A stretch of DNA of 39,551 nt from Escherichia phage C5. Both the position numbers and the translations under genes were made by a program. Within the stretch, counting starts at the first letter, position 1, and each line of letters begins with the position of its first letter. Positions 1 to 39,551 of this stretch are shown here, one piece after another. The stretch lies in sequence record NC_048079.1; one strand, written 5' to 3'. A model generated the notes under the pieces. It made no database searches. It saw only the letters and a program-made list of their open reading frames with translations, and was not told the origin of the DNA.

Positions 1-134
1 TCTCACAGTGTACGGACCTAAAGTTCCCCCCATAGGGGTACCTAAAGCCCAGCCAATCACCTAAAGTCAACCTTCGGTTGACCTTGAGGGTTCCCTAGGG
101 GTTGGGGATGGCCCTTGGGTTTACCTTTGAGTGT
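1..134. repeat. Left direct terminal repeat (identical to 39418-39551)
   Basis: Bases 1-134 are repeated exactly at the right end of the window; starts with the T7-type end TCTCACAGTGTACGGACC. The true repeat may be slightly longer than the window shows. Confidence 0.85.
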
Positions 135-260
135 ATCTCTGTGTCCCTATCTGTTACAGCCTCCTAAAGTCACCTCCTAAAGTCATTCCTACCGTCTACA
201 ACCTAAAGAATACACTCAAAGACCCATTCAGTCAATCCCTATCTTAAAGATAATCCTAAA

Positions 261-299
261 GACCATACCTAAAGACCATACCTAAAGACCATACCTAAA
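261..299. repeat. Three tandem copies of the 13-bp unit GACCATACCTAAA, part of a left-end array of CCTAAAG heptamers
   Basis: gaccatacctaaa repeated three times head to tail; further CCTAAAG heptamers at about 16, 41, 59, 163, 176, 201 and 254. Confidence 0.7.
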
Positions 300-347
300 G
301 ATGCCTTGTTGTTACCTATAAAGAGATTATTCTTTAATCATTGTCTT

Positions 348-370
348 TAATACAACTCACTATAAGGAGA
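348..370 (+). promoter_or_regulatory. T7 RNAP promoter phiOL-like (replication-associated)
   Basis: taatacaactcactataaggaga; 20 of 23 matches to the T7 promoter consensus, same variant and position as T7 phiOL. Confidence 0.8.
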
Positions 371-414
371 CTACTTAAAGGCCTTAAAGAGATTAATCAA
401 AAATAATTTAAAAA

Positions 415-455
415 GAGTATTGACTTAAAGAGTCCTACCGGTTACTATTCATCTC
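415..455 (+). promoter_or_regulatory. Early sigma70 promoter A1
   Basis: TTGACT at 420-425, 17-bp spacer, TACTAT at 443-448, preceded by an A-rich tract aaaaagagta. Confidence 0.7.
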
Positions 456-542
456 GTCAACGGGACAACGGCCTAAAAGCCACTCCCTGAGATACCGGGG
501 TCAACCGGATAAGTAGACAGCCTGATAAGTCATACGAAAAAC

Positions 543-585
543 AGGCATTGACAACACGAAGTAACATGTAGTAAGATACACAGCG
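543..585 (+). promoter_or_regulatory. Early sigma70 promoter A2
   Basis: TTGACA at 548-553 and TAAGAT about 18 bp downstream. Confidence 0.65.
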
Positions 586-649
586 TCAACACGGTAGCAC
601 GGTGTCTTCTAGGTGACTTAAGCGCACCACGGCACATAAGGTGAAACAA

Positions 650-692
650 AACGGTTGACAACATGCAGTAAACACGGTACGATGTACCACAA
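650..692 (+). promoter_or_regulatory. Early sigma70 promoter A3
   Basis: TTGACA at 655-660, 17-bp spacer, TACGAT at 678-683, then GTACCAC. Confidence 0.65.
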
Positions 693-796
693 GCAGTAAG
701 GGTGTAGGGATAGGAACCGAGAAACCTGCCCGCGACCCGCCAAGGATAAGGCACTAGCTATGAGTCGAATTCGGTCACTCATCGCATAAAAGAATA

Positions 797-838
797 ACAG
801 GTTGACAGCCTCCTTTAAAAGCTGTAAGATGTACCACG
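797..838 (+). promoter_or_regulatory. Additional A3-like sigma70 promoter
   Basis: TTGACA at 802-807, 17-bp spacer, TAAGAT at 825-830, followed by the same GTACCAC as A3. Confidence 0.5.
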
Positions 839-1017
839 AAATGACGGAACAGTGAGTCACCACACTGAAAGGTGATGCGGCCTAACGAAACCTGACCAAA
901 GACGCTCTTTAACAATCTGGTAAACGGCTCTTGAGTGTACACACGTAGCGGATAACTCAAGGGTATCGCAAGGTGCCCTTTATGATATCCACTAACAACA
1001 CTATGAGGTAACACACA

Positions 1018-1368
1018 ATGGCTATGTCTAACATGACTTATAACAACGTTTTCGATCACGCTTACGAAATGCTGAAAGAAAACATCCGTTATGATGACAT
1101 CCGTGACACTGATGACCTGCACGATGTAGTACACATGGCAGCCGATAGCGCCGTTCCGCACTATTACAGCGACATTTTCAGCGTAATGGCAAGCGAGGGC
1201 ATTGACCTTGAGTTCGAAGACTCTGGTCTGATGCCGGACACCAAGGACGTAATCCGTATCCTGCAAGCGCGTATCTATGAGCAACTCACGATTGACCTCT
1301 GGGAAGACGCTGAGGACTTACTGAACGAGTACCTTGAGGAAGTCGAAGCAGAAGAGGACGAAGAGTAA
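1018..1368 (+). CDS. ocr: Gene 0.3 Ocr, DNA-mimic anti-restriction protein
   Basis: 116 aa, [22 protein letters not shown]...; very acidic with a D/E-rich C-terminus; near-identical to T7 Ocr. Confidence 0.95.
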
Positions 1369-1523
1369 TGACTAACAACACCACGCAATACGGTCTGACC
1401 GCTCAAACTGTACTGTTCTATAGCGACATGGTGCGCTGTGGCTTTAACTGGTCGCTCGCAATGGAACACCTTAAGGAACTGTACGAAAACAACAAGGCAA
1501 TAGCCTTGGAGTCTGCCGAGTGA
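1368..1523 (+). CDS. 0.4: Gene 0.4 small early protein (FtsZ inhibitor in T7)
   Basis: 51-aa [54 protein letters not shown]; its ATG overlaps the ocr stop (TAATG). Confidence 0.8.
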   Translation: MTNNTTQYGLTAQTVLFYSDMVRCGFNWSLAMEHLKELYENNKAIALESAE

Positions 1524-1565
1524 TAGGCTCAAGGTCGCTCGATATGAGTGGCCTTTATGATTATC
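1524..1565 (+). promoter_or_regulatory. RNase III processing hairpin (R0.5-like)
   Basis: ggctcaaggtcgctcgatatgagtggcctttatgatt; member of the dispersed CTCAAGGTCGC...TGAGTGGCCTTTATGATT family. Confidence 0.5.
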
Positions 1566-1591
1566 ACTTTACTTGAATGGGAGTAATGCAC

Positions 1592-1720
1592 ATGCTTACT
1601 ATCGGTCTACTCACCGCTCTAGGTCTAGCTGTAGGCGCATCCTTTGGGAAGTCCTTAGGCGTAGCTGTAGGCGCTTACTTGGTCGCTTGTATCATTACGG
1701 GAGCACTGCGCAAATGCTGA
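1592..1720 (+). CDS. 0.5: Gene 0.5 small hydrophobic early protein
   Basis: 42-aa ORF MLTIGLLTALGLAVGASFGKSLGVAVGAYLVACIITGALRKC, predicted single transmembrane helix. Confidence 0.7.
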   Translation: MLTIGLLTALGLAVGASFGKSLGVAVGAYLVACIITGALRKC

Positions 1721-1875
1721 AACACTACGTTATGCCTATCCACACATCCAACGGGTCTACAGTATGCACACCTGATGGGTTCGCAATGAAACAACGAATC
1801 GAACGCCTTAAGCGTGAACTGCGCATCAACCGCAAGATTAACAAGATAGGTTCCAGCTATGACAGAACTCACTGA
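1714..1875 (+). CDS. 0.6: Gene 0.6A
   Basis: 53 aa MLKHYVMPIHTSNGSTVCTPDGFAMKQRIERLKRELRINRKINKIGSSYDRTH, matches T7 gp0.6; the upstream in-frame extension to 1573 overlaps 0.4/0.5 and is unlikely to be used. Confidence 0.75.
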   Translation: MLKHYVMPIHTSNGSTVCTPDGFAMKQRIERLKRELRINRKINKIGSSYDRTH

Positions 1876-2077
1876 TGGCTTAAAGAAAGGTTACATGACC
1901 AACGGTACACTATACGCTGCAAATAGGCGAATAGTGAGAACTTGGCGAGAGAACAACCTTGAACGCCGTAAGGCCCAAGAAAGGGCGGCATGGCATCGGC
2001 GAAAGGAAAAGGTTAAAGCCAAGAAACTCGCCGCACTTGAAAAGGCACTAGCCAATACACTGAACGCTATCTCATAA
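1859..2077 (+). CDS. Basic coiled-coil ORF overlapping the 0.6A end (0.6B-like region)
   Basis: 72 aa, R/K-rich; starts inside the end of 0.6A in another frame and ends 21 bp before gene 0.7; weak own RBS. Confidence 0.45.
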   Translation: MTELTDGLKKGYMTNGTLYAANRRIVRTWRENNLERRKAQERAAWHRRKEKVKAKKLAALEKALANTLNAIS

Positions 2078-2098
2078 CGAACTAAAGGACACACTGAA

Positions 2099-3178
2099 AT
2101 GAACATTACCGACATCATGAACGCTATCGACGCAATCAAAGCACTGCCAATCTGTGAACTTGACAAACGTCAAGGTATGCTTATCGACTTACTGGTCGAG
2201 ATGGTCAACAGCGAAACATGCGATGGCGAAATTACAGAACTGAATCAGGCACTTGAGCATCAAGATTGGTGGACTACCTTGAAGTGTCTCACGGCTGACG
2301 CAGGGTTCAAGATGCTTGGTAATGGTCACTTCTCGGCTGCTTACAGTCACCCGCTGCTACCTAACAGAGTGATTAAGGTGGGCTTTAAGAAAGAGGACTC
2401 AGGCGCTGCGTATACCGCATTCTGCCGCATGTATCAGGGCCGTGCAGGTATCCCTAACGTCTACGATGTACAGCGCCACGCTGGGTGCTATACGGTGGTA
2501 CTTGATGCGCTGAATGATTGCGAGCGTTTCGACAACGATGAGCACTATAAATACGCTGAGATTGCAAGCGACATCATTGACTACAAATCCAATGAGCACG
2601 ATATGTTAACTGGGTGGGATGGCGAGTTCGTCGAGACTTGTAAGCTAATCCGCAAGTTCTTTGAGGGCATCGCTTCGTTCGACATGCACAGCGGTAACAT
2701 CATGTTCGGTGCTAATGATGTACCGTACATTACCGACCCTGTGTCATTCTCACAGAAGAAAGATGGTGGCGCATTCAGTATTGACCCTGAGGAACTCATC
2801 AAGGAAGTCGAAGAGGTCGCACACCAGAGAGCAATCGACCGCGCTAAGGAACGTAAAGAACGTCATGTGGGCCGATTGGAGGCACGCAAAGTAAAACGCC
2901 GTAACCGTAAGGCACGTAAAGCACACCAAGAGAAGCACAAGCGAATGGTTGCTGCGTGGCGTATGGCTGAGCGTCAAGAACGACGTAACCATGAGGTAGC
3001 TGTAGACGTACTGGGAAGAACCAATAACGCTATGCTCTGGGTCAACATGTTCGCTGGGGACTTTAAGGCTCTTGAGGAACGAATTGCGGCGCACTGGTTT
3101 CAAGCTGACCGAATGGCTATCGCTAACGGTCTTCCGCTCAACATCGACAAGCAACTTGACGCAATGCTAATGGGCTGA
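2099..3178 (+). CDS. 0.7: Gene 0.7 serine/threonine protein kinase and host transcription shut-off protein
   Basis: 359 aa [32 protein letters not shown]..., near-identical to T7 gp0.7. Confidence 0.95.
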
Positions 3179-3248
3179 TAGTCTTATCTTACAGGTCATC
3201 TGCGGGTGGCCTGAATAGATACGATTTACTAACTGGAAGAGGCACTAA

Positions 3249-5900
3249 ATGAACACGATTAACATCGCTAAGAACGACTTCTCTGACATCGAACTGGCTG
3301 CTATCCCGTTCAATACTCTGGCTGACCATTACGGTGAGCGTTTGGCTCGCGAACAGTTGGCCCTTGAGCATGAGTCTTACGAAATGGGTGAAGCACGATT
3401 CCGCAAGATGTTTGAGCGTCAACTTAAAGCTGGTGAGGTTGCGGATAACGCTGCCGCTAAGCCTCTCATTACTACCCTGCTCCCTAAGATGATTGCACGC
3501 ATCAACGACTGGTTTGAGGAAGTGAAAGCTAAGCGCGGCAAACGCCCGACAGCCTTCCAGTTCCTGCAAGAAATCAAGCCGGAAGCGGTAGCGTACATCA
3601 CCATTAAGACCACTCTGGCTTGCCTAACCAGTGCAGACAATACAACCGTTCAGGCTGTAGCAAGCGCAATCGGTCGAGCCATTGAGGATGAGGCTCGCTT
3701 CGGTCGCATCCGTGACCTTGAGGCCAAGCACTTCAAGAAAAACGTTGAGGAACAACTCAACAAGCGTGTAGGTCACGTCTACAAGAAAGCATTCATGCAG
3801 GTTGTCGAAGCGGACATGCTCTCTAAGGGTCTACTCGGTGGCGAGGCGTGGTCTTCGTGGCATAAGGAAGACTCCATTCACGTAGGGGTTCGCTGCATTG
3901 AGATGCTCATTGAGTCAACTGGAATGGTTAGCTTGCATCGTCAAAATGCTGGCGTAGTAGGTCAAGACTCTGAGACTATCGAACTCGCGCCAGAATACGC
4001 TGAGGCTATCGCAACCCGTGCAGGTGCGCTGGCTGGCATCTCTCCGATGTTCCAACCTTGCGTAGTTCCTCCTAAGCCGTGGACTGGTATTACTGGTGGC
4101 GGCTATTGGGCTAACGGTCGTCGTCCTCTGGCGCTGGTGCGCACTCACAGTAAGAAAGCACTGATGCGCTACGAAGATGTTTACATGCCTGAGGTGTACA
4201 AGGCGATTAACATTGCGCAAAACACCGCATGGAAAATCAACAAGAAAGTCCTAGCGGTCGCCAACGTAATCACCAAGTGGAAGCACTGCCCTGTAGAGGA
4301 CATCCCTGCGATTGAACGTGAAGAACTCCCGATGAAACCGGAAGACATCGACACGAATCCTGAGGCTCTCACCGCTTGGAAACGTGCTGCCGCTGCTGTG
4401 TACCGCAAGGACAAGGCTCGCAAGTCTCGCCGTATCAGCCTTGAGTTCATGCTTGAGCAAGCCAATAAGTTCGCTAACCATAAGGCCATCTGGTTCCCTT
4501 ACAACATGGACTGGCGCGGTCGTGTTTACGCTGTGTCAATGTTCAACCCGCAAGGTAACGATATGACCAAAGGTCTGCTGACACTGGCGAAAGGTAAACC
4601 AATCGGTAAGGAAGGTTACTACTGGTTGAAAATCCACGGTGCAAACTGTGCGGGTGTCGATAAGGTTCCGTTCCCTGAGCGCATCAAGTTCATTGAGGAC
4701 AACCACGAGAACATCATGGCTTGCGCTAAGTCTCCACTGGAGAACACTTGGTGGGCTGAGCAAGATTCTCCGTTCTGCTTCCTTGCGTTCTGCTTTGAGT
4801 ACGCTGGGGTACAACACCACGGCCTTAGCTACAACTGCTCTCTTCCGCTGGCGTTCGATGGGTCTTGCTCTGGTATTCAGCACTTCTCCGCGATGCTCCT
4901 TGACGAGATAGGTGGTCGTGCGGTTAACCTGCTGCCTAGTGAAACCGTTCAGGACATCTACGGGATTGTCGCTAAGAAAGTAAATGTGATTCTGCAAGAA
5001 GATGTAATCAACGGGACAGACAACGAAGTAGTTACCGTGACCGATGAGAACACGGGTGAAATCTCTGAGAAAGTCAAGCTGGGCACCAAGGCTCTGGCTG
5101 GTCAATGGCTGGCCTACGGTGTTACTCGCAGCGTGACTAAGCGTTCAGTCATGACGCTGGCTTACGGGTCCAAAGAGTTCGGCTTCCGTCAACAAGTGCT
5201 GGAAGATACCATTCAACCAGCTATTGATTCCGGTAAGGGTCTAATGTTTACTCAACCGAATCAGGCTGCTGGGTACATGGCTAAACTGATTTGGGAAGCT
5301 GTGAGCGTCACGGTGGTGGCTGCGGTTGAAGCAATGAACTGGCTTAAGTCTGCCGCTAAGCTGCTGGCTGCTGAGGTCAAAGATAAGAAGACTGGAGAGA
5401 TTCTTCGCAAGCGTTGCGCTGTGCATTGGGTAACTCCTGATGGCTTCCCTGTGTGGCAGGAATACAAGAAGCCCATTCAGACTCGCTTGAACCTGATGTT
5501 CCTCGGTCAGTTCCGCTTACAGCCAACCATTAACACTAACAAGGATAGCGAGATTGATGCACACAAACAGGAGTCCGGTATTGCCCCTAACTTTGTACAC
5601 AGCCAAGACGGTAGCCACCTACGTAAGACTGTAGTGTGGGCGCATGAGAAGTACGGAATCGAATCATTTGCGTTGATTCACGACTCCTTCGGGACAATTC
5701 CTGCTGATGCTGCCAACTTATTCAAAGCTGTGCGCGAAACTATGGTTGACACCTATGAATCCTGTGATGTACTGGCTGACTTCTACGACCAGTTCGCTGA
5801 CCAGTTGCACGAGTCTCAATTGGATAAAATGCCAGCACTTCCGGCTAAGGGTAACTTGAATCTCCAAGACATCCTTAAGTCAGACTTCGCGTTTGCGTAA
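3249..5900 (+). CDS. 1: Gene 1 single-subunit T7-type DNA-dependent RNA polymerase
   Basis: 883 aa MNTINIAKNDFSDIELAAIPFNTLADHYGERLAREQLALEHESYEMGEARFRKMF... ending ...LQDILKSDFAFA; near-identical to T7 RNAP, consistent with the 17 T7-type promoters present. Confidence 0.98.
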   Translation: MNTINIAKNDFSDIELAAIPFNTLADHYGERLAREQLALEHESYEMGEARFRKMFERQLKAGEVADNAAAKPLITTLLPKMIARINDWFEEVKAKRGKRPTAFQFLQEIKPEAVAYITIKTTLACLTSADNTTVQAVASAIGRAIEDEARFGRIRDLEAKHFKKNVEEQLNKRVGHVYKKAFMQVVEADMLSKGLLGGEAWSSWHKEDSIHVGVRCIEMLIESTGMVSLHRQNAGVVGQDSETIELAPEYAEAIATRAGALAGISPMFQPCVVPPKPWTGITGGGYWANGRRPLALVRTHSKKALMRYEDVYMPEVYKAINIAQNTAWKINKKVLAVANVITKWKHCPVEDIPAIEREELPMKPEDIDTNPEALTAWKRAAAAVYRKDKARKSRRISLEFMLEQANKFANHKAIWFPYNMDWRGRVYAVSMFNPQGNDMTKGLLTLAKGKPIGKEGYYWLKIHGANCAGVDKVPFPERIKFIEDNHENIMACAKSPLENTWWAEQDSPFCFLAFCFEYAGVQHHGLSYNCSLPLAFDGSCSGIQHFSAMLLDEIGGRAVNLLPSETVQDIYGIVAKKVNVILQEDVINGTDNEVVTVTDENTGEISEKVKLGTKALAGQWLAYGVTRSVTKRSVMTLAYGSKEFGFRQQVLEDTIQPAIDSGKGLMFTQPNQAAGYMAKLIWEAVSVTVVAAVEAMNWLKSAAKLLAAEVKDKKTGEILRKRCAVHWVTPDGFPVWQEYKKPIQTRLNLMFLGQFRLQPTINTNKDSEIDAHKQESGIAPNFVHSQDGSHLRKTVVWAHEKYGIESFALIHDSFGTIPADAANLFKAVRETMVDTYESCDVLADFYDQFADQLHESQLDKMPALPAKGNLNLQDILKSDFAFA

Positions 5901-5908
5901 CGTCAAAT

Positions 5909-5931
5909 CAATACGACTCACTATAGAGGGA
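5909..5931 (+). promoter_or_regulatory. T7 RNAP promoter phi1.1A
   Basis: caatacgactcactatagaggga. Confidence 0.85.
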
Positions 5932-5972
5932 CAAACTCAAGGTCACTTAATGAGTGGCCTTTATGATTGACC
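5932..5972 (+). promoter_or_regulatory. RNase III processing hairpin (R1.1-like)
   Basis: caaactcaaggtcacttaatgagtggcctttatgattgacc. Confidence 0.5.
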
Positions 5973-5979
5973 TTCCGGT

Positions 5980-6002
5980 TAATACGACTCACTATAGGAG
6001 AA
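5980..6002 (+). promoter_or_regulatory. T7 RNAP promoter phi1.1B
   Basis: taatacgactcactataggagaa. Confidence 0.85.
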
Positions 6003-6080
6003 CCTTAAGGTTTAACTTTAAGACCCTTAAGTGTTAATTAAAGATTTAAATTAAAGAATTACTAAGAGAGGACTTTAAGT

Positions 6081-6209
6081 ATGCGTAACTTCGAAAAGAT
6101 GACCAAACGTTCTACCCGTAATGCTCATGACTTCGAGGTAACTAAAGGTCGCAAGTTGAATAAGACTAAGCGTGACCGTTCCCATAAGCGTAGCTGGGAG
6201 GGTCAGTAA
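6081..6209 (+). CDS. 1.1: Gene 1.1 small basic protein
   Basis: 42 aa MRNFEKMTKRSTRNAHDFEVTKGRKLNKTKRDRSHKRSWEGQ. Confidence 0.8.
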   Translation: MRNFEKMTKRSTRNAHDFEVTKGRKLNKTKRDRSHKRSWEGQ

Positions 6210-6210
6210 G

Positions 6211-6468
6211 ATGGGACGTTTATACAGTGGGAACTTGAATGACCTCAAGGATGCTTGCAACAGGCTCTACCAGTTAGACTTTGCTGTTATTTGTGATGAA
6301 TGGCACGATGCTTACAAACGCCTTGCGTGTATGCGTCTACGCGTAGAGGACAGGGCTGGAAACCTGATTGATGTTAATACGTTCTGCCACCACGATGAAG
6401 ACGTCTTGTACAATACGTGTACTGAATGGCTGAACCATATGTACGACCAGTTGAAGGACTGGAAGTAA
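6211..6468 (+). CDS. 1.2: Gene 1.2 inhibitor of host dGTP triphosphohydrolase
   Basis: 85 aa MGRLYSGNLNDLKDACNRLYQLDFAVICDEWHDAYKRLACMRLRVEDRAGNLIDVNTFCHHDEDVLYNTCTEWLNHMYDQLKDWK; T7 gp1.2 homolog. Confidence 0.85.
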   Translation: MGRLYSGNLNDLKDACNRLYQLDFAVICDEWHDAYKRLACMRLRVEDRAGNLIDVNTFCHHDEDVLYNTCTEWLNHMYDQLKDWK

Positions 6469-6488
6469 TACGACTCAGTACAGGGACA
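6466..6488 (+). promoter_or_regulatory. T7 RNAP promoter phi1.3 (variant)
   Basis: taatacgactcagtacagggaca; deviates from consensus in the -5 to -2 region. Confidence 0.75.
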
Positions 6489-6530
6489 ATGCTTAAGGTC
6501 GCTCATTGAGTGGCCTTAGTCATTTAACCA
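6489..6530 (+). promoter_or_regulatory. RNase III processing hairpin (R1.3-like)
   Basis: atgcttaaggtcgctcattgagtggccttagtcatttaacc. Confidence 0.5.
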
Positions 6531-6546
6531 ATAGGAGATAAACATT

Positions 6547-7572
6547 ATGATGAACATTAAGACCAACCCATTCAAAGCCGTGTCTTTCGTAGAGTCTGCC
6601 ATTAAGAAGGCTCTGGATAACGCTGGGTATCTTATTGCTGACATTAAGTACGATGGTGTGCGTGGTAACATCTGCGTAGACAATACCGCTAACTGCTGCT
6701 GGCTCTCTCGTGTATCCAAACCGATTCCGGCACTGTCTTACCTTAATGGGTTCGACGCACGTTGGCAGCGTCTACTAAAGGATGACCGTTGCTTCTACCC
6801 TGATGGCTTCATGCTGGATTGCGAACTTATGGTCAAGGGAGTGGACTTCAACACTGGCTCCGGCCTTCTGCGGACCAAGTGGCTCAACAAGAAGAACATG
6901 CAGTTCGATATTGGCGGTCCGTATGAATCGTGGGACGTGAGCCTGAAGGGACTTCCTTTCGGTATTGACCCGAACTTACTAACAGTTAAACTCTACGCTA
7001 TCCTTCCGTACCACATTGTGGAATCTGGGGAAGACTGTGATGTCATGACGTTGCTCATGCAGGAACACGTTAAGAACATGCTGCCTCTGCTACAGGAATA
7101 CTTTCCTGAAATCGAATGGCAAGCGGCTGAGTCTTACGAGGTTTACGACATGGTAGAACTACAGCAACTGTACGAGAAGAAGCGTGAAGAAGGGCATGAG
7201 GGTCTCATTGTGAAAGACCCTATGTGCATCTATAAGCGCGGTAAGAAGTCCGGCTGGTGGAAACTTAAGCCAGAGAATGAGGCTGACGGTATCATTCAGG
7301 GTCTTGTGTGGGGAACAGAAGGTTTAGCCAATGAAGGTAAAGTAATCGGATTTGAGGTGCTTCTTGAGAGTGGTCGTGTAGTTAATGCCACAAACATCTC
7401 TCGCACCTTAATGGATGAATTTACTAGCACAGTTAACATCGAAGGCGAAACCTACTACAACGGACACGCTTGTCAGATTGCGTACATGGAGGAAACACCT
7501 GATGGCTCTCTGCGTCACCCATCGTTCGTAATGTTCCGTGGCACAGAGGACAACCCTCAAGAGAAAATGTAA
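6547..7572 (+). CDS. 1.3: Gene 1.3 ATP-dependent DNA ligase
   Basis: 341 aa; adenylation motif KYDGVRG near the N-terminus; N- and C-terminal regions match T7 ligase, with two internal segments that look divergent or shorter. Confidence 0.93.
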   Translation: MMNIKTNPFKAVSFVESAIKKALDNAGYLIADIKYDGVRGNICVDNTANCCWLSRVSKPIPALSYLNGFDARWQRLLKDDRCFYPDGFMLDCELMVKGVDFNTGSGLLRTKWLNKKNMQFDIGGPYESWDVSLKGLPFGIDPNLLTVKLYAILPYHIVESGEDCDVMTLLMQEHVKNMLPLLQEYFPEIEWQAAESYEVYDMVELQQLYEKKREEGHEGLIVKDPMCIYKRGKKSGWWKLKPENEADGIIQGLVWGTEGLANEGKVIGFEVLLESGRVVNATNISRTLMDEFTSTVNIEGETYYNGHACQIAYMEETPDGSLRHPSFVMFRGTEDNPQEKM

Positions 7573-7578
7573 TCACAC

Positions 7579-7608
7579 TGGCTCACCTTCGGGTGGGCCT
7601 TTCTGCGT
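7579..7608 (+). terminator. Early terminator TE (rho-independent)
   Basis: GC-rich hairpin ggctcaccttcgggtgggcc followed by tttctgcgttt, immediately after the ligase gene. Confidence 0.8.
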
Positions 7609-7609
7609 T

Positions 7610-7632
7610 TAATACGACTCACTAAAGGAGGT
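7610..7632 (+). promoter_or_regulatory. T7 RNAP promoter phi1.5
   Basis: taatacgactcactaaaggaggt. Confidence 0.85.
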
Positions 7633-7639
7633 ACACATC

Positions 7640-7729
7640 ATGATGTACTTCATGCCATTACTCATCGTCATCATAGGATGCCTTGCTCTCCACTGTAGCG
7701 ACGATGATATGCCAGATGGTCACGCTTAA
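7640..7729 (+). CDS. 1.5: Gene 1.5 small protein
   Basis: 29 aa MMYFMPLLIVIIGCLALHCSDDDMPDGHA. Confidence 0.7.
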   Translation: MMYFMPLLIVIIGCLALHCSDDDMPDGHA

Positions 7730-7738
7730 GGAGGCGCT

Positions 7739-7933
7739 ATGTGGCCAGCTTTATTATTCATCTTCGCTGCTTCCTCTCCGGCTGGAGGCTCAGTATCTCC
7801 GACTGTTACAGCTATTGAGATGCCAACTCTCAGGATATGCCAGTCAGTAGCAGAACAGCTTAAGGAGACACCAAAGCCGGGCAACGGATACGCTCAATAC
7901 ACTTACAAGTGCGTTGAGAAGAAGCCTAACTAA
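7739..7933 (+). CDS. Hypothetical 64-aa protein with signal-peptide-like N-terminus; no T7 counterpart recognised
   Basis: Strong RBS taaggagg 5 nt upstream of the ATG; MWPALLFIFAASSPAGGSVSPTVTAIEMPTLRICQSVAEQLKETPKPGNGYAQYTYKCVEKKPN; hydrophobic N-terminus and two Cys; stop overlaps the first bases of phi1.6. Confidence 0.7.
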   Translation: MWPALLFIFAASSPAGGSVSPTVTAIEMPTLRICQSVAEQLKETPKPGNGYAQYTYKCVEKKPN

Positions 7934-7953
7934 TACGACTCACTAAAGGAGAC
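7931..7953 (+). promoter_or_regulatory. T7 RNAP promoter phi1.6
   Basis: taatacgactcactaaaggagac. Confidence 0.85.
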
Positions 7954-7958
7954 ACTAT

Positions 7959-8219
7959 ATGTTTCGACTTCATTACAACAAAAGCATTAAGAATTTCACG
8001 GTTCGCCGTGCTGACCGTTCAATCGTATGTGCGAGCGAGCGCCGAGCTAAGTTACCTCTTATTGGTGACACAGTTCCTTTGGCACCGAGCGTCCACATCA
8101 TTATCACCCGTGGTGACTTTGAGAAAGCAATAGACAAGAAACGTCCGGTTCTTAGTGTGGCAGTGACCCGCTTCCCGTTCGTCCGTCTGTTACTCAAACG
8201 AATCAAGGAGGTGTTCTGA
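7959..8219 (+). CDS. 1.6: Gene 1.6
   Basis: 86 aa [86 protein letters not shown]. Confidence 0.85.
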
Positions 8220-8686
8220 TGACTACTTATGATGCCATGATTATCAAACTTATTGATATGAACGAAGGCAACCCAGATCATTTGTCTAACTGTTCCTTTC
8301 AATGTGCTGGAGTTCCTTGTAGTATCTGCCCAGCCAAGGACGACGATGATATGACCTTAGGTGAAATCCGAGAGATGGACCCACGTAAGTCTAAGCCGGA
8401 GAAACCAGAGGTAACTCCCACAGATGACCAACCTTCCACCGAGTCAATCGAAGGTGTCACGAAGCCATCTCATTATATGTTGTTCGACGACATTGAGGCT
8501 ATCGAAGTGATTGCCCGTTCGATGACCCGCGAGCAGTTCAAAGGGTATTGCTTCGGGAACATCCTTAAGTACCGCCTACGTGCTGGTAAGAAATCCGAAC
8601 TGGCTTACTTAGAGAAGGACATGGCGAAAGCTGGCTTCTATGGGGAACTGTACGAGAAACATAAGGATAAATGCTATGACTCTTAA
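8219..8686 (+). CDS. 1.7: Gene 1.7 nucleotide kinase (shorter N-terminus than T7 gp1.7)
   Basis: 155 aa; C-terminal region ...VTKPSHYMLFDDIEAIEVIARSMTREQFKGYCFGNILKYRLRAGKKSELAYLEKDMAKAGFYGELYEKHKDKCYDS matches T7 gp1.7; ATG overlaps the 1.6 stop (TGATG). Confidence 0.85.
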   Translation: MTTYDAMIIKLIDMNEGNPDHLSNCSFQCAGVPCSICPAKDDDDMTLGEIREMDPRKSKPEKPEVTPTDDQPSTESIEGVTKPSHYMLFDDIEAIEVIARSMTREQFKGYCFGNILKYRLRAGKKSELAYLEKDMAKAGFYGELYEKHKDKCYDS

Positions 8687-8766
8687 CGATGTTCTGTACT
8701 TCGGATTAATTTGCGCTGGAGTGGGAGCGTTACTTCGCTTAATGTATTGGGCCATAGAGGTGGAAT

Positions 8767-8783
<17 letters not shown>
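8676..8783 (+). CDS. Hypothetical 35-aa hydrophobic protein at the 1.7/1.8 junction
   Basis: MTLNDVLYFGLICAGVGALLRLMYWAIEVEYGKAK; RBS aagga 8 nt upstream; ATG sits where the T7 gene 1.8 start overlaps the 1.7 end; about 20 hydrophobic residues. Confidence 0.45.
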
Positions 8784-9079
<296 letters not shown>

Positions 9080-9082
<3 letters not shown>

Positions 9083-9102
9083 TACGACTCACTATTGGGA
9101 GA
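9080..9102 (+). promoter_or_regulatory. T7 RNAP promoter phi2.5
   Basis: taatacgactcactattgggaga. Confidence 0.85.
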
Positions 9103-9148
9103 AGACTCCCTTTGAGAAACCAAACGAAACCTAAAGGAGATTAACATT

Positions 9149-9847
9149 ATGGCTAAGAAGATTTTCACCTCTGCACTGGGTACTGCCGAACCTTACGCTT
9201 ACATCTCTAAGCCGGACTACGGCAACGAAGAGCGTGGCTTTGGGAACCCTCGTGGTGTCTACAAAGTTGACCTGACTATTCCCAACAAAGACCCGCGCTG
9301 CCAGCGTATGGTCGATGAAATCGTGAAGTGCCACGAAGAGGCTTATGCTGCTGCCGTTGAGGAATACGAAGCGAACCCGCCTGCTGTAGCTCGTGGTAAG
9401 AAACCACTGAAACCGTATGAAGGAGACATGCCGTTCTTCGATAACGGTGACGGTACGACTACCTTTAAGTTCAAATGCTACGCGTCTTTCCAAGACAAGA
9501 AGACCAAAGAGACCAAGCACATTAATCTGGTTGTGGTTGACTCCAAAGGTAAGAAGATGGAAGACGTTCCGATTATTGGTGGTGGTTCTAAACTGAAAGT
9601 CAAATACTCGCTGGTTCCGTACAAGTGGAACACAGCTGTAGGTGCGAGCGTTAAGCTGCAACTGGAATCCGTAATGCTGGTCGAACTGGCTACCTTTGGT
9701 GGCGGTGAAGATGATTGGGCTGACGAAGTTGAAGAGAACGGCTATGTTGCCTCTGGTTCTGCCAAAGCGAGCAAACCACGCGACGAAGAAAGCTGGGACG
9801 AAGACGACGAAGGGTCCGAGGAAGCAGACGAAGACGGAGACTTCTAA
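9149..9847 (+). CDS. 2.5: Gene 2.5 single-stranded DNA-binding protein
   Basis: 232 aa MAKKIFTSALGTAEPYAYISKPDYGNEERGFGNPRGVYKVDL... with acidic C-terminal tail ...EEADEDGDF; RBS aaaggaga. Confidence 0.95.
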   Translation: MAKKIFTSALGTAEPYAYISKPDYGNEERGFGNPRGVYKVDLTIPNKDPRCQRMVDEIVKCHEEAYAAAVEEYEANPPAVARGKKPLKPYEGDMPFFDNGDGTTTFKFKCYASFQDKKTKETKHINLVVVDSKGKKMEDVPIIGGGSKLKVKYSLVPYKWNTAVGASVKLQLESVMLVELATFGGGEDDWADEVEENGYVASGSAKASKPRDEESWDEDDEGSEEADEDGDF

Positions 9848-10303
9848 GTGGCTGGCGCATACGCTGCGCGTGGTATCAGAAAGGTCGGGACATTCCGTTC
9901 CGGCCTAGAAGATAAGGTCTCTAAGCAGCTAGAGGGTAAGGGCATTAAGTTCGACTATGAACTGTGGAAAATCCCTTACGTTGTCCCTGCGAGCAACCAT
10001 GTGTATACTCCAGACTTCCTGCTGCCTAACGGAATCTTTATTGAAACCAAAGGTTTATGGGAGAGTGACGACCGAAAGAAACACTTATTGATTCGCGAAC
10101 AGTTTCCTGAACTGGACATCCGTCTGGTGTTCTCAAGTTCGCGCACCAAGCTGTACAAAGGGTCTCCGACCAGTTACGGTGAATGGTGCGAGAAGCACGG
10201 TATCCTGTTTGCTGACAAATTAATTCCTGTAGAATGGCTCAAAGAACCCAAAAAGGAGGTGCCATTTGACAAGCTGAAACAATCGAAGGGAGGAAAGAAA
10301 TAA
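9848..10303 (+). CDS. 3: Gene 3 endonuclease I (Holliday-junction resolvase)
   Basis: 151 aa; GTG start directly after the 2.5 stop, RBS ggaga 7 nt upstream; ...GIRKVGTFRSGLEDKVSKQLEGKGIKFDYELWKIPYVVPASNHVYTPDFLLPNGIFIETKGLWESDDRKKHLL... matches T7 gp3. Confidence 0.9.
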   Translation: MAGAYAARGIRKVGTFRSGLEDKVSKQLEGKGIKFDYELWKIPYVVPASNHVYTPDFLLPNGIFIETKGLWESDDRKKHLLIREQFPELDIRLVFSSSRTKLYKGSPTSYGEWCEKHGILFADKLIPVEWLKEPKKEVPFDKLKQSKGGKK

Positions 10304-10758
10304 TGGCTCGTGTACAGTTTAAACAACGTGAATCTACTGACGCAATCTTTGTTCATTGCTCGGCTACCAAGCCAAGTCAGAATGTAGGTGTCCGTGAGAT
10401 TCGCCAGTGGCATAAAGAGCAAGGTTGGCTTGATGTCGGGTATCACTTTATCATCAAGCGCGATGGCACAGTAGAGGAAGGTCGAGATGAGATGGCTGTA
10501 GGCTCTCACGCTAAGGGTCACAACCACAACTCTATTGGTGTCTGCCTTGTAGGTGGTATCGACGATAAAGGCAAGTTTGACGCTAACTTTACGCCAGCCC
10601 AAATGCAATCCCTCCGCTCACTGCTTGTCACACTGCTGGCTAAGTACGAAGGCGCTGTGCTTCGCGCACATCACGATGTGGCACCTAAGGCTTGCCCATC
10701 GTTCGACCTTAAGCGTTGGTGGGAGAAGAACGAACTGGTCACTTCTGACCGTGGATAA
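10303..10758 (+). CDS. 3.5: Gene 3.5 lysozyme (N-acetylmuramoyl-L-alanine amidase; T7 RNAP inhibitor in T7)
   Basis: 151 aa MARVQFKQRESTDAIFVHCSATKPSQNVGVREIRQWHKEQGWLDVGYHFIIKRDGTVEEGRDEMAVGSHAKGHNHNSIGVCLVGG...; near-identical to T7 lysozyme. Confidence 0.95.
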   Translation: MARVQFKQRESTDAIFVHCSATKPSQNVGVREIRQWHKEQGWLDVGYHFIIKRDGTVEEGRDEMAVGSHAKGHNHNSIGVCLVGGIDDKGKFDANFTPAQMQSLRSLLVTLLAKYEGAVLRAHHDVAPKACPSFDLKRWWEKNELVTSDRG

Positions 10759-10759
10759 T

Positions 10760-10782
10760 TAATTGAACTCACTAAAGGGAGA
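10760..10782 (+). promoter_or_regulatory. T7 RNAP promoter phi3.8
   Basis: taattgaactcactaaagggaga. Confidence 0.8.
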
Positions 10783-10814
10783 CCACAACGGTTTCCCTTT
10801 GTTCGCATTGTTGA

Positions 10815-12533
<1,719 letters not shown>

Positions 12534-12550
12534 ATGATACGTGATGATAT

Positions 12551-12573
12551 TAATTAGACTCACTAAAGGAGGT
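12551..12573 (+). promoter_or_regulatory. Divergent T7-type promoter upstream of the HNH gene (phi4.3 position)
   Basis: taattagactcactaaaggaggt; core ACTCACTA conserved but upstream positions deviate from consensus. Confidence 0.55.
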
Positions 12574-12579
12574 AGCCAC

Positions 12580-12999
12580 ATGAGCACTGACTTAGAGAGA
12601 CTTGAAAGATTCTTGAAGATTGAGGGCGATTGCTGGCTGTTCACTGGCGGCAAGTCACATGCCTACGGAGTGTTCTGGATGGGTGGTAAGAATCACAAGG
12701 CACATAGGGCTGCCTTCGAACTTTATAATGGGAGGAAACCTAATGGTGTTATATTACACTCTTGTGATAATCCTTTGTGCTGCAATCCCGCTCATCTATC
12801 TGAGGGAACTCAGCTTGATAATATGGTGGACATGGTTAGAAAGGGACGCTCGTTAAAGGGTACGAAGAATCCCGCATGTAAGTTTACCGATGAGGATGTC
12901 AAGTTCATTCAGGAGTCTACCATGAAGGTCAAAGATTTAGCCACTCTATTCGGAGTGACGCGCCAAACAATAACCAGATGGAGGAAACACCATGTTTAA
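12580..12999 (+). CDS. HNH homing endonuclease (T7 gp2.8-like family)
   Basis: 139 aa from the ATG with RBS aaaggaggtag; HNH motif HSCDNPLCCNPAHL; C-terminal helix-turn-helix-like KVKDLATLFGVTRQTITRWRK; its stop overlaps the gene 4.3 ATG. The ORF track shows an upstream GTG extension to 12541 that would overlap the promoter. Confidence 0.85.
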   Translation: MSTDLERLERFLKIEGDCWLFTGGKSHAYGVFWMGGKNHKAHRAAFELYNGRKPNGVILHSCDNPLCCNPAHLSEGTQLDNMVDMVRKGRSLKGTKNPACKFTDEDVKFIQESTMKVKDLATLFGVTRQTITRWRKHHV

Positions 13000-13204
13000 A
13001 CTGATTAAGAAGTTGGGCAAACTGCTGGTTCGTTTGTATAACGTGGAAGCCAAGCGACTGAACGACGAGGCCCGTAATGAAGCCACACAGTCCCGCGCTC
13101 TGGCTATCCGCTCTAACGAACTGGCTGACAGCGCATCAAATAAAGTTACCGAGGCAGCTCGCGTAGCCAACCAAGCTCAACAACTTTCCAAATTCTTTGA
13201 GTAA
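12992..13204 (+). CDS. 4.3: Gene 4.3
   Basis: 70 aa MFKLIKKLGKLLVRLYNVEAKRLNDEARNEATQSRALAIRSNELADSASNKVTEAARVANQAQQLSKFFE. Confidence 0.85.
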   Translation: MFKLIKKLGKLLVRLYNVEAKRLNDEARNEATQSRALAIRSNELADSASNKVTEAARVANQAQQLSKFFE

Positions 13205-13223
13205 TCAAACAGGAGAAACCATC

Positions 13224-13493
13224 ATGTCTAACGTAGCTGAAACTATCCGTCTATCCGATACCGCTGACCAGTGGAACCGTCGAGTCCACATCAACGTTCG
13301 CAACGGTAAGGCGACTATGGTTTACCGCTGGAAGGACTCTAAGTCCTCTAAGAATCACACTCAGCGTATGACATTGACTGACGAGCAAGCACTGCGTCTG
13401 GTCAATGCGCTTACCAAAGCTGCCGTGACCGCAATTCATGAGGCTGGTCGCGTTGATGAAGCTATGGCTATCCTCGACAAGATTGACAGCTAA
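13224..13493 (+). CDS. 4.5: Gene 4.5
   Basis: 89 aa MSNVAETIRLSDTADQWNRRVHINVRNGKATMVYRWKDSKSSKNHTQRMTLTDEQALRLVNALTKAAVTAIHEAGRVDEAMAILDKIDS; RBS aggaga. Confidence 0.85.
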   Translation: MSNVAETIRLSDTADQWNRRVHINVRNGKATMVYRWKDSKSSKNHTQRMTLTDEQALRLVNALTKAAVTAIHEAGRVDEAMAILDKIDS

Positions 13494-13496
13494 GAG

Positions 13497-13536
13497 TGGT
13501 ATGCTCAAGGTCGCCCAAGCGGTGGCCTTCATGAAT
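13497..13536 (+). promoter_or_regulatory. RNase III processing hairpin (R4.7-like)
   Basis: gtggtatgctcaaggtcgcccaagcggtggccttcatgaa. Confidence 0.5.
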
Positions 13537-13537
13537 A

Positions 13538-13560
13538 CTATTCGACTCACTATAGGAGAT
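13538..13560 (+). promoter_or_regulatory. T7 RNAP promoter phi4.7
   Basis: ctattcgactcactataggagat. Confidence 0.8.
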
Positions 13561-13974
13561 ATGACCATGCGTGACCCTAAAGTTATCCAAGCAGAAATCG
13601 CTAAACTGGAAGCTGAACTTGAGGACGTTAAGTACCATGAAGCCAAGACTCGCTCCGCTGTTCACATTTTGAAGAACTTAGGGTGGACTTGGACACGACA
13701 GACTGGCTGGAAGAAGCCGGAAGTTTACAAGTTGAGCCACAAGGTGTTCGATAAGGACACTATGACCCACATCAAGGCTGGTGATTGGGTTAAGGTTGAC
13801 ATGGGAGTTGTTGGTGGGTACGGCTATGTCCGCTCAGTGAGTGGCAAATACGCACAAGTGTCATACATCACTGGCGTTACTCCGCGAGGAGCAATCGTTG
13901 CAGACAAGACCAACATGATTCACACAGGCTTCTTGACAGTTGTCTCGTATGAAGAGATTGTTAAGTCACGATAA
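13561..13974 (+). CDS. 4.7: Gene 4.7
   Basis: 137 aa MTMRDPKVIQAEIAKLEAELEDVKYHEAKTRSAVHILKNLGWTWTRQTGWKKPEVYKLSHKVFDKDTMTHIKAGDWVKVDM... Confidence 0.85.
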   Translation: MTMRDPKVIQAEIAKLEAELEDVKYHEAKTRSAVHILKNLGWTWTRQTGWKKPEVYKLSHKVFDKDTMTHIKAGDWVKVDMGVVGGYGYVRSVSGKYAQVSYITGVTPRGAIVADKTNMIHTGFLTVVSYEEIVKSR

Positions 13975-13992
13975 TCAATAGGAGAAATCAAT

Positions 13993-16107
13993 ATGATCGT
14001 TTCTGACATCGAAGCTAACGCCCTCTTAGAGAGCGTCACTAAGTTCCACTGCGGGGTTATCTACGACTACTCCACCGCTGAGTACGTAAGCTACCGTCCG
14101 AGTGACTTCGGTGCGTATCTGGATGCGCTGGAAGCCGAGGTTGCACGAGGCGGTCTTATTGTGTTCCACAACGGTCACAAGTATGACGTTCCCGCATTGA
14201 CCAAACTGGCAAAGCTACAATTGAACCGAGAGTTCCACCTTCCTCGTGAGAACTGTATCGACACCCTTGTGCTGTCACGCTTGATTCACTCTAACCTAAA
14301 GGACACCGATATGGGTCTTCTGCGTTCCGGTAAACTGCCTGGGAAACGCTTTGGGTCTCACGCTCTGGAGGCGTGGGGTTATCGCTTAGGAGAGATGAAG
14401 GGTGAATACAAGGATGACTTTAAGCGTATGCTTGAAGAGCAAGGTGAAGAATACGTTGACGGAATGGAGTGGTGGAACTTCAACGAAGAGATGATGGACT
14501 ATAACGTTCAGGACGTTGTTGTCACTAAGGCTCTCCTTGAGAAGCTACTCTCTGACAAACATTACTTCCCTCCTGAGATTGACTTTACGGACGTAGGTTA
14601 CACTACGTTCTGGTCAGAATCCCTTGAGGCCGTTGATGTTGAACATCGCGCTGCATGGCTACTCGCTAAGCAAGAGCGCAATGGATTCCCGTTTGACACT
14701 AAAGCAATCGAAGAGTTGTACGTAGAGTTAGCTGCTCGACGCTCTGAGTTGCTCCGTAAATTGACCGAAACGTTCGGCTCGTGGTATCAGCCTAAAGGTG
14801 GCACAGAAATGTTCTGCCATCCGAGGACTGGTAAGCCATTGCCTAAATACCCTCGCATTAAGACACCTAAAGTTGGTGGTATCTTTAAGAAGCCTAAGAA
14901 CAAGGCACAGCGAGAAGGCCGTGAGCCTTGCGAACTGGATACCCGCGAGTACGTTGCTGGTGCTCCGTATACTCCAGTTGAGCACGTAGTGTTTAACCCT
15001 TCGTCTCGTGACCACATCCAGAAGAAACTCCAAGAGGCTGGATGGGTCCCAACCAAGTACACCGATAAGGGCGCTCCTGTGGTGGACGATGAGGTACTCG
15101 AAGGAGTGCGTGTGGATGACCCTGAGAAGCAAGCTGCTATCGACCTCATTAAAGAATACTTGATGATTCAGAAGAGAATCGGACAGTCCGCTGAGGGAGA
15201 CAAGGCTTGGCTTCGCTATGTTGCCGAGGACGGTAAGATTCATGGTTCTGTTAACCCTAATGGAGCAGTTACGGGTCGTGCTACCCATGCGTTCCCCAAC
15301 CTTGCGCAAATTCCGGGTGTACGTTCTCCTTATGGAGAGCAGTGTCGCGCTGCTTTTGGCGCTGAGCACCATTTGGATGGGATAACTGGTAAGCCTTGGG
15401 TGCAGGCAGGTATCGACGCATCCGGTCTGGAGCTACGCTGCTTGGCTCACTTCATGGCTCGCTTTGATAACGGCGAGTACGCTCACGAGATTCTTAATGG
15501 TGACATTCACACTAAGAACCAGATGGCTGCTGAATTGCCTACCCGTGATAACGCTAAGACGTTCATCTATGGGTTCCTTTATGGGGCTGGCGATGAGAAG
15601 ATTGGGCAGATTGTCGGTGCTGGTAAAGAGCGCGGTAAGGAACTCAAGAAGAAATTCCTTGAGAACACCCCTGCGATTGCAGCACTACGTGAGTCTATCC
15701 AACAGACCCTTGTTGAGTCCTCTCAGTGGGTGGCTGGTGAACAGCAAGTCAAGTGGAAACGCCGCTGGATTAAAGGTCTGGATGGTCGTAAGGTACACGT
15801 CCGTAGTCCTCACGCTGCCTTGAATACCCTACTACAATCTGCTGGTGCTCTCATCTGCAAACTGTGGATTATCAAGACCGAAGAGATGCTCGTAGAGAAA
15901 GGCTTGAAGCACGGCTGGGATGGGGACTTTGCGTACATGGCATGGGTACATGATGAAATCCAAGTAGGTTGCCGTACCGAAGAGATTGCTCAGGTTGTCA
16001 TTGAGACAGCACAAGAAGCAATGCGCTGGGTTGGAGACCACTGGAACTTCCGGTGTCTTCTGGATACCGAAGGTAAGATGGGTCCTAATTGGGCCGTATG
16101 TCACTAA
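13993..16107 (+). CDS. 5: Gene 5 DNA polymerase (family A, with 3'-5' exonuclease domain)
   Basis: 704 aa [76 protein letters not shown]...; near-identical to T7 gp5. Confidence 0.98.
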
Positions 16108-16126
16108 TTCTATAGGAGAAATTATT

Positions 16127-16423
16127 ATGGCTATCACGAAGAAATTTAAAGTGTCCTTTGATGTTACCCTTAAGCTGGACAGCGAGACCGAAGAACTTAT
16201 GCGAGAAAAGATTCTGGACTTAGCTCATCGTGCTGGCGCTGGTGAGGAGATTGGTCCTATGGACCGAGAGTTGTTAGTTCAGGCCCTGACACGCGGCCCA
16301 GATGGTGCTGCTGCATTTGCTGTACGACAAGGTATCCGTAATGCTGTCAAGGAGATGTTCGAAGATTCTAGTGATAAAGCACTGTTCAAACAGTCTCCTG
16401 CAACTGTACGGGAGGTGTTCTGA
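16127..16423 (+). CDS. 5.5: Gene 5.5 (H-NS-binding protein in T7)
   Basis: 98 aa MAITKKFKVSFDVTLKLDSETEELMREKILDLAHRAGAGEEIGPMDRELLVQALTRGPDGAAAFAVRQGIRNAVKEMFEDSSDKALFKQSPATVREVF; ends match T7 gp5.5. Confidence 0.85.
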   Translation: MAITKKFKVSFDVTLKLDSETEELMREKILDLAHRAGAGEEIGPMDRELLVQALTRGPDGAAAFAVRQGIRNAVKEMFEDSSDKALFKQSPATVREVF

Positions 16424-16632
16424 TGTCTGACTATCTGAAAGTGCTGCAAGCAATCAAAGGTTGCCCTAAGACTTTCCAGTCCAACTATGTACGGAACAAC
16501 GCGAGCCTCGTAGCGGAGGCCGCTTCCCGTGGTCACATCTCATGTCTGACTACAAGCGGACGAAACGGTGGTGCTTGGGAAATCACTGCTTCTGGTACTC
16601 GCTTTCTGAAACGAATGGGAGGGTGTGTCTGA
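16423..16632 (+). CDS. 5.7: Gene 5.7
   Basis: 69 aa MSDYLKVLQAIKGCPKTFQSNYVRNNASLVAEAASRGHISCLTTSGRNGGAWEITASGTRFLKRMGGCV; overlapping start/stop with 5.5. Confidence 0.85.
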   Translation: MSDYLKVLQAIKGCPKTFQSNYVRNNASLVAEAASRGHISCLTTSGRNGGAWEITASGTRFLKRMGGCV

Positions 16633-16790
16633 TGGTGCGTGACACTGTAACAATTCCTCGTGATGCGTGGAACGATATGCAGGGTTATATTGATTCTCTG
16701 GAACGTGAGAACGATAGCCTTAAGAACCAACTTATGGAAGCTGACGAATACGTGGCTGAGCTAGAGGAGAAACTTAATGGCGCTTCTTGA
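16632..16790 (+). CDS. 5.9: Gene 5.9 RecBCD inhibitor
   Basis: 52 aa MVRDTVTIPRDAWNDMQGYIDSLERENDSLKNQLMEADEYVAELEEKLNGAS; matches T7 gp5.9. Confidence 0.85.
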   Translation: MVRDTVTIPRDAWNDMQGYIDSLERENDSLKNQLMEADEYVAELEEKLNGAS

Positions 16791-17679
16791 CCTTAAACAA
16801 TTCTACGAGTTACGTGAAGGCTGTAACGACAAGGGTATCCTTGTGATGGATGGTGACTGGCTGGTCTTCCAAGCTATGAGTGCTGCCGAGTTTGATGCCT
16901 CTTGGGAGGAAGAGATTTGGCACCGCTGCTGCGACCACGCTAAGGCCCGTAAGATTCTGGATGATTCCATCAAGTCCTATGAGACCCGTAAGAAGGCTTG
17001 GGTAGGTGCTCCGATTGTCCTTGCGTTCACAGATAGTGTCAACTGGCGTAAAGAACTGGTGGACCCGAACTACAAGGCTAACCGTAAGGCCACGAAGAAA
17101 CCTGTAGGTTACTTTGAGTTCCTTGATGCTCTCTTTGAGCGTGAAGAGTTCTACTGCATTCGTGAGCCTATGCTTGAGGGAGATGACGTTATGGGAGTGA
17201 TTGCTTCCAATCCGTCTGCCTTCGGTGCCCGTAAGGCGGTAATCATCTCGTGTGATAAGGACTTCAAGACCATCCCTAACTGTGACTTCTTGTGGTGTAC
17301 CACTGGTAACATCCTGACTCAGACCGAAGAGTCCGCTGACTGGTGGCACCTATTCCAGACAATCAAGGGTGATATTACCGATGGTTACTCAGGGATTGCC
17401 GGATGGGGTGATACCGCTGAGGACTTCTTGAATAACCCGTTCATTACCGAGCCTAAGACCTCTGTGCTTAAGTCTGGTAAGAACAAAGGGCAGGAGGTAA
17501 CTAAGTGGGTTAAACGCGACCCTGAGCCTCATGAGACGCTTTGGGACTGCATTAAGTCCATTGGTGCGAAGGCTGGTATGACCGAAGAGGATGTCATCAA
17601 GCAGGGCCAAATGGCTCGCATCCTACGGTTCAATGAGTACAACTTTATTGACAAGGAGATTTACCTGTGGAGACCGTAG
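16777..17679 (+). CDS. 6: Gene 6 5'-3' exonuclease
   Basis: 300 aa MALLDLKQFYELREGCNDKGILVMDGDWLVFQAMSAAEFDASWEEEIWHRCCDHAKARK...; near-identical to T7 gp6. Confidence 0.97.
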   Translation: MALLDLKQFYELREGCNDKGILVMDGDWLVFQAMSAAEFDASWEEEIWHRCCDHAKARKILDDSIKSYETRKKAWVGAPIVLAFTDSVNWRKELVDPNYKANRKATKKPVGYFEFLDALFEREEFYCIREPMLEGDDVMGVIASNPSAFGARKAVIISCDKDFKTIPNCDFLWCTTGNILTQTEESADWWHLFQTIKGDITDGYSGIAGWGDTAEDFLNNPFITEPKTSVLKSGKNKGQEVTKWVKRDPEPHETLWDCIKSIGAKAGMTEEDVIKQGQMARILRFNEYNFIDKEIYLWRP

Positions 17680-17780
17680 CGTATATTGGCATTGGTCTTT
17701 GTGTCCTCGGAATTGGCCTCATTGCGTGGGGCCTTTGGGACTTAGCCCGAATAATCAAGTCCTTACACGACACTAAGTGA
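17667..17780 (+). CDS. 6.3: Gene 6.3 small membrane protein
   Basis: 37 codons from a GTG start with RBS aaggaga: VETVAYIGIGLCVLGIGLIAWGLWDLARIIKSLHDTK. Confidence 0.7.
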   Translation: METVAYIGIGLCVLGIGLIAWGLWDLARIIKSLHDTK

Positions 17781-17800
17781 TAAACTCAAGGTCCCTAAAT

Positions 17801-17823
17801 TAATACGACTCACTATAGGGAGA
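17801..17823 (+). promoter_or_regulatory. T7 RNAP promoter phi6.5
   Basis: taatacgactcactatagggaga (perfect consensus), flanked by RNase III-type sequence aactcaaggtccc...ggggcctttatgatt. Confidence 0.9.
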
Positions 17824-17877
17824 TAGGGGCCTTTATGATTATTACTTTAAGATTTAACTCTAAGAGGAATCTTTATC

Positions 17878-18132
17878 ATGTTAACACCTATTAGCCAATT
17901 ACTTAAGAACCCTAACGATATTCCAGACGTGCCTCGTGCAACCGCTGAGTATCTACAGGTTCGATTCAACCATGCGTATCTCGAAGCGTCTGGTCATATA
18001 GGACTTATGCGTGCTAATGGTTGCAGTGAAGCCCACATCTTGGGTTTCATTCAGGGCCTACAGTATGCCTCTAACGTCATTGACGAGATTGAGTTACGCA
18101 AGGAACAACTAAGAGATGATTTGGAGGATTGA
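17878..18132 (+). CDS. 6.5: Gene 6.5
   Basis: 84 aa [84 protein letters not shown]. Confidence 0.85.
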
Positions 18133-18136
18133 CACT

Positions 18137-18403
18137 ATGTGTTTCTCACCGAAAATTAAAACTCCGAAGATGGATACCAATCAGATTCGAGCCGTTGAGC
18201 CAGCGCCTCTGACCCAAGAAGTGTCAAGCGTGGAGTTCGGTGGGTCTTCTGATGAGACGGATACCGAAGGCACCGAAGTGTCTGGACGCAAAGACCTCAA
18301 GGTCGAACGCGATGATTCCGTAGCGAAGTCTAAAGCCAGCGGCAATGGCTCCGCTCGTATGAAATCTTCCATCCGTAAGTCCGCATTTGGAGGTAAGAAG
18401 TGA
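18137..18403 (+). CDS. 6.7: Gene 6.7 small virion protein
   Basis: 88 aa MCFSPKIKTPKMDTNQIRAVEPAPLTQEVSSVEFGGSSDETDTEGTEVSGRKDLKVERDDSVAKSKASGNGSARMKSSIRKSAFGGKK; RBS ggagga. Confidence 0.85.
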   Translation: MCFSPKIKTPKMDTNQIRAVEPAPLTQEVSSVEFGGSSDETDTEGTEVSGRKDLKVERDDSVAKSKASGNGSARMKSSIRKSAFGGKK

Positions 18404-18804
18404 TGCCTGAGTTCACATGTGTGGAGGCCAAGAGTCGCTTCCGTGCAGTCCGGTGGACCGTAGAGCACCTCGGGTTGCCTAAAGGATTCGAAGGACACTT
18501 TGTGGGCTACAGCCTCTACGTAGACGAAGTAATGGACATGTCTGGTTGCCGTGAAGAGTACATTCTGGACTCTACCGGAAAACATGTAGCGTACTTCGCG
18601 TGGTGCGTAAGCTGTGACATTCACCACAAAGGAGACATTCTGGATATAACGTCCGTTGTTATTAATCCTGAGGCAGACTCTAAGGGCTTACAGCGATTCC
18701 TAGCGAAACGTTTTAAGTACCTTGCAGAACTCCACGATTGCGATTGGGTGTCCCGCTGTAAACACGAAGGCGAGACAATGCGTGTATACTTTAAGGAGGT
18801 ATAA
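18403..18804 (+). CDS. 7: Gene 7
   Basis: 133 aa MPEFTCVEAKSRFRAVRWTVEHLGLPKGFEGHFVGYSLYVDEVMDMSGCREEYILDSTGKHVAYFAWCVSCDIHHKGDILDITSVV... Confidence 0.85.
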   Translation: MPEFTCVEAKSRFRAVRWTVEHLGLPKGFEGHFVGYSLYVDEVMDMSGCREEYILDSTGKHVAYFAWCVSCDIHHKGDILDITSVVINPEADSKGLQRFLAKRFKYLAELHDCDWVSRCKHEGETMRVYFKEV

Positions 18805-18807
18805 GTT

Positions 18808-19119
18808 ATGGGTAAGAAAATTAAGAAGGCCGTGAAGAAAGTAACTAAGTCCGTTAAGAAAGTCGTTAAGGAAGTGGCTCGTCCGGTTAAACAGGTTGCT
18901 GGTGGTCTGGCTGGTCTGGCTGGCGGTGCTGGTGAAGCACAAGTAGTGGAAGTACCACAAGCTGCCGCAACTCCTGCTGCACAGATTGTTGACGTACCTG
19001 AGAAAGAGGTTTCCACTGAGGACGAAGCACAGACCGAAAGCGGACGTAAGAAAGCTCGTGCTGGAGGTAAGAAGTCCTTGAGTGTTGCCCGTAGCTCCGG
19101 TGGCGGAATCAACATTTAA
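18808..19119 (+). CDS. 7.3: Gene 7.3 virion protein
   Basis: 103 aa MGKKIKKAVKKVTKSVKKVVKEVARPVKQVAGGLAGLAGGAGEAQ...; lysine-rich N-terminus; RBS aaggaggt. Confidence 0.85.
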   Translation: MGKKIKKAVKKVTKSVKKVVKEVARPVKQVAGGLAGLAGGAGEAQVVEVPQAAATPAAQIVDVPEKEVSTEDEAQTESGRKKARAGGKKSLSVARSSGGGINI

Positions 19120-19133
19120 TCAGGAGGTGACAC

Positions 19134-19526
19134 ATGGAGAATTGCATCGAGTGGACTAAAGGTACTAACCAGAAGGGTTACGGTAGGAAGTGGGTTGACG
19201 GTAAGTTGGTTTCGGCTCATCGCCACGCCTATGAAGAAGTACACGGTCCTATTCCAGATGGTCTTGTAGTGATGCACCTCTGTGACAATCCTAGATGTTA
19301 TAACGTGGAGCACTTGACTCTTGGGACTCATGCAGACAACTCAGATGACAAGGTGCGTAAAGGTAGACAAGCAAAAGGTGAAACTCTAAGTAAGAAACTT
19401 ACTGAGACAGATGTTTTGACCATTCGCACCTTAAACCTACCACATGCTGAGATAGCCAAGATATACGGTGTTAGTCAATCCACCATAACTCGCATAATTA
19501 GACGCGACACATGGAGGCATATCTAA
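19134..19526 (+). CDS. 7.7: Gene 7.7 HNH homing endonuclease-like protein
   Basis: 130 aa MENCIEWTKGTNQKGYGRKWVDGKLVSAHRHAYEEVHGPIPDGLVVMHLCDNPRCYNVEHLTLGTHADNSDDKVRKGRQAKGE...; HNH motif HLCDNPRCYNVEHL; same family as the 12580-12999 protein. Confidence 0.9.
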   Translation: MENCIEWTKGTNQKGYGRKWVDGKLVSAHRHAYEEVHGPIPDGLVVMHLCDNPRCYNVEHLTLGTHADNSDDKVRKGRQAKGETLSKKLTETDVLTIRTLNLPHAEIAKIYGVSQSTITRIIRRDTWRHI

Positions 19527-21136
19527 TGGCTGAGAAACGAACAGGACTTGCGGAGGATGGCGCAAAGTCTGTCTATGAGCGTTTAAAGAACGACCGTGCG
19601 CCTTATGAGACGCGTGCCCAGAATTGCGCTCAATACACCATCCCATCATTGTTCCCTAAGGACTCCGATAACGCCTCTACAGACTACACAACGCCGTGGC
19701 AAGCTGTGGGTGCTCGTGGTCTAAACAATCTAGCATCTAAGCTCATGCTGGCTCTGTTCCCGATGCAGACTTGGATGCGACTTACTATATCTGAATATGA
19801 AGCAAAGCAGCTACTGAGCGACCCCGATGGACTCGCTAAGGTTGATGAGGGCCTCTCAATGGTAGAGCGCATCATCATGAACTACATTGAGTCTAACAGC
19901 TACCGAGTGACTCTCTTTGAGGCTCTCAAGCAGTTAGTCGTTGCTGGTAACGTCCTGCTGTACCTACCGGAACCAGAAGGGTCAAATTACAATCCCATGA
20001 AGCTGTATCGTTTGTCTTCTTATGTGGTCCAACGAGACGCATTCGGCAACGTTCTGCAAATGGTGACCCGTGACCAGATAGCTTTTGGCGCACTCCCTGA
20101 GGACATCCGTAAGGCTGTAGAAGGTCAAGGTGGTGAGAAGAAAGCCGATGAGACCATCGACGTGTACACTCACATCTATCTGGATGAGGACTCTGGTGAG
20201 TATATCCGATACGAAGAGGTAGAGGGCATGGAAGTACAAGGCTCCGATGGGACTTACCCTAAAGAGGCTTGCCCATACATCCCGATTCGTATGGTTCGAT
20301 TGGACGGAGAATCCTACGGTCGTTCGTACATTGAGGAGTACTTAGGAGACTTACGGTCCCTTGAGAATCTCCAAGAGGCCATCGTTAAGATGTCAATGAT
20401 TAGCTCTAAGGTTATCGGCTTAGTGAATCCTGCTGGTATCACCCAGCCACGCCGACTGACCAAAGCTCAGACTGGTGACTTCGTTACTGGTCGTCCAGAA
20501 GACATCTCGTTCCTTCAATTGGAGAAGCAGGCAGACTTTACTGTGGCGAAGGCCGTCAGTGACGCTATCGAGGCTCGCCTTTCGTTTGCCTTTATGTTGA
20601 ACTCTGCTGTTCAGCGAACTGGTGAACGTGTGACCGCCGAAGAGATTCGGTACGTTGCGTCAGAACTTGAAGACACTTTGGGTGGTGTATACTCAATCCT
20701 TTCTCAAGAATTACAATTGCCTCTGGTACGAGTGCTCTTGAAGCAACTACAAGCCACGCAACAGATTCCTGAGTTACCTAAGGAAGCCGTAGAGCCAACC
20801 ATTAGTACAGGTCTGGAAGCAATCGGTCGTGGTCAAGACCTCGATAAGCTGGAGCGTTGTGTCACTGCGTGGGCTGCTCTAGCTCCTATGCGCGATGACC
20901 CTGACATCAACCTTGCAATGATTAAGTTGCGCATTGCGAACGCTATTGGCATTGACACTTCTGGTATCCTTCTTACCGAAGAACAGAAGCAACAGAAGAT
21001 GGCTCAACAGTCTATGCAAATGGGTATGGATAATGGTGCTGCTGCGCTGGCTCAAGGTATGGCTGCACAGGCTACAGCTTCACCTGAGGCTATGGTTGCT
21101 GCCGCTGATTCCGTAGGTTTACAGCCGGGAATTTAA
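19526..21136 (+). CDS. 8: Gene 8 portal (head-tail connector) protein
   Basis: 536 aa MAEKRTGLAEDGAKSVYERLKNDRAPYETRAQNCAQYTIPSLFPKDSDNASTDYTTPWQAVGARGLNNLASKLMLALFPMQTWMRL...; near-identical to T7 gp8. Confidence 0.97.
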   Translation: MAEKRTGLAEDGAKSVYERLKNDRAPYETRAQNCAQYTIPSLFPKDSDNASTDYTTPWQAVGARGLNNLASKLMLALFPMQTWMRLTISEYEAKQLLSDPDGLAKVDEGLSMVERIIMNYIESNSYRVTLFEALKQLVVAGNVLLYLPEPEGSNYNPMKLYRLSSYVVQRDAFGNVLQMVTRDQIAFGALPEDIRKAVEGQGGEKKADETIDVYTHIYLDEDSGEYIRYEEVEGMEVQGSDGTYPKEACPYIPIRMVRLDGESYGRSYIEEYLGDLRSLENLQEAIVKMSMISSKVIGLVNPAGITQPRRLTKAQTGDFVTGRPEDISFLQLEKQADFTVAKAVSDAIEARLSFAFMLNSAVQRTGERVTAEEIRYVASELEDTLGGVYSILSQELQLPLVRVLLKQLQATQQIPELPKEAVEPTISTGLEAIGRGQDLDKLERCVTAWAALAPMRDDPDINLAMIKLRIANAIGIDTSGILLTEEQKQQKMAQQSMQMGMDNGAAALAQGMAAQATASPEAMVAAADSVGLQPGI

Positions 21137-21156
21137 TACGACTCACTATAGGGAGA
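21134..21156 (+). promoter_or_regulatory. T7 RNAP promoter phi9
   Basis: taatacgactcactatagggaga (perfect consensus); overlaps the gene 8 stop codon. Confidence 0.9.
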
Positions 21157-21235
21157 CCTCATCTTTGAAATGAGCGATGACAAGAGGTTGGAGTCCTCGG
21201 CCTTCCTATAGTTTAACTTTAAGGAGACAATAATA

Positions 21236-22159
21236 ATGGCTGAATCTAATGCAGACGTATATGCATCTTTTGGCGTGAACTCCGCTGTGATGTCTGGTGG
21301 TTCCGTTGAGGAATATGAGCAGAACATGCTGGCTCTTGATGTTGCTGCCCGTGATGGCGATGATGCAATCGAGTTAGCGTCCGACGAAGTGGAAACAGAA
21401 CGTGACCTGTATGACAACTCTGACCCATTCGGTCAAGAGGACGATGAGGGCCGCATTCAGGTTCGTATTGGTGATGGCTCTGAGCCGACCGATGTGGACA
21501 CTGGAGAAGAAGTCGCTGAGGGCACCGAAGGTTCCGAAGAGTTTACCCCACTGGGTGAGACTCCAGAAGAACTGGTGGCTGCCTCTGAGCAACTTGGCGA
21601 GCACGAAGAGGGCTTCCAAGAGATGATTAATATTGCTGCCGAGCGTGGCATGAGCGTCGATACCATTGAGGCTATCCAGCGTGAGTACGAGGAGAACGAA
21701 GAGTTGTCCGCTGAGTCCTACGCTAAGCTGGCTGAAATTGGGTACACTAAGGCTTTCATTGACTCGTACATTCGTGGTCAAGAGGCTCTGGTGGAGCAGT
21801 ACGTAAACAGTGTCATTGAGTACGCTGGTGGTCGTGAACGTTTTGACGCACTGTATAAGCACCTTGAGACGCACAATCCTGAGGCTGCACAGTCGCTGGA
21901 CAATGCGTTGACCAATCGTGACTTAGCGACCGTTAAGGCTATCATCAACTTGGCTGGTGAGTCTCGCGCTAAGGCGTTCGGTCGTAAGCCAACTCGTAGT
22001 GTGACTAATCGTGCTATTCCGGCTAAACCTCAGGCTACCAAGCGTGAAGGCTTTGCGGACCGTAGCGAGATGATTAAAGCTATGAGCGACCCTCGGTATC
22101 GCACAGATGCCAACTATCGTCGTCAAGTCGAACAGAAAGTAATCGATTCGAACTTCTGA
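21236..22159 (+). CDS. 9: Gene 9 capsid assembly (scaffolding) protein
   Basis: 307 aa MAESNADVYASFGVNSAVMSGGSVEEYEQNMLALDVAARDGDDAIELASDEVETERDLYDNSDPFGQEDDEGRIQ...; acidic; matches T7 gp9. Confidence 0.95.
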   Translation: MAESNADVYASFGVNSAVMSGGSVEEYEQNMLALDVAARDGDDAIELASDEVETERDLYDNSDPFGQEDDEGRIQVRIGDGSEPTDVDTGEEVAEGTEGSEEFTPLGETPEELVAASEQLGEHEEGFQEMINIAAERGMSVDTIEAIQREYEENEELSAESYAKLAEIGYTKAFIDSYIRGQEALVEQYVNSVIEYAGGRERFDALYKHLETHNPEAAQSLDNALTNRDLATVKAIINLAGESRAKAFGRKPTRSVTNRAIPAKPQATKREGFADRSEMIKAMSDPRYRTDANYRRQVEQKVIDSNF

Positions 22160-22172
22160 TAGACTCTGAAAT

Positions 22173-22195
22173 TAATACGACTCACTATAGGGAGA
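22173..22195 (+). promoter_or_regulatory. T7 RNAP promoter phi10
   Basis: taatacgactcactatagggaga, followed by the strong leader tttaactttcttaagaaggagacatacatatg. Confidence 0.92.
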
Positions 22196-22257
22196 CCACA
22201 GCGGTTTCCCTCTAGAAATCATTCTTTGTTTAACTTTCTTAAGAAGGAGACATACAT

Positions 22258-23289
22258 ATGGCTAACATGACTGGTGGACAGCAACTGGGTACTAACCAAG
22301 GTAAAGGTCAAAGTGCTGGTGATAAACTGGCGTTGTTCTTGAAGGTATTTGGCGGTGAAGTTCTGACTGCATTCGCTCGTACCTCTGTGACCACTTCTCG
22401 CCACATGGTCCGTTCCATCTCCAGCGGTAAATCCGCTCAGTTCCCTGTTCTGGGTCGAACTCAGGCAGCGTATCTGGCTCCGGGTGAGAACCTCGATGAT
22501 AAACGTAAAGACATCAAACACACCGAGAAGACCATCACCATTGATGGCCTCCTGACGGCAGACGTTCTGATTTACGATATTGAGGATGCGATGAACCACT
22601 ATGACGTTCGCTCTGAGTATACCTCTCAGTTGGGTGAGTCTCTGGCGATGGCTGCGGATGGTGCGGTTCTGGCTGAGATTGCTGGCCTGTGTAACTTGGC
22701 GAGCACCTATAACGAGAACATCGAGGGCTTAGGTACTGCTACCGTAATTGAGACCACTCAGTTAAAATCTGCACTTACCGACCAAGTTGCGCTGGGTAAG
22801 GAGATTATTGCAGCACTGACCAAGGCTCGTGCGGCTCTGACCAAGAACTACGTTCCGGCTGCTGACCGTGTGTTCTACTGCGACCCAGATAGCTACTCTG
22901 CGATTCTGGCAGCACTGATGCCGAACGCGGCAAACTACGCTGCGCTGATTGACCCTGAGAAGGGTTCTATCCGTAACGTTATGGGCTTTGAGGTTGTAGA
23001 GGTTCCTCACCTCACTGCTGGTGGCGCTGGCACCTCGCGCGAGGATACTTCCGGTCAGAAGCACGCCTTCCCTACCACTAAGAGCGGTAATGACAAGGTA
23101 GCTAAGGACAACGTTATCGGCCTGTTCATGCACCGCTCTGCGGTAGGTACCGTTAAGCTGCGTGACTTGGCTCTGGAGCGCGCTCGCCGTGCTAACTTCC
23201 AAGCAGACCAGATTATCGCTAAGTACGCAATGGGCCACGGTGGTCTGCGCCCAGAAGCTGCTGGTGCAGTGGTTTTCAAGACGGAGTAA
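22258..23289 (+). CDS. 10: Gene 10A major capsid protein
   Basis: 343 aa MANMTGGQQLGTNQGKGQSAGDKLALFLKVFGGEVLTAFARTSVTTSRHMVRSISSGKSAQFPVLGRTQAAYLAPGENLDDKRKD... Confidence 0.98.
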   Translation: MANMTGGQQLGTNQGKGQSAGDKLALFLKVFGGEVLTAFARTSVTTSRHMVRSISSGKSAQFPVLGRTQAAYLAPGENLDDKRKDIKHTEKTITIDGLLTADVLIYDIEDAMNHYDVRSEYTSQLGESLAMAADGAVLAEIAGLCNLASTYNENIEGLGTATVIETTQLKSALTDQVALGKEIIAALTKARAALTKNYVPAADRVFYCDPDSYSAILAALMPNAANYAALIDPEKGSIRNVMGFEVVEVPHLTAGGAGTSREDTSGQKHAFPTTKSGNDKVAKDNVIGLFMHRSAVGTVKLRDLALERARRANFQADQIIAKYAMGHGGLRPEAAGAVVFKTE

Positions 23290-23447
23290 TGCTGGGAGTG
23301 GCCTCAACGGTCGCTGCTAGTCCCGAAGAGGTGAGTGTTACTTCAACCGAAGAAACCTTAACGCCAGCACAGAAGGCTGCACGCACCCGCGCTGCTAACA
23401 AGGCCCGAAAGGAAGCTGAGTTGGCCGCTGCCACCGCTGAGCAATAA
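22258..23447 (+). CDS. 10: Gene 10B minor capsid protein, made by -1 frameshift near the end of 10A
   Basis: The -1 frame opens at G GTT TTC (23272-23277) and encodes QDGVMLGVASTVAASPEEVSVTSTEETLTPAQKAARTRAANKARKEAELAAATAEQ, ending at TAA 23445-23447 just before Tphi; same architecture as T7 10B. Confidence 0.65.
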
Positions 23448-23495
23448 CTAGCATAACCCCTTGGGGCCTCTAAACGGGTCTTGAGGGGTTTTTTG
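23448..23495 (+). terminator. Late terminator Tphi
   Basis: ctagcataaccccttggggcctctaaacgggtcttgaggggttttttg; the classic T7 terminator hairpin plus U-run. Confidence 0.92.
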
Positions 23496-23514
23496 CTTTA
23501 ATGGGAGGAACTAT

Positions 23515-24105
23515 ATGCGCTCATATGATATGAACGTTGAGACTGCCGCTGAGTTATCCGCTGTGAACGACATTCTGGCATCTATCGGAGAACCTCCGGT
23601 ATCAACGCTGGAAGGTGACTCTAACGCAGACGTAGCGAACGCTCGGCGTATTCTCAACAAGATTAACCGACAGATTCAATCTCGCGGATGGACGTTCAAC
23701 ATTGAGGAGGGCATAACGCTATTACCCGATGTTTACTCCAACCTGATTGTATACAGTGATGATTATCTGTCCCTAATGGCTACATCCGGTCAATCCATCT
23801 ACGTTAACCGAGGTGGATATGTGTATGACCGAACGAGTCAATCAGACCGCTTTGACTCTGGCATTACCGTGAACATTATTCGTCTCCGAGACTACGATGA
23901 GATGCCTGAGTGCTTCCGTTACTGGATTGTCACCAAGGCTTCCCGTCAGTTCAACAACCGATTCTTTGGGGCACCAGAAGTAGAGGGTGTACTCCAAGAA
24001 GAGGAAGATGAGGCTAGACGTCTCTGTATGGAGTACGAAGTGGACTACGGTGGGTACAATATGCTGGACGGTGACGCGTTCACTTCTGGTCTACTGACTC
24101 GCTGA
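23515..24105 (+). CDS. 11: Gene 11 tail tubular protein A
   Basis: 196 aa [66 protein letters not shown]... Confidence 0.95.
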
Positions 24106-24126
24106 TTAATCAATAAGGAGGCTCTA

Positions 24127-26517
24127 ATGGCACTCATTAGCCAATCAATCAAGAACTTGAAGGGTGGTATCAGTCAACAGCCTGACATCCTTCGTTATCC
24201 CGACCAAGGGTCACGCCAAGTTAACGGTTGGTCTTCGGAGACCGAGGGCCTCCAAAAGCGTCCACCTATGGTTTTTCTCAAGACGCTGGGAGGAAGTGGT
24301 GACTTGGGACAAGCACCTTTAATTCACCTGATAAACCGTGATGAGTACGAGCGGTACTACGCAGTGTTTACCGGAAGTACCATCCGAGTTTTTGATTTAG
24401 CTGGTAACGAGAAACAAGTGCGTTTCCCTTCAGGGGCAGCGTATGTACAGACAGCTAACCCAAGGAATGACCTTAGGATGGTAACAGTTGCAGACTACAC
24501 GTTTGTCGTTAACAGAAACGTCACAGTAACCGAGTCAACCGAAATTTCAACTGGTGGTAACTTTCGGGATAAAGGTGACGCTCTGATTAACGTGCGAGGT
24601 GGTCAATATGGAAGAACATTGAAGGTTCTGATTAATGGTACAGTATATGCATCATACACAATCCCCAACGGGTCCGCTCCAGAACACGTCAATAACACAG
24701 ATGCTCAATGGCTTGCTAACGAGTTGGCTAAAAATCTTAGGAACACCCTAGGACCCCACGGGTGGACATTCAACGTTGGTCAAGGGTTCATTCATGTGAT
24801 AGCTCCTGCCAACGGCGAGATAGTCAACATATCAACCGAGGATGGATACGCAGACCAGCTAATTAACCCCGTCACGCACTACGCTCAGTCGTTCTCTAAG
24901 TTGCCACCAAACGCTCCAGACGGCTACATGGTTAAGATTGTTGGAGATTCCTCAAAGTCCGCTGACCAGTATTACGTTCAGTATGATGCCAGTCGTAAGG
25001 TATGGAAGGAAGTTGTTGGGTGGAACACCAAGCTGCACTACACTCATGCTACGATGCCTCACGCTCTCATTAGGGCCTCTGATGGTAACTTTGAATTCCA
25101 GACCATCTCGTGGAACCCTAGGGTGTGCGGTGATGCTGATACTAACCCGTATCCTTCATTCGTAGGCTCTACGATTAATGATGTCTTCTTCTTCCGTAAC
25201 CGTTTAGGATTCCTTAGCGGAGAGAATATCATATTGAGTCGTACTGCAAAATACTTCAACTTCTTCCCAGCGTCGGTTGCTAACCTAAGTGATGATGACC
25301 CTATCGACGTAGCTGTGAGTACCAACCGAATCGCAATCCTTAAGTACGCCGTTCCGTTCTCAGAAGAGTTACTCATCTGGTCCGACGAAGCACAGTTCGT
25401 TCTTACAGCGTCAGGCACCCTTACATCAAAGTCAGTTGAGTTGAACCTAACGACTCAGTTTGACGTACAGGACCGAGCGAGACCTTTTGGGATTGGACGA
25501 AATGTCTACTTTGCTAGTCCGAGGTCCAGCTTCACGTCCATCCACAGATACTATGCTGTGCAGGACGTAAGTTCCGTTAAGAACGCTGAGGACATTACAG
25601 CACACGTTCCTAACTACATTCCAAATGGTGTGTTTAGTATTTGTGGTAGTGGTACCGAAAACTTCTGTTCTGTACTATCTCACGGGGACCCTAGCAAAAT
25701 CTTCATGTACAAATTCCTGTACCTTAACGAAGAGCTAAGGCAACAGTCGTGGTCTCACTGGGACTTTGGGGCAAACGTGCAGGTTTTGGCATGTCAGAGC
25801 ATCAACTCAGATATGTTCATTATTCTACGTAACGAGTTCAATACGTTCCTTGCGAGAGTTTCCTTTACGAAGAACGCCATTGACTTACAGGGAGAACCAT
25901 ATCGGGCCTTTATGGATATGAAGATTCGCTACACGATTCCAAGCGGAACGTACAACGATGACACCTACGAAACTTCCATTCACATACCAACCATTTATGG
26001 TGCTAACTTCGGGAGGGGCAAAATCACTGTATTGGAGCCTGATGGTAAGATAACCGTATTTGAGCAACCAACTGCTGGGTGGAACAATGACCCATGGCTG
26101 AGGCTTAGTGGTAACTTAGAGGGACGAACGGTATACATTGGGTTCAATATTAACTTCGTCTATGAGTTCTCTAAGTTTCTCATCAAGCAGACTGCCGACG
26201 ATGGGTCAACCTCAACGGAAGACATTGGTCGCTTGCAGTTACGCCGAGCGTGGGTTAACTATGAGGAGTCTGGTACGTTTGACATTTATGTTGAGAACCA
26301 ATCATCCAACTGGAAGTATACGATGGCTGGTGCTCGCTTAGGCTCTAACACTCTGAGGGCTGGGAGATTGAACTTAGGGACAGGACAATACCGATTCCCT
26401 GTGGTTGGTAACGCCAAGTTCAATACCGTGTCTATCTTGTCTGACGAGACTACCCCGCTGAACATCATTGGGTGTGGCTGGGAAGGTAACTACTTACGGA
26501 GAAGTTCCGGTATTTAA
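24127..26517 (+). CDS. 12: Gene 12 tail tubular protein B
   Basis: 796 aa MALISQSIKNLKGGISQQPDILRYPDQGSRQVNGWSSETEGLQKRPPMVFL... Confidence 0.97.
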   Translation: MALISQSIKNLKGGISQQPDILRYPDQGSRQVNGWSSETEGLQKRPPMVFLKTLGGSGDLGQAPLIHLINRDEYERYYAVFTGSTIRVFDLAGNEKQVRFPSGAAYVQTANPRNDLRMVTVADYTFVVNRNVTVTESTEISTGGNFRDKGDALINVRGGQYGRTLKVLINGTVYASYTIPNGSAPEHVNNTDAQWLANELAKNLRNTLGPHGWTFNVGQGFIHVIAPANGEIVNISTEDGYADQLINPVTHYAQSFSKLPPNAPDGYMVKIVGDSSKSADQYYVQYDASRKVWKEVVGWNTKLHYTHATMPHALIRASDGNFEFQTISWNPRVCGDADTNPYPSFVGSTINDVFFFRNRLGFLSGENIILSRTAKYFNFFPASVANLSDDDPIDVAVSTNRIAILKYAVPFSEELLIWSDEAQFVLTASGTLTSKSVELNLTTQFDVQDRARPFGIGRNVYFASPRSSFTSIHRYYAVQDVSSVKNAEDITAHVPNYIPNGVFSICGSGTENFCSVLSHGDPSKIFMYKFLYLNEELRQQSWSHWDFGANVQVLACQSINSDMFIILRNEFNTFLARVSFTKNAIDLQGEPYRAFMDMKIRYTIPSGTYNDDTYETSIHIPTIYGANFGRGKITVLEPDGKITVFEQPTAGWNNDPWLRLSGNLEGRTVYIGFNINFVYEFSKFLIKQTADDGSTSTEDIGRLQLRRAWVNYEESGTFDIYVENQSSNWKYTMAGARLGSNTLRAGRLNLGTGQYRFPVVGNAKFNTVSILSDETTPLNIIGCGWEGNYLRRSSGI

Positions 26518-26547
26518 TTAAGTGTTCTCCCTGTGGTGGTTCGAAAT

Positions 26548-26570
26548 TAATACGACTCACTATAGGGAGA
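26548..26570 (+). promoter_or_regulatory. T7 RNAP promoter phi13
   Basis: taatacgactcactatagggaga (perfect consensus). Confidence 0.9.
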
Positions 26571-26597
26571 ACAATACGACTACGGGAGGGTTTTCTT

Positions 26598-27014
26598 ATG
26601 ATGACAATAAGACCTACTAAAAGTACAGACTTTGAGGTATTCACTCCGGCTCACCATGACATTCTTGAAGCTAAGGCTGCTGGTATTGAGCCGAGTTTCC
26701 CTGATGCTTCCGAGTGTGTCACGTTGAGCCTATATGGGTTCCCTCTAGCCATTGGTGGTAATTGTGGGGACCAGTGCTGGTTCGTTACGAGTGACCAAGT
26801 GTGGAGACTTAGTGGAAAGGCTAAGCGAGAGTTCCGTAAGTTAATCATGGAGTATCGCGATAAGATGCTTGAGAAGTATGATACTCTTTGGAATTACGTG
26901 TGGGTAGGCAATACGTCTCACATTCGTTTCCTCAAGACTATCGGTGCGGTATTTCATGAGGAGTACACACGCGATGGTCAATTTCAATTATTCACAATAA
27001 CGAAAGGAGGGTGA
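26598..27014 (+). CDS. 13: Gene 13 internal virion protein
   Basis: 138 aa MMTIRPTKSTDFEVFTPAHHDILEAKAAGIEPSFPDASECVTLSLYGFPLAIGGNCGDQCWFVTSDQVWRLSGKAKREFRKLIMEY... Confidence 0.93.
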   Translation: MMTIRPTKSTDFEVFTPAHHDILEAKAAGIEPSFPDASECVTLSLYGFPLAIGGNCGDQCWFVTSDQVWRLSGKAKREFRKLIMEYRDKMLEKYDTLWNYVWVGNTSHIRFLKTIGAVFHEEYTRDGQFQLFTITKGG

Positions 27015-27018
27015 TTAT

Positions 27019-27609
27019 ATGTGTTGGCCTGCTGCAATACCAATCGCACTAGCGGGTGCTCAGGCTATCGGTAGCCAGAACGCTCAAGCTAAAATGATAG
27101 CTTCGCAGACCGCCGCTGGTCGTCGTCAAGCAATTGAACTTATGAAGCAGACGAACATCCAGAATGCTGACCTATCGTTGCAAGCTCGAAGTAAACTTGA
27201 GGAAGCGTCCGCTGAGTTGACCTCGCAGAACATGCAGAAGGTCCAAGCTATGGGGTCTATCCGAGCGGCTATCGGAGAAAGTATGCTTGAAGGTTCCTCA
27301 ATGGACCGAATTAAGCGAGTTACCGAGGGACAGTTCATTCGGGAAGCCAATATGGTAACTGAGAACTACCGCCGTGACTACCAAGCAATCTTCGCACAGC
27401 AACTTGGTGGCACTCAAAGTGCTGCAAGTCAGATTGACGAAATCTACAAGGGCGAACAGAAACAGAAGAGTAAGCTACAGATGGTTCTTGACCCACTGGC
27501 TATCATGGGGTCATCTGCTGCTAGTGCTTATGCGTCTGGGGCGTTCGACTCTAAGCCAACCACTAAGGCACCTATTGTTGCCGCCAAAGGAACTAAGACG
27601 GGGAGGTAA
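27019..27609 (+). CDS. 14: Gene 14 internal virion protein B
   Basis: 196 aa MCWPAAIPIALAGAQAIGSQNAQAKMIASQTAAGRRQAIELMKQTNIQNADLSLQARSKLEEASAELTSQ... Confidence 0.95.
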   Translation: MCWPAAIPIALAGAQAIGSQNAQAKMIASQTAAGRRQAIELMKQTNIQNADLSLQARSKLEEASAELTSQNMQKVQAMGSIRAAIGESMLEGSSMDRIKRVTEGQFIREANMVTENYRRDYQAIFAQQLGGTQSAASQIDEIYKGEQKQKSKLQMVLDPLAIMGSSAASAYASGAFDSKPTTKAPIVAAKGTKTGR

Positions 27610-27615
27610 TATTAT

Positions 27616-29865
27616 ATGAGCAAGATTGAATCTGCCCTTCAAGCCGCACAGCCGGGACTCTCTCGGTTACGTAGTGGCGCTGGTGGTATGGGCTACAGGG
27701 CAGCCTCAACGCAAGCTGAGCAACCTAAGTCCAGCCTATTGGACACCATTGGTCGGTTCGCTAAGGCCGGAGCCGATATGTATACCGCTAAGGAACAACG
27801 TGCTCGTGACCTAGCAGATGAACGCTCTAACGAGATTATCCGTAAGTTGACTCCTGAGCAACGCCGAGAGGCTCTCAACAACGGGACCCTTCTGTATCAG
27901 GATGACCCATACGCTATGGAGGCACTACGAGTCAAGACTGGTCGTAACGCTGCGTACCTTGTTGACGACGACGTTATGCAGAAGGTAAAAGAGGGTGTCT
28001 TCCGTACTCGTGAAGAGATGGAAGAGTATCGCCATAGTCGTCTCCAAGAGGGCGCTAAGGCATACGCTGAGCAGTTCGGTATTGACCCTGAGGACGTTGA
28101 CTATCAGCGTGGTTTCAACGGGGACATCACTGAGCGTAACATCTCGCTGTACGGTGCACACGATAACTTCTTGAGCCAGCAAGCTCAGAAGGGTGCTGTG
28201 ATAAACAGTAGGGTTGAACTCAATGGTGTTCTTCAAGACCCTGACATGCTGCGTCGTCCAGACTCTGCTGACTTCTTTGAGAGCTATATCTCAAATGGCT
28301 TAGTTACTGGGGCTATACCAAGTGACGCTCAGGCTACACAGTTAATCAGTCAAGCGTTTAGCGATGCATCCAATCGTGCTGGTGGCGCTGACTTCTTGAT
28401 GCGTGTTGGAGACAAGAAGGTAACACTAAACGGGGCAACAACTACTTACCGAGAGTTGATGGGTGAGGAGCAATGGAACGCCTTGATGGTGACTGCGCAA
28501 CGGTCACAATACGATAACGACGCTAAGCTGAACGAGAAGTTTCAACTTGACGTGAACTCTGCGTTGTTCGTTGACGACCCTCGGATTGGGTGGGAGAAGA
28601 TTCAGGGAATCAAGGCTGAACTGGATAAGCGACAGCCAGATGAGCAGATGACTCCACAACGTGCTGCGCTCATAGAGGCCCAGAAGCAACTCCGCGCTAG
28701 GATGGTAGAGTGGACCAAGAACGAGGCCAAAGCTCTTGATGAGGCCCAGAAGACTGACAATAAGTTCAAGGTCATTGACGCTCAGTATCAGAAGCGTATC
28801 AACGGTGAGTGGGTCTCAACGGACTTTAAGGACATGCCTACAAACGAGAACACTGGAGAGTTCAAGCATAGCGATATGGTTAACTACGCTAACAAGAAGC
28901 TGGCTGACATAGATGCTATGGACATCCCAGAAGGAGCCAAAGATAAACTCAAGCTGAAATACTTACAGTCAGACTCTAAGGACGGCCCATTCAGAACTGC
29001 AATAGGCACAATGGTGCAGGATGCCGCTCAGGAGTGGTCTTCTTCTGTACTGAACGGTAAGCTGGCAGCGAATACTCCAGCGATGGACGCCTTACGTAAA
29101 ATCCGTAATGCAGACCCATATCTGATTGCGGCTCTGTACCCTGACCAAGCGGAGTTGTTCTTAACGATGGACTTAGCAGACCGCCAAGGGGTTGACGTGC
29201 AGGAGTTGATTGATGCTGACCGTCAGATTGCCACTCGTTCCAAAGAGCAACGCTTCGAGGACGATAGAGCCTTCGAGCAAGCACTTAACGACTCTGCTGT
29301 TCCTGAGATAGCGAACATGCCTACGGAACTCAGAGGGCTTGCCCGTAAGATTTACGACTCGGTTAAGTACAGAACTAACAACACCGATATGGCTATGACT
29401 GAGATGCAGAAGTTCCTTAAAGAATCCACAACGACCTTTGATGATGATAGTGACGACGATGCGGGAGTTATCGGGGTAATCCCACGGAACTACCTACAAG
29501 TAACCGATGACCCTAACTCTTGGAAGCAGGGCAAGGATATCATCGACGCTGCCCGTAAGGGAATCATTGCGGCTAACCCTAGCATGGCCTCTGAGAAAAT
29601 GACTGTATCGGTAATCGGGAAGTCTATTTACATTATGCCTACTACGGGAACTGGCCCACGAGTCCGTTACGACAAAGAGTTACTGACCAAGGTCTGGAAG
29701 GGAACACAGGAGCGTCTCGCCGAGGAAGCTCGTAATAAAGCTCTTGAGGAGGCCAATAAGCGAGCACCTATAGTTGCCGCTAAGAAAGCCCGTGAGGAAG
29801 GCGCTAAACGTGTCCAAGAGAAACGTAAGAAGACTCCTAAGTTTATCTACGGACGTAAAGAGTAA
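27616..29865 (+). CDS. 15: Gene 15 internal virion protein C
   Basis: 749 aa MSKIESALQAAQPGLSRLRSGAGGMGYRAASTQAEQPKSSLLDTIGRFAKAGADMYTAKEQRARDLADERSNEIIRKL... Confidence 0.96.
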   Translation: MSKIESALQAAQPGLSRLRSGAGGMGYRAASTQAEQPKSSLLDTIGRFAKAGADMYTAKEQRARDLADERSNEIIRKLTPEQRREALNNGTLLYQDDPYAMEALRVKTGRNAAYLVDDDVMQKVKEGVFRTREEMEEYRHSRLQEGAKAYAEQFGIDPEDVDYQRGFNGDITERNISLYGAHDNFLSQQAQKGAVINSRVELNGVLQDPDMLRRPDSADFFESYISNGLVTGAIPSDAQATQLISQAFSDASNRAGGADFLMRVGDKKVTLNGATTTYRELMGEEQWNALMVTAQRSQYDNDAKLNEKFQLDVNSALFVDDPRIGWEKIQGIKAELDKRQPDEQMTPQRAALIEAQKQLRARMVEWTKNEAKALDEAQKTDNKFKVIDAQYQKRINGEWVSTDFKDMPTNENTGEFKHSDMVNYANKKLADIDAMDIPEGAKDKLKLKYLQSDSKDGPFRTAIGTMVQDAAQEWSSSVLNGKLAANTPAMDALRKIRNADPYLIAALYPDQAELFLTMDLADRQGVDVQELIDADRQIATRSKEQRFEDDRAFEQALNDSAVPEIANMPTELRGLARKIYDSVKYRTNNTDMAMTEMQKFLKESTTTFDDDSDDDAGVIGVIPRNYLQVTDDPNSWKQGKDIIDAARKGIIAANPSMASEKMTVSVIGKSIYIMPTTGTGPRVRYDKELLTKVWKGTQERLAEEARNKALEEANKRAPIVAAKKAREEGAKRVQEKRKKTPKFIYGRKE

Positions 29866-29890
29866 TTAAAGGCTACATAAGGAGGCCCAA

Positions 29891-32800
29891 ATGGATAAGT
29901 ACGATAAGAACGTACCAAGTGAGTATGATGGTCTGTTCCAGAAGGCGGCTGATGCCACAGGGGTCTCTTATGACCTTTTACGTAAAGTCGCTTGGACAGA
30001 ATCACGGTTTCAACCAACAGCCAAATCTAAGACTGGACCACTGGGTATGATGCAGTTCACCAAGGCTACGGCTAAGGCTATGGGACTGCGTGTTACAGAT
30101 GGACCAGATGATGACCGACTGAATCCTGAGTTGGCTATCAACGCTGCGGCTAAACACCTTTCAGAATTGGTAGGTAAGTTTGATGGTGATGAACTCAAAG
30201 CTGCCCTTGCGTATAACCAAGGCGAGGGGCGCTTGGGCAACCCACAACTTGAGGCGTACTCAAAGGGTGACTTTTCGGCAATATCTGAGGAGGGGCGTAA
30301 CTACATGCGTAACCTTCTGGATGTAGCCAAGTCTCCTATGAGTGGTCAATTAGAGGCGTTCGGCGGCATCACGCCAAAGGGGAAAGGTATTCCTGCTGAG
30401 ATTGGATTAGGGGACATTAAGGGAAAGCGTAAAGTTACAGACGTTATCCCTGAGTCAACTGGATTAGACATTAAAGGTATCGAACAGGAGGCTCCAGCGA
30501 AATCCTTCGCGACTGACTTTTGGGACTACCACAAGCAGGAACTCTCTGAGTACGAAGACCGTTCAACCTTCTTCGGATTCAAAGATGCTGCAAGTGCAGA
30601 ACTTGATAACTCCGTCCTCGGTATGGCTTATCGGGCTGCTAGCCTTGATAACGGTTTCGATGTGTTTGTGGACACCATTACGCCGACACGTTGGAACTCT
30701 ACTGTCTGGACTCCTGAGGAACTCGAAAGGATTCGTACAGAAGTGAAGAACCCTGAGTACATAAATGTGGTGACTGGCGGTTCCCCTGAGAACCTTGATG
30801 AGTTAATCCGACTGGCTAACGAGAACTACGAGAACGACCTACGGAAGTCAGAAGCTGGCCTTGGTGCTCAACTTAGCGCTGGTGTTATTGGTGCAGCGTT
30901 TGACCCACTGTCATATGTGCCTATGGTTGGTGTTACCGGAAAGGGCTTTAAGTTGGTCAATAAGGCTATGCGTGTAGGCGCACAAAGCGCTGCACTCAAC
31001 ATTGCGTCTGAGGGTCTCCGCACTTCTATCGCTGGCGGGGAAGCTGATTACGCTAACGCTGCTCTAAGTGGCTTCGTGTTTGGCGCTGGGATGTCGGCTA
31101 TCACAGATGCGGTAGGAGCGAAGCTATTCCGTAAGAACCCTGAGGCAGACTTCGCTAACGACTTCGCGGAATCTATGATGCGACTCGAAGCGCGTGAGAC
31201 TGCCCGTAACGCTAACTCTACTGACTTATCACGCATGAACGTCGAGGGTCGAGAGTTCAAAGGAGACTACAACGGTGTTCCCTATGACGAACTTGAGGAT
31301 GGCTCCGTGGTTCTTCACGATGGTTCTATCCTTAGTGACACCAATCCGGTGAACCCTAAGACACTTAGCGACTTCGCGGAGGTTGACCCTGAGAAGGCCG
31401 CATGGGGCGTGAAACTTGGTGGCCTAACCGAGATTGGCCTCAAGACCTTGGGGTCTGATAGCGCTGAGATTCGAGGACTGGCTGCTGATATGGTGCGGTC
31501 TCCGACTGGTATGGAATCAGGCGCCTCCGGTAAGTTTGGGTCTACTACCTCGGATATCTTTGAGCGATTACGTGCCAACGATAACCGTACCTACAATGAA
31601 CTGCATGTAGCAATGAAGGCTGCAATGAAAGACCCTGAGTATTCCACTGGGGCATATAAAATGTCAGCCGAAGAAGTTCGCTACTCAATCTACCGTAAGG
31701 CTGCAATGGCTATCGAACGTCCTGAACTTCAAGCTGCCCTGACGAAGCATGAGCGAACCGTGATGGACATCATGAAGCGACACTTCGACACCAAGCGAGA
31801 ACTTCTGGAGAATCCAGCCATCTTCGGTAATAACCGTGCTGTGAGTATATTCCCTGAAAGTCGTCACAAAGGTACTTACGTTCCTCATGTGTACGATAGG
31901 GCTGCCAAGATGCTTATGGTACAGAGATACGGAGCGGAAGGACTGCAAGAAGGTATCGCTCGGTCTTGGCTAGCTAGTTACACTTCTCGTGCGGAAGTTA
32001 AGGCCCGTGTTGACGAGATGCTTAAAGAGCTACATCAAGTGGACGAAGTAACGATGGACATGGTGGAGAAGTATGCCCGTGATAAGGCTTACGGTATCTC
32101 CCATTCTGACCAGTTCACCAATAGCTCTGTCATTGAGGAGAACATTGAGGGGTTGGTGGGTATTGAGAACAACTCATTCCTTGAGGCACGTAACCTATTC
32201 GACTCAGACATTCCGGTGGCTATGCCAGACGGTCAGATGTTCTCTGTGAACGACCTGAGGGACTTCGATATGTTCCGAGTAATGCCAGCCTATGACCGAC
32301 GTATCAACGGAGACATCTCCATTATGGGTTCCACTGGTAAAACCACTAAGGAACTCAAGGACGAAATTCTGGCTCTCAAGGTCAAATTCAAGGGAGACGG
32401 TAAGAAGCTCGCCGAGGTAAACGCTCTGGCTGACGTTGTTAAGATTGTTACTGGTCGTGCCCGTAGGAATCAAGACACCGCACTGGAGACTTCCCTACGA
32501 GCCATTACGGACTTAGGGTTCTTCTCTAAGAACGCCTACATGGGCGCTCAGAACATCACGGAGATTTCAGGTATGATTGTCAAAGGTAATGTTCGTGCTC
32601 TGGGTCACGGTATTCCATACCTGAGAGATGTACTCTACAGGAACAAGCCTGTATCTGCTGGTGAACTCAAGGAGATTCACTCTGCGCTGTTCGGTAAGGA
32701 GATTGACCAGTTGATTCGACCTAAACGCGCCGACATAGTACAACGCCTGAGGGAGTCTACGGACACAGGGACAATAGTTGCAAACGTTGTTGGTACGTTG

Positions 32801-33844
32801 AAGTACGGTACACAAGAGTTGGCTGCACGTTCCCCGTGGACTAAACTACTTAATGGTACTTCCAACTACATCCTAGATGCTGCCCGTCAAGGTCTCCTTG
32901 GGGACATCATAGGGTCTGCTCTGTCCGGTAAGGCCACTAAGTGGGAGAAGGCTGGTTTCCTTAAAGGAGCCTCCATTACTCCAGAACAGATGGCTGGGAT
33001 TAAGTCTCTCATTAAGGAACATATGGTTCGAGGTGAAGACGGTAAGTTCTCCGTTAAGGACAAGCAAGCGTTCGCTATGGATGCTCGTGCTATGGACTTA
33101 TGGAGGCTTGCTGACAAAGTTGCTGATGAAGCTCTGCTGCGACCACATAAGGTTTCCTTACAGGACTCCAAGGCATTTGGTGCTGCTGCTCGACTGGCCC
33201 TACAGTTCAAGACCTTCACGATTCGTTCGCTGAACTCTAAGTTCATTCGTTCGTTCTACGAAGCGTATAAGAACAACAGGGCTATCGACATGGCACTCTC
33301 TGGTATCATCTCAATGGGCCTTGCTGGTAGCTTCTACGCGATGGCTGTCCACGCTAAGGCCGCTGGTATGCCTAAGGAGAAACGGAAAGAGTACCTCAAG
33401 GCTGCTCTCAATCCAACCATGATAGCGCACGCTTCGCTGTCCCGTAGCTCGATTCTTGGTGCTCCGCTCTCAATGGTAGACCTTATCGGTGGTGCTTTTG
33501 GTGTGGAATCCTCCAAGATGGCCCGTTCGTCAATCCTTCCTAAGGACACATCTAGAGAACGTGACCCGAACAAACCGTACAACCGATATGAGGTTCTTGG
33601 CGGTTTCTCTAACGTTCTTGAACAGGTTCCTGCGGCTGGTTACGTAGCAAGTGTGTCCACTGCGGCACTGAATGCTGCTGGTGTACTCAATGCCCCTAAC
33701 AAAGCTACTGAGCAGGACTTCATGACTGGCCTGATGAACTCCACCAAAGACCTTGTGCCTAACGACCCGTTAACCCAACAGTTGACGATTCAAATCTATA
33801 GGGAACTTGGGGTGAACCTTCGGGATAAACCTAAACCTCAGTAA
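29891..33844 (+). CDS. 16: Gene 16 internal virion protein D with N-terminal lytic transglycosylase domain
   Basis: 1317 aa MDKYDKNVPSEYDGLFQKAADATGVSYDLLRKVAWTESRFQPTAKSKTGPLGMMQFTKATAKAMG... (soluble lytic transglycosylase-like motif). Confidence 0.97.
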   Translation: MDKYDKNVPSEYDGLFQKAADATGVSYDLLRKVAWTESRFQPTAKSKTGPLGMMQFTKATAKAMGLRVTDGPDDDRLNPELAINAAAKHLSELVGKFDGDELKAALAYNQGEGRLGNPQLEAYSKGDFSAISEEGRNYMRNLLDVAKSPMSGQLEAFGGITPKGKGIPAEIGLGDIKGKRKVTDVIPESTGLDIKGIEQEAPAKSFATDFWDYHKQELSEYEDRSTFFGFKDAASAELDNSVLGMAYRAASLDNGFDVFVDTITPTRWNSTVWTPEELERIRTEVKNPEYINVVTGGSPENLDELIRLANENYENDLRKSEAGLGAQLSAGVIGAAFDPLSYVPMVGVTGKGFKLVNKAMRVGAQSAALNIASEGLRTSIAGGEADYANAALSGFVFGAGMSAITDAVGAKLFRKNPEADFANDFAESMMRLEARETARNANSTDLSRMNVEGREFKGDYNGVPYDELEDGSVVLHDGSILSDTNPVNPKTLSDFAEVDPEKAAWGVKLGGLTEIGLKTLGSDSAEIRGLAADMVRSPTGMESGASGKFGSTTSDIFERLRANDNRTYNELHVAMKAAMKDPEYSTGAYKMSAEEVRYSIYRKAAMAIERPELQAALTKHERTVMDIMKRHFDTKRELLENPAIFGNNRAVSIFPESRHKGTYVPHVYDRAAKMLMVQRYGAEGLQEGIARSWLASYTSRAEVKARVDEMLKELHQVDEVTMDMVEKYARDKAYGISHSDQFTNSSVIEENIEGLVGIENNSFLEARNLFDSDIPVAMPDGQMFSVNDLRDFDMFRVMPAYDRRINGDISIMGSTGKTTKELKDEILALKVKFKGDGKKLAEVNALADVVKIVTGRARRNQDTALETSLRAITDLGFFSKNAYMGAQNITEISGMIVKGNVRALGHGIPYLRDVLYRNKPVSAGELKEIHSALFGKEIDQLIRPKRADIVQRLRESTDTGTIVANVVGTLKYGTQELAARSPWTKLLNGTSNYILDAARQGLLGDIIGSALSGKATKWEKAGFLKGASITPEQMAGIKSLIKEHMVRGEDGKFSVKDKQAFAMDARAMDLWRLADKVADEALLRPHKVSLQDSKAFGAAARLALQFKTFTIRSLNSKFIRSFYEAYKNNRAIDMALSGIISMGLAGSFYAMAVHAKAAGMPKEKRKEYLKAALNPTMIAHASLSRSSILGAPLSMVDLIGGAFGVESSKMARSSILPKDTSRERDPNKPYNRYEVLGGFSNVLEQVPAAGYVASVSTAALNAAGVLNAPNKATEQDFMTGLMNSTKDLVPNDPLTQQLTIQIYRELGVNLRDKPKPQ

Positions 33845-33864
33845 TACGACTCACTATAGGGAGA
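33842..33864 (+). promoter_or_regulatory. T7 RNAP promoter phi17
   Basis: taatacgactcactatagggaga; overlaps the gene 16 stop. Confidence 0.9.
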
Positions 33865-33912
33865 GGGGTATCTTCTCCCTGTAGACTTTTAGATTTACTT
33901 TAAGGAGGTCAA

Positions 33913-35577
33913 ATGGCTAACGTAATTAAAACCGTTTTGACTTACCCGTTAGATGGCTCCAATCGTGATTTTAATATCCCGTTTGAGTATCTAGCCCGTA
34001 AGTTCGTAGTGGTAACTCTTATTGGTGTAGACCGTAAGGTCCTCACGATTAATACAGACTATCGCTTTGCTACACGTACTACCATCTCTCTGACCAAGGC
34101 TTGGGGTCCAGCCGATGGCTACACGACCATCGAGTTGCGTCGAGTAACCTCCACGACCGACCGATTGGTTGACTTTACGGACGGCTCAATCCTCCGTGCG
34201 TATGACCTTAACGTCGCTCGGCTTCAAACGATGCACGTAGCGGAAGAGGCTCGTGACCTAACTGCGGATACTATTGGTGTCAACAACGATGGTCACTTGG
34301 ATGCCCGTGGTCGTCGAATCGTTAACCTAGCAAACGCTGTGGATGACCGTGATGCTGTTCCACTTGGTCAACTTAAGACCATGAACCAGAACTCATGGCA
34401 AGCACGTAATGAAGCCTTACAGTTCCGTAATGAGGCTGAGACTTTCAGAAACCAAGCGGAAGGCTTTAAGAACGAGTCTGGTACCAACGCTGCTAATACG
34501 AAGCAGTGGCGCGATGAGACTAATGGGTTCCGTAATGAGGCTGAACAGTTCAAGAATACTGCTGGTCAATATGCGACATCTGCTGGGAACTCTGCTACTG
34601 CTGCACACCAATCTGAGGTAAACGCTGGAAACTCAGCTACGGCCTCAGCGGATTCTGCGGCTTCTTCAAAACAGCAAGCAGACCGAGCGAAGCAGGAAGC
34701 AGACAAGCTGGGAAACTGGAACGCCCTTGCTGGTACTGTAGATAGCGTTCAGGGTGATAGTGTATTCTGGAAAGGAGGAGGCTATTGGGTTGGAGGTCCC
34801 ATATACCAACTACAAACGAACCACGCGTTTAGGTTCCGTATGGGTCTTTGGGAAGAAGGCGACTTCCTTAAGTCTGACTTCGCTATGGACCGACCGGACG
34901 GTATAGGGTTCATAGAGTATGCAGCGGACAAGACTGGGCAACATCGTCACCAGATTCGACTTAATCAGTTAACAATAGCTGGCGGTGTGTTAGAGTCAGA
35001 TGCTGATGATCTCATAGCTCACGCTTTCGCTGACCAGTATAACACTAAAGCTCCTTTCTTCCAACAGATTCATGTACAGTCTACAAGCTCATATCACCCA
35101 ATAATAAAGCAACGAACTCACCAATCTGGACGGTGGGCAGGATGCTGGTCTATCGGTACATTACTGACTGGTACGTCTCCGTCATTCCACGTACATATGA
35201 AAGACGAATGGGCAGGTGATAAACTTTGGACGTTCAATACCAATGGAGACTTCCGCGTCCCTGGGGAGATTTGGGCCGATGGTGGACGTGTGGTTGTACG
35301 GAATGGCTCTTTTGACCCTGAGGGTAGAATTTGGGGTACTGCGTATAATACCGGATACCTTGATGATTGGATTAGGGCTAACTGGCCCGGCGATGTTTAT
35401 TGGGGGCCTCAACGCTGGGTACAAAAGTGGGGAGGTTATGCAGACATAGTTGCTGGTGCTGGGGAAGCCTGCTCTGGTGTAACCGCTGATGGTAGCGGTA
35501 ACGTTGCGGGTGCATTCTTCCGAGCGCTTTGGCTTGGATATCACAACGGTAATAAACGATTGGTTGCTTCCCAATAA
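33913..35577 (+). CDS. 17: Gene 17 tail fibre protein with a non-T7 distal (receptor-binding) half
   Basis: 554 aa; residues 1 to about 280 (MANVIKTVLTYPLDGSNRDFNIPFEYLARKFVVVTLIGVDRKV... through the coiled-coil NEAETFRNQAEGFKNE...) match T7 gp17; from about GNWNALAGTVDSVQGDSVFWKGGGYWVGGPIY... to the C-terminus the sequence is unrelated to T7 and is Gly/Trp-rich with HRH and HVH motifs. Confidence 0.95.
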   Translation: MANVIKTVLTYPLDGSNRDFNIPFEYLARKFVVVTLIGVDRKVLTINTDYRFATRTTISLTKAWGPADGYTTIELRRVTSTTDRLVDFTDGSILRAYDLNVARLQTMHVAEEARDLTADTIGVNNDGHLDARGRRIVNLANAVDDRDAVPLGQLKTMNQNSWQARNEALQFRNEAETFRNQAEGFKNESGTNAANTKQWRDETNGFRNEAEQFKNTAGQYATSAGNSATAAHQSEVNAGNSATASADSAASSKQQADRAKQEADKLGNWNALAGTVDSVQGDSVFWKGGGYWVGGPIYQLQTNHAFRFRMGLWEEGDFLKSDFAMDRPDGIGFIEYAADKTGQHRHQIRLNQLTIAGGVLESDADDLIAHAFADQYNTKAPFFQQIHVQSTSSYHPIIKQRTHQSGRWAGCWSIGTLLTGTSPSFHVHMKDEWAGDKLWTFNTNGDFRVPGEIWADGGRVVVRNGSFDPEGRIWGTAYNTGYLDDWIRANWPGDVYWGPQRWVQKWGGYADIVAGAGEACSGVTADGSGNVAGAFFRALWLGYHNGNKRLVASQ

Positions 35578-35586
35578 GGAGACATT

Positions 35587-35970
35587 ATGCGTAAATTTAC
35601 TAACTGGACATACGAAGTAACTACCGCTTACGGCGGTATCGCCACTTATGACGTGACGGACTCTTGTGGGACCGATTGGTATGAACTCATGGTTGAACTT
35701 GAGGACCGACCTGAGAGATGGGTCGTCGGTATCGATAAGAACGGATTCATCTCATGGTTCTCCGATGGTACTGTTAACGGCACTTATGCGCCACCTGAGG
35801 GCGGTCTGGTGATTGTCACCGATGAGTTCGACCCTGAGTGGCAACGTGTTAAACTTTGGAACGGGGAGTCCTTCGAGGATATCCCTGAGCCACCTAAACG
35901 TACACCTGAGGAAATCCAAGCAGACCTTGAGGCTCTGATGGTTGAACTTCGTGCGCTTAGGGAGGGATAA
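35587..35970 (+). CDS. Hypothetical 127-aa protein immediately after the tail fibre gene; candidate tail fibre assembly chaperone
   Basis: RBS aaggaga overlapping the gp17 stop, ATG 6 nt later; MRKFTNWTYEVTTAYGGIATYDVTDSCGTDWYELMVELEDRPERWVVGIDKNGFISWFSDGTVNGTYAPPEGGLVIVTDEFDPEWQRVKLWNGESFEDIPEPPKRTPEEIQADLEALMVELRALREG; no T7 gene at this position; the W-NG-W/F stretch and acidic C-terminus loosely resemble Tfa-type chaperones. Confidence 0.8.
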   Translation: MRKFTNWTYEVTTAYGGIATYDVTDSCGTDWYELMVELEDRPERWVVGIDKNGFISWFSDGTVNGTYAPPEGGLVIVTDEFDPEWQRVKLWNGESFEDIPEPPKRTPEEIQADLEALMVELRALREG

Positions 35971-35984
35971 TGGAGGTAAACTGA

Positions 35985-36188
35985 ATGTTGTCTTTAGATT
36001 TCAACAACGAAATCGTAAAGGCGGCTCCGATTGTAGGGACGGGTGTGGCTGATGGTGCAGCCCGTCTCTTCTTTGGATTGTCGCTAAACGAATGGTTCTA
36101 CGTTGCCGCTATCGCCTACACAGTGGTTCAGATTGGTGCCAAGGTAGTCGATAAGATGATTGACTGGAAGAGAGCCAATAAGGAGTGA
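35985..36188 (+). CDS. 17.5: Gene 17.5 holin
   Basis: 67 aa MLSLDFNNEIVKAAPIVGTGVADGAARLFFGLSLNEWFYVAAIAYTVVQIGAKVVDKMIDWKRANKE; one transmembrane segment. Confidence 0.9.
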   Translation: MLSLDFNNEIVKAAPIVGTGVADGAARLFFGLSLNEWFYVAAIAYTVVQIGAKVVDKMIDWKRANKE

Positions 36189-36193
36189 TACAT

Positions 36194-36463
36194 ATGGAAA
36201 AGGATAAGAGCCTTATTACATTCTTAGAGATGTTGGACACTGCGATGGCTCAGCGTATGCTTGCTGATTTATCCAATGATGAGCGTCGGACTCCGCAACT
36301 CTATAATGCTATTAACAAACTGTTAGACCGACACAAGTTCCAGATTGGTAAGTTGCAGCCGGATGTTCACATCTTGGGCGGCCTTGCTGGTGCTCTTGAA
36401 GAGTACAAAGAGAAAGTCGGTGATAACGGTCTTACGGATGACGATATTTACACATTACAGTGA
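36194..36463 (+). CDS. 18: Gene 18 terminase small subunit
   Basis: 89 aa MEKDKSLITFLEMLDTAMAQRMLADLSNDERRTPQLYNAINKLLDRHKFQIGKLQPDVHILGGLAGALEEYKEKVGDNGLTDDDIYTLQ; RBS aaggag. Confidence 0.93.
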   Translation: MEKDKSLITFLEMLDTAMAQRMLADLSNDERRTPQLYNAINKLLDRHKFQIGKLQPDVHILGGLAGALEEYKEKVGDNGLTDDDIYTLQ

Positions 36464-36505
36464 TATGCTCAAGGCCACTACATATAGTGGTCTTTATGGA
36501 TGTCA
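36464..36505 (+). promoter_or_regulatory. RNase III processing hairpin (R18.5-like)
   Basis: tatgctcaaggccactacatatagtggtctttatggatgtc. Confidence 0.5.
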
Positions 36506-36556
36506 TTGTCTATACGAGATGCTCCTACGTGAAATCTGAAATTAACGGGAGGCATT

Positions 36557-37000
36557 ATGCTGCAATTTTTACGTAAGCTGGTCCCTTGGGTTCTCGCTGG
36601 GGTGCTATTCGGATTAGGATGGCATCTAGGGTCGGACTCAACGGACGCTAAATGGAAACAGGAGGTACACAATGAGTACGTTAAGAGAGTTGAGGCTACG
36701 GCGAGCACTCAAAGAGCAATCAATGAAATATCGGCTAAGTATCAAGAAGACCTTGCCGCGCTGGAAGGGAGCACTGATAGGATTATTTCTGATTTGCGTA
36801 GCGACAATAAGCGGCTGCGTGTCAGAGTCAAAACTACCGGAGCCTCCGATGGTCAGTGTGGATTCGAGCCTGATGGTCGAGCCGAACTTGACGACCGAGA
36901 TGCTAAGCGTATTCTCGCAGTGACCCAGAAGGGTGACGCATGGATTCGTGCGTTACAGGATACTATTCGTGAACTGCAACGTAAGCAGGAAATCAAGTAA
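36557..37000 (+). CDS. 18.5: Gene 18.5 inner-membrane spanin (Rz-like)
   Basis: 147 aa MLQFLRKLVPWVLAGVLFGLGWHLGSDSTDAKWKQEVHNEYVKRVEATASTQRAINEISAKYQEDLAALEG...; N-terminal transmembrane helix and coiled coil. Confidence 0.93.
   Translation: MLQFLRKLVPWVLAGVLFGLGWHLGSDSTDAKWKQEVHNEYVKRVEATASTQRAINEISAKYQEDLAALEGSTDRIISDLRSDNKRLRVRVKTTGASDGQCGFEPDGRAELDDRDAKRILAVTQKGDAWIRALQDTIRELQRKQEIK
36672..36923 (+). CDS. 18.7: Gene 18.7 outer-membrane lipoprotein spanin (Rz1-like), embedded in 18.5 in another frame
   Basis: 83 aa; lipobox ATISGC in ...GALIGLFLICVATISGCVSESKLPEPPMVSVDSSLMVEPNLTTEMLSVFSQ; proline-rich. Confidence 0.8.
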   Translation: MSTLRELRLRRALKEQSMKYRLSIKKTLPRWKGALIGLFLICVATISGCVSESKLPEPPMVSVDSSLMVEPNLTTEMLSVFSQ

Positions 37001-37009
37001 GGAGGCAAT

Positions 37010-38770
37010 GTGTCTACTCAATCCAATCGTAATGCGCTCGTAGTGGCGCAACTGAAAGGAGACTTCGTGGCGTTCCTGTTCGTCTTATGGAAGGCGTTAA
37101 ACCTTCCGGTGCCCACTAAGTGTCAAATCGACATGGCTAAGGTGCTGGCAAACGGGGACAACAAGAAGTTCATCTTACAGGCTTTCCGTGGTATCGGTAA
37201 GTCATTCATCACCTGTGCGTTCGTTGTGTGGTCCTTATGGCGGGACCCTCAGTTGAAGATACTTATCGTATCAGCTTCTAAAGAACGTGCAGACGCTAAC
37301 TCCATATTCATCAAGAACATCATTGACCTGCTACCGTTCCTAGCTGAGTTAAAGCCGAGACCCGGACAGCGTGACTCTGTGATTAGTTTTGATGTTGGTC
37401 CTGCTAGTCCTGACCACTCGCCTAGTGTGAAATCCGTAGGTATCACTGGTCAGTTAACTGGTAGCCGTGCTGACATTATCATTGCGGATGACGTTGAGAT
37501 TCCGTCTAACAGTGCGACTATGGGTGCCCGTGAGAAGCTATGGACTCTCGTTCAGGAGTTCGCTGCATTACTTAAACCGCTGCCTTCCTCTCGTGTTATC
37601 TACCTTGGTACACCTCAGACTGAGATGACTCTATATAAGGAACTTGAGGATAACCGTGGGTACACAACCATTATCTGGCCTGCTCTGTACCCAAGGACGC
37701 GTGAAGAGAACCTCTATTACTCACAGCGTCTTGCTCCTATGTTACGTGCTGAGTACGATGAGAACCCTGAGGCCCTCGCTGGGACTCCTACAGACCCTGT
37801 GCGCTTTGACCGTGATGACCTCCGCGAGCGTGAGTTGGAATATGGTAAGGCTGGCTTCACACTACAGTTCATGCTTAACCCGAACCTGAGTGATGCCGAG
37901 AAGTACCCTCTGAGGCTCCGTGACGCTATCGTAGCGGCATTAGACTTAGAGAAGGCACCGATGCATTACCAGTGGCTTCCGAACCGCCAGAACATCATTG
38001 AGGACCTTCCTAACGTTGGCCTTAAGGGTGATGACCTTCATACGTACCATGAGTGCTCGAATAACTCTGGTCAGTATCAACAGAAGATTCTGGTCATTGA
38101 CCCAAGTGGTCGTGGTAAGGATGAAACAGGTTACGCTGTACTGTACACCCTCAACGGTTACATCTACCTAATGGAAGCTGGTGGTTTCCGTGATGGCTAC
38201 TCCGATAAGACCCTTGAGTTGCTCGCTAAGAAAGCTAAGCAATGGGGAGTCCAGACGGTCGTCTACGAGAGTAACTTCGGTGACGGTATGTTCGGTAAGG
38301 TATTCAGTCCAATCCTTCTTAAACACCACAACTGCGCTATGGAAGAGATTCGTGCTCGAGGTATGAAGGAGATGCGTATTTGCGATACCCTTGAGCCAGT
38401 CATGCAGACTCACCGCCTTGTCATTCGAGATGAGGTCATTCGGGCAGACTATCAGTCCGCTCGTGACATAGACGGTAAGCATGACGTTAAGTATTCACTG
38501 TTCTACCAGATGACTCGTATCACTCGTGAGAAAGGCGCTCTGGCACACGATGACCGATTGGATGCCCTTGCGTTAGGCATTGAGTATCTCCGTGAGTCCA
38601 TGCAGTTGGATTCCATTAAGGTCGAAGGTGAAGTGCTTGCGGACTTCCTTGAGGAACACATGATGCGTCCTACAGTGGCTGCTACCCACATCATTGAGAT
38701 GTCTGTAGGAGGAGTTGATGTATACTCTGAGGACGCTGATGGATACGGTACGTCTTTCATTGAGTGGTGA
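37010..38770 (+). CDS. 19: Gene 19 terminase large subunit (DNA maturase)
   Basis: 586 aa from a GTG start with RBS aaggaggc; [66 protein letters not shown]...; near-identical to T7 gp19. Confidence 0.97.
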
Positions 38771-38851
38771 TTTATTCACTAAGACTGCATATGGATGCAC
38801 TATAGACCACGGATGGTCAGTTCATTAAGTTACTGAAAAGACACGATAAAT

Positions 38852-38874
38852 TAATACGACTCACTATAGGGAGA
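38852..38874 (+). promoter_or_regulatory. T7 RNAP promoter phiOR
   Basis: taatacgactcactatagggaga (perfect consensus). Confidence 0.9.
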
Positions 38875-38939
38875 GGAGGGACGAAAGGTTACTATATAGA
38901 TACTGAATGAATACTTATAGAGTGCATAAAGTATGCATA

Positions 38940-39417
38940 ATGGTGTACCTAAAGTGACCTCTAAGAATGGTGATTATATTGTAGTAATATCACCTTAACT
39001 TAAAGACCAACATAAAGGGAGGAGACTCATGTTCCGCTTATTGTTGAACTTACTGCGGCATAGAGTCACCTACCGATTTCTTGTGGTACTTTGTGCTGCC
39101 CTTGGGTACGCATCTCTTACTGGAGACCTCAGTTCACTGGAGTCTGCCGTTTGCTCTTTACTCACTTGTAGCGATTAGGGTCTTCCTGACCGACTGATGG
39201 CTCACCGAGGGATTCAGCGGTATGATTGCATCACACCACTTCATCCCTATAGAGTCAAGTCCTAAGGTATACCCGTAAAGAGCCTCTAATGGTCTATCCT
39301 AAGGTCTATACCTAAAGATAGGCCATCCTATCAGTGTCACCTAAAGAGGGCCTTAGAGAGGGCCTGAGGAGTCCCTAGAGGGTCCTTTAAAATATACCAT
39401 AAAAATCTGAGTGACTA
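38940..39417. repeat. Right-end array of CCTAAAG-type heptamers and short inverted repeats (concatemer junction region)
   Basis: tacctaaagtgacc (38949), cctaaggtataccc, tacctaaagataggcc (39311), cacctaaagagggcc (39340); inverted repeat ggtgattatattgtagtaatatcacc at about 38969-38994. Confidence 0.6.
39029..39178 (+). CDS. 19.5: Gene 19.5 small hydrophobic protein
   Basis: 49 aa MFRLLLNLLRHRVTYRFLVVLCAALGYASLTGDLSSLESAVCSLLTCSD; RBS gggaggag. Confidence 0.8.
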   Translation: MFRLLLNLLRHRVTYRFLVVLCAALGYASLTGDLSSLESAVCSLLTCSD

Positions 39418-39551
39418 TCTCACAGTGTACGGACCTAAAGTTCCCCCCATAGGGGTACCTAAAGCCCAGCCAATCACCTAAAGTCAACCTTCGGTTGACC
39501 TTGAGGGTTCCCTAGGGGTTGGGGATGGCCCTTGGGTTTACCTTTGAGTGT
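39418..39551. repeat. Right direct terminal repeat (identical to 1-134)
   Basis: Exact 134-bp match to the left end; the window stops at GAGTGT, so the repeat may extend further in the real molecule. Confidence 0.85.

Follow-up and report, generated by a model that had tools for sequence, protein, structure and literature searches.

In Escherichia phage C5, a 64-codon open reading frame (ORF) sits between gene 1.5 and the phi1.6 promoter. It is almost certainly a real, selected gene, and it falls among the small accessory genes known from the T7 class II region. In T7, which serves as the reference for virulent phages, the stretch from ligase to gene 1.7 is known for small, dispensable genes without an assigned role; the family to which the ORF belongs is a rare addition to this zone and is under strong purifying selection. 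Taken together, the comparisons described here indicate that we are probably dealing with an accessory gene of the class II (middle) region that is old, rare and often lost, rather than with a new insertion.

Layout and expression of the locus

The window, i.e., the whole stretch of 39,551 nucleotides that was analysed, is a complete-length genome of the T7 group with 15 matches to T7-type promoters. Around the ORF it is organized as follows:

6547-7572: gene 1.3, ligase
7576..7606, + strand: TE, the terminator for host RNA polymerase (hairpin and T-run), aligned base for base with T7 TE (annotated at T7 7588)
7610..7632, + strand: phi1.5, a class II T7 RNA polymerase promoter, TAATACGACTCACTAAAGGAGGT, with the exact T7 promoter core and aligned with T7 phi1.5
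7640..7729, + strand: gene 1.5, encoding a hydrophobic microprotein of 29 aa with an acidic tail, MMYFMPLLIVIIGCLALHCSDDDMPDGHA (phrog_12128, E=5.8e-22)
7727-7729, + strand: TAA stop of gene 1.5
7728..7734, + strand: Shine-Dalgarno AAGGAGG, read from the sequence, overlapping the gene 1.5 stop and separated from the ATG by a 4-nt spacer
7730..7933, + strand: extra segment of 204 bp delimited by alignments (ribosome-binding site with spacer, 9 nt; coding sequence, 192 nt; TAA)
7739..7933, + strand: the accessory gene, 64 codons and stop (ATG at 7739, TAA at 7931-7933), supported by the ORF listing, 12 homologous clusters and dN/dS
7739..7801, + strand: codons 1-21, MWPALLFIFAASSPAGGSVSP, a hydrophobic N-terminal segment and a Gly/Ser/Pro linker
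7838..7840, + strand: codon for Cys34, invariant in the alignments and placed by the model in the first turn of a predicted helix
7874..7891, + strand: codons 46-51, the KPGxGY loop, with K46, P47, G48, G50 and Y51 invariant
7910..7912, + strand: codon for Cys58, invariant in the alignments, with variable flanking columns, and placed by the model in the predicted strand beta3
7931..7953, + strand: phi1.6, a class II promoter, TAATACGACTCACTAAAGGAGAC, an exact promoter match aligned with T7 phi1.6
7959..8219, + strand: gene 1.6, 86 aa, the downstream neighbour (phrog_1777, E=6.8e-42)

The original prediction, made from the letters of the sequence, had described a compact unit with its own ribosome-binding site and a 64-codon ORF between the gene 1.5 stop and phi1.6, and all its coordinates as well as its translation are confirmed. 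Since phi1.6 starts at 7931, the TAA of the ORF constitutes the first three bases of the promoter, as had also been proposed. The neighbouring genes are those of T7, with 95% DNA identity for gene 1.5 and 99% for gene 1.6.

For both gene 1.5 and the ORF, phi1.5 is the nearest promoter; TE lies upstream of it and no terminator was found between phi1.5 and the ORF. Being downstream of TE, the ORF would be beyond the reach of host RNA polymerase. By analogy with T7 biology, transcription would be carried out by the phage RNA polymerase, from phi1.5 and from upstream class II promoters, and from its position below TE and phi1.5 we infer a middle (class II) gene instead of the early-region cargo that had been suggested. 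Translation would start from the strong Shine-Dalgarno of the ORF itself and, because this element overlaps the gene 1.5 stop, would be nearly coupled to that of gene 1.5.

Other elements of the locus were also considered. A search of Rfam over 7400-8100 found no RNA family. A minus-strand ORF (7726-7884) and a +2-frame ORF (7683-7850) were rejected, given that transcription in the T7 group is one-stranded and that selection acts on the +1 frame. The direct repeats GCTTAAGGAG (at 7724 and 7858) and GATATGCCAG (at 7706 and 7834) were set aside as likely to be chance or ribosome-binding-site-like matches.

A rare family, its distribution and its age

Several layers of evidence speak for a genuine gene and against a chance frame. 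A profile search of a collection of 5.8 billion proteins recovered 12 homologous clusters, defined at 90% identity, whose identity to the window protein ranges from 43 to 97%; all come from Studiervirinae, either T7-like phage genomes or contigs with a T7-like gene order. Product length is kept at 61-64 aa, and every homologue has its own Shine-Dalgarno in its own context. Pairwise dN/dS values range from 0.05 to 0.3 (Nei-Gojobori), and synonymous sites are saturated between the window allele and alleles that are still 76-79% identical in residues. Furthermore, two other phages carry the gene in the same slot, between gene 1.5 and phi1.6: Escherichia phage PGX1, whose protein is identical (100% aa), and “Enterococcus phage EFA-2”, whose protein is 97% aa identical. 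Their entries (WGL32408.1 and QJT70349.1, respectively) show no substantive difference from the window protein and are annotated as hypothetical only; the gene is, then, already in GenBank as a hypothetical protein for several related phages.

The known carriers are phages of Enterobacterales only (Escherichia, Klebsiella, Dickeya). Pattern scans that covered 185,579 bacterial and archaeal species, each represented by a single genome, and JGI metagenomes found no homologue, and the same kind of scan of IMG/VR returned two loci, both of already known types. A tblastn search with the most PHROG-like member, up to E=10, gave no further records, and an exhaustive HMMER search of 1.84 billion representatives recovered nothing beyond the family itself and P0013, a 637-aa tandem-repeat protein that matched on 24 residues and was dismissed as spurious.

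Among close relatives, the presence of the gene is the exception. In T7 (NC_001604) the TAA of gene 1.5 itself forms the first three bases of phi1.6, so the statement in the original prediction that the gene 1.5 stop abuts this promoter was correct. Alignment with T7 and with Escherichia phage N30 gives exactly 204 extra bases in the window, at 7730-7933, in line with the insertion of about 200 bp with precise boundaries that had been anticipated; because TAA is present at both ends, 7727-7930 is an equivalent placement. N30 is the closest whole genome, 98.3% identical over the first 25 kb of the window, and it has the T7-type junction without the ORF: its blastn alignment breaks off at 7729 and picks up again at 7931. 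Of the 177 phage records with a match to 7560-8000, just two, those of PGX1 and EFA-2, span this segment completely, and the 204-bp segment is also carried by an IMG/VR contig (L017). By tblastn against 50,697 phage records the protein was found in only nine; T7 was not among them, and the protein is missing from about 175 other T7-like records, which agrees with the original prediction, where it was not recognised as any T7 protein.

A separate difference from T7, unmentioned in the original prediction, is that gene 1.4 is missing from the window, and for this reason TE runs directly into phi1.5. The same holds in N30, PGX1 and EFA-2, TE abutting phi1.5 in all four genomes.

How did the segment come to be there? 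The original prediction saw a precise moron-type insertion. The precise boundaries stand, but the segment is not autonomous, its composition is normal and its arrival is probably not recent. In the lambdoid sense, a moron would bring its own promoter, its own terminator and a distinct composition, none of which was found here, together with a patchy presence and exact boundaries, which were; moron is therefore the wrong category for this segment. No T7-type promoter occurs in 7633-7930, no sigma-70-like site in 7300-8250, and a scan of 7300-8300 gave no terminator-like sites. The GC content of the 204 bp is 49.5%, compared with 48.8% for the genome, 47.5% of 204-bp windows being at least as GC-rich, and its GC3 (48.4%) is indistinguishable from that of the genome; a foreign origin was rejected on these grounds. 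No flanking repeats exist at the segment ends beyond the TAA.

In two metagenomic T7-like lineages (L010 and L015) the ORF occupies the slot that it has in the window, and its TAA again forms part of the promoter that follows. Both align collinearly with the window for some 850-1000 bp, from the 3′ end of the ligase gene through TE, phi1.5, gene 1.5 and the ORF to the next T7-type promoter, at a uniform DNA identity of about 75%, and in L010 the alignment extends on through gene 1.6. As both lineages carry the ORF at this level of identity, its presence at the site is probably old. If a moron-type element had recently brought foreign cargo into a T7 backbone, this would account for the absence of the ORF from T7 and N30, for the exact boundaries with a TAA at each end, and for its occurrence at this site in only 3 of some 177 related records. 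Nevertheless, the lack of a promoter, terminator or flanking repeats of its own, a GC and GC3 that match the genome, same-slot alleles that are 75-86% aa identical with saturated dS and equally diverged flanks, and the failure to find a homologue in the bacterial and archaeal genomes scanned leave this reading very improbable and largely refuted. The T7 and N30 state is at least as likely to represent a loss as the window state a gain, and a deletion between the two TAAs could have generated the arrangement seen in T7.

Moreover, the family is not tied to a single position. In the Foetvirus P1723 the gene occupies the gene 1.4 slot, its stop falling within the T3-like promoter that follows; in Ningirsuvirus it is found between a 1.6-like and a 1.7-like gene; and in another metagenomic lineage (L013) it directly follows the ligase gene and overlaps the next microprotein gene as ATGA. 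Altogether it occupies at least four slots between ligase and gene 1.7, across three Studiervirinae lineages. The Ningirsuvirus and Foetvirus homologues (JA10_014, SIB_23, NAHI_16 and P1723 ZD95_11) belong to the same family as the window protein, with 43-56% identity and with LLFI, GS..P, KPGxGY and both cysteines invariant, and all are encoded in the ligase-to-gene-1.7 region, although at positions that differ from that of the window gene. For the label “beta propeller domain-containing” attached to the P1723 homologue, this analysis gave no support. The preferred reading, an old accessory gene that is often lost, would thus correspond to a presence/absence polymorphism kept by recombination between the conserved 3′ end of gene 1.5 and the promoter.

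The protein, its predicted fold and its cellular location

The alignment of the family defines two groups of invariant residues: M1, L5, L6, F7, I8, S12, G17, S18 and P21 in the N-terminal third, and C34, K46-P47-G48-x-G50-Y51, Y54 and C58 in the remainder. Invariant columns represent nine of 21 (43%) in codons 1-21 and eight of 43 (19%) in the rest, and N-terminal dN is no higher than that of the rest, being lower for distant pairs. There are exactly two cysteines, both invariant in the family and surrounded by variable columns. In the C-terminal half KPGxGY is the most conserved motif, and this loop is a candidate interaction surface. The hydrophobic N-terminus noticed in the original prediction is real: the top 9-residue Kyte-Doolittle mean in the first 25 residues is 2.48, which ranks fourth among the 50 ORFs of the window, just behind gp1.5, gp19.5 and the spanin gp18.5. 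Codons 1-21 could be read in either of two ways, as a short Sec-type signal peptide or as a strand, beta1, followed by a loop.

The reading that we favour, though tentatively and at something less than an even chance, is that the 61-64-aa product is exported and carries a disulfide. A short N-terminal n-h-c segment would direct it to the Sec pathway and would be cut around Gly17 to Val19, leaving a mini-protein of about 45 residues composed of an extended segment, a helix, the KPGxGY loop and a second extended segment, which a Cys34-Cys58 disulfide would staple in the periplasm. Consistent with export, the N-terminus of most members has an n-h-c layout (MK, then ALLFILMASI, then GxGSA(A)P), and the h-region of the window protein, ALLFIFAAS, falls within the usual hydrophobic stretch of about 7-15 residues. 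The 19-residue Kyte-Doolittle mean peaks at 1.25, short of the 1.6 usual in membrane spans, and speaks more for a signal peptide than for a transmembrane segment. In every lineage, small residues occupy -3/-1 at one site or more (A-G-G, G-G-S or G-S-A) within columns 15-19, the site shifting between lineages; in the window protein, the G-S-V site has Val at -1 and is followed by the invariant proline. The two invariant cysteines amid variable columns, which in the model are placed as a structural disulfide would have them, argue in the same direction, as do a beta1 that is hydrophobic on both faces and the adjoining genes for membrane microproteins, gp1.5-like in three of four arrangements.

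Other observations weigh against export. The window clade begins with MWPA and so has no Lys/Arg in its n-region, while the Ningirsuvirus and Foetvirus homologues, of 61 aa, start with MK and hence have a basic one. The best AxA-like site precedes the invariant proline, the acceptable -3/-1 sites are not the same from lineage to lineage, and the h-region has only 9-10 residues. A signal peptide as a rule evolves more rapidly than the mature protein that it precedes; here the N-terminal 21 columns are the best-conserved part of the protein. In T7, the small class II proteins that have been characterised mostly work in the cytoplasm. The description of the product as secreted-type is plausible but contested: the sequence pattern and the invariant cysteine pair fit it, but structure prediction and the pattern of conservation oppose it.

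The predicted structure is one reason to consider that the product could instead stay in the cytoplasm as a full-length, uncleaved 64-aa mini-domain of beta1-beta2-alpha-beta3 topology (split beta-alpha-beta, a ferredoxin-like half), an alternative that is possible but somewhat doubtful. According to it, the hydrophobic N-terminus would be a buried central strand, the protein would probably dimerize via the otherwise exposed sheet face, and it would inhibit a bound host protein (host takeover or anti-defence), perhaps using the KPGxGY loop. The AlphaFold2 model of the full-length protein, based on an alignment of only 13 sequences in three clades, has a mean pLDDT of 85.5 and consists of a small beta-beta-alpha-beta domain in which residues 4-11 form the central strand beta1, with a pLDDT of about 90 for the N-terminal block. 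When residues 19-64 are modelled by themselves, the helix is kept and the strands remain unpaired; as pairing is lost on removal of residues 1-18, the predicted fold needs the N-terminus, and the mature part that export would leave is not predicted to fold independently. The truncated model still matches split beta-alpha-beta folds, with the central strand missing. For the JA10 homologue, an independent BFVD model reproduces the full-length fold, with TM 0.81-0.85 across 62 columns; otherwise, the BFVD search returned only uncharacterised small phage proteins, among which many of 55-70 aa share the fold at TM 0.6-0.75. A cytoplasmic location would be also in agreement with the invariance of LLFI, S12, G17, S18 and P21 and the low N-terminal dN, with the absence of a basic n-region residue in the window clade, and with a patchy distribution that is typical of conditionally useful counter-defence genes.

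Several features are nevertheless difficult to reconcile with a cytoplasmic domain. Right at the N-terminus, a stretch of 9-10 residues is hydrophobic throughout and gives way to Gly/Ser/Ala/Pro, a pattern that Sec recognises. Two invariant cysteines are hard to explain in a reducing cytoplasm unless they belong to a metal site, and further conserved metal ligands are absent from the alignment. Cys34, at the N-terminus of the helix, and Cys58, at the C-terminus of beta3, would lie in the model at the same end of the beta-alpha-beta crossover. Furthermore, whereas beta2 and beta3 are amphipathic, both faces of beta1 are hydrophobic, and a monomer would expose large hydrophobic residues. The small alignment behind the model counts against this alternative as well.

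An uncleaved product attached to the inner membrane, acting as partner of the gp1.5-like microproteins in a small membrane module, is a distinctly improbable alternative. In this proposal, the invariant Pro21 would prevent cleavage by signal peptidase, so that the N-terminus would remain attached. The invariant proline after the SAA/SVS site is compatible with this, strong N-terminal conservation would then be functional, and the gene adjoins genes for gp1.5-like microproteins (transmembrane segment plus acidic tail) in the window class, in P1723 and in L013, where the two genes overlap. On the other hand, the hydrophobic run has 9-12 residues and its 19-residue mean is below that of a membrane span, nearly every T7-like phage that lacks the ORF still has gp1.5, so that no co-occurrence signal exists, and gene 1.6 separates the ORF from the microprotein gene in Ningirsuvirus. 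A plain transmembrane anchor was rejected, the hydrophobic run being too short, and so was a lipoprotein, as the N-terminus has no lipobox cysteine.

Database searches connect the protein to few known families. Pfam gave no significant match (best E=0.21), NCBIfam none, and a sequence profile search of the PDB, with E up to 10, none either. PHROGs yielded only weak matches, to two unannotated families. One of them, phrog_5579 (a 52-aa profile), matches nine of the 13 family members over residues ~18-57, with a best E of 1.1e-4, whereas the window protein itself reaches only E=0.19. Fold searches with the full and the truncated models gave only generic ferredoxin-like matches; small split beta-alpha-beta or ferredoxin-like domains such as those of PurS (2zw2/2yx5), AcrIC8 (8g9s) and MzrA (4pwu) are among the closest known systems, and the window protein has neither sequence similarity nor specific structural similarity to AcrIC8 or other Acr families.

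Possible functions and related systems

The rare and patchy distribution, the purifying selection, the restriction to Enterobacterales and the company of small dispensable genes all point to a conditionally useful binder, whose target would be a host component conserved across Escherichia, Klebsiella and Dickeya hosts. Following the favoured export reading, the periplasmic product would bind an envelope component conserved among Enterobacterales and would have a conditionally useful role, e.g., blocking secondary infection or giving protection from an envelope-associated host activity. Any specific envelope function is, at best, unlikely to be the right one. A still more particular proposal, derived from the models, is that of a first soluble, Sec-exported, disulfide-stapled periplasmic effector of a virulent phage of the T7 group, in which an envelope protein would be captured by strand augmentation, one of its beta-strands entering a groove between two unpaired strands of the effector, amounting to a new superinfection-exclusion or envelope-defence countermeasure; we consider this rather improbable. 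In the AlphaFold2 model, the open groove of that proposal is occupied by the signal peptide.

Virulent phages do possess superinfection-exclusion factors that are periplasmic proteins or lipoproteins, such as Sp (spackle) of T4 and Llp of T5. They offer an analogy for the favoured mechanism only, that of a small exported phage protein acting in the envelope of the infected cell: neither sequence nor fold similarity relates them to the ORF product, and no Pfam or PHROG match does. Moreover, Llp is a lipoprotein, unlike the product of the ORF, which has no lipobox.

Should the product be exported, it would stand out among phages of this group as an unusual effector in the periplasm, with exclusion or counter-defence at the envelope as candidate roles; should it stay in the cytoplasm, it would add one more to the candidate inhibitors of host factors or defence systems. 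In both cases it constitutes a cheap experimental target, consisting of 204 bp and with N30, which lacks the ORF, as a natural isogenic-like comparator. Searches of the literature found nothing on this ORF or its family, on the gene content of PGX1 or on secreted proteins of the T7 group.

Closer to the locus, gp1.4, gp1.5 and gp1.6 of T7 resemble the ORF in their neighbourhood, size class, dispensable or variable presence and transcription by T7 RNA polymerase. The hydrophobic N-termini of gp1.4 and gp1.5 recall that of the ORF product, although these two are membrane microproteins without a globular part. None of the three has sequence similarity to the ORF product, and the PHROGs of gp1.5 and gp1.6 differ from those to which it is weakly matched. 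For gp1.5, a link between toxicity and the stringent response is mentioned in one paper (PMC13483052), an observation that is tangential to the gene described here.

Direct repeats and a recurrent motif around the 64-codon ORF

The class II T7 RNA polymerase promoters phi1.5 (window 7610-7630) and phi1.6 (7931-7951) constitute a perfect 21-bp direct repeat, the two copies lying 321 bp apart and flanking gene 1.5 and the 64-codon ORF on both sides. Recombination between them would remove both genes together. A shorter motif, CTTAAGGAG(G/A)C(G/A)C, occurs in three copies in this region:

7725-7737, ribosome-binding site of the 64-codon ORF
7859-7871, within the ORF, coding for the conserved QLKET
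7943-7955, in the phi1.6 transcribed leader

The second copy resembles a strong Shine-Dalgarno sequence, is in frame, and has no start codon nearby.

The ligase to gene 1.5 slot

T7 gene 1.4 (51 aa; T7 coordinates 7608-7763) is missing from window 7573-7632 and, as a consequence, TE, the terminator for host RNA polymerase, directly abuts phi1.5. This arrangement is common to the window, to N30, the closest whole genome, and to PGX1 and EFA-2, which carry the 64-codon ORF in the same slot as the window. In the IMG/VR contig L017, the space between ligase and gene 1.5 is occupied by a 156-aa HNH-type ORF (L017 1914-2384), and in Foetvirus P1723 by the homologue of the 64-codon ORF itself.

Microproteins of the gp1.5-like type, in which a hydrophobic segment leads into an acidic tail (e.g., DDDMPDGHA, DNDDDLTPP, TDDGDLL), recur beside the 64-aa family gene in three out of four gene arrangements:

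window 7640-7729
locus L004, 2203-2289
L013 (family gene straight after ligase), 4183-4284 and 4373-4486

The gp1.5 of the window carries a lipobox-like IIGC, and its N-terminus is the most hydrophobic in the genome.

Downstream genes and database labels

The gene 1.7 product (nucleotide kinase, DUF3310; window 8219-8686) has 155 aa in the window; it is longer in T7, with 196 aa, and also in N30 and L017, with 180-182 aa. The 5′ part of the gene (8222-8325) does not align to N30, which makes it a further patch of mosaicism, located shortly downstream from the 64-codon ORF.

Between them, gp1.6 (7959-8219) matches the full-length Pfam model PF06726, “BC10, bladder cancer-related protein” (E=1e-22, 80.5 bits), a family whose name sits oddly with a T7 protein; the homologues in L013 and in the metagenomic T7-like lineage L010 carry the same precomputed label. 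Phage-derived sequences may be among the members of this family.

In the region of the 64-codon ORF, “Enterococcus phage EFA-2” (locus L009, MT350293.1) shares 96-97% identity with the window. Its genome is that of a T7-like member of the Studiervirinae and contains T7-type promoters; the stated host, Enterococcus faecalis, looks doubtful.

Follow-up and report, generated by a model that had tools for sequence, protein, structure and literature searches.

The window, by which we mean the whole 39,551-nucleotide stretch of DNA analysed here, carries directly after gene 4 an open reading frame that is probably a free-standing homing endonuclease gene of the HNH_3 (His-Me finger) type, belonging to a lineage that is specific to the 3' side of gene 4. 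T7-like phages commonly carry free-standing HNH genes, and this one is an ordinary, already annotated kind of selfish phage gene; the anatomy of its insertion is unusually clean. Orthologs are annotated as (putative) HNH endonucleases in the phages N30, AH67C600_Q5 (Q5 below) and Bas102; in Kvp1 the annotation is that of a gene 2.8-like homing endonuclease. The window phage belongs to the T7 group (Teseptimavirus), and the 2.5 kb around its HNH gene are 100% identical to Escherichia phage N30 (NC_048078 / MH717098). Over the left arm the two are 98.4% identical and over the right arm approximately 92%, and the second HNH gene of N30 (after gene 19) is absent from the window. Based on these unequal arm identities, the window represents a mosaic relative of N30 and not N30 itself.

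The HNH gene and the anatomy of its insertion

The coordinates of the gene and of the features around it are collected in Table 1. Gene 4, encoding the primase/helicase, terminates at 12533. The first-pass annotation had described a 139-aa HNH protein with a helix-turn-helix-like tail directly after it, and both parts of the protein were recovered in the domain and structure analyses. The Pfam family HNH_3 (PF13392) matched residues 40-83 with 46.3 bits (E=3.2e-12), above the curated gathering cut-off of 24.8 bits, and the signature HSCDNPLCCNPAHL spans residues 60-73. In PHROGs the ORF was assigned to endonuclease and HNH families (E 1e-24 to 2e-29). Pfam helix-turn-helix matches at residues ~108-137 were weak and sub-threshold (HTH_23, E=1.7e-4). 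In the AlphaFold model, which was computed from a 56-sequence alignment (pLDDT 92.3), a beta-sheet region at the N terminus is followed by a beta-beta-alpha core and then by three helices at the C terminus; the model thus has the beta-beta-alpha-metal fold of the His-Me finger nucleases. Foldseek gave no significant match with this model, and the profile-to-PDB sequence matches were weak (I-PpoI E 0.09, I-HmuI E 0.45). Rfam gave no match over the whole window.

In the 56-sequence alignment Y29, G30, H60, C62, D63, C67, H72, N81 and R90 were invariant, and C18, H42, R43, N64, P65 and N69, among others, were at least 90% conserved. With this pattern, H60 fits the role of the general base, N69 that of the structural Asn and N81 that of a metal ligand, and C18, C62, C67 and H72 likely form a Cys3His zinc site. 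The gene is free-standing, with its own ORF and translation signals, and lies outside any intron or intein. Orthologs were intact in at least 10 phages or contigs (10/10 examined), and the pairwise dN/dS among them was 0.07-0.26, even where synonymous sites were saturated. An ORF with these properties is not a chance one, and the gene is evidently under purifying selection. A longer start, either the ATG at 12544 of the N30 RefSeq record (151 aa) or the GTG at 12541 in the ORF list, was rejected, because it would lie upstream of the promoter +1 and has no Shine-Dalgarno sequence, because the JB01 sequence is unrelated there, and because the annotated genes of Q5, JB01 and Bas102 start at the ATG that corresponds to 12580.

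Table 1. Features at the gene 4 / gene 4.3 junction of the window.
Feature	Position	Strand	Remarks
3' end of gene 4, variant C-terminal tail	12464..12533	+	part of the hyper-divergent tract 12464-12573 linked to the HNH gene
phi4.3-type class II T7 promoter, TAATTAGACTCACTAAAGGAGGT	12551..12573	+	-17..+6; +1 = G12568; -13T/-12A variants
Shine-Dalgarno sequence AAGGAGGT for the HNH ORF	12566..12573	+	strong; 6 nt before the ATG; read from the sequence
412-bp insertion relative to empty alleles	12580..12991	+	from the HNH ATG to the base before the gene 4.3 ATG
HNH endonuclease ORF	12580..12999	+	139 aa; ATG 12580, TAA 12997-12999
HNH_3 / beta-beta-alpha-Me catalytic core	12697..12828	+	residues 40-83
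C-terminal three-helix HTH DNA-binding module (predicted)	12889..12987	+	residues 104-136
GGAGG Shine-Dalgarno sequence for gene 4.3	12980..12984	+	inside the HNH codons W-R-K; 7 nt before the ATG
Gene 4.3	12992..13204	+	70 aa; Pfam DUF5471 E=9e-47; ATG 12992

The first-pass annotation suggested that the insertion junctions be defined by alignment to T7 and its relatives. This alignment ran from the end of gene 4 to the start of gene 4.3 and included five HNH+ and four HNH- phages, and later 15 distinct empty alleles. It revealed a precise ORF-sized insertion that separates phi4.3 from the start codon of gene 4.3. In the window 46 nt lie between the gene 4 stop and the ATG of the HNH gene, and the distance to the 4.3 ATG is 45-48 nt in the short-spacer empty alleles, such as those of phiA1122, WX2 and EG1. 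As the spacers are of nearly equal length, the HNH ATG occupies the exact place of the 4.3 ATG and the insert amounts to 412 bp. T7 itself has an 86-nt variant of this spacer. By eye, the extra 40 nt of the T7 spacer showed no likeness to the HNH 3' end. T7 gp4.2 was considered as a relative or remnant of the HNH protein and was rejected, with no BLASTP similarity between the two.

The cleanest pair for the comparison is JB01 (HNH+) and the IMG/VR contig L075 (HNH-), which have in common an unusual extra 47-nt spacer and the type of gp4 tail. The junction of L075 reads ...CACTAAAGGAGA/CACACC/ATGTTC, and those of JB01 read ...CACTAAAGGAGA/TAGCCAC ATG...HNH...TGGAGGAAACATC/ATGTTC. In this pair the junctions lie between promoter +6 and the 4.3 ATG. 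Judged by the aligned junctions, the 412-bp cassette has taken over the resident promoter and Shine-Dalgarno sequence, and its last codons are seen to supply gene 4.3 with a replacement Shine-Dalgarno sequence, GGAGG. The sequence AAGGAGGT, now preceding the HNH ATG, is the Shine-Dalgarno sequence of gene 4.3 in the empty alleles. The replacement is kept as TGGAGGA in the HNH+ alleles of class A (see below) and in contig L078, and the other class B alleles (Kvp1, pO103 and L079) have different HNH 3' ends.

The HNH stop codon and the gene 4.3 ATG overlap by 8 nt in CATGTTTAA at 12991-12999, as had been reported in the first pass, and the overlapping stop/start for gene 4.3, ATGTTTAA, lies within the last codons of the cassette. 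The stop codon itself comes from gene 4.3 sequence. In the window it is a TAA after ATGTT-T; in Q5 and JB01 the second codon of 4.3 is TTC and the HNH gene ends at a later TAA. The gene order after the HNH gene is 4.3 (DUF5471) and then 4.5 (TA_inhibitor), as in T7. In T7 the gene 4 stop is at 13265, the +1 of phi4.3 at 13341 and the 4.3 ATG at 13352 (11 nt apart), and gp2.8, gp3.8 and gp7.7 all belong to Pfam HNH_3, with gp5.3 being of the PD-(D/E)XK type. What the first-pass annotation had stated of T7, that phi4.3 directly precedes gene 4.3 and that 2.8, 3.8 and 7.7 are the HNH-type genes, was correct. The 2.8 and 3.8 positions of the window, which it had described as empty, were both found vacant. 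Position 5.3 is empty as well, and a gp7.7 homolog with the same HNH_3 and HTH_23 pattern is located at 19134-19523.

Distribution of the gene and its movement between backgrounds

Among 276 matching phage records, the insert was found only in N30 (two records), AH67C600_Q5, JB01, Bas102 and LNA7, and T7, phiA1122 and many other relatives gave a two-piece alignment that skips it. Presence in five phages and absence elsewhere at one precise site is the pattern expected of a homing endonuclease gene. Universal presence of the gene at this locus had been named in the first pass as an observation that would speak against homing; empty alleles were found to be the large majority. In a tblastn search, a protein at least 60% identical was encoded in only 9 of 50,697 phage records, and a scan of IMG/VR with the HNH protein gave only N30 and Kvp1 as close relatives.

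All placeable homologs with an identity of 70% or more follow immediately after gene 4, in several T7-like genera. They include those of Kvp1 and pO103 (Berlinvirus) and of the metagenomic contigs L077, L078, L079-82 and L083. Two arrangements were seen. In class A (window, Q5, JB01, Bas102, LNA7, L083 and L077) gene 4 is followed first by the promoter and then by the HNH gene, whereas in class B (Kvp1, pO103, L078 and L079) the HNH gene abuts or overlaps the gene 4 stop and is located upstream of the promoter. Within Berlinvirus the gene is present in Kvp1 and pO103, and dozens of relatives are empty, including the closest ones, ETEP21B and BA14. The empty Berlinvirus genomes have a spacer of 65-80 nt where Kvp1 and pO103 carry the HNH gene, and the HNH ATG of these two phages arises inside the gp4 tail (AGC to AAT).

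The identity of the HNH protein to that of the window follows the identity of gp4. It is 93% for L083 (gp4 98.6%), 77% for L077 (gp4 85%), 73% for L078 and L079 (gp4 77%) and 70% for Kvp1 (gp4 70%), which argues that the lineage has long resided beside gene 4. Since it is always found after gene 4 and has diverged in step with gp4, we consider it a long-standing, locus-specific lineage and not a recently relocated gp2.8. The locus had been called new in the first pass. It is new relative to T7, but the lineage as such sits after gene 4 in several genera.

Movement of the cassette was seen when Q5 and JB01 were compared. The HNH genes of these phages are 99.0% identical, whereas identity falls to 81.7% over the final 120 nt of gene 4 and amounts to 88.4% over the 380 nt before these and to 92.5% over the 400 nt that follow the cassette. 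A cassette that is more alike than its flanks is the sign of lateral movement of a homing endonuclease gene, and L075 is the matched empty allele of JB01. The mismatch between cassette and flanks, together with this empty allele, points to a recent transfer of the cassette to a different background. The left crossover of the transferred cassette lies roughly within the promoter. Long residence with frequent loss and with exchange among close relatives would fit these data as well as continual homing.

The promoter and the divergent tract next to the insertion

The degenerate T7-type promoter that had been described before the HNH gene was found to be syntenic both with phi4.3 of T7 and with the promoter of the short-spacer empty alleles. 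Its core GACTCACTAAAG is intact, and the syntenic position together with a core from -11 to +1 that matches the determinants of T7 RNA polymerase identify it as phi4.3. Deviations from the T7 consensus are found at -13 (A to T), -12 (C to A), -2, +3 and +5/+6; -2A and +3A are common to T7's own phi4.3. The mismatches near -13 to -11 that had been pointed out earlier are therefore present at -13 and -12, but position -11 matches the consensus. The 23-mer T7 consensus occurs without a mismatch in six other promoters of the window, so the phage uses the T7 specificity and the deviations of phi4.3 are real. The core GACTCACTANAG occurs at 16 sites in the window, with ~1 expected by chance. At -13/-12, TA was found in N30 and the window, Bas102, LNA7 and L083, and AC in Q5, JB01 and all empty alleles.

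The supplementary values of Komura 2018 (PMC5937735) used here are in vitro RNA/DNA read ratios, which are 141-188 for the wild-type promoter and, for single substitutions, 192 for -13T, 116 and 90 for -12A, and 161 and 138 for -2A; the critical promoter bases in the same source are -9 to -7. By these published single substitutions, -13T is about equal to the wild type and -12A reaches ~55-70% of it. As positions -13 and -12 tolerate single substitutions, the lower expression of the HNH gene and gene 4.3 that the first-pass annotation had suggested is plausible to some degree, but the reduction is probably only modest, perhaps up to two-fold, and on these values the promoter would not be crippled. 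Read-through from upstream class II promoters, such as the site at 11925-11936, would also transcribe the HNH gene. In Berlinvirus, the promoters of the HNH+ phages and their empty relatives differ at -12/-11 (CAATAAGACTCAC against CAATAGAACTCAC), which is one independent observation and only a lead.

The sequence immediately upstream of the insertion was found to be linked to the HNH gene. In a 3.5-kb alignment of nine genomes, all the fixed differences between HNH+ and HNH- phages (9/9) fell at 12471-12573. When each of six empty alleles was compared with the window, the 110 bp at 12464-12573 contained ~27 mismatches and two small indels, the background divergence being ~6 mismatches per 100 bp. 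Just after the 4.3 ATG, by contrast, the window and the empty alleles hardly differ over 20-25 bp. The divergent tract includes the codons for the acidic tail at the C terminus of gp4. In the HNH+ phages the pattern of this tail begins YTGE(E/G)G..(N/H), and the T7-type tail, Y(S/T)GEEESHSESTDWS(N/K)DTDF, is nearly invariant in 14 distinct empty alleles. The T7-type tail (ESHSEST) and the HNH gene never occurred together. Tails of other variant types were seen in two empty alleles, those of L075 and Salmonella phage CHRF_10027, showing that a variant tail is not sufficient for carrying the HNH gene.

This linkage is what co-conversion or target-site immunity would produce and is suggestive of them; for the free-standing homing endonucleases of T4, the concept that linked flanking polymorphisms are expected from these processes is set out in PMC2790892 and PMC10448857. 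A near-isogenic empty counterpart was sought for the co-conversion tract and none was found. EG1 (L062) has an identical gp4.3 protein, but its DNA is 5-10% different throughout. Against a mosaic background of 5-10% and with no isogenic pair, the co-conversion tract is suggestive and not proven.

It is conceivable, although we think it rather unlikely, that the HNH lineage is anchored at phi4.3 and the gene 4 tail because its putative recognition site lies there. Such anchoring is suggested by the independent invasions, which entered upstream of the promoter in Berlinvirus and downstream of this same promoter in Teseptimavirus, and by the substitutions at promoter positions -13 to -11 and the rewritten gp4 tail of the carriers in both genera. 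If this is true, a selfish nuclease is what diversifies the acidic tail at the C terminus of the replicative helicase, the element docking onto T7 DNA polymerase. The tuning of a phage promoter by the nuclease would then be a by-product of target-site immunity.

Proposed homing and the competing explanations

The precise insertion polymorphism, the locus specificity and the transfer between JB01 and Q5 support the homing-type reading that the first-pass annotation had based on site occupancy, and from these comparisons we infer homing by the HNH protein. The phage RNA polymerase would transcribe the gene with the other class II (DNA-metabolism) genes. The protein may bind as a monomer to a long asymmetric site through its N-terminal beta-sheet region and C-terminal HTH, like I-HmuI, and in a mixed infection it would nick or cut HNH-less genomes near the junction of gene 4, phi4.3 and gene 4.3. 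The break would then be repaired from the HNH+ genome by T7's own recombination machinery, and along with the cassette a short stretch upstream of it, with its variant gp4 tail, spacer and promoter variants, would be copied. Immunity of the carrier genome would follow from the insertion, which interrupts the site, or from the divergence of the linked upstream tract. In the literature we found no experimental work on the gene 4-locus HNH lineage and no paper showing cleavage by this lineage or by T7 gp2.8 or gp7.7. To our knowledge, none of the HNH genes of the gp2.8/gp7.7 type has a known target.

The sustained purifying selection could also mean that the gene benefits the phage and is not maintained by homing. 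The gene may be kept as an anti-defence or DNA-end-masking factor that binds DNA and blunts host defences of the break-sensing kind, for example GAPS4, independently of nuclease activity, with homing being secondary or extinct. We regard this as unlikely, though deserving of serious consideration. According to a 2025 preprint (10.1101/2025.09.07.674715), an ectopic, catalytically dead T7 gp3.8 and an I-HmuI-like HNH protein of a BASEL phage attenuate GAPS4, and T7 without 2.8, 3.8 and 7.7 grows worse on GAPS4+ cells. However, the proteins tested were other HNH_3 members, with no BLASTP similarity of gp3.8 to the HNH protein studied here. Strong purifying selection and deep-time co-divergence with gp4 are what a useful gene would display, but its presence in only ~2-3% of close relatives would be odd if it were generally useful. 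Moreover, the catalytic residues are strictly conserved, and a nuclease-independent role does not require them.

The transfer and the empty alleles bear also on the explanation that the gene is an ancient, vertically inherited accessory gene at the gene 4 / 4.3 junction, lost repeatedly and moved by ordinary recombination with no homing, which we find improbable. The identities of HNH and gp4 are roughly congruent across genera, in favour of this explanation, and T7-like phages are highly mosaic. The short direct repeats at both ends of the cassette, AGGAGnnAnCAC(C)ATG, could mediate its deletion, but the empty alleles, including L075, share a uniform GGAGACAC(A)CCATG junction and show no hybrid of the cassette ends. 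The JB01 cassette is far closer to that of Q5 than the flanks are, and a recent transfer is needed for this. Finally, the intact catalytic residues and the low dN/dS argue for an active nuclease.

A role in packaging, in which the HNH protein would assist the terminase, is speculated upon for the orthologous gene in the AH67C600_Q5 paper (PMC10194157), which notes the gene as an acquisition and cites Kala et al. 2014, but it is most improbable, as the gene is part of the class II replication module, with 24 kb between it and genes 18/19 (gene 19, 37010-38770), and is not adjacent to terminase or portal genes in the manner of the terminase-associated HK97 gp74 type, T7-type packaging works in many relatives without the gene, and the nearest characterized structural relatives are homing endonucleases.

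As a putative homing endonuclease gene, the ORF can be compared with several known systems. T7 gp2.8 and gp7.7 are of the same Pfam family and are 44% (E 2e-29) and 45% (E 6e-29) identical to the HNH protein over ~120-130 residues. All three have in common a VLHSCDNPLCCNP..HL..GT core and a C-terminal HTH, and all are small free-standing ORFs tightly wedged between essential genes. The T7 genes are located after 2.5 and 7.3, whereas the HNH gene of the window follows gene 4 and represents a distinct lineage. The resemblance to the gp2.8 type noted in the first pass is thus real, in that gp2.8 and gp7.7 are the nearest T7 relatives (44-45%), but the gene is not a gp2.8 that has recently jumped. 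The Kvp1 'gene 2.8' and its pO103 homolog (Berlinvirus) are 70% identical, sporadic, and also located just downstream of gene 4. There the gene lies upstream of the phi4.3/4.7 promoter and replaces the 65-80-nt spacer, whereas the cassette of the window lies downstream of the promoter.

I-HmuI of SPO1 (PDB 1U3E), a nicking enzyme, is 15% identical to the window protein with a weak profile match (E 0.45). It is intron-encoded and 174 aa long, in comparison to a free-standing protein of 139 aa, and the Cys/His cluster of the latter (C18, C62, C67, H72) is nearer to the zinc loop of I-PpoI than to I-HmuI. With mobE and the seg genes of T4 the gene shares the position of a free-standing ORF between conserved genes, the insertion polymorphism and the linked flanking polymorphisms. 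The T4 genes belong to a different protein subfamily and phage group.

The locus would be a good test case for homing, with its precise junctions, the L075/JB01 pair, two insertion points around one promoter and a divergent tract that is tightly linked and located in an essential gene. With a defined target site, phage engineering could gain a tool for marker-free insertion beside gene 4, and some mosaic boundaries in T7-group genomes would be explained. In comparison to T7, the window carries the gene 4-locus HNH gene and 7.7, without 2.8 and 3.8.

Divergence within the HNH gene and its start codon

When the HNH gene that follows gene 4 was compared between the window and the relatives Bas102 and LNA7, codons 45-100 (window 12715-12880), which encode the catalytic core, had a synonymous divergence (pS) of 0.09-0.17. 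In the same comparison, pS in the outer thirds of the gene, 5' and 3', was 0.38-0.60, far above that of the core. The low core value points to recombination within the gene, involving two HNH subtypes, or else to constraint at the nucleotide level.

In RefSeq the HNH gene of phage N30 begins at an upstream ATG (window 12544, NC_048078 12212) and encodes 151 aa. This start was rejected because it falls 5' of +1 of the promoter and lacks a Shine-Dalgarno sequence; ATG 12580 (139 aa) is the one that is conserved.

The same HNH lineage was found in the Berlinvirus phages Kvp1 and pO103, upstream of the promoter. Here the HNH ATG arises within the gp4 tail by AGC -> AAT, in comparison to the relatives ETEP21B and BA14, which are empty at this site, and the TAA stop is located within the promoter. 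The promoter reads CAATAAGACTCAC in the HNH-carrying phages and CAATAGAACTCAC in the empty relatives, with differences at -12/-11. These changes parallel those at -13/-12 in the window.

HNH_3 genes at other positions

For HNH_3 genes, the interval between genes 3.5 and 5 is a hot zone. The window has two genes of the gp2.8/7.7 type, one after gene 4 and one between genes 7.3 and 8, and its positions 2.8, 3.8 and 5.3 are empty. One T7-like family of Logan contigs (L079-L081) was found to carry three HNH_3 genes in the gene 3.5-gene 5 interval: one occupies position 3.8, another follows gene 4, and the third replaces 4.7, ahead of gene 5.

Coordinates of the features, each in its own record
Feature	Record	Coordinates	Position or match
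Second HNH_3 + HTH gene	window	19134-19523	between genes 7.3 and 8; 71% identity to T7 gp7.7
'2.8' endonuclease	BA14 (L086)	2204-2316	between 4.7 and 5
HNH gene region	Kvp1 (L012)	1974-2434	upstream of promoter
Spacer, 86 nt	T7 (L002)	1532-1617	gene 4 stop to phi4.3
Spacer, 92 nt	JB01 (L005)	1535-1627	gene 4 stop to phi4.3
Gene 17 (tail fibre) with the extra ORF	window	33913-35970	T7 match of gene 17 over residues 1-288 only
Extra 127-aa ORF	window	35587-35970	after gene 17; weak PHROG match, tail fibre assembly protein (E 0.004)
DNA polymerase gene, two joined pieces	Bas102 (L004)	2993-3500	

Spacer alleles, relatives and tail fibre

At least three alleles, differing in length (~46 nt, 86 nt and 92 nt), exist for the spacer that separates the gene 4 stop from phi4.3. 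T7 and WW2 share the 86-nt allele, and JB01 and its matched empty site (L075) the 92-nt allele, which is unrelated in sequence. The spacer of L071 contains an internal duplication, with GGAGAGTCCCATTT present twice.

No whole-window match was found among the phage collection records. The window is distinct from N30. Over 11500-14000 the two are 100% identical; their left arms agree at 98.4% and their right arms at only ~92%. The window also lacks the second HNH gene that N30 has after gene 19. Serratia phage UFV01 and PGX1 were among the closest records for the right arm.

The C-terminal, receptor-binding half of gene 17 in the window differs from that of T7, and the extra ORF of N30 is 46% identical to the 127-aa ORF of the window. 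Probably the fibre tip has been exchanged, and the 127-aa ORF encodes the chaperone that belongs to it. Introns in gene 5 have been described for some T7-like phages, and the two-piece annotation of gene 5 in Bas102 suggests an intron.

Follow-up and report, generated by a model that had tools for sequence, protein, structure and literature searches.

A probable T7-type programmed -1 frameshift at the capsid gene's end in Escherichia phage C5, with a conserved slip site and 10B-specific tail

Results

The gene 10 locus and its surroundings

The window considered here is the whole stretch of DNA that was analysed, 39,551 nucleotides of Escherichia phage C5 (record NC_048079.1). To judge from its first 25 kb, which show 98.3% identity over 96% of their length to Escherichia phage N30 (MH717098 / NC_048078, Teseptimavirus N30), it is the genome of a T7-like phage resembling N30. 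The region around gene 10 (positions 22100-23600) matches N30 fully (100% identity), whereas elsewhere the window and N30 differ; the same region is 99.3% identical to Serratia phage UFV01 and ~93% identical to T7. Its features are listed in Table 1. The position homologous to the promoter ahead of gene 10 carries the label "T7 promoter phi10" in the records V01146 and 13a. The gene 10A product, which ends in ...AAGAVVFKTE, matches the Pfam family Gp10A-like (PF21703, E=2.1e-113) with profile positions 1-279 of 279 covered, and the gene itself is 100% identical to that of N30 and 93% identical at the nucleotide level to T7 gene 10.

A second reading frame, displaced by -1, runs across and beyond the stop codon of 10A. 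Translated from position 23271 it reads GFQDGVMLGVASTVAASPEEVSVTSTEETLTPAQKAARTRAANKARKEAELAAATAEQ before its stop codon, with 56 codons following the Phe (23277-23444). A gap of 7 nt separates this stop from the hairpin of the terminator Tphi, which is identical to the T7 Tphi in our alignment, including a CCCC at 23457-23460. The original prediction had described a -1 frame open for 56 codons (QDGVML...AELAAATAEQ) that terminates immediately before Tphi, and on both counts it was accurate, the length and sequence of the frame being exactly as described.

Table 1. Coordinates of the features at the gene 10 locus, as positions in the window
Feature	Coordinates	Strand	Basis	Remarks
phi10-type T7 RNA polymerase promoter	22173..22195	+	consensus TAATACGACTCACTATAGGGAGA	ahead of gene 10, whose mRNA it drives
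Gene 10A, major capsid protein, 343 aa	22258..23289	+	ORF	TAA stop at 23287-23289
Slippery heptamer G GTT TTC and invariant next A	23271..23278	+	read from sequence	heptamer 23271-23277, A at 23278
10B-specific -1-frame coding region, 56 codons QDGV...TAEQ	23277..23447	+	translation	TAA stop at 23445-23447
Hypervariable junction, first 8 tail codons	23277..23300	+		overlaps the 10A stop and the 3 codons before it
ATG in TAATG, start of a 52-aa ORF (23289..23447)	23289..23291	+		used as "gp10B" start in several GenBank records
Predicted 12-bp RNA hairpin, candidate proximal stimulator	23291..23321	+		13 nt 3' of the heptamer
Conserved 18-residue motif LTPAQKAARTRAANKARK	23358..23411	+		within a predicted basic alpha-helix, 23364-23441
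Tphi terminator, hairpin and T-run	23455..23496	+	terminator scan	hairpin AACCCCTTGGGGCCTCTAAACGGGTCTTGAGGGGTT, 23455-23490

Anatomy of the slip site

The 3' end of 10A reads ...GCA GTG GTT TTC AAG ACG GAG TAA, with the heptamer four codons ahead of the TAA. Its zero-frame codons are GTT (23272-23274) and TTC (23275-23277), followed by AAG; both the heptamer and its codon position, on Val-Phe codons, are the same as in T7. The string G GTT TTC AAG had been placed just ahead of the 10A stop by the original prediction, and it does lie there in the frame described, although the start coordinate given for the feature, 23266, was arbitrary and falls 5 nt upstream of the heptamer. The heptamer does not conform to the X XXY YYZ pattern: a Phe tRNA in the A site can re-pair fully (UUC to UUU), a Val tRNA in the P site only at two positions of three (GUU to GGU). 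A review of recoding classes the corresponding T7 gene 10 shift site, G_GU_UUU_C, as an "intermediate" heptamer (Atkins et al. 2016; PMC5009743).

The presence of the 8-mer GGTTTTCA (the heptamer and the A behind it) is by itself not significant, with one copy in the window for 1.5 expected on both strands. The heptamer GGTTTTC occurs twice on the plus strand of the window, at the slip site and at 26589; we rejected the second copy as a candidate, as it has no coding frame and lies in the untranslated leader just 5' of the ATG of the next gene. Open runs of at least 58 codons follow only 4.7% of the out-of-frame positions in the window. What carries the case is position, frame and conservation, and not counts of motifs or open runs.

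The slip site is conserved to its synonymous positions

We compared the locus with 23 loci fetched from relatives, 20 of which have the 8-mer at the homologous codons. The carriers span Teseptimavirus, Berlinvirus, Helsettvirus, Minipunavirus, Kayfunavirus and Caroctavirus, as well as a Klebsiella phage and Citrobacter phage YSYH. The same heptamer at the same codon, with a -1 frame open to the terminator, is found in T7, 13a, phiA1122, Vi06-like phages, 64795_ec1, Yanou, Bas102/103, JeanTinguely, ESh3 and UFV01, and also in YSYH, Berlin, fPS16, MmP1, K1F, a Kayfunavirus, CR8 and Klebsiella phage P2234.

Conservation of the heptamer extends to bases that the encoded protein leaves free. Across 19 distinct sequences from seven or more genera, the synonymous sites G1, T4 and C7 (codon third positions) show no variation, whereas, of the 13 other degenerate codons among the 16 preceding the heptamer, 11 vary at the third position. 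In the same 19 sequences, the residue ahead of the heptamer may be V, L or A, yet the final base of its codon is always G; likewise the residue after it may be K, T or S, yet the initial base of its codon is always A. Since synonymous sites are frozen here while neighbouring degenerate codons vary, selection acts on the nucleotide string of the heptamer, beyond the Val-Phe dipeptide that it encodes.

The 10B-specific tail behaves as a coding sequence

The tail shares 53 of its 56 residues with the T7 10B tail, the three differences being D for S, V for A and K for E in the window. Among 12 distinct Teseptimavirus rows, 22 columns vary between 23301 and 23444, and these divide as 5/1/16 over positions 1/2/3 of the -1-frame codons (binomial P=1.8e-4); no third-position bias was seen in the alternative frames over the same columns and rows. 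Deletions of 21 and 24 nt, both multiples of three, keep the tail in frame in two relatives. The first eight codons (the junction in Table 1) are far more variable, with 13 of 24 columns differing among Teseptimaviruses and a distribution of 2/5/6 by codon position that is without third-position bias; such hypervariability is as expected for a junction or linker.

The motif LTPAQKAARTRAANKARK within the tail was also found in K1F-type phages and in a Kayfunavirus. Compared with the window, its codons differ by 11 synonymous and 0 non-synonymous changes in fPS16, 10 and 1 in Berlin, and 12 and 1 in YSYH. Because changes in the motif across genera are almost all synonymous, the tail is under purifying selection as a peptide, and is more than just an RNA element.

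Single-sequence AlphaFold2 placed a helix at tail residues 32-57 with a pLDDT of ~90 and left residues 1-31 without structure. The tail is thus modelled as an acidic linker without structure, ~30 residues long and with much Ser, Thr and Glu, followed by a basic helix of ~26 residues that contains LTPAQKAARTRAANKARK. A Pfam search of the tail gave no match, while the T3 tail matched Big_2 in the same search. A tblastn search of a 48-aa tail query against the phage collection returned 0 matches, which is uninformative on distribution, as the Ala/Glu/Lys-rich query was likely masked by the low-complexity filter; the distribution of the tail was judged from nucleotide matches and the fetched loci instead.

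What lies behind gene 10A is not the same in all phages that we looked at. CR8 and Klebsiella phage P2234 have the same slip site followed by a tail that consists of a ~100-aa domain. In Pseudomonas phage IPa-1 the slip site is lost (GGTTATC) and a separate Ig-domain gene lies downstream, and Vibrio phage JSF35 has an in-frame extension.

Candidate stimulatory elements

Upstream of the heptamer, the only Shine-Dalgarno-like sequence is a GGTG located 4 nt to its 5' side, at a spacing that is wrong for a stimulator of the dnaX type; it is replaced by GGCG in YSYH and the Kayfunaviruses, and we discarded it. Downstream, no convincing stimulatory structure was found at the usual spacing of 5-9 nt, the conserved hairpin listed in Table 1 beginning at 13 nt. 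In 10 distinct Teseptimavirus rows 96.7% of the cells of this hairpin are paired, and it shows one compensatory change from G-C to U-A, a change that on both sides is synonymous in the -1 frame, as well as four switches between G.U and A-U. Values as good as those observed were reached in 57 of 500 shuffles, which makes the covariation signal weak, and the hairpin is retained as a candidate. An outer helix of 4 bp that would begin 5 nt after the heptamer is only 82.5% paired. An Rfam scan of positions 22100-23700 matched no family at E<=1.

In T7, stimulation of the gene 10 shift involves a CCCC within the terminator, by the review's count over 200 nt downstream, an effect that has been called unexplained (PMC5009743). 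By alignment, the CCCC of the window corresponds to this distal element, which is reported to be needed for frameshifting in T7 gene 10; its distance from the heptamer is 186 nt. The G-rich block 3' of the slip site can pair with the 5' arm of Tphi, and in T7, YSYH, Berlin and fPS16 it ranks first or close to first among blocks of the mRNA as a partner of that arm. Dinucleotide shuffles of this proximal block pair with the Tphi arm about equally well (a fraction of 0.05-0.47 of them reaches the observed energy or a lower one), so that the pairing signal may be a matter of compositional G-richness and not of a specific helix.

We regard as doubtful, and offer tentatively, a proposition in two independent parts: that the G-rich stretch and hairpin 13-50 nt 3' of the slip site (23291-23321) pair with the C-rich arm on the 5' side of Tphi (23455-23470), and that the LTPAQKAARTRAANKARK helix, which persists across genera despite the dispensability of 10B in laboratory culture, has a specific ligand. 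Such a pairing could compete with the terminator hairpin and form the long-range stimulator behind the CCCC effect of T7. The ligand could be, for example, a nucleic acid or a cell-surface component, and could matter in nature.

Discussion

A T7-type frameshift as the preferred reading

Taken as a whole, these observations make it very probable that the locus is a T7-type programmed -1 ribosomal frameshift in gene 10 that yields 10B. Most ribosomes on the phi10 mRNA would read GTG GTT TTC AAG ACG GAG TAA and release 10A (343 aa). A minority, with GUU and its tRNA-Val in the P site and UUC and its tRNA-Phe in the A site, would slip back by one base, with tRNA-Val re-pairing to GGU at two of three positions and tRNA-Phe re-pairing perfectly to UUU. 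These ribosomes would then go on with CAA GAC GGA GUA AUG..., extend the chain by 56 residues and terminate just 5' of Tphi, giving a 10B of 396 aa.

By analogy with experiments in T7 (PMC5009743, PMC8365609, PMC1635266), the frameshift would take place and 10B would be synthesized in the phage of the window as well. In T7 the ratio of 10A to 10B is ~9:1 (PMC8365609), and a shift efficiency of ~10% may be expected here by extension. A 10B fusion is made and incorporated into T7 capsids (PMC8365609, PMC1635266), and 10B is dispensable in T7 and T3 (PMC3276506); if the present phage follows T7, its 10B would likewise be built into the capsid and be dispensable there. The heptamer alone gave <1% shifting in a reporter (PMC1635266), and efficiency thus depends on the context of the site; as in T7, full efficiency would presumably need 3' sequence reaching into Tphi. 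At the level of sequence, this context is conserved in the window. Even so, efficiency could differ from that of T7, because the codons 3' of the site differ (AAG ACG versus AAA GTG). 10B is annotated as a joined frameshift CDS in the records of T7 (V01146), phiA1122, MmP1 and CR8, and the CR8 record mentions mass spectrometry matches.

Alternative readings of the tail

The tail might instead be a separate gene, with termination at the 10A TAA and a restart at the overlapping ATG producing a free "head protein" of 52 aa, which we consider improbable. Such a gene is what the annotation of N30, UFV01, Yanou, Bas102, Bas103, ESh3 and 64795_ec1 proposes, where the tail is a free-standing CDS, and PHROG 12582, which the 52-aa ORF of the window matches (E=1.7e-29), is a family of such free-standing ORFs; these annotations are, however, the output of gene callers and not of experiments. 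The ATG does overlap the 10A stop and has a GGAG just upstream (23283-23286), but only 2 nt separate this GGAG from the ATG, and phiA1122, Yanou, Bas103 and JeanTinguely carry GAAG in its place. The ATG is missing in Vi06-like phages, YSYH, Berlin, K1F and the Kayfunavirus, and each of these retains the heptamer, a -1 frame open back to the heptamer and the tail motif. A separate gene would also leave the frozen synonymous sites of the heptamer without explanation, and the product in T7 is a larger capsid protein present at ~10% of 10A (PMC8365609, PMC5009743).

The same fusion protein could in principle arise at the RNA level, if a T7-type RNA polymerase stuttered on the run of four T and inserted an extra U in a subpopulation of the mRNA. 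The inserted U would give the same V-V-F-Q-D-G junction as a ribosomal shift, and some phage and IS genes do undergo transcriptional slippage (a general topic of PMC5009743). Yet polymerase slippage would require no conservation of G1 or of the C and A at positions 7-8, which are invariant. A run of four T is, moreover, far below the lengths known to give appreciable polymerase slippage, and the origin of the extended product in stuttering seems to us very improbable. The recoding literature, too, treats T7 gene 10 as a case of ribosomal frameshifting (PMC5009743).

That the heptamer and the open -1 frame are a coincidence, or a relic without a functional product, is hardly credible: the 8-mer is no more frequent than expected, ~5% of out-of-frame positions have open runs of this length and 10B is dispensable in T7 and T3 (PMC3276506), but the tail has a strong third-position substitution bias and in-frame indels, its motif persists across genera with nearly all codon changes synonymous, and the synonymous sites of the heptamer do not vary.

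Relation to known frameshift systems

The programmed ribosomal -1 frameshift of T7 10A/10B was reportedly described by Dunn & Studier in 1983 and by Condron et al. and Sipley et al. in 1991, and the feature that we describe is thus already known; it has been kept essentially unchanged from T7. The original prediction had called the T7 10A/10B arrangement conserved, and the comparison sustains this: heptamer, codon position, tail and Tphi all match T7, and heptamer and tail are under selection. Like T7, the window has a homologous capsid gene with the same heptamer on the same codons, a 56-codon tail and a stop just 5' of an identical Tphi. The differences are small. The three 10A-only codons after the site encode K-T-E in the window and K-V-E in T7, the run of G 3' of the site is GGGAG instead of GGGGG, and 10A, like 10B, is two residues shorter than its T7 counterpart. 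Judged at the level of sequence, the locus possesses every element of the T7-type 10A/10B arrangement. The N30 record differs in presenting the tail as a free-standing CDS of 52 aa, a "minor capsid protein gp10B", and not as a frameshifted fusion.

Gene 10 of T3 is alike in that a -1 shift near the end of a homologous capsid gene leads to a minor, C-terminally extended capsid protein (PMC5009743, PMC3276506). It differs in its slip site, CCCAAAG where the window has GGTTTTC, and in its tail, an Ig-like Big_2 domain (PF02368, E=5e-10); no such Ig-like extension is present in the tail of the window, either by Pfam or in the predicted structure, which consists of a linker and a single helix. With the canonical X XXY YYZ sites of E. 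coli dnaX, IS elements and retroviral gag-pol, the locus would share tandem tRNA slippage and the production, at a fixed ratio, of two proteins with a common N-terminal part. It departs from them in that X_XX is G_GU, which makes re-pairing in the P site imperfect (PMC5009743), in having no well-supported structure at 5-9 nt and, with respect to dnaX, in having no upstream Shine-Dalgarno-like element at a dnaX-like spacing. The locus does not belong to the canonical X XXY YYZ cassettes that have a nearby structure, nor does that of T7, whose known stimulator is a distal terminator element.

Implications for annotation and for the Studiervirinae

In N30, in several other Teseptimavirus records and in PHROG 12582, the tail is listed as an independent gene of 52 aa. 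Given the comparative evidence, it should be annotated as a frameshifted join to 10A, as in the records of T7, phiA1122, MmP1 and CR8. Beyond annotation, the comparison yields quantitative evidence that the slip site and the tail peptide are each under selection. Across many genera of the Studiervirinae the 8-mer is fixed, synonymous sites included, and the module behind it has been swapped, being a tail with a basic helix in some phages and a domain of ~100 aa in others. The T7-type tail peptide is itself under clear purifying selection, despite being dispensable in culture.

Variation and annotation of the 10B tail

The C-terminal tail that distinguishes 10B from the major capsid protein 10A has been entered as an independent CDS of 52 (or 45) amino acids in the GenBank records of N30, UFV01, Yanou, Bas102, Bas103, ESh3, and 64795_ec1, and PHROG 12582 ("head protein") is a family made up of such independent 10B-tail ORFs. 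Such a CDS appears to be an artefact of how a frameshifted gene was annotated, passed on from record to record. The record of JeanTinguely carries no 10B annotation at all.

Among Teseptimaviruses, no part of the locus varies more than the eight codons directly 3' of the slip site, which include the last three of 10A (13 of 24 columns variable). This block is flanked by the invariant heptamer and by a nearly invariant segment. Further downstream, in-frame deletions of 21 nt in 64795_ec1 and of 24 nt in a Vi06-like Salmonella phage remove the ARKEAEL part of the predicted helix while keeping the LTPAQKAARTRAA core, and the distal half of the tail helix therefore seems to be under less constraint. 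JeanTinguely has TAG TAA in place of the window's CAA TAA, and its tail is thus one residue shorter at its end.

Positions of features in the window and in loci fetched from relatives (L handles)
Feature	Window	Relatives
Independent-CDS version of 10B tail	23289-23447	N30 (L001) 1490-1648; also L004, L018, L019, L020, L022, L023
Variable codons 3' of slip site	23277-23300	
Nearly invariant segment	23301-23331	
In-frame deletions	23403-23426	64795_ec1 (L004); Vi06-like Salmonella phage (L005)
Altered tail end	23442-23447	JeanTinguely (L021)
Proximal hairpin apex	23301-23313	
Tphi apex	23466-23481	
Slip site GGTTTTCA with -1 extension		P2234 (L010) 822-1118; CR8 (L013) 820-1101
Second GGTTTTC	26589-26595	
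Gene 10 leader	22196-22257	

The apex of the predicted proximal hairpin (GGCC-TCAAC-GGTC) closely resembles that of the Tphi terminator (GGCC-TCTAAAC-GGGTC). Since this likeness is not seen in Berlin, fPS16, and MmP1, it may be a coincidence or a lineage-specific partial duplication.

Other capsid extensions in relatives

Klebsiella phage P2234 and CR8 share the slip site GGTTTTCA, but their -1 extension spans approximately 100 codons and is not a T7-type tail. Part of it is annotated in P2234 as a separate "hypothetical protein", and a Pfam search of the P2234 extension returned no domain at threshold. In Vibrio phage JSF35 (L016), the capsid protein is instead extended C-terminally in frame, without frameshift, whereas Pseudomonas phage IPa-1 (L015) has GGTTATC at the slip-site position and a -1 frame that is not open. 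A separate gene for a "structural protein with Ig domain" lies directly downstream in IPa-1. The arrangements of JSF35 and IPa-1 are alternative ways to decorate the capsid.

A second heptamer and the gene 10 leader

The sole other GGTTTTC on the plus strand of the window lies outside any coding frame, in the leader ...CTATAGGGAGAACAATACGACTACGGGAGGGTTTTCTTATG; a T7-type promoter is found upstream of it, and the ATG of the next gene just after.

The gene 10 leader appears to differ from the T7 "s10" leader in ...AGCGG..., AAATCATTCTTTG..., an extra TTCTT ahead of AAGAAGGAGA, and ACATACATATG. These differences could alter how efficiently this gene, the most highly expressed one, is translated.
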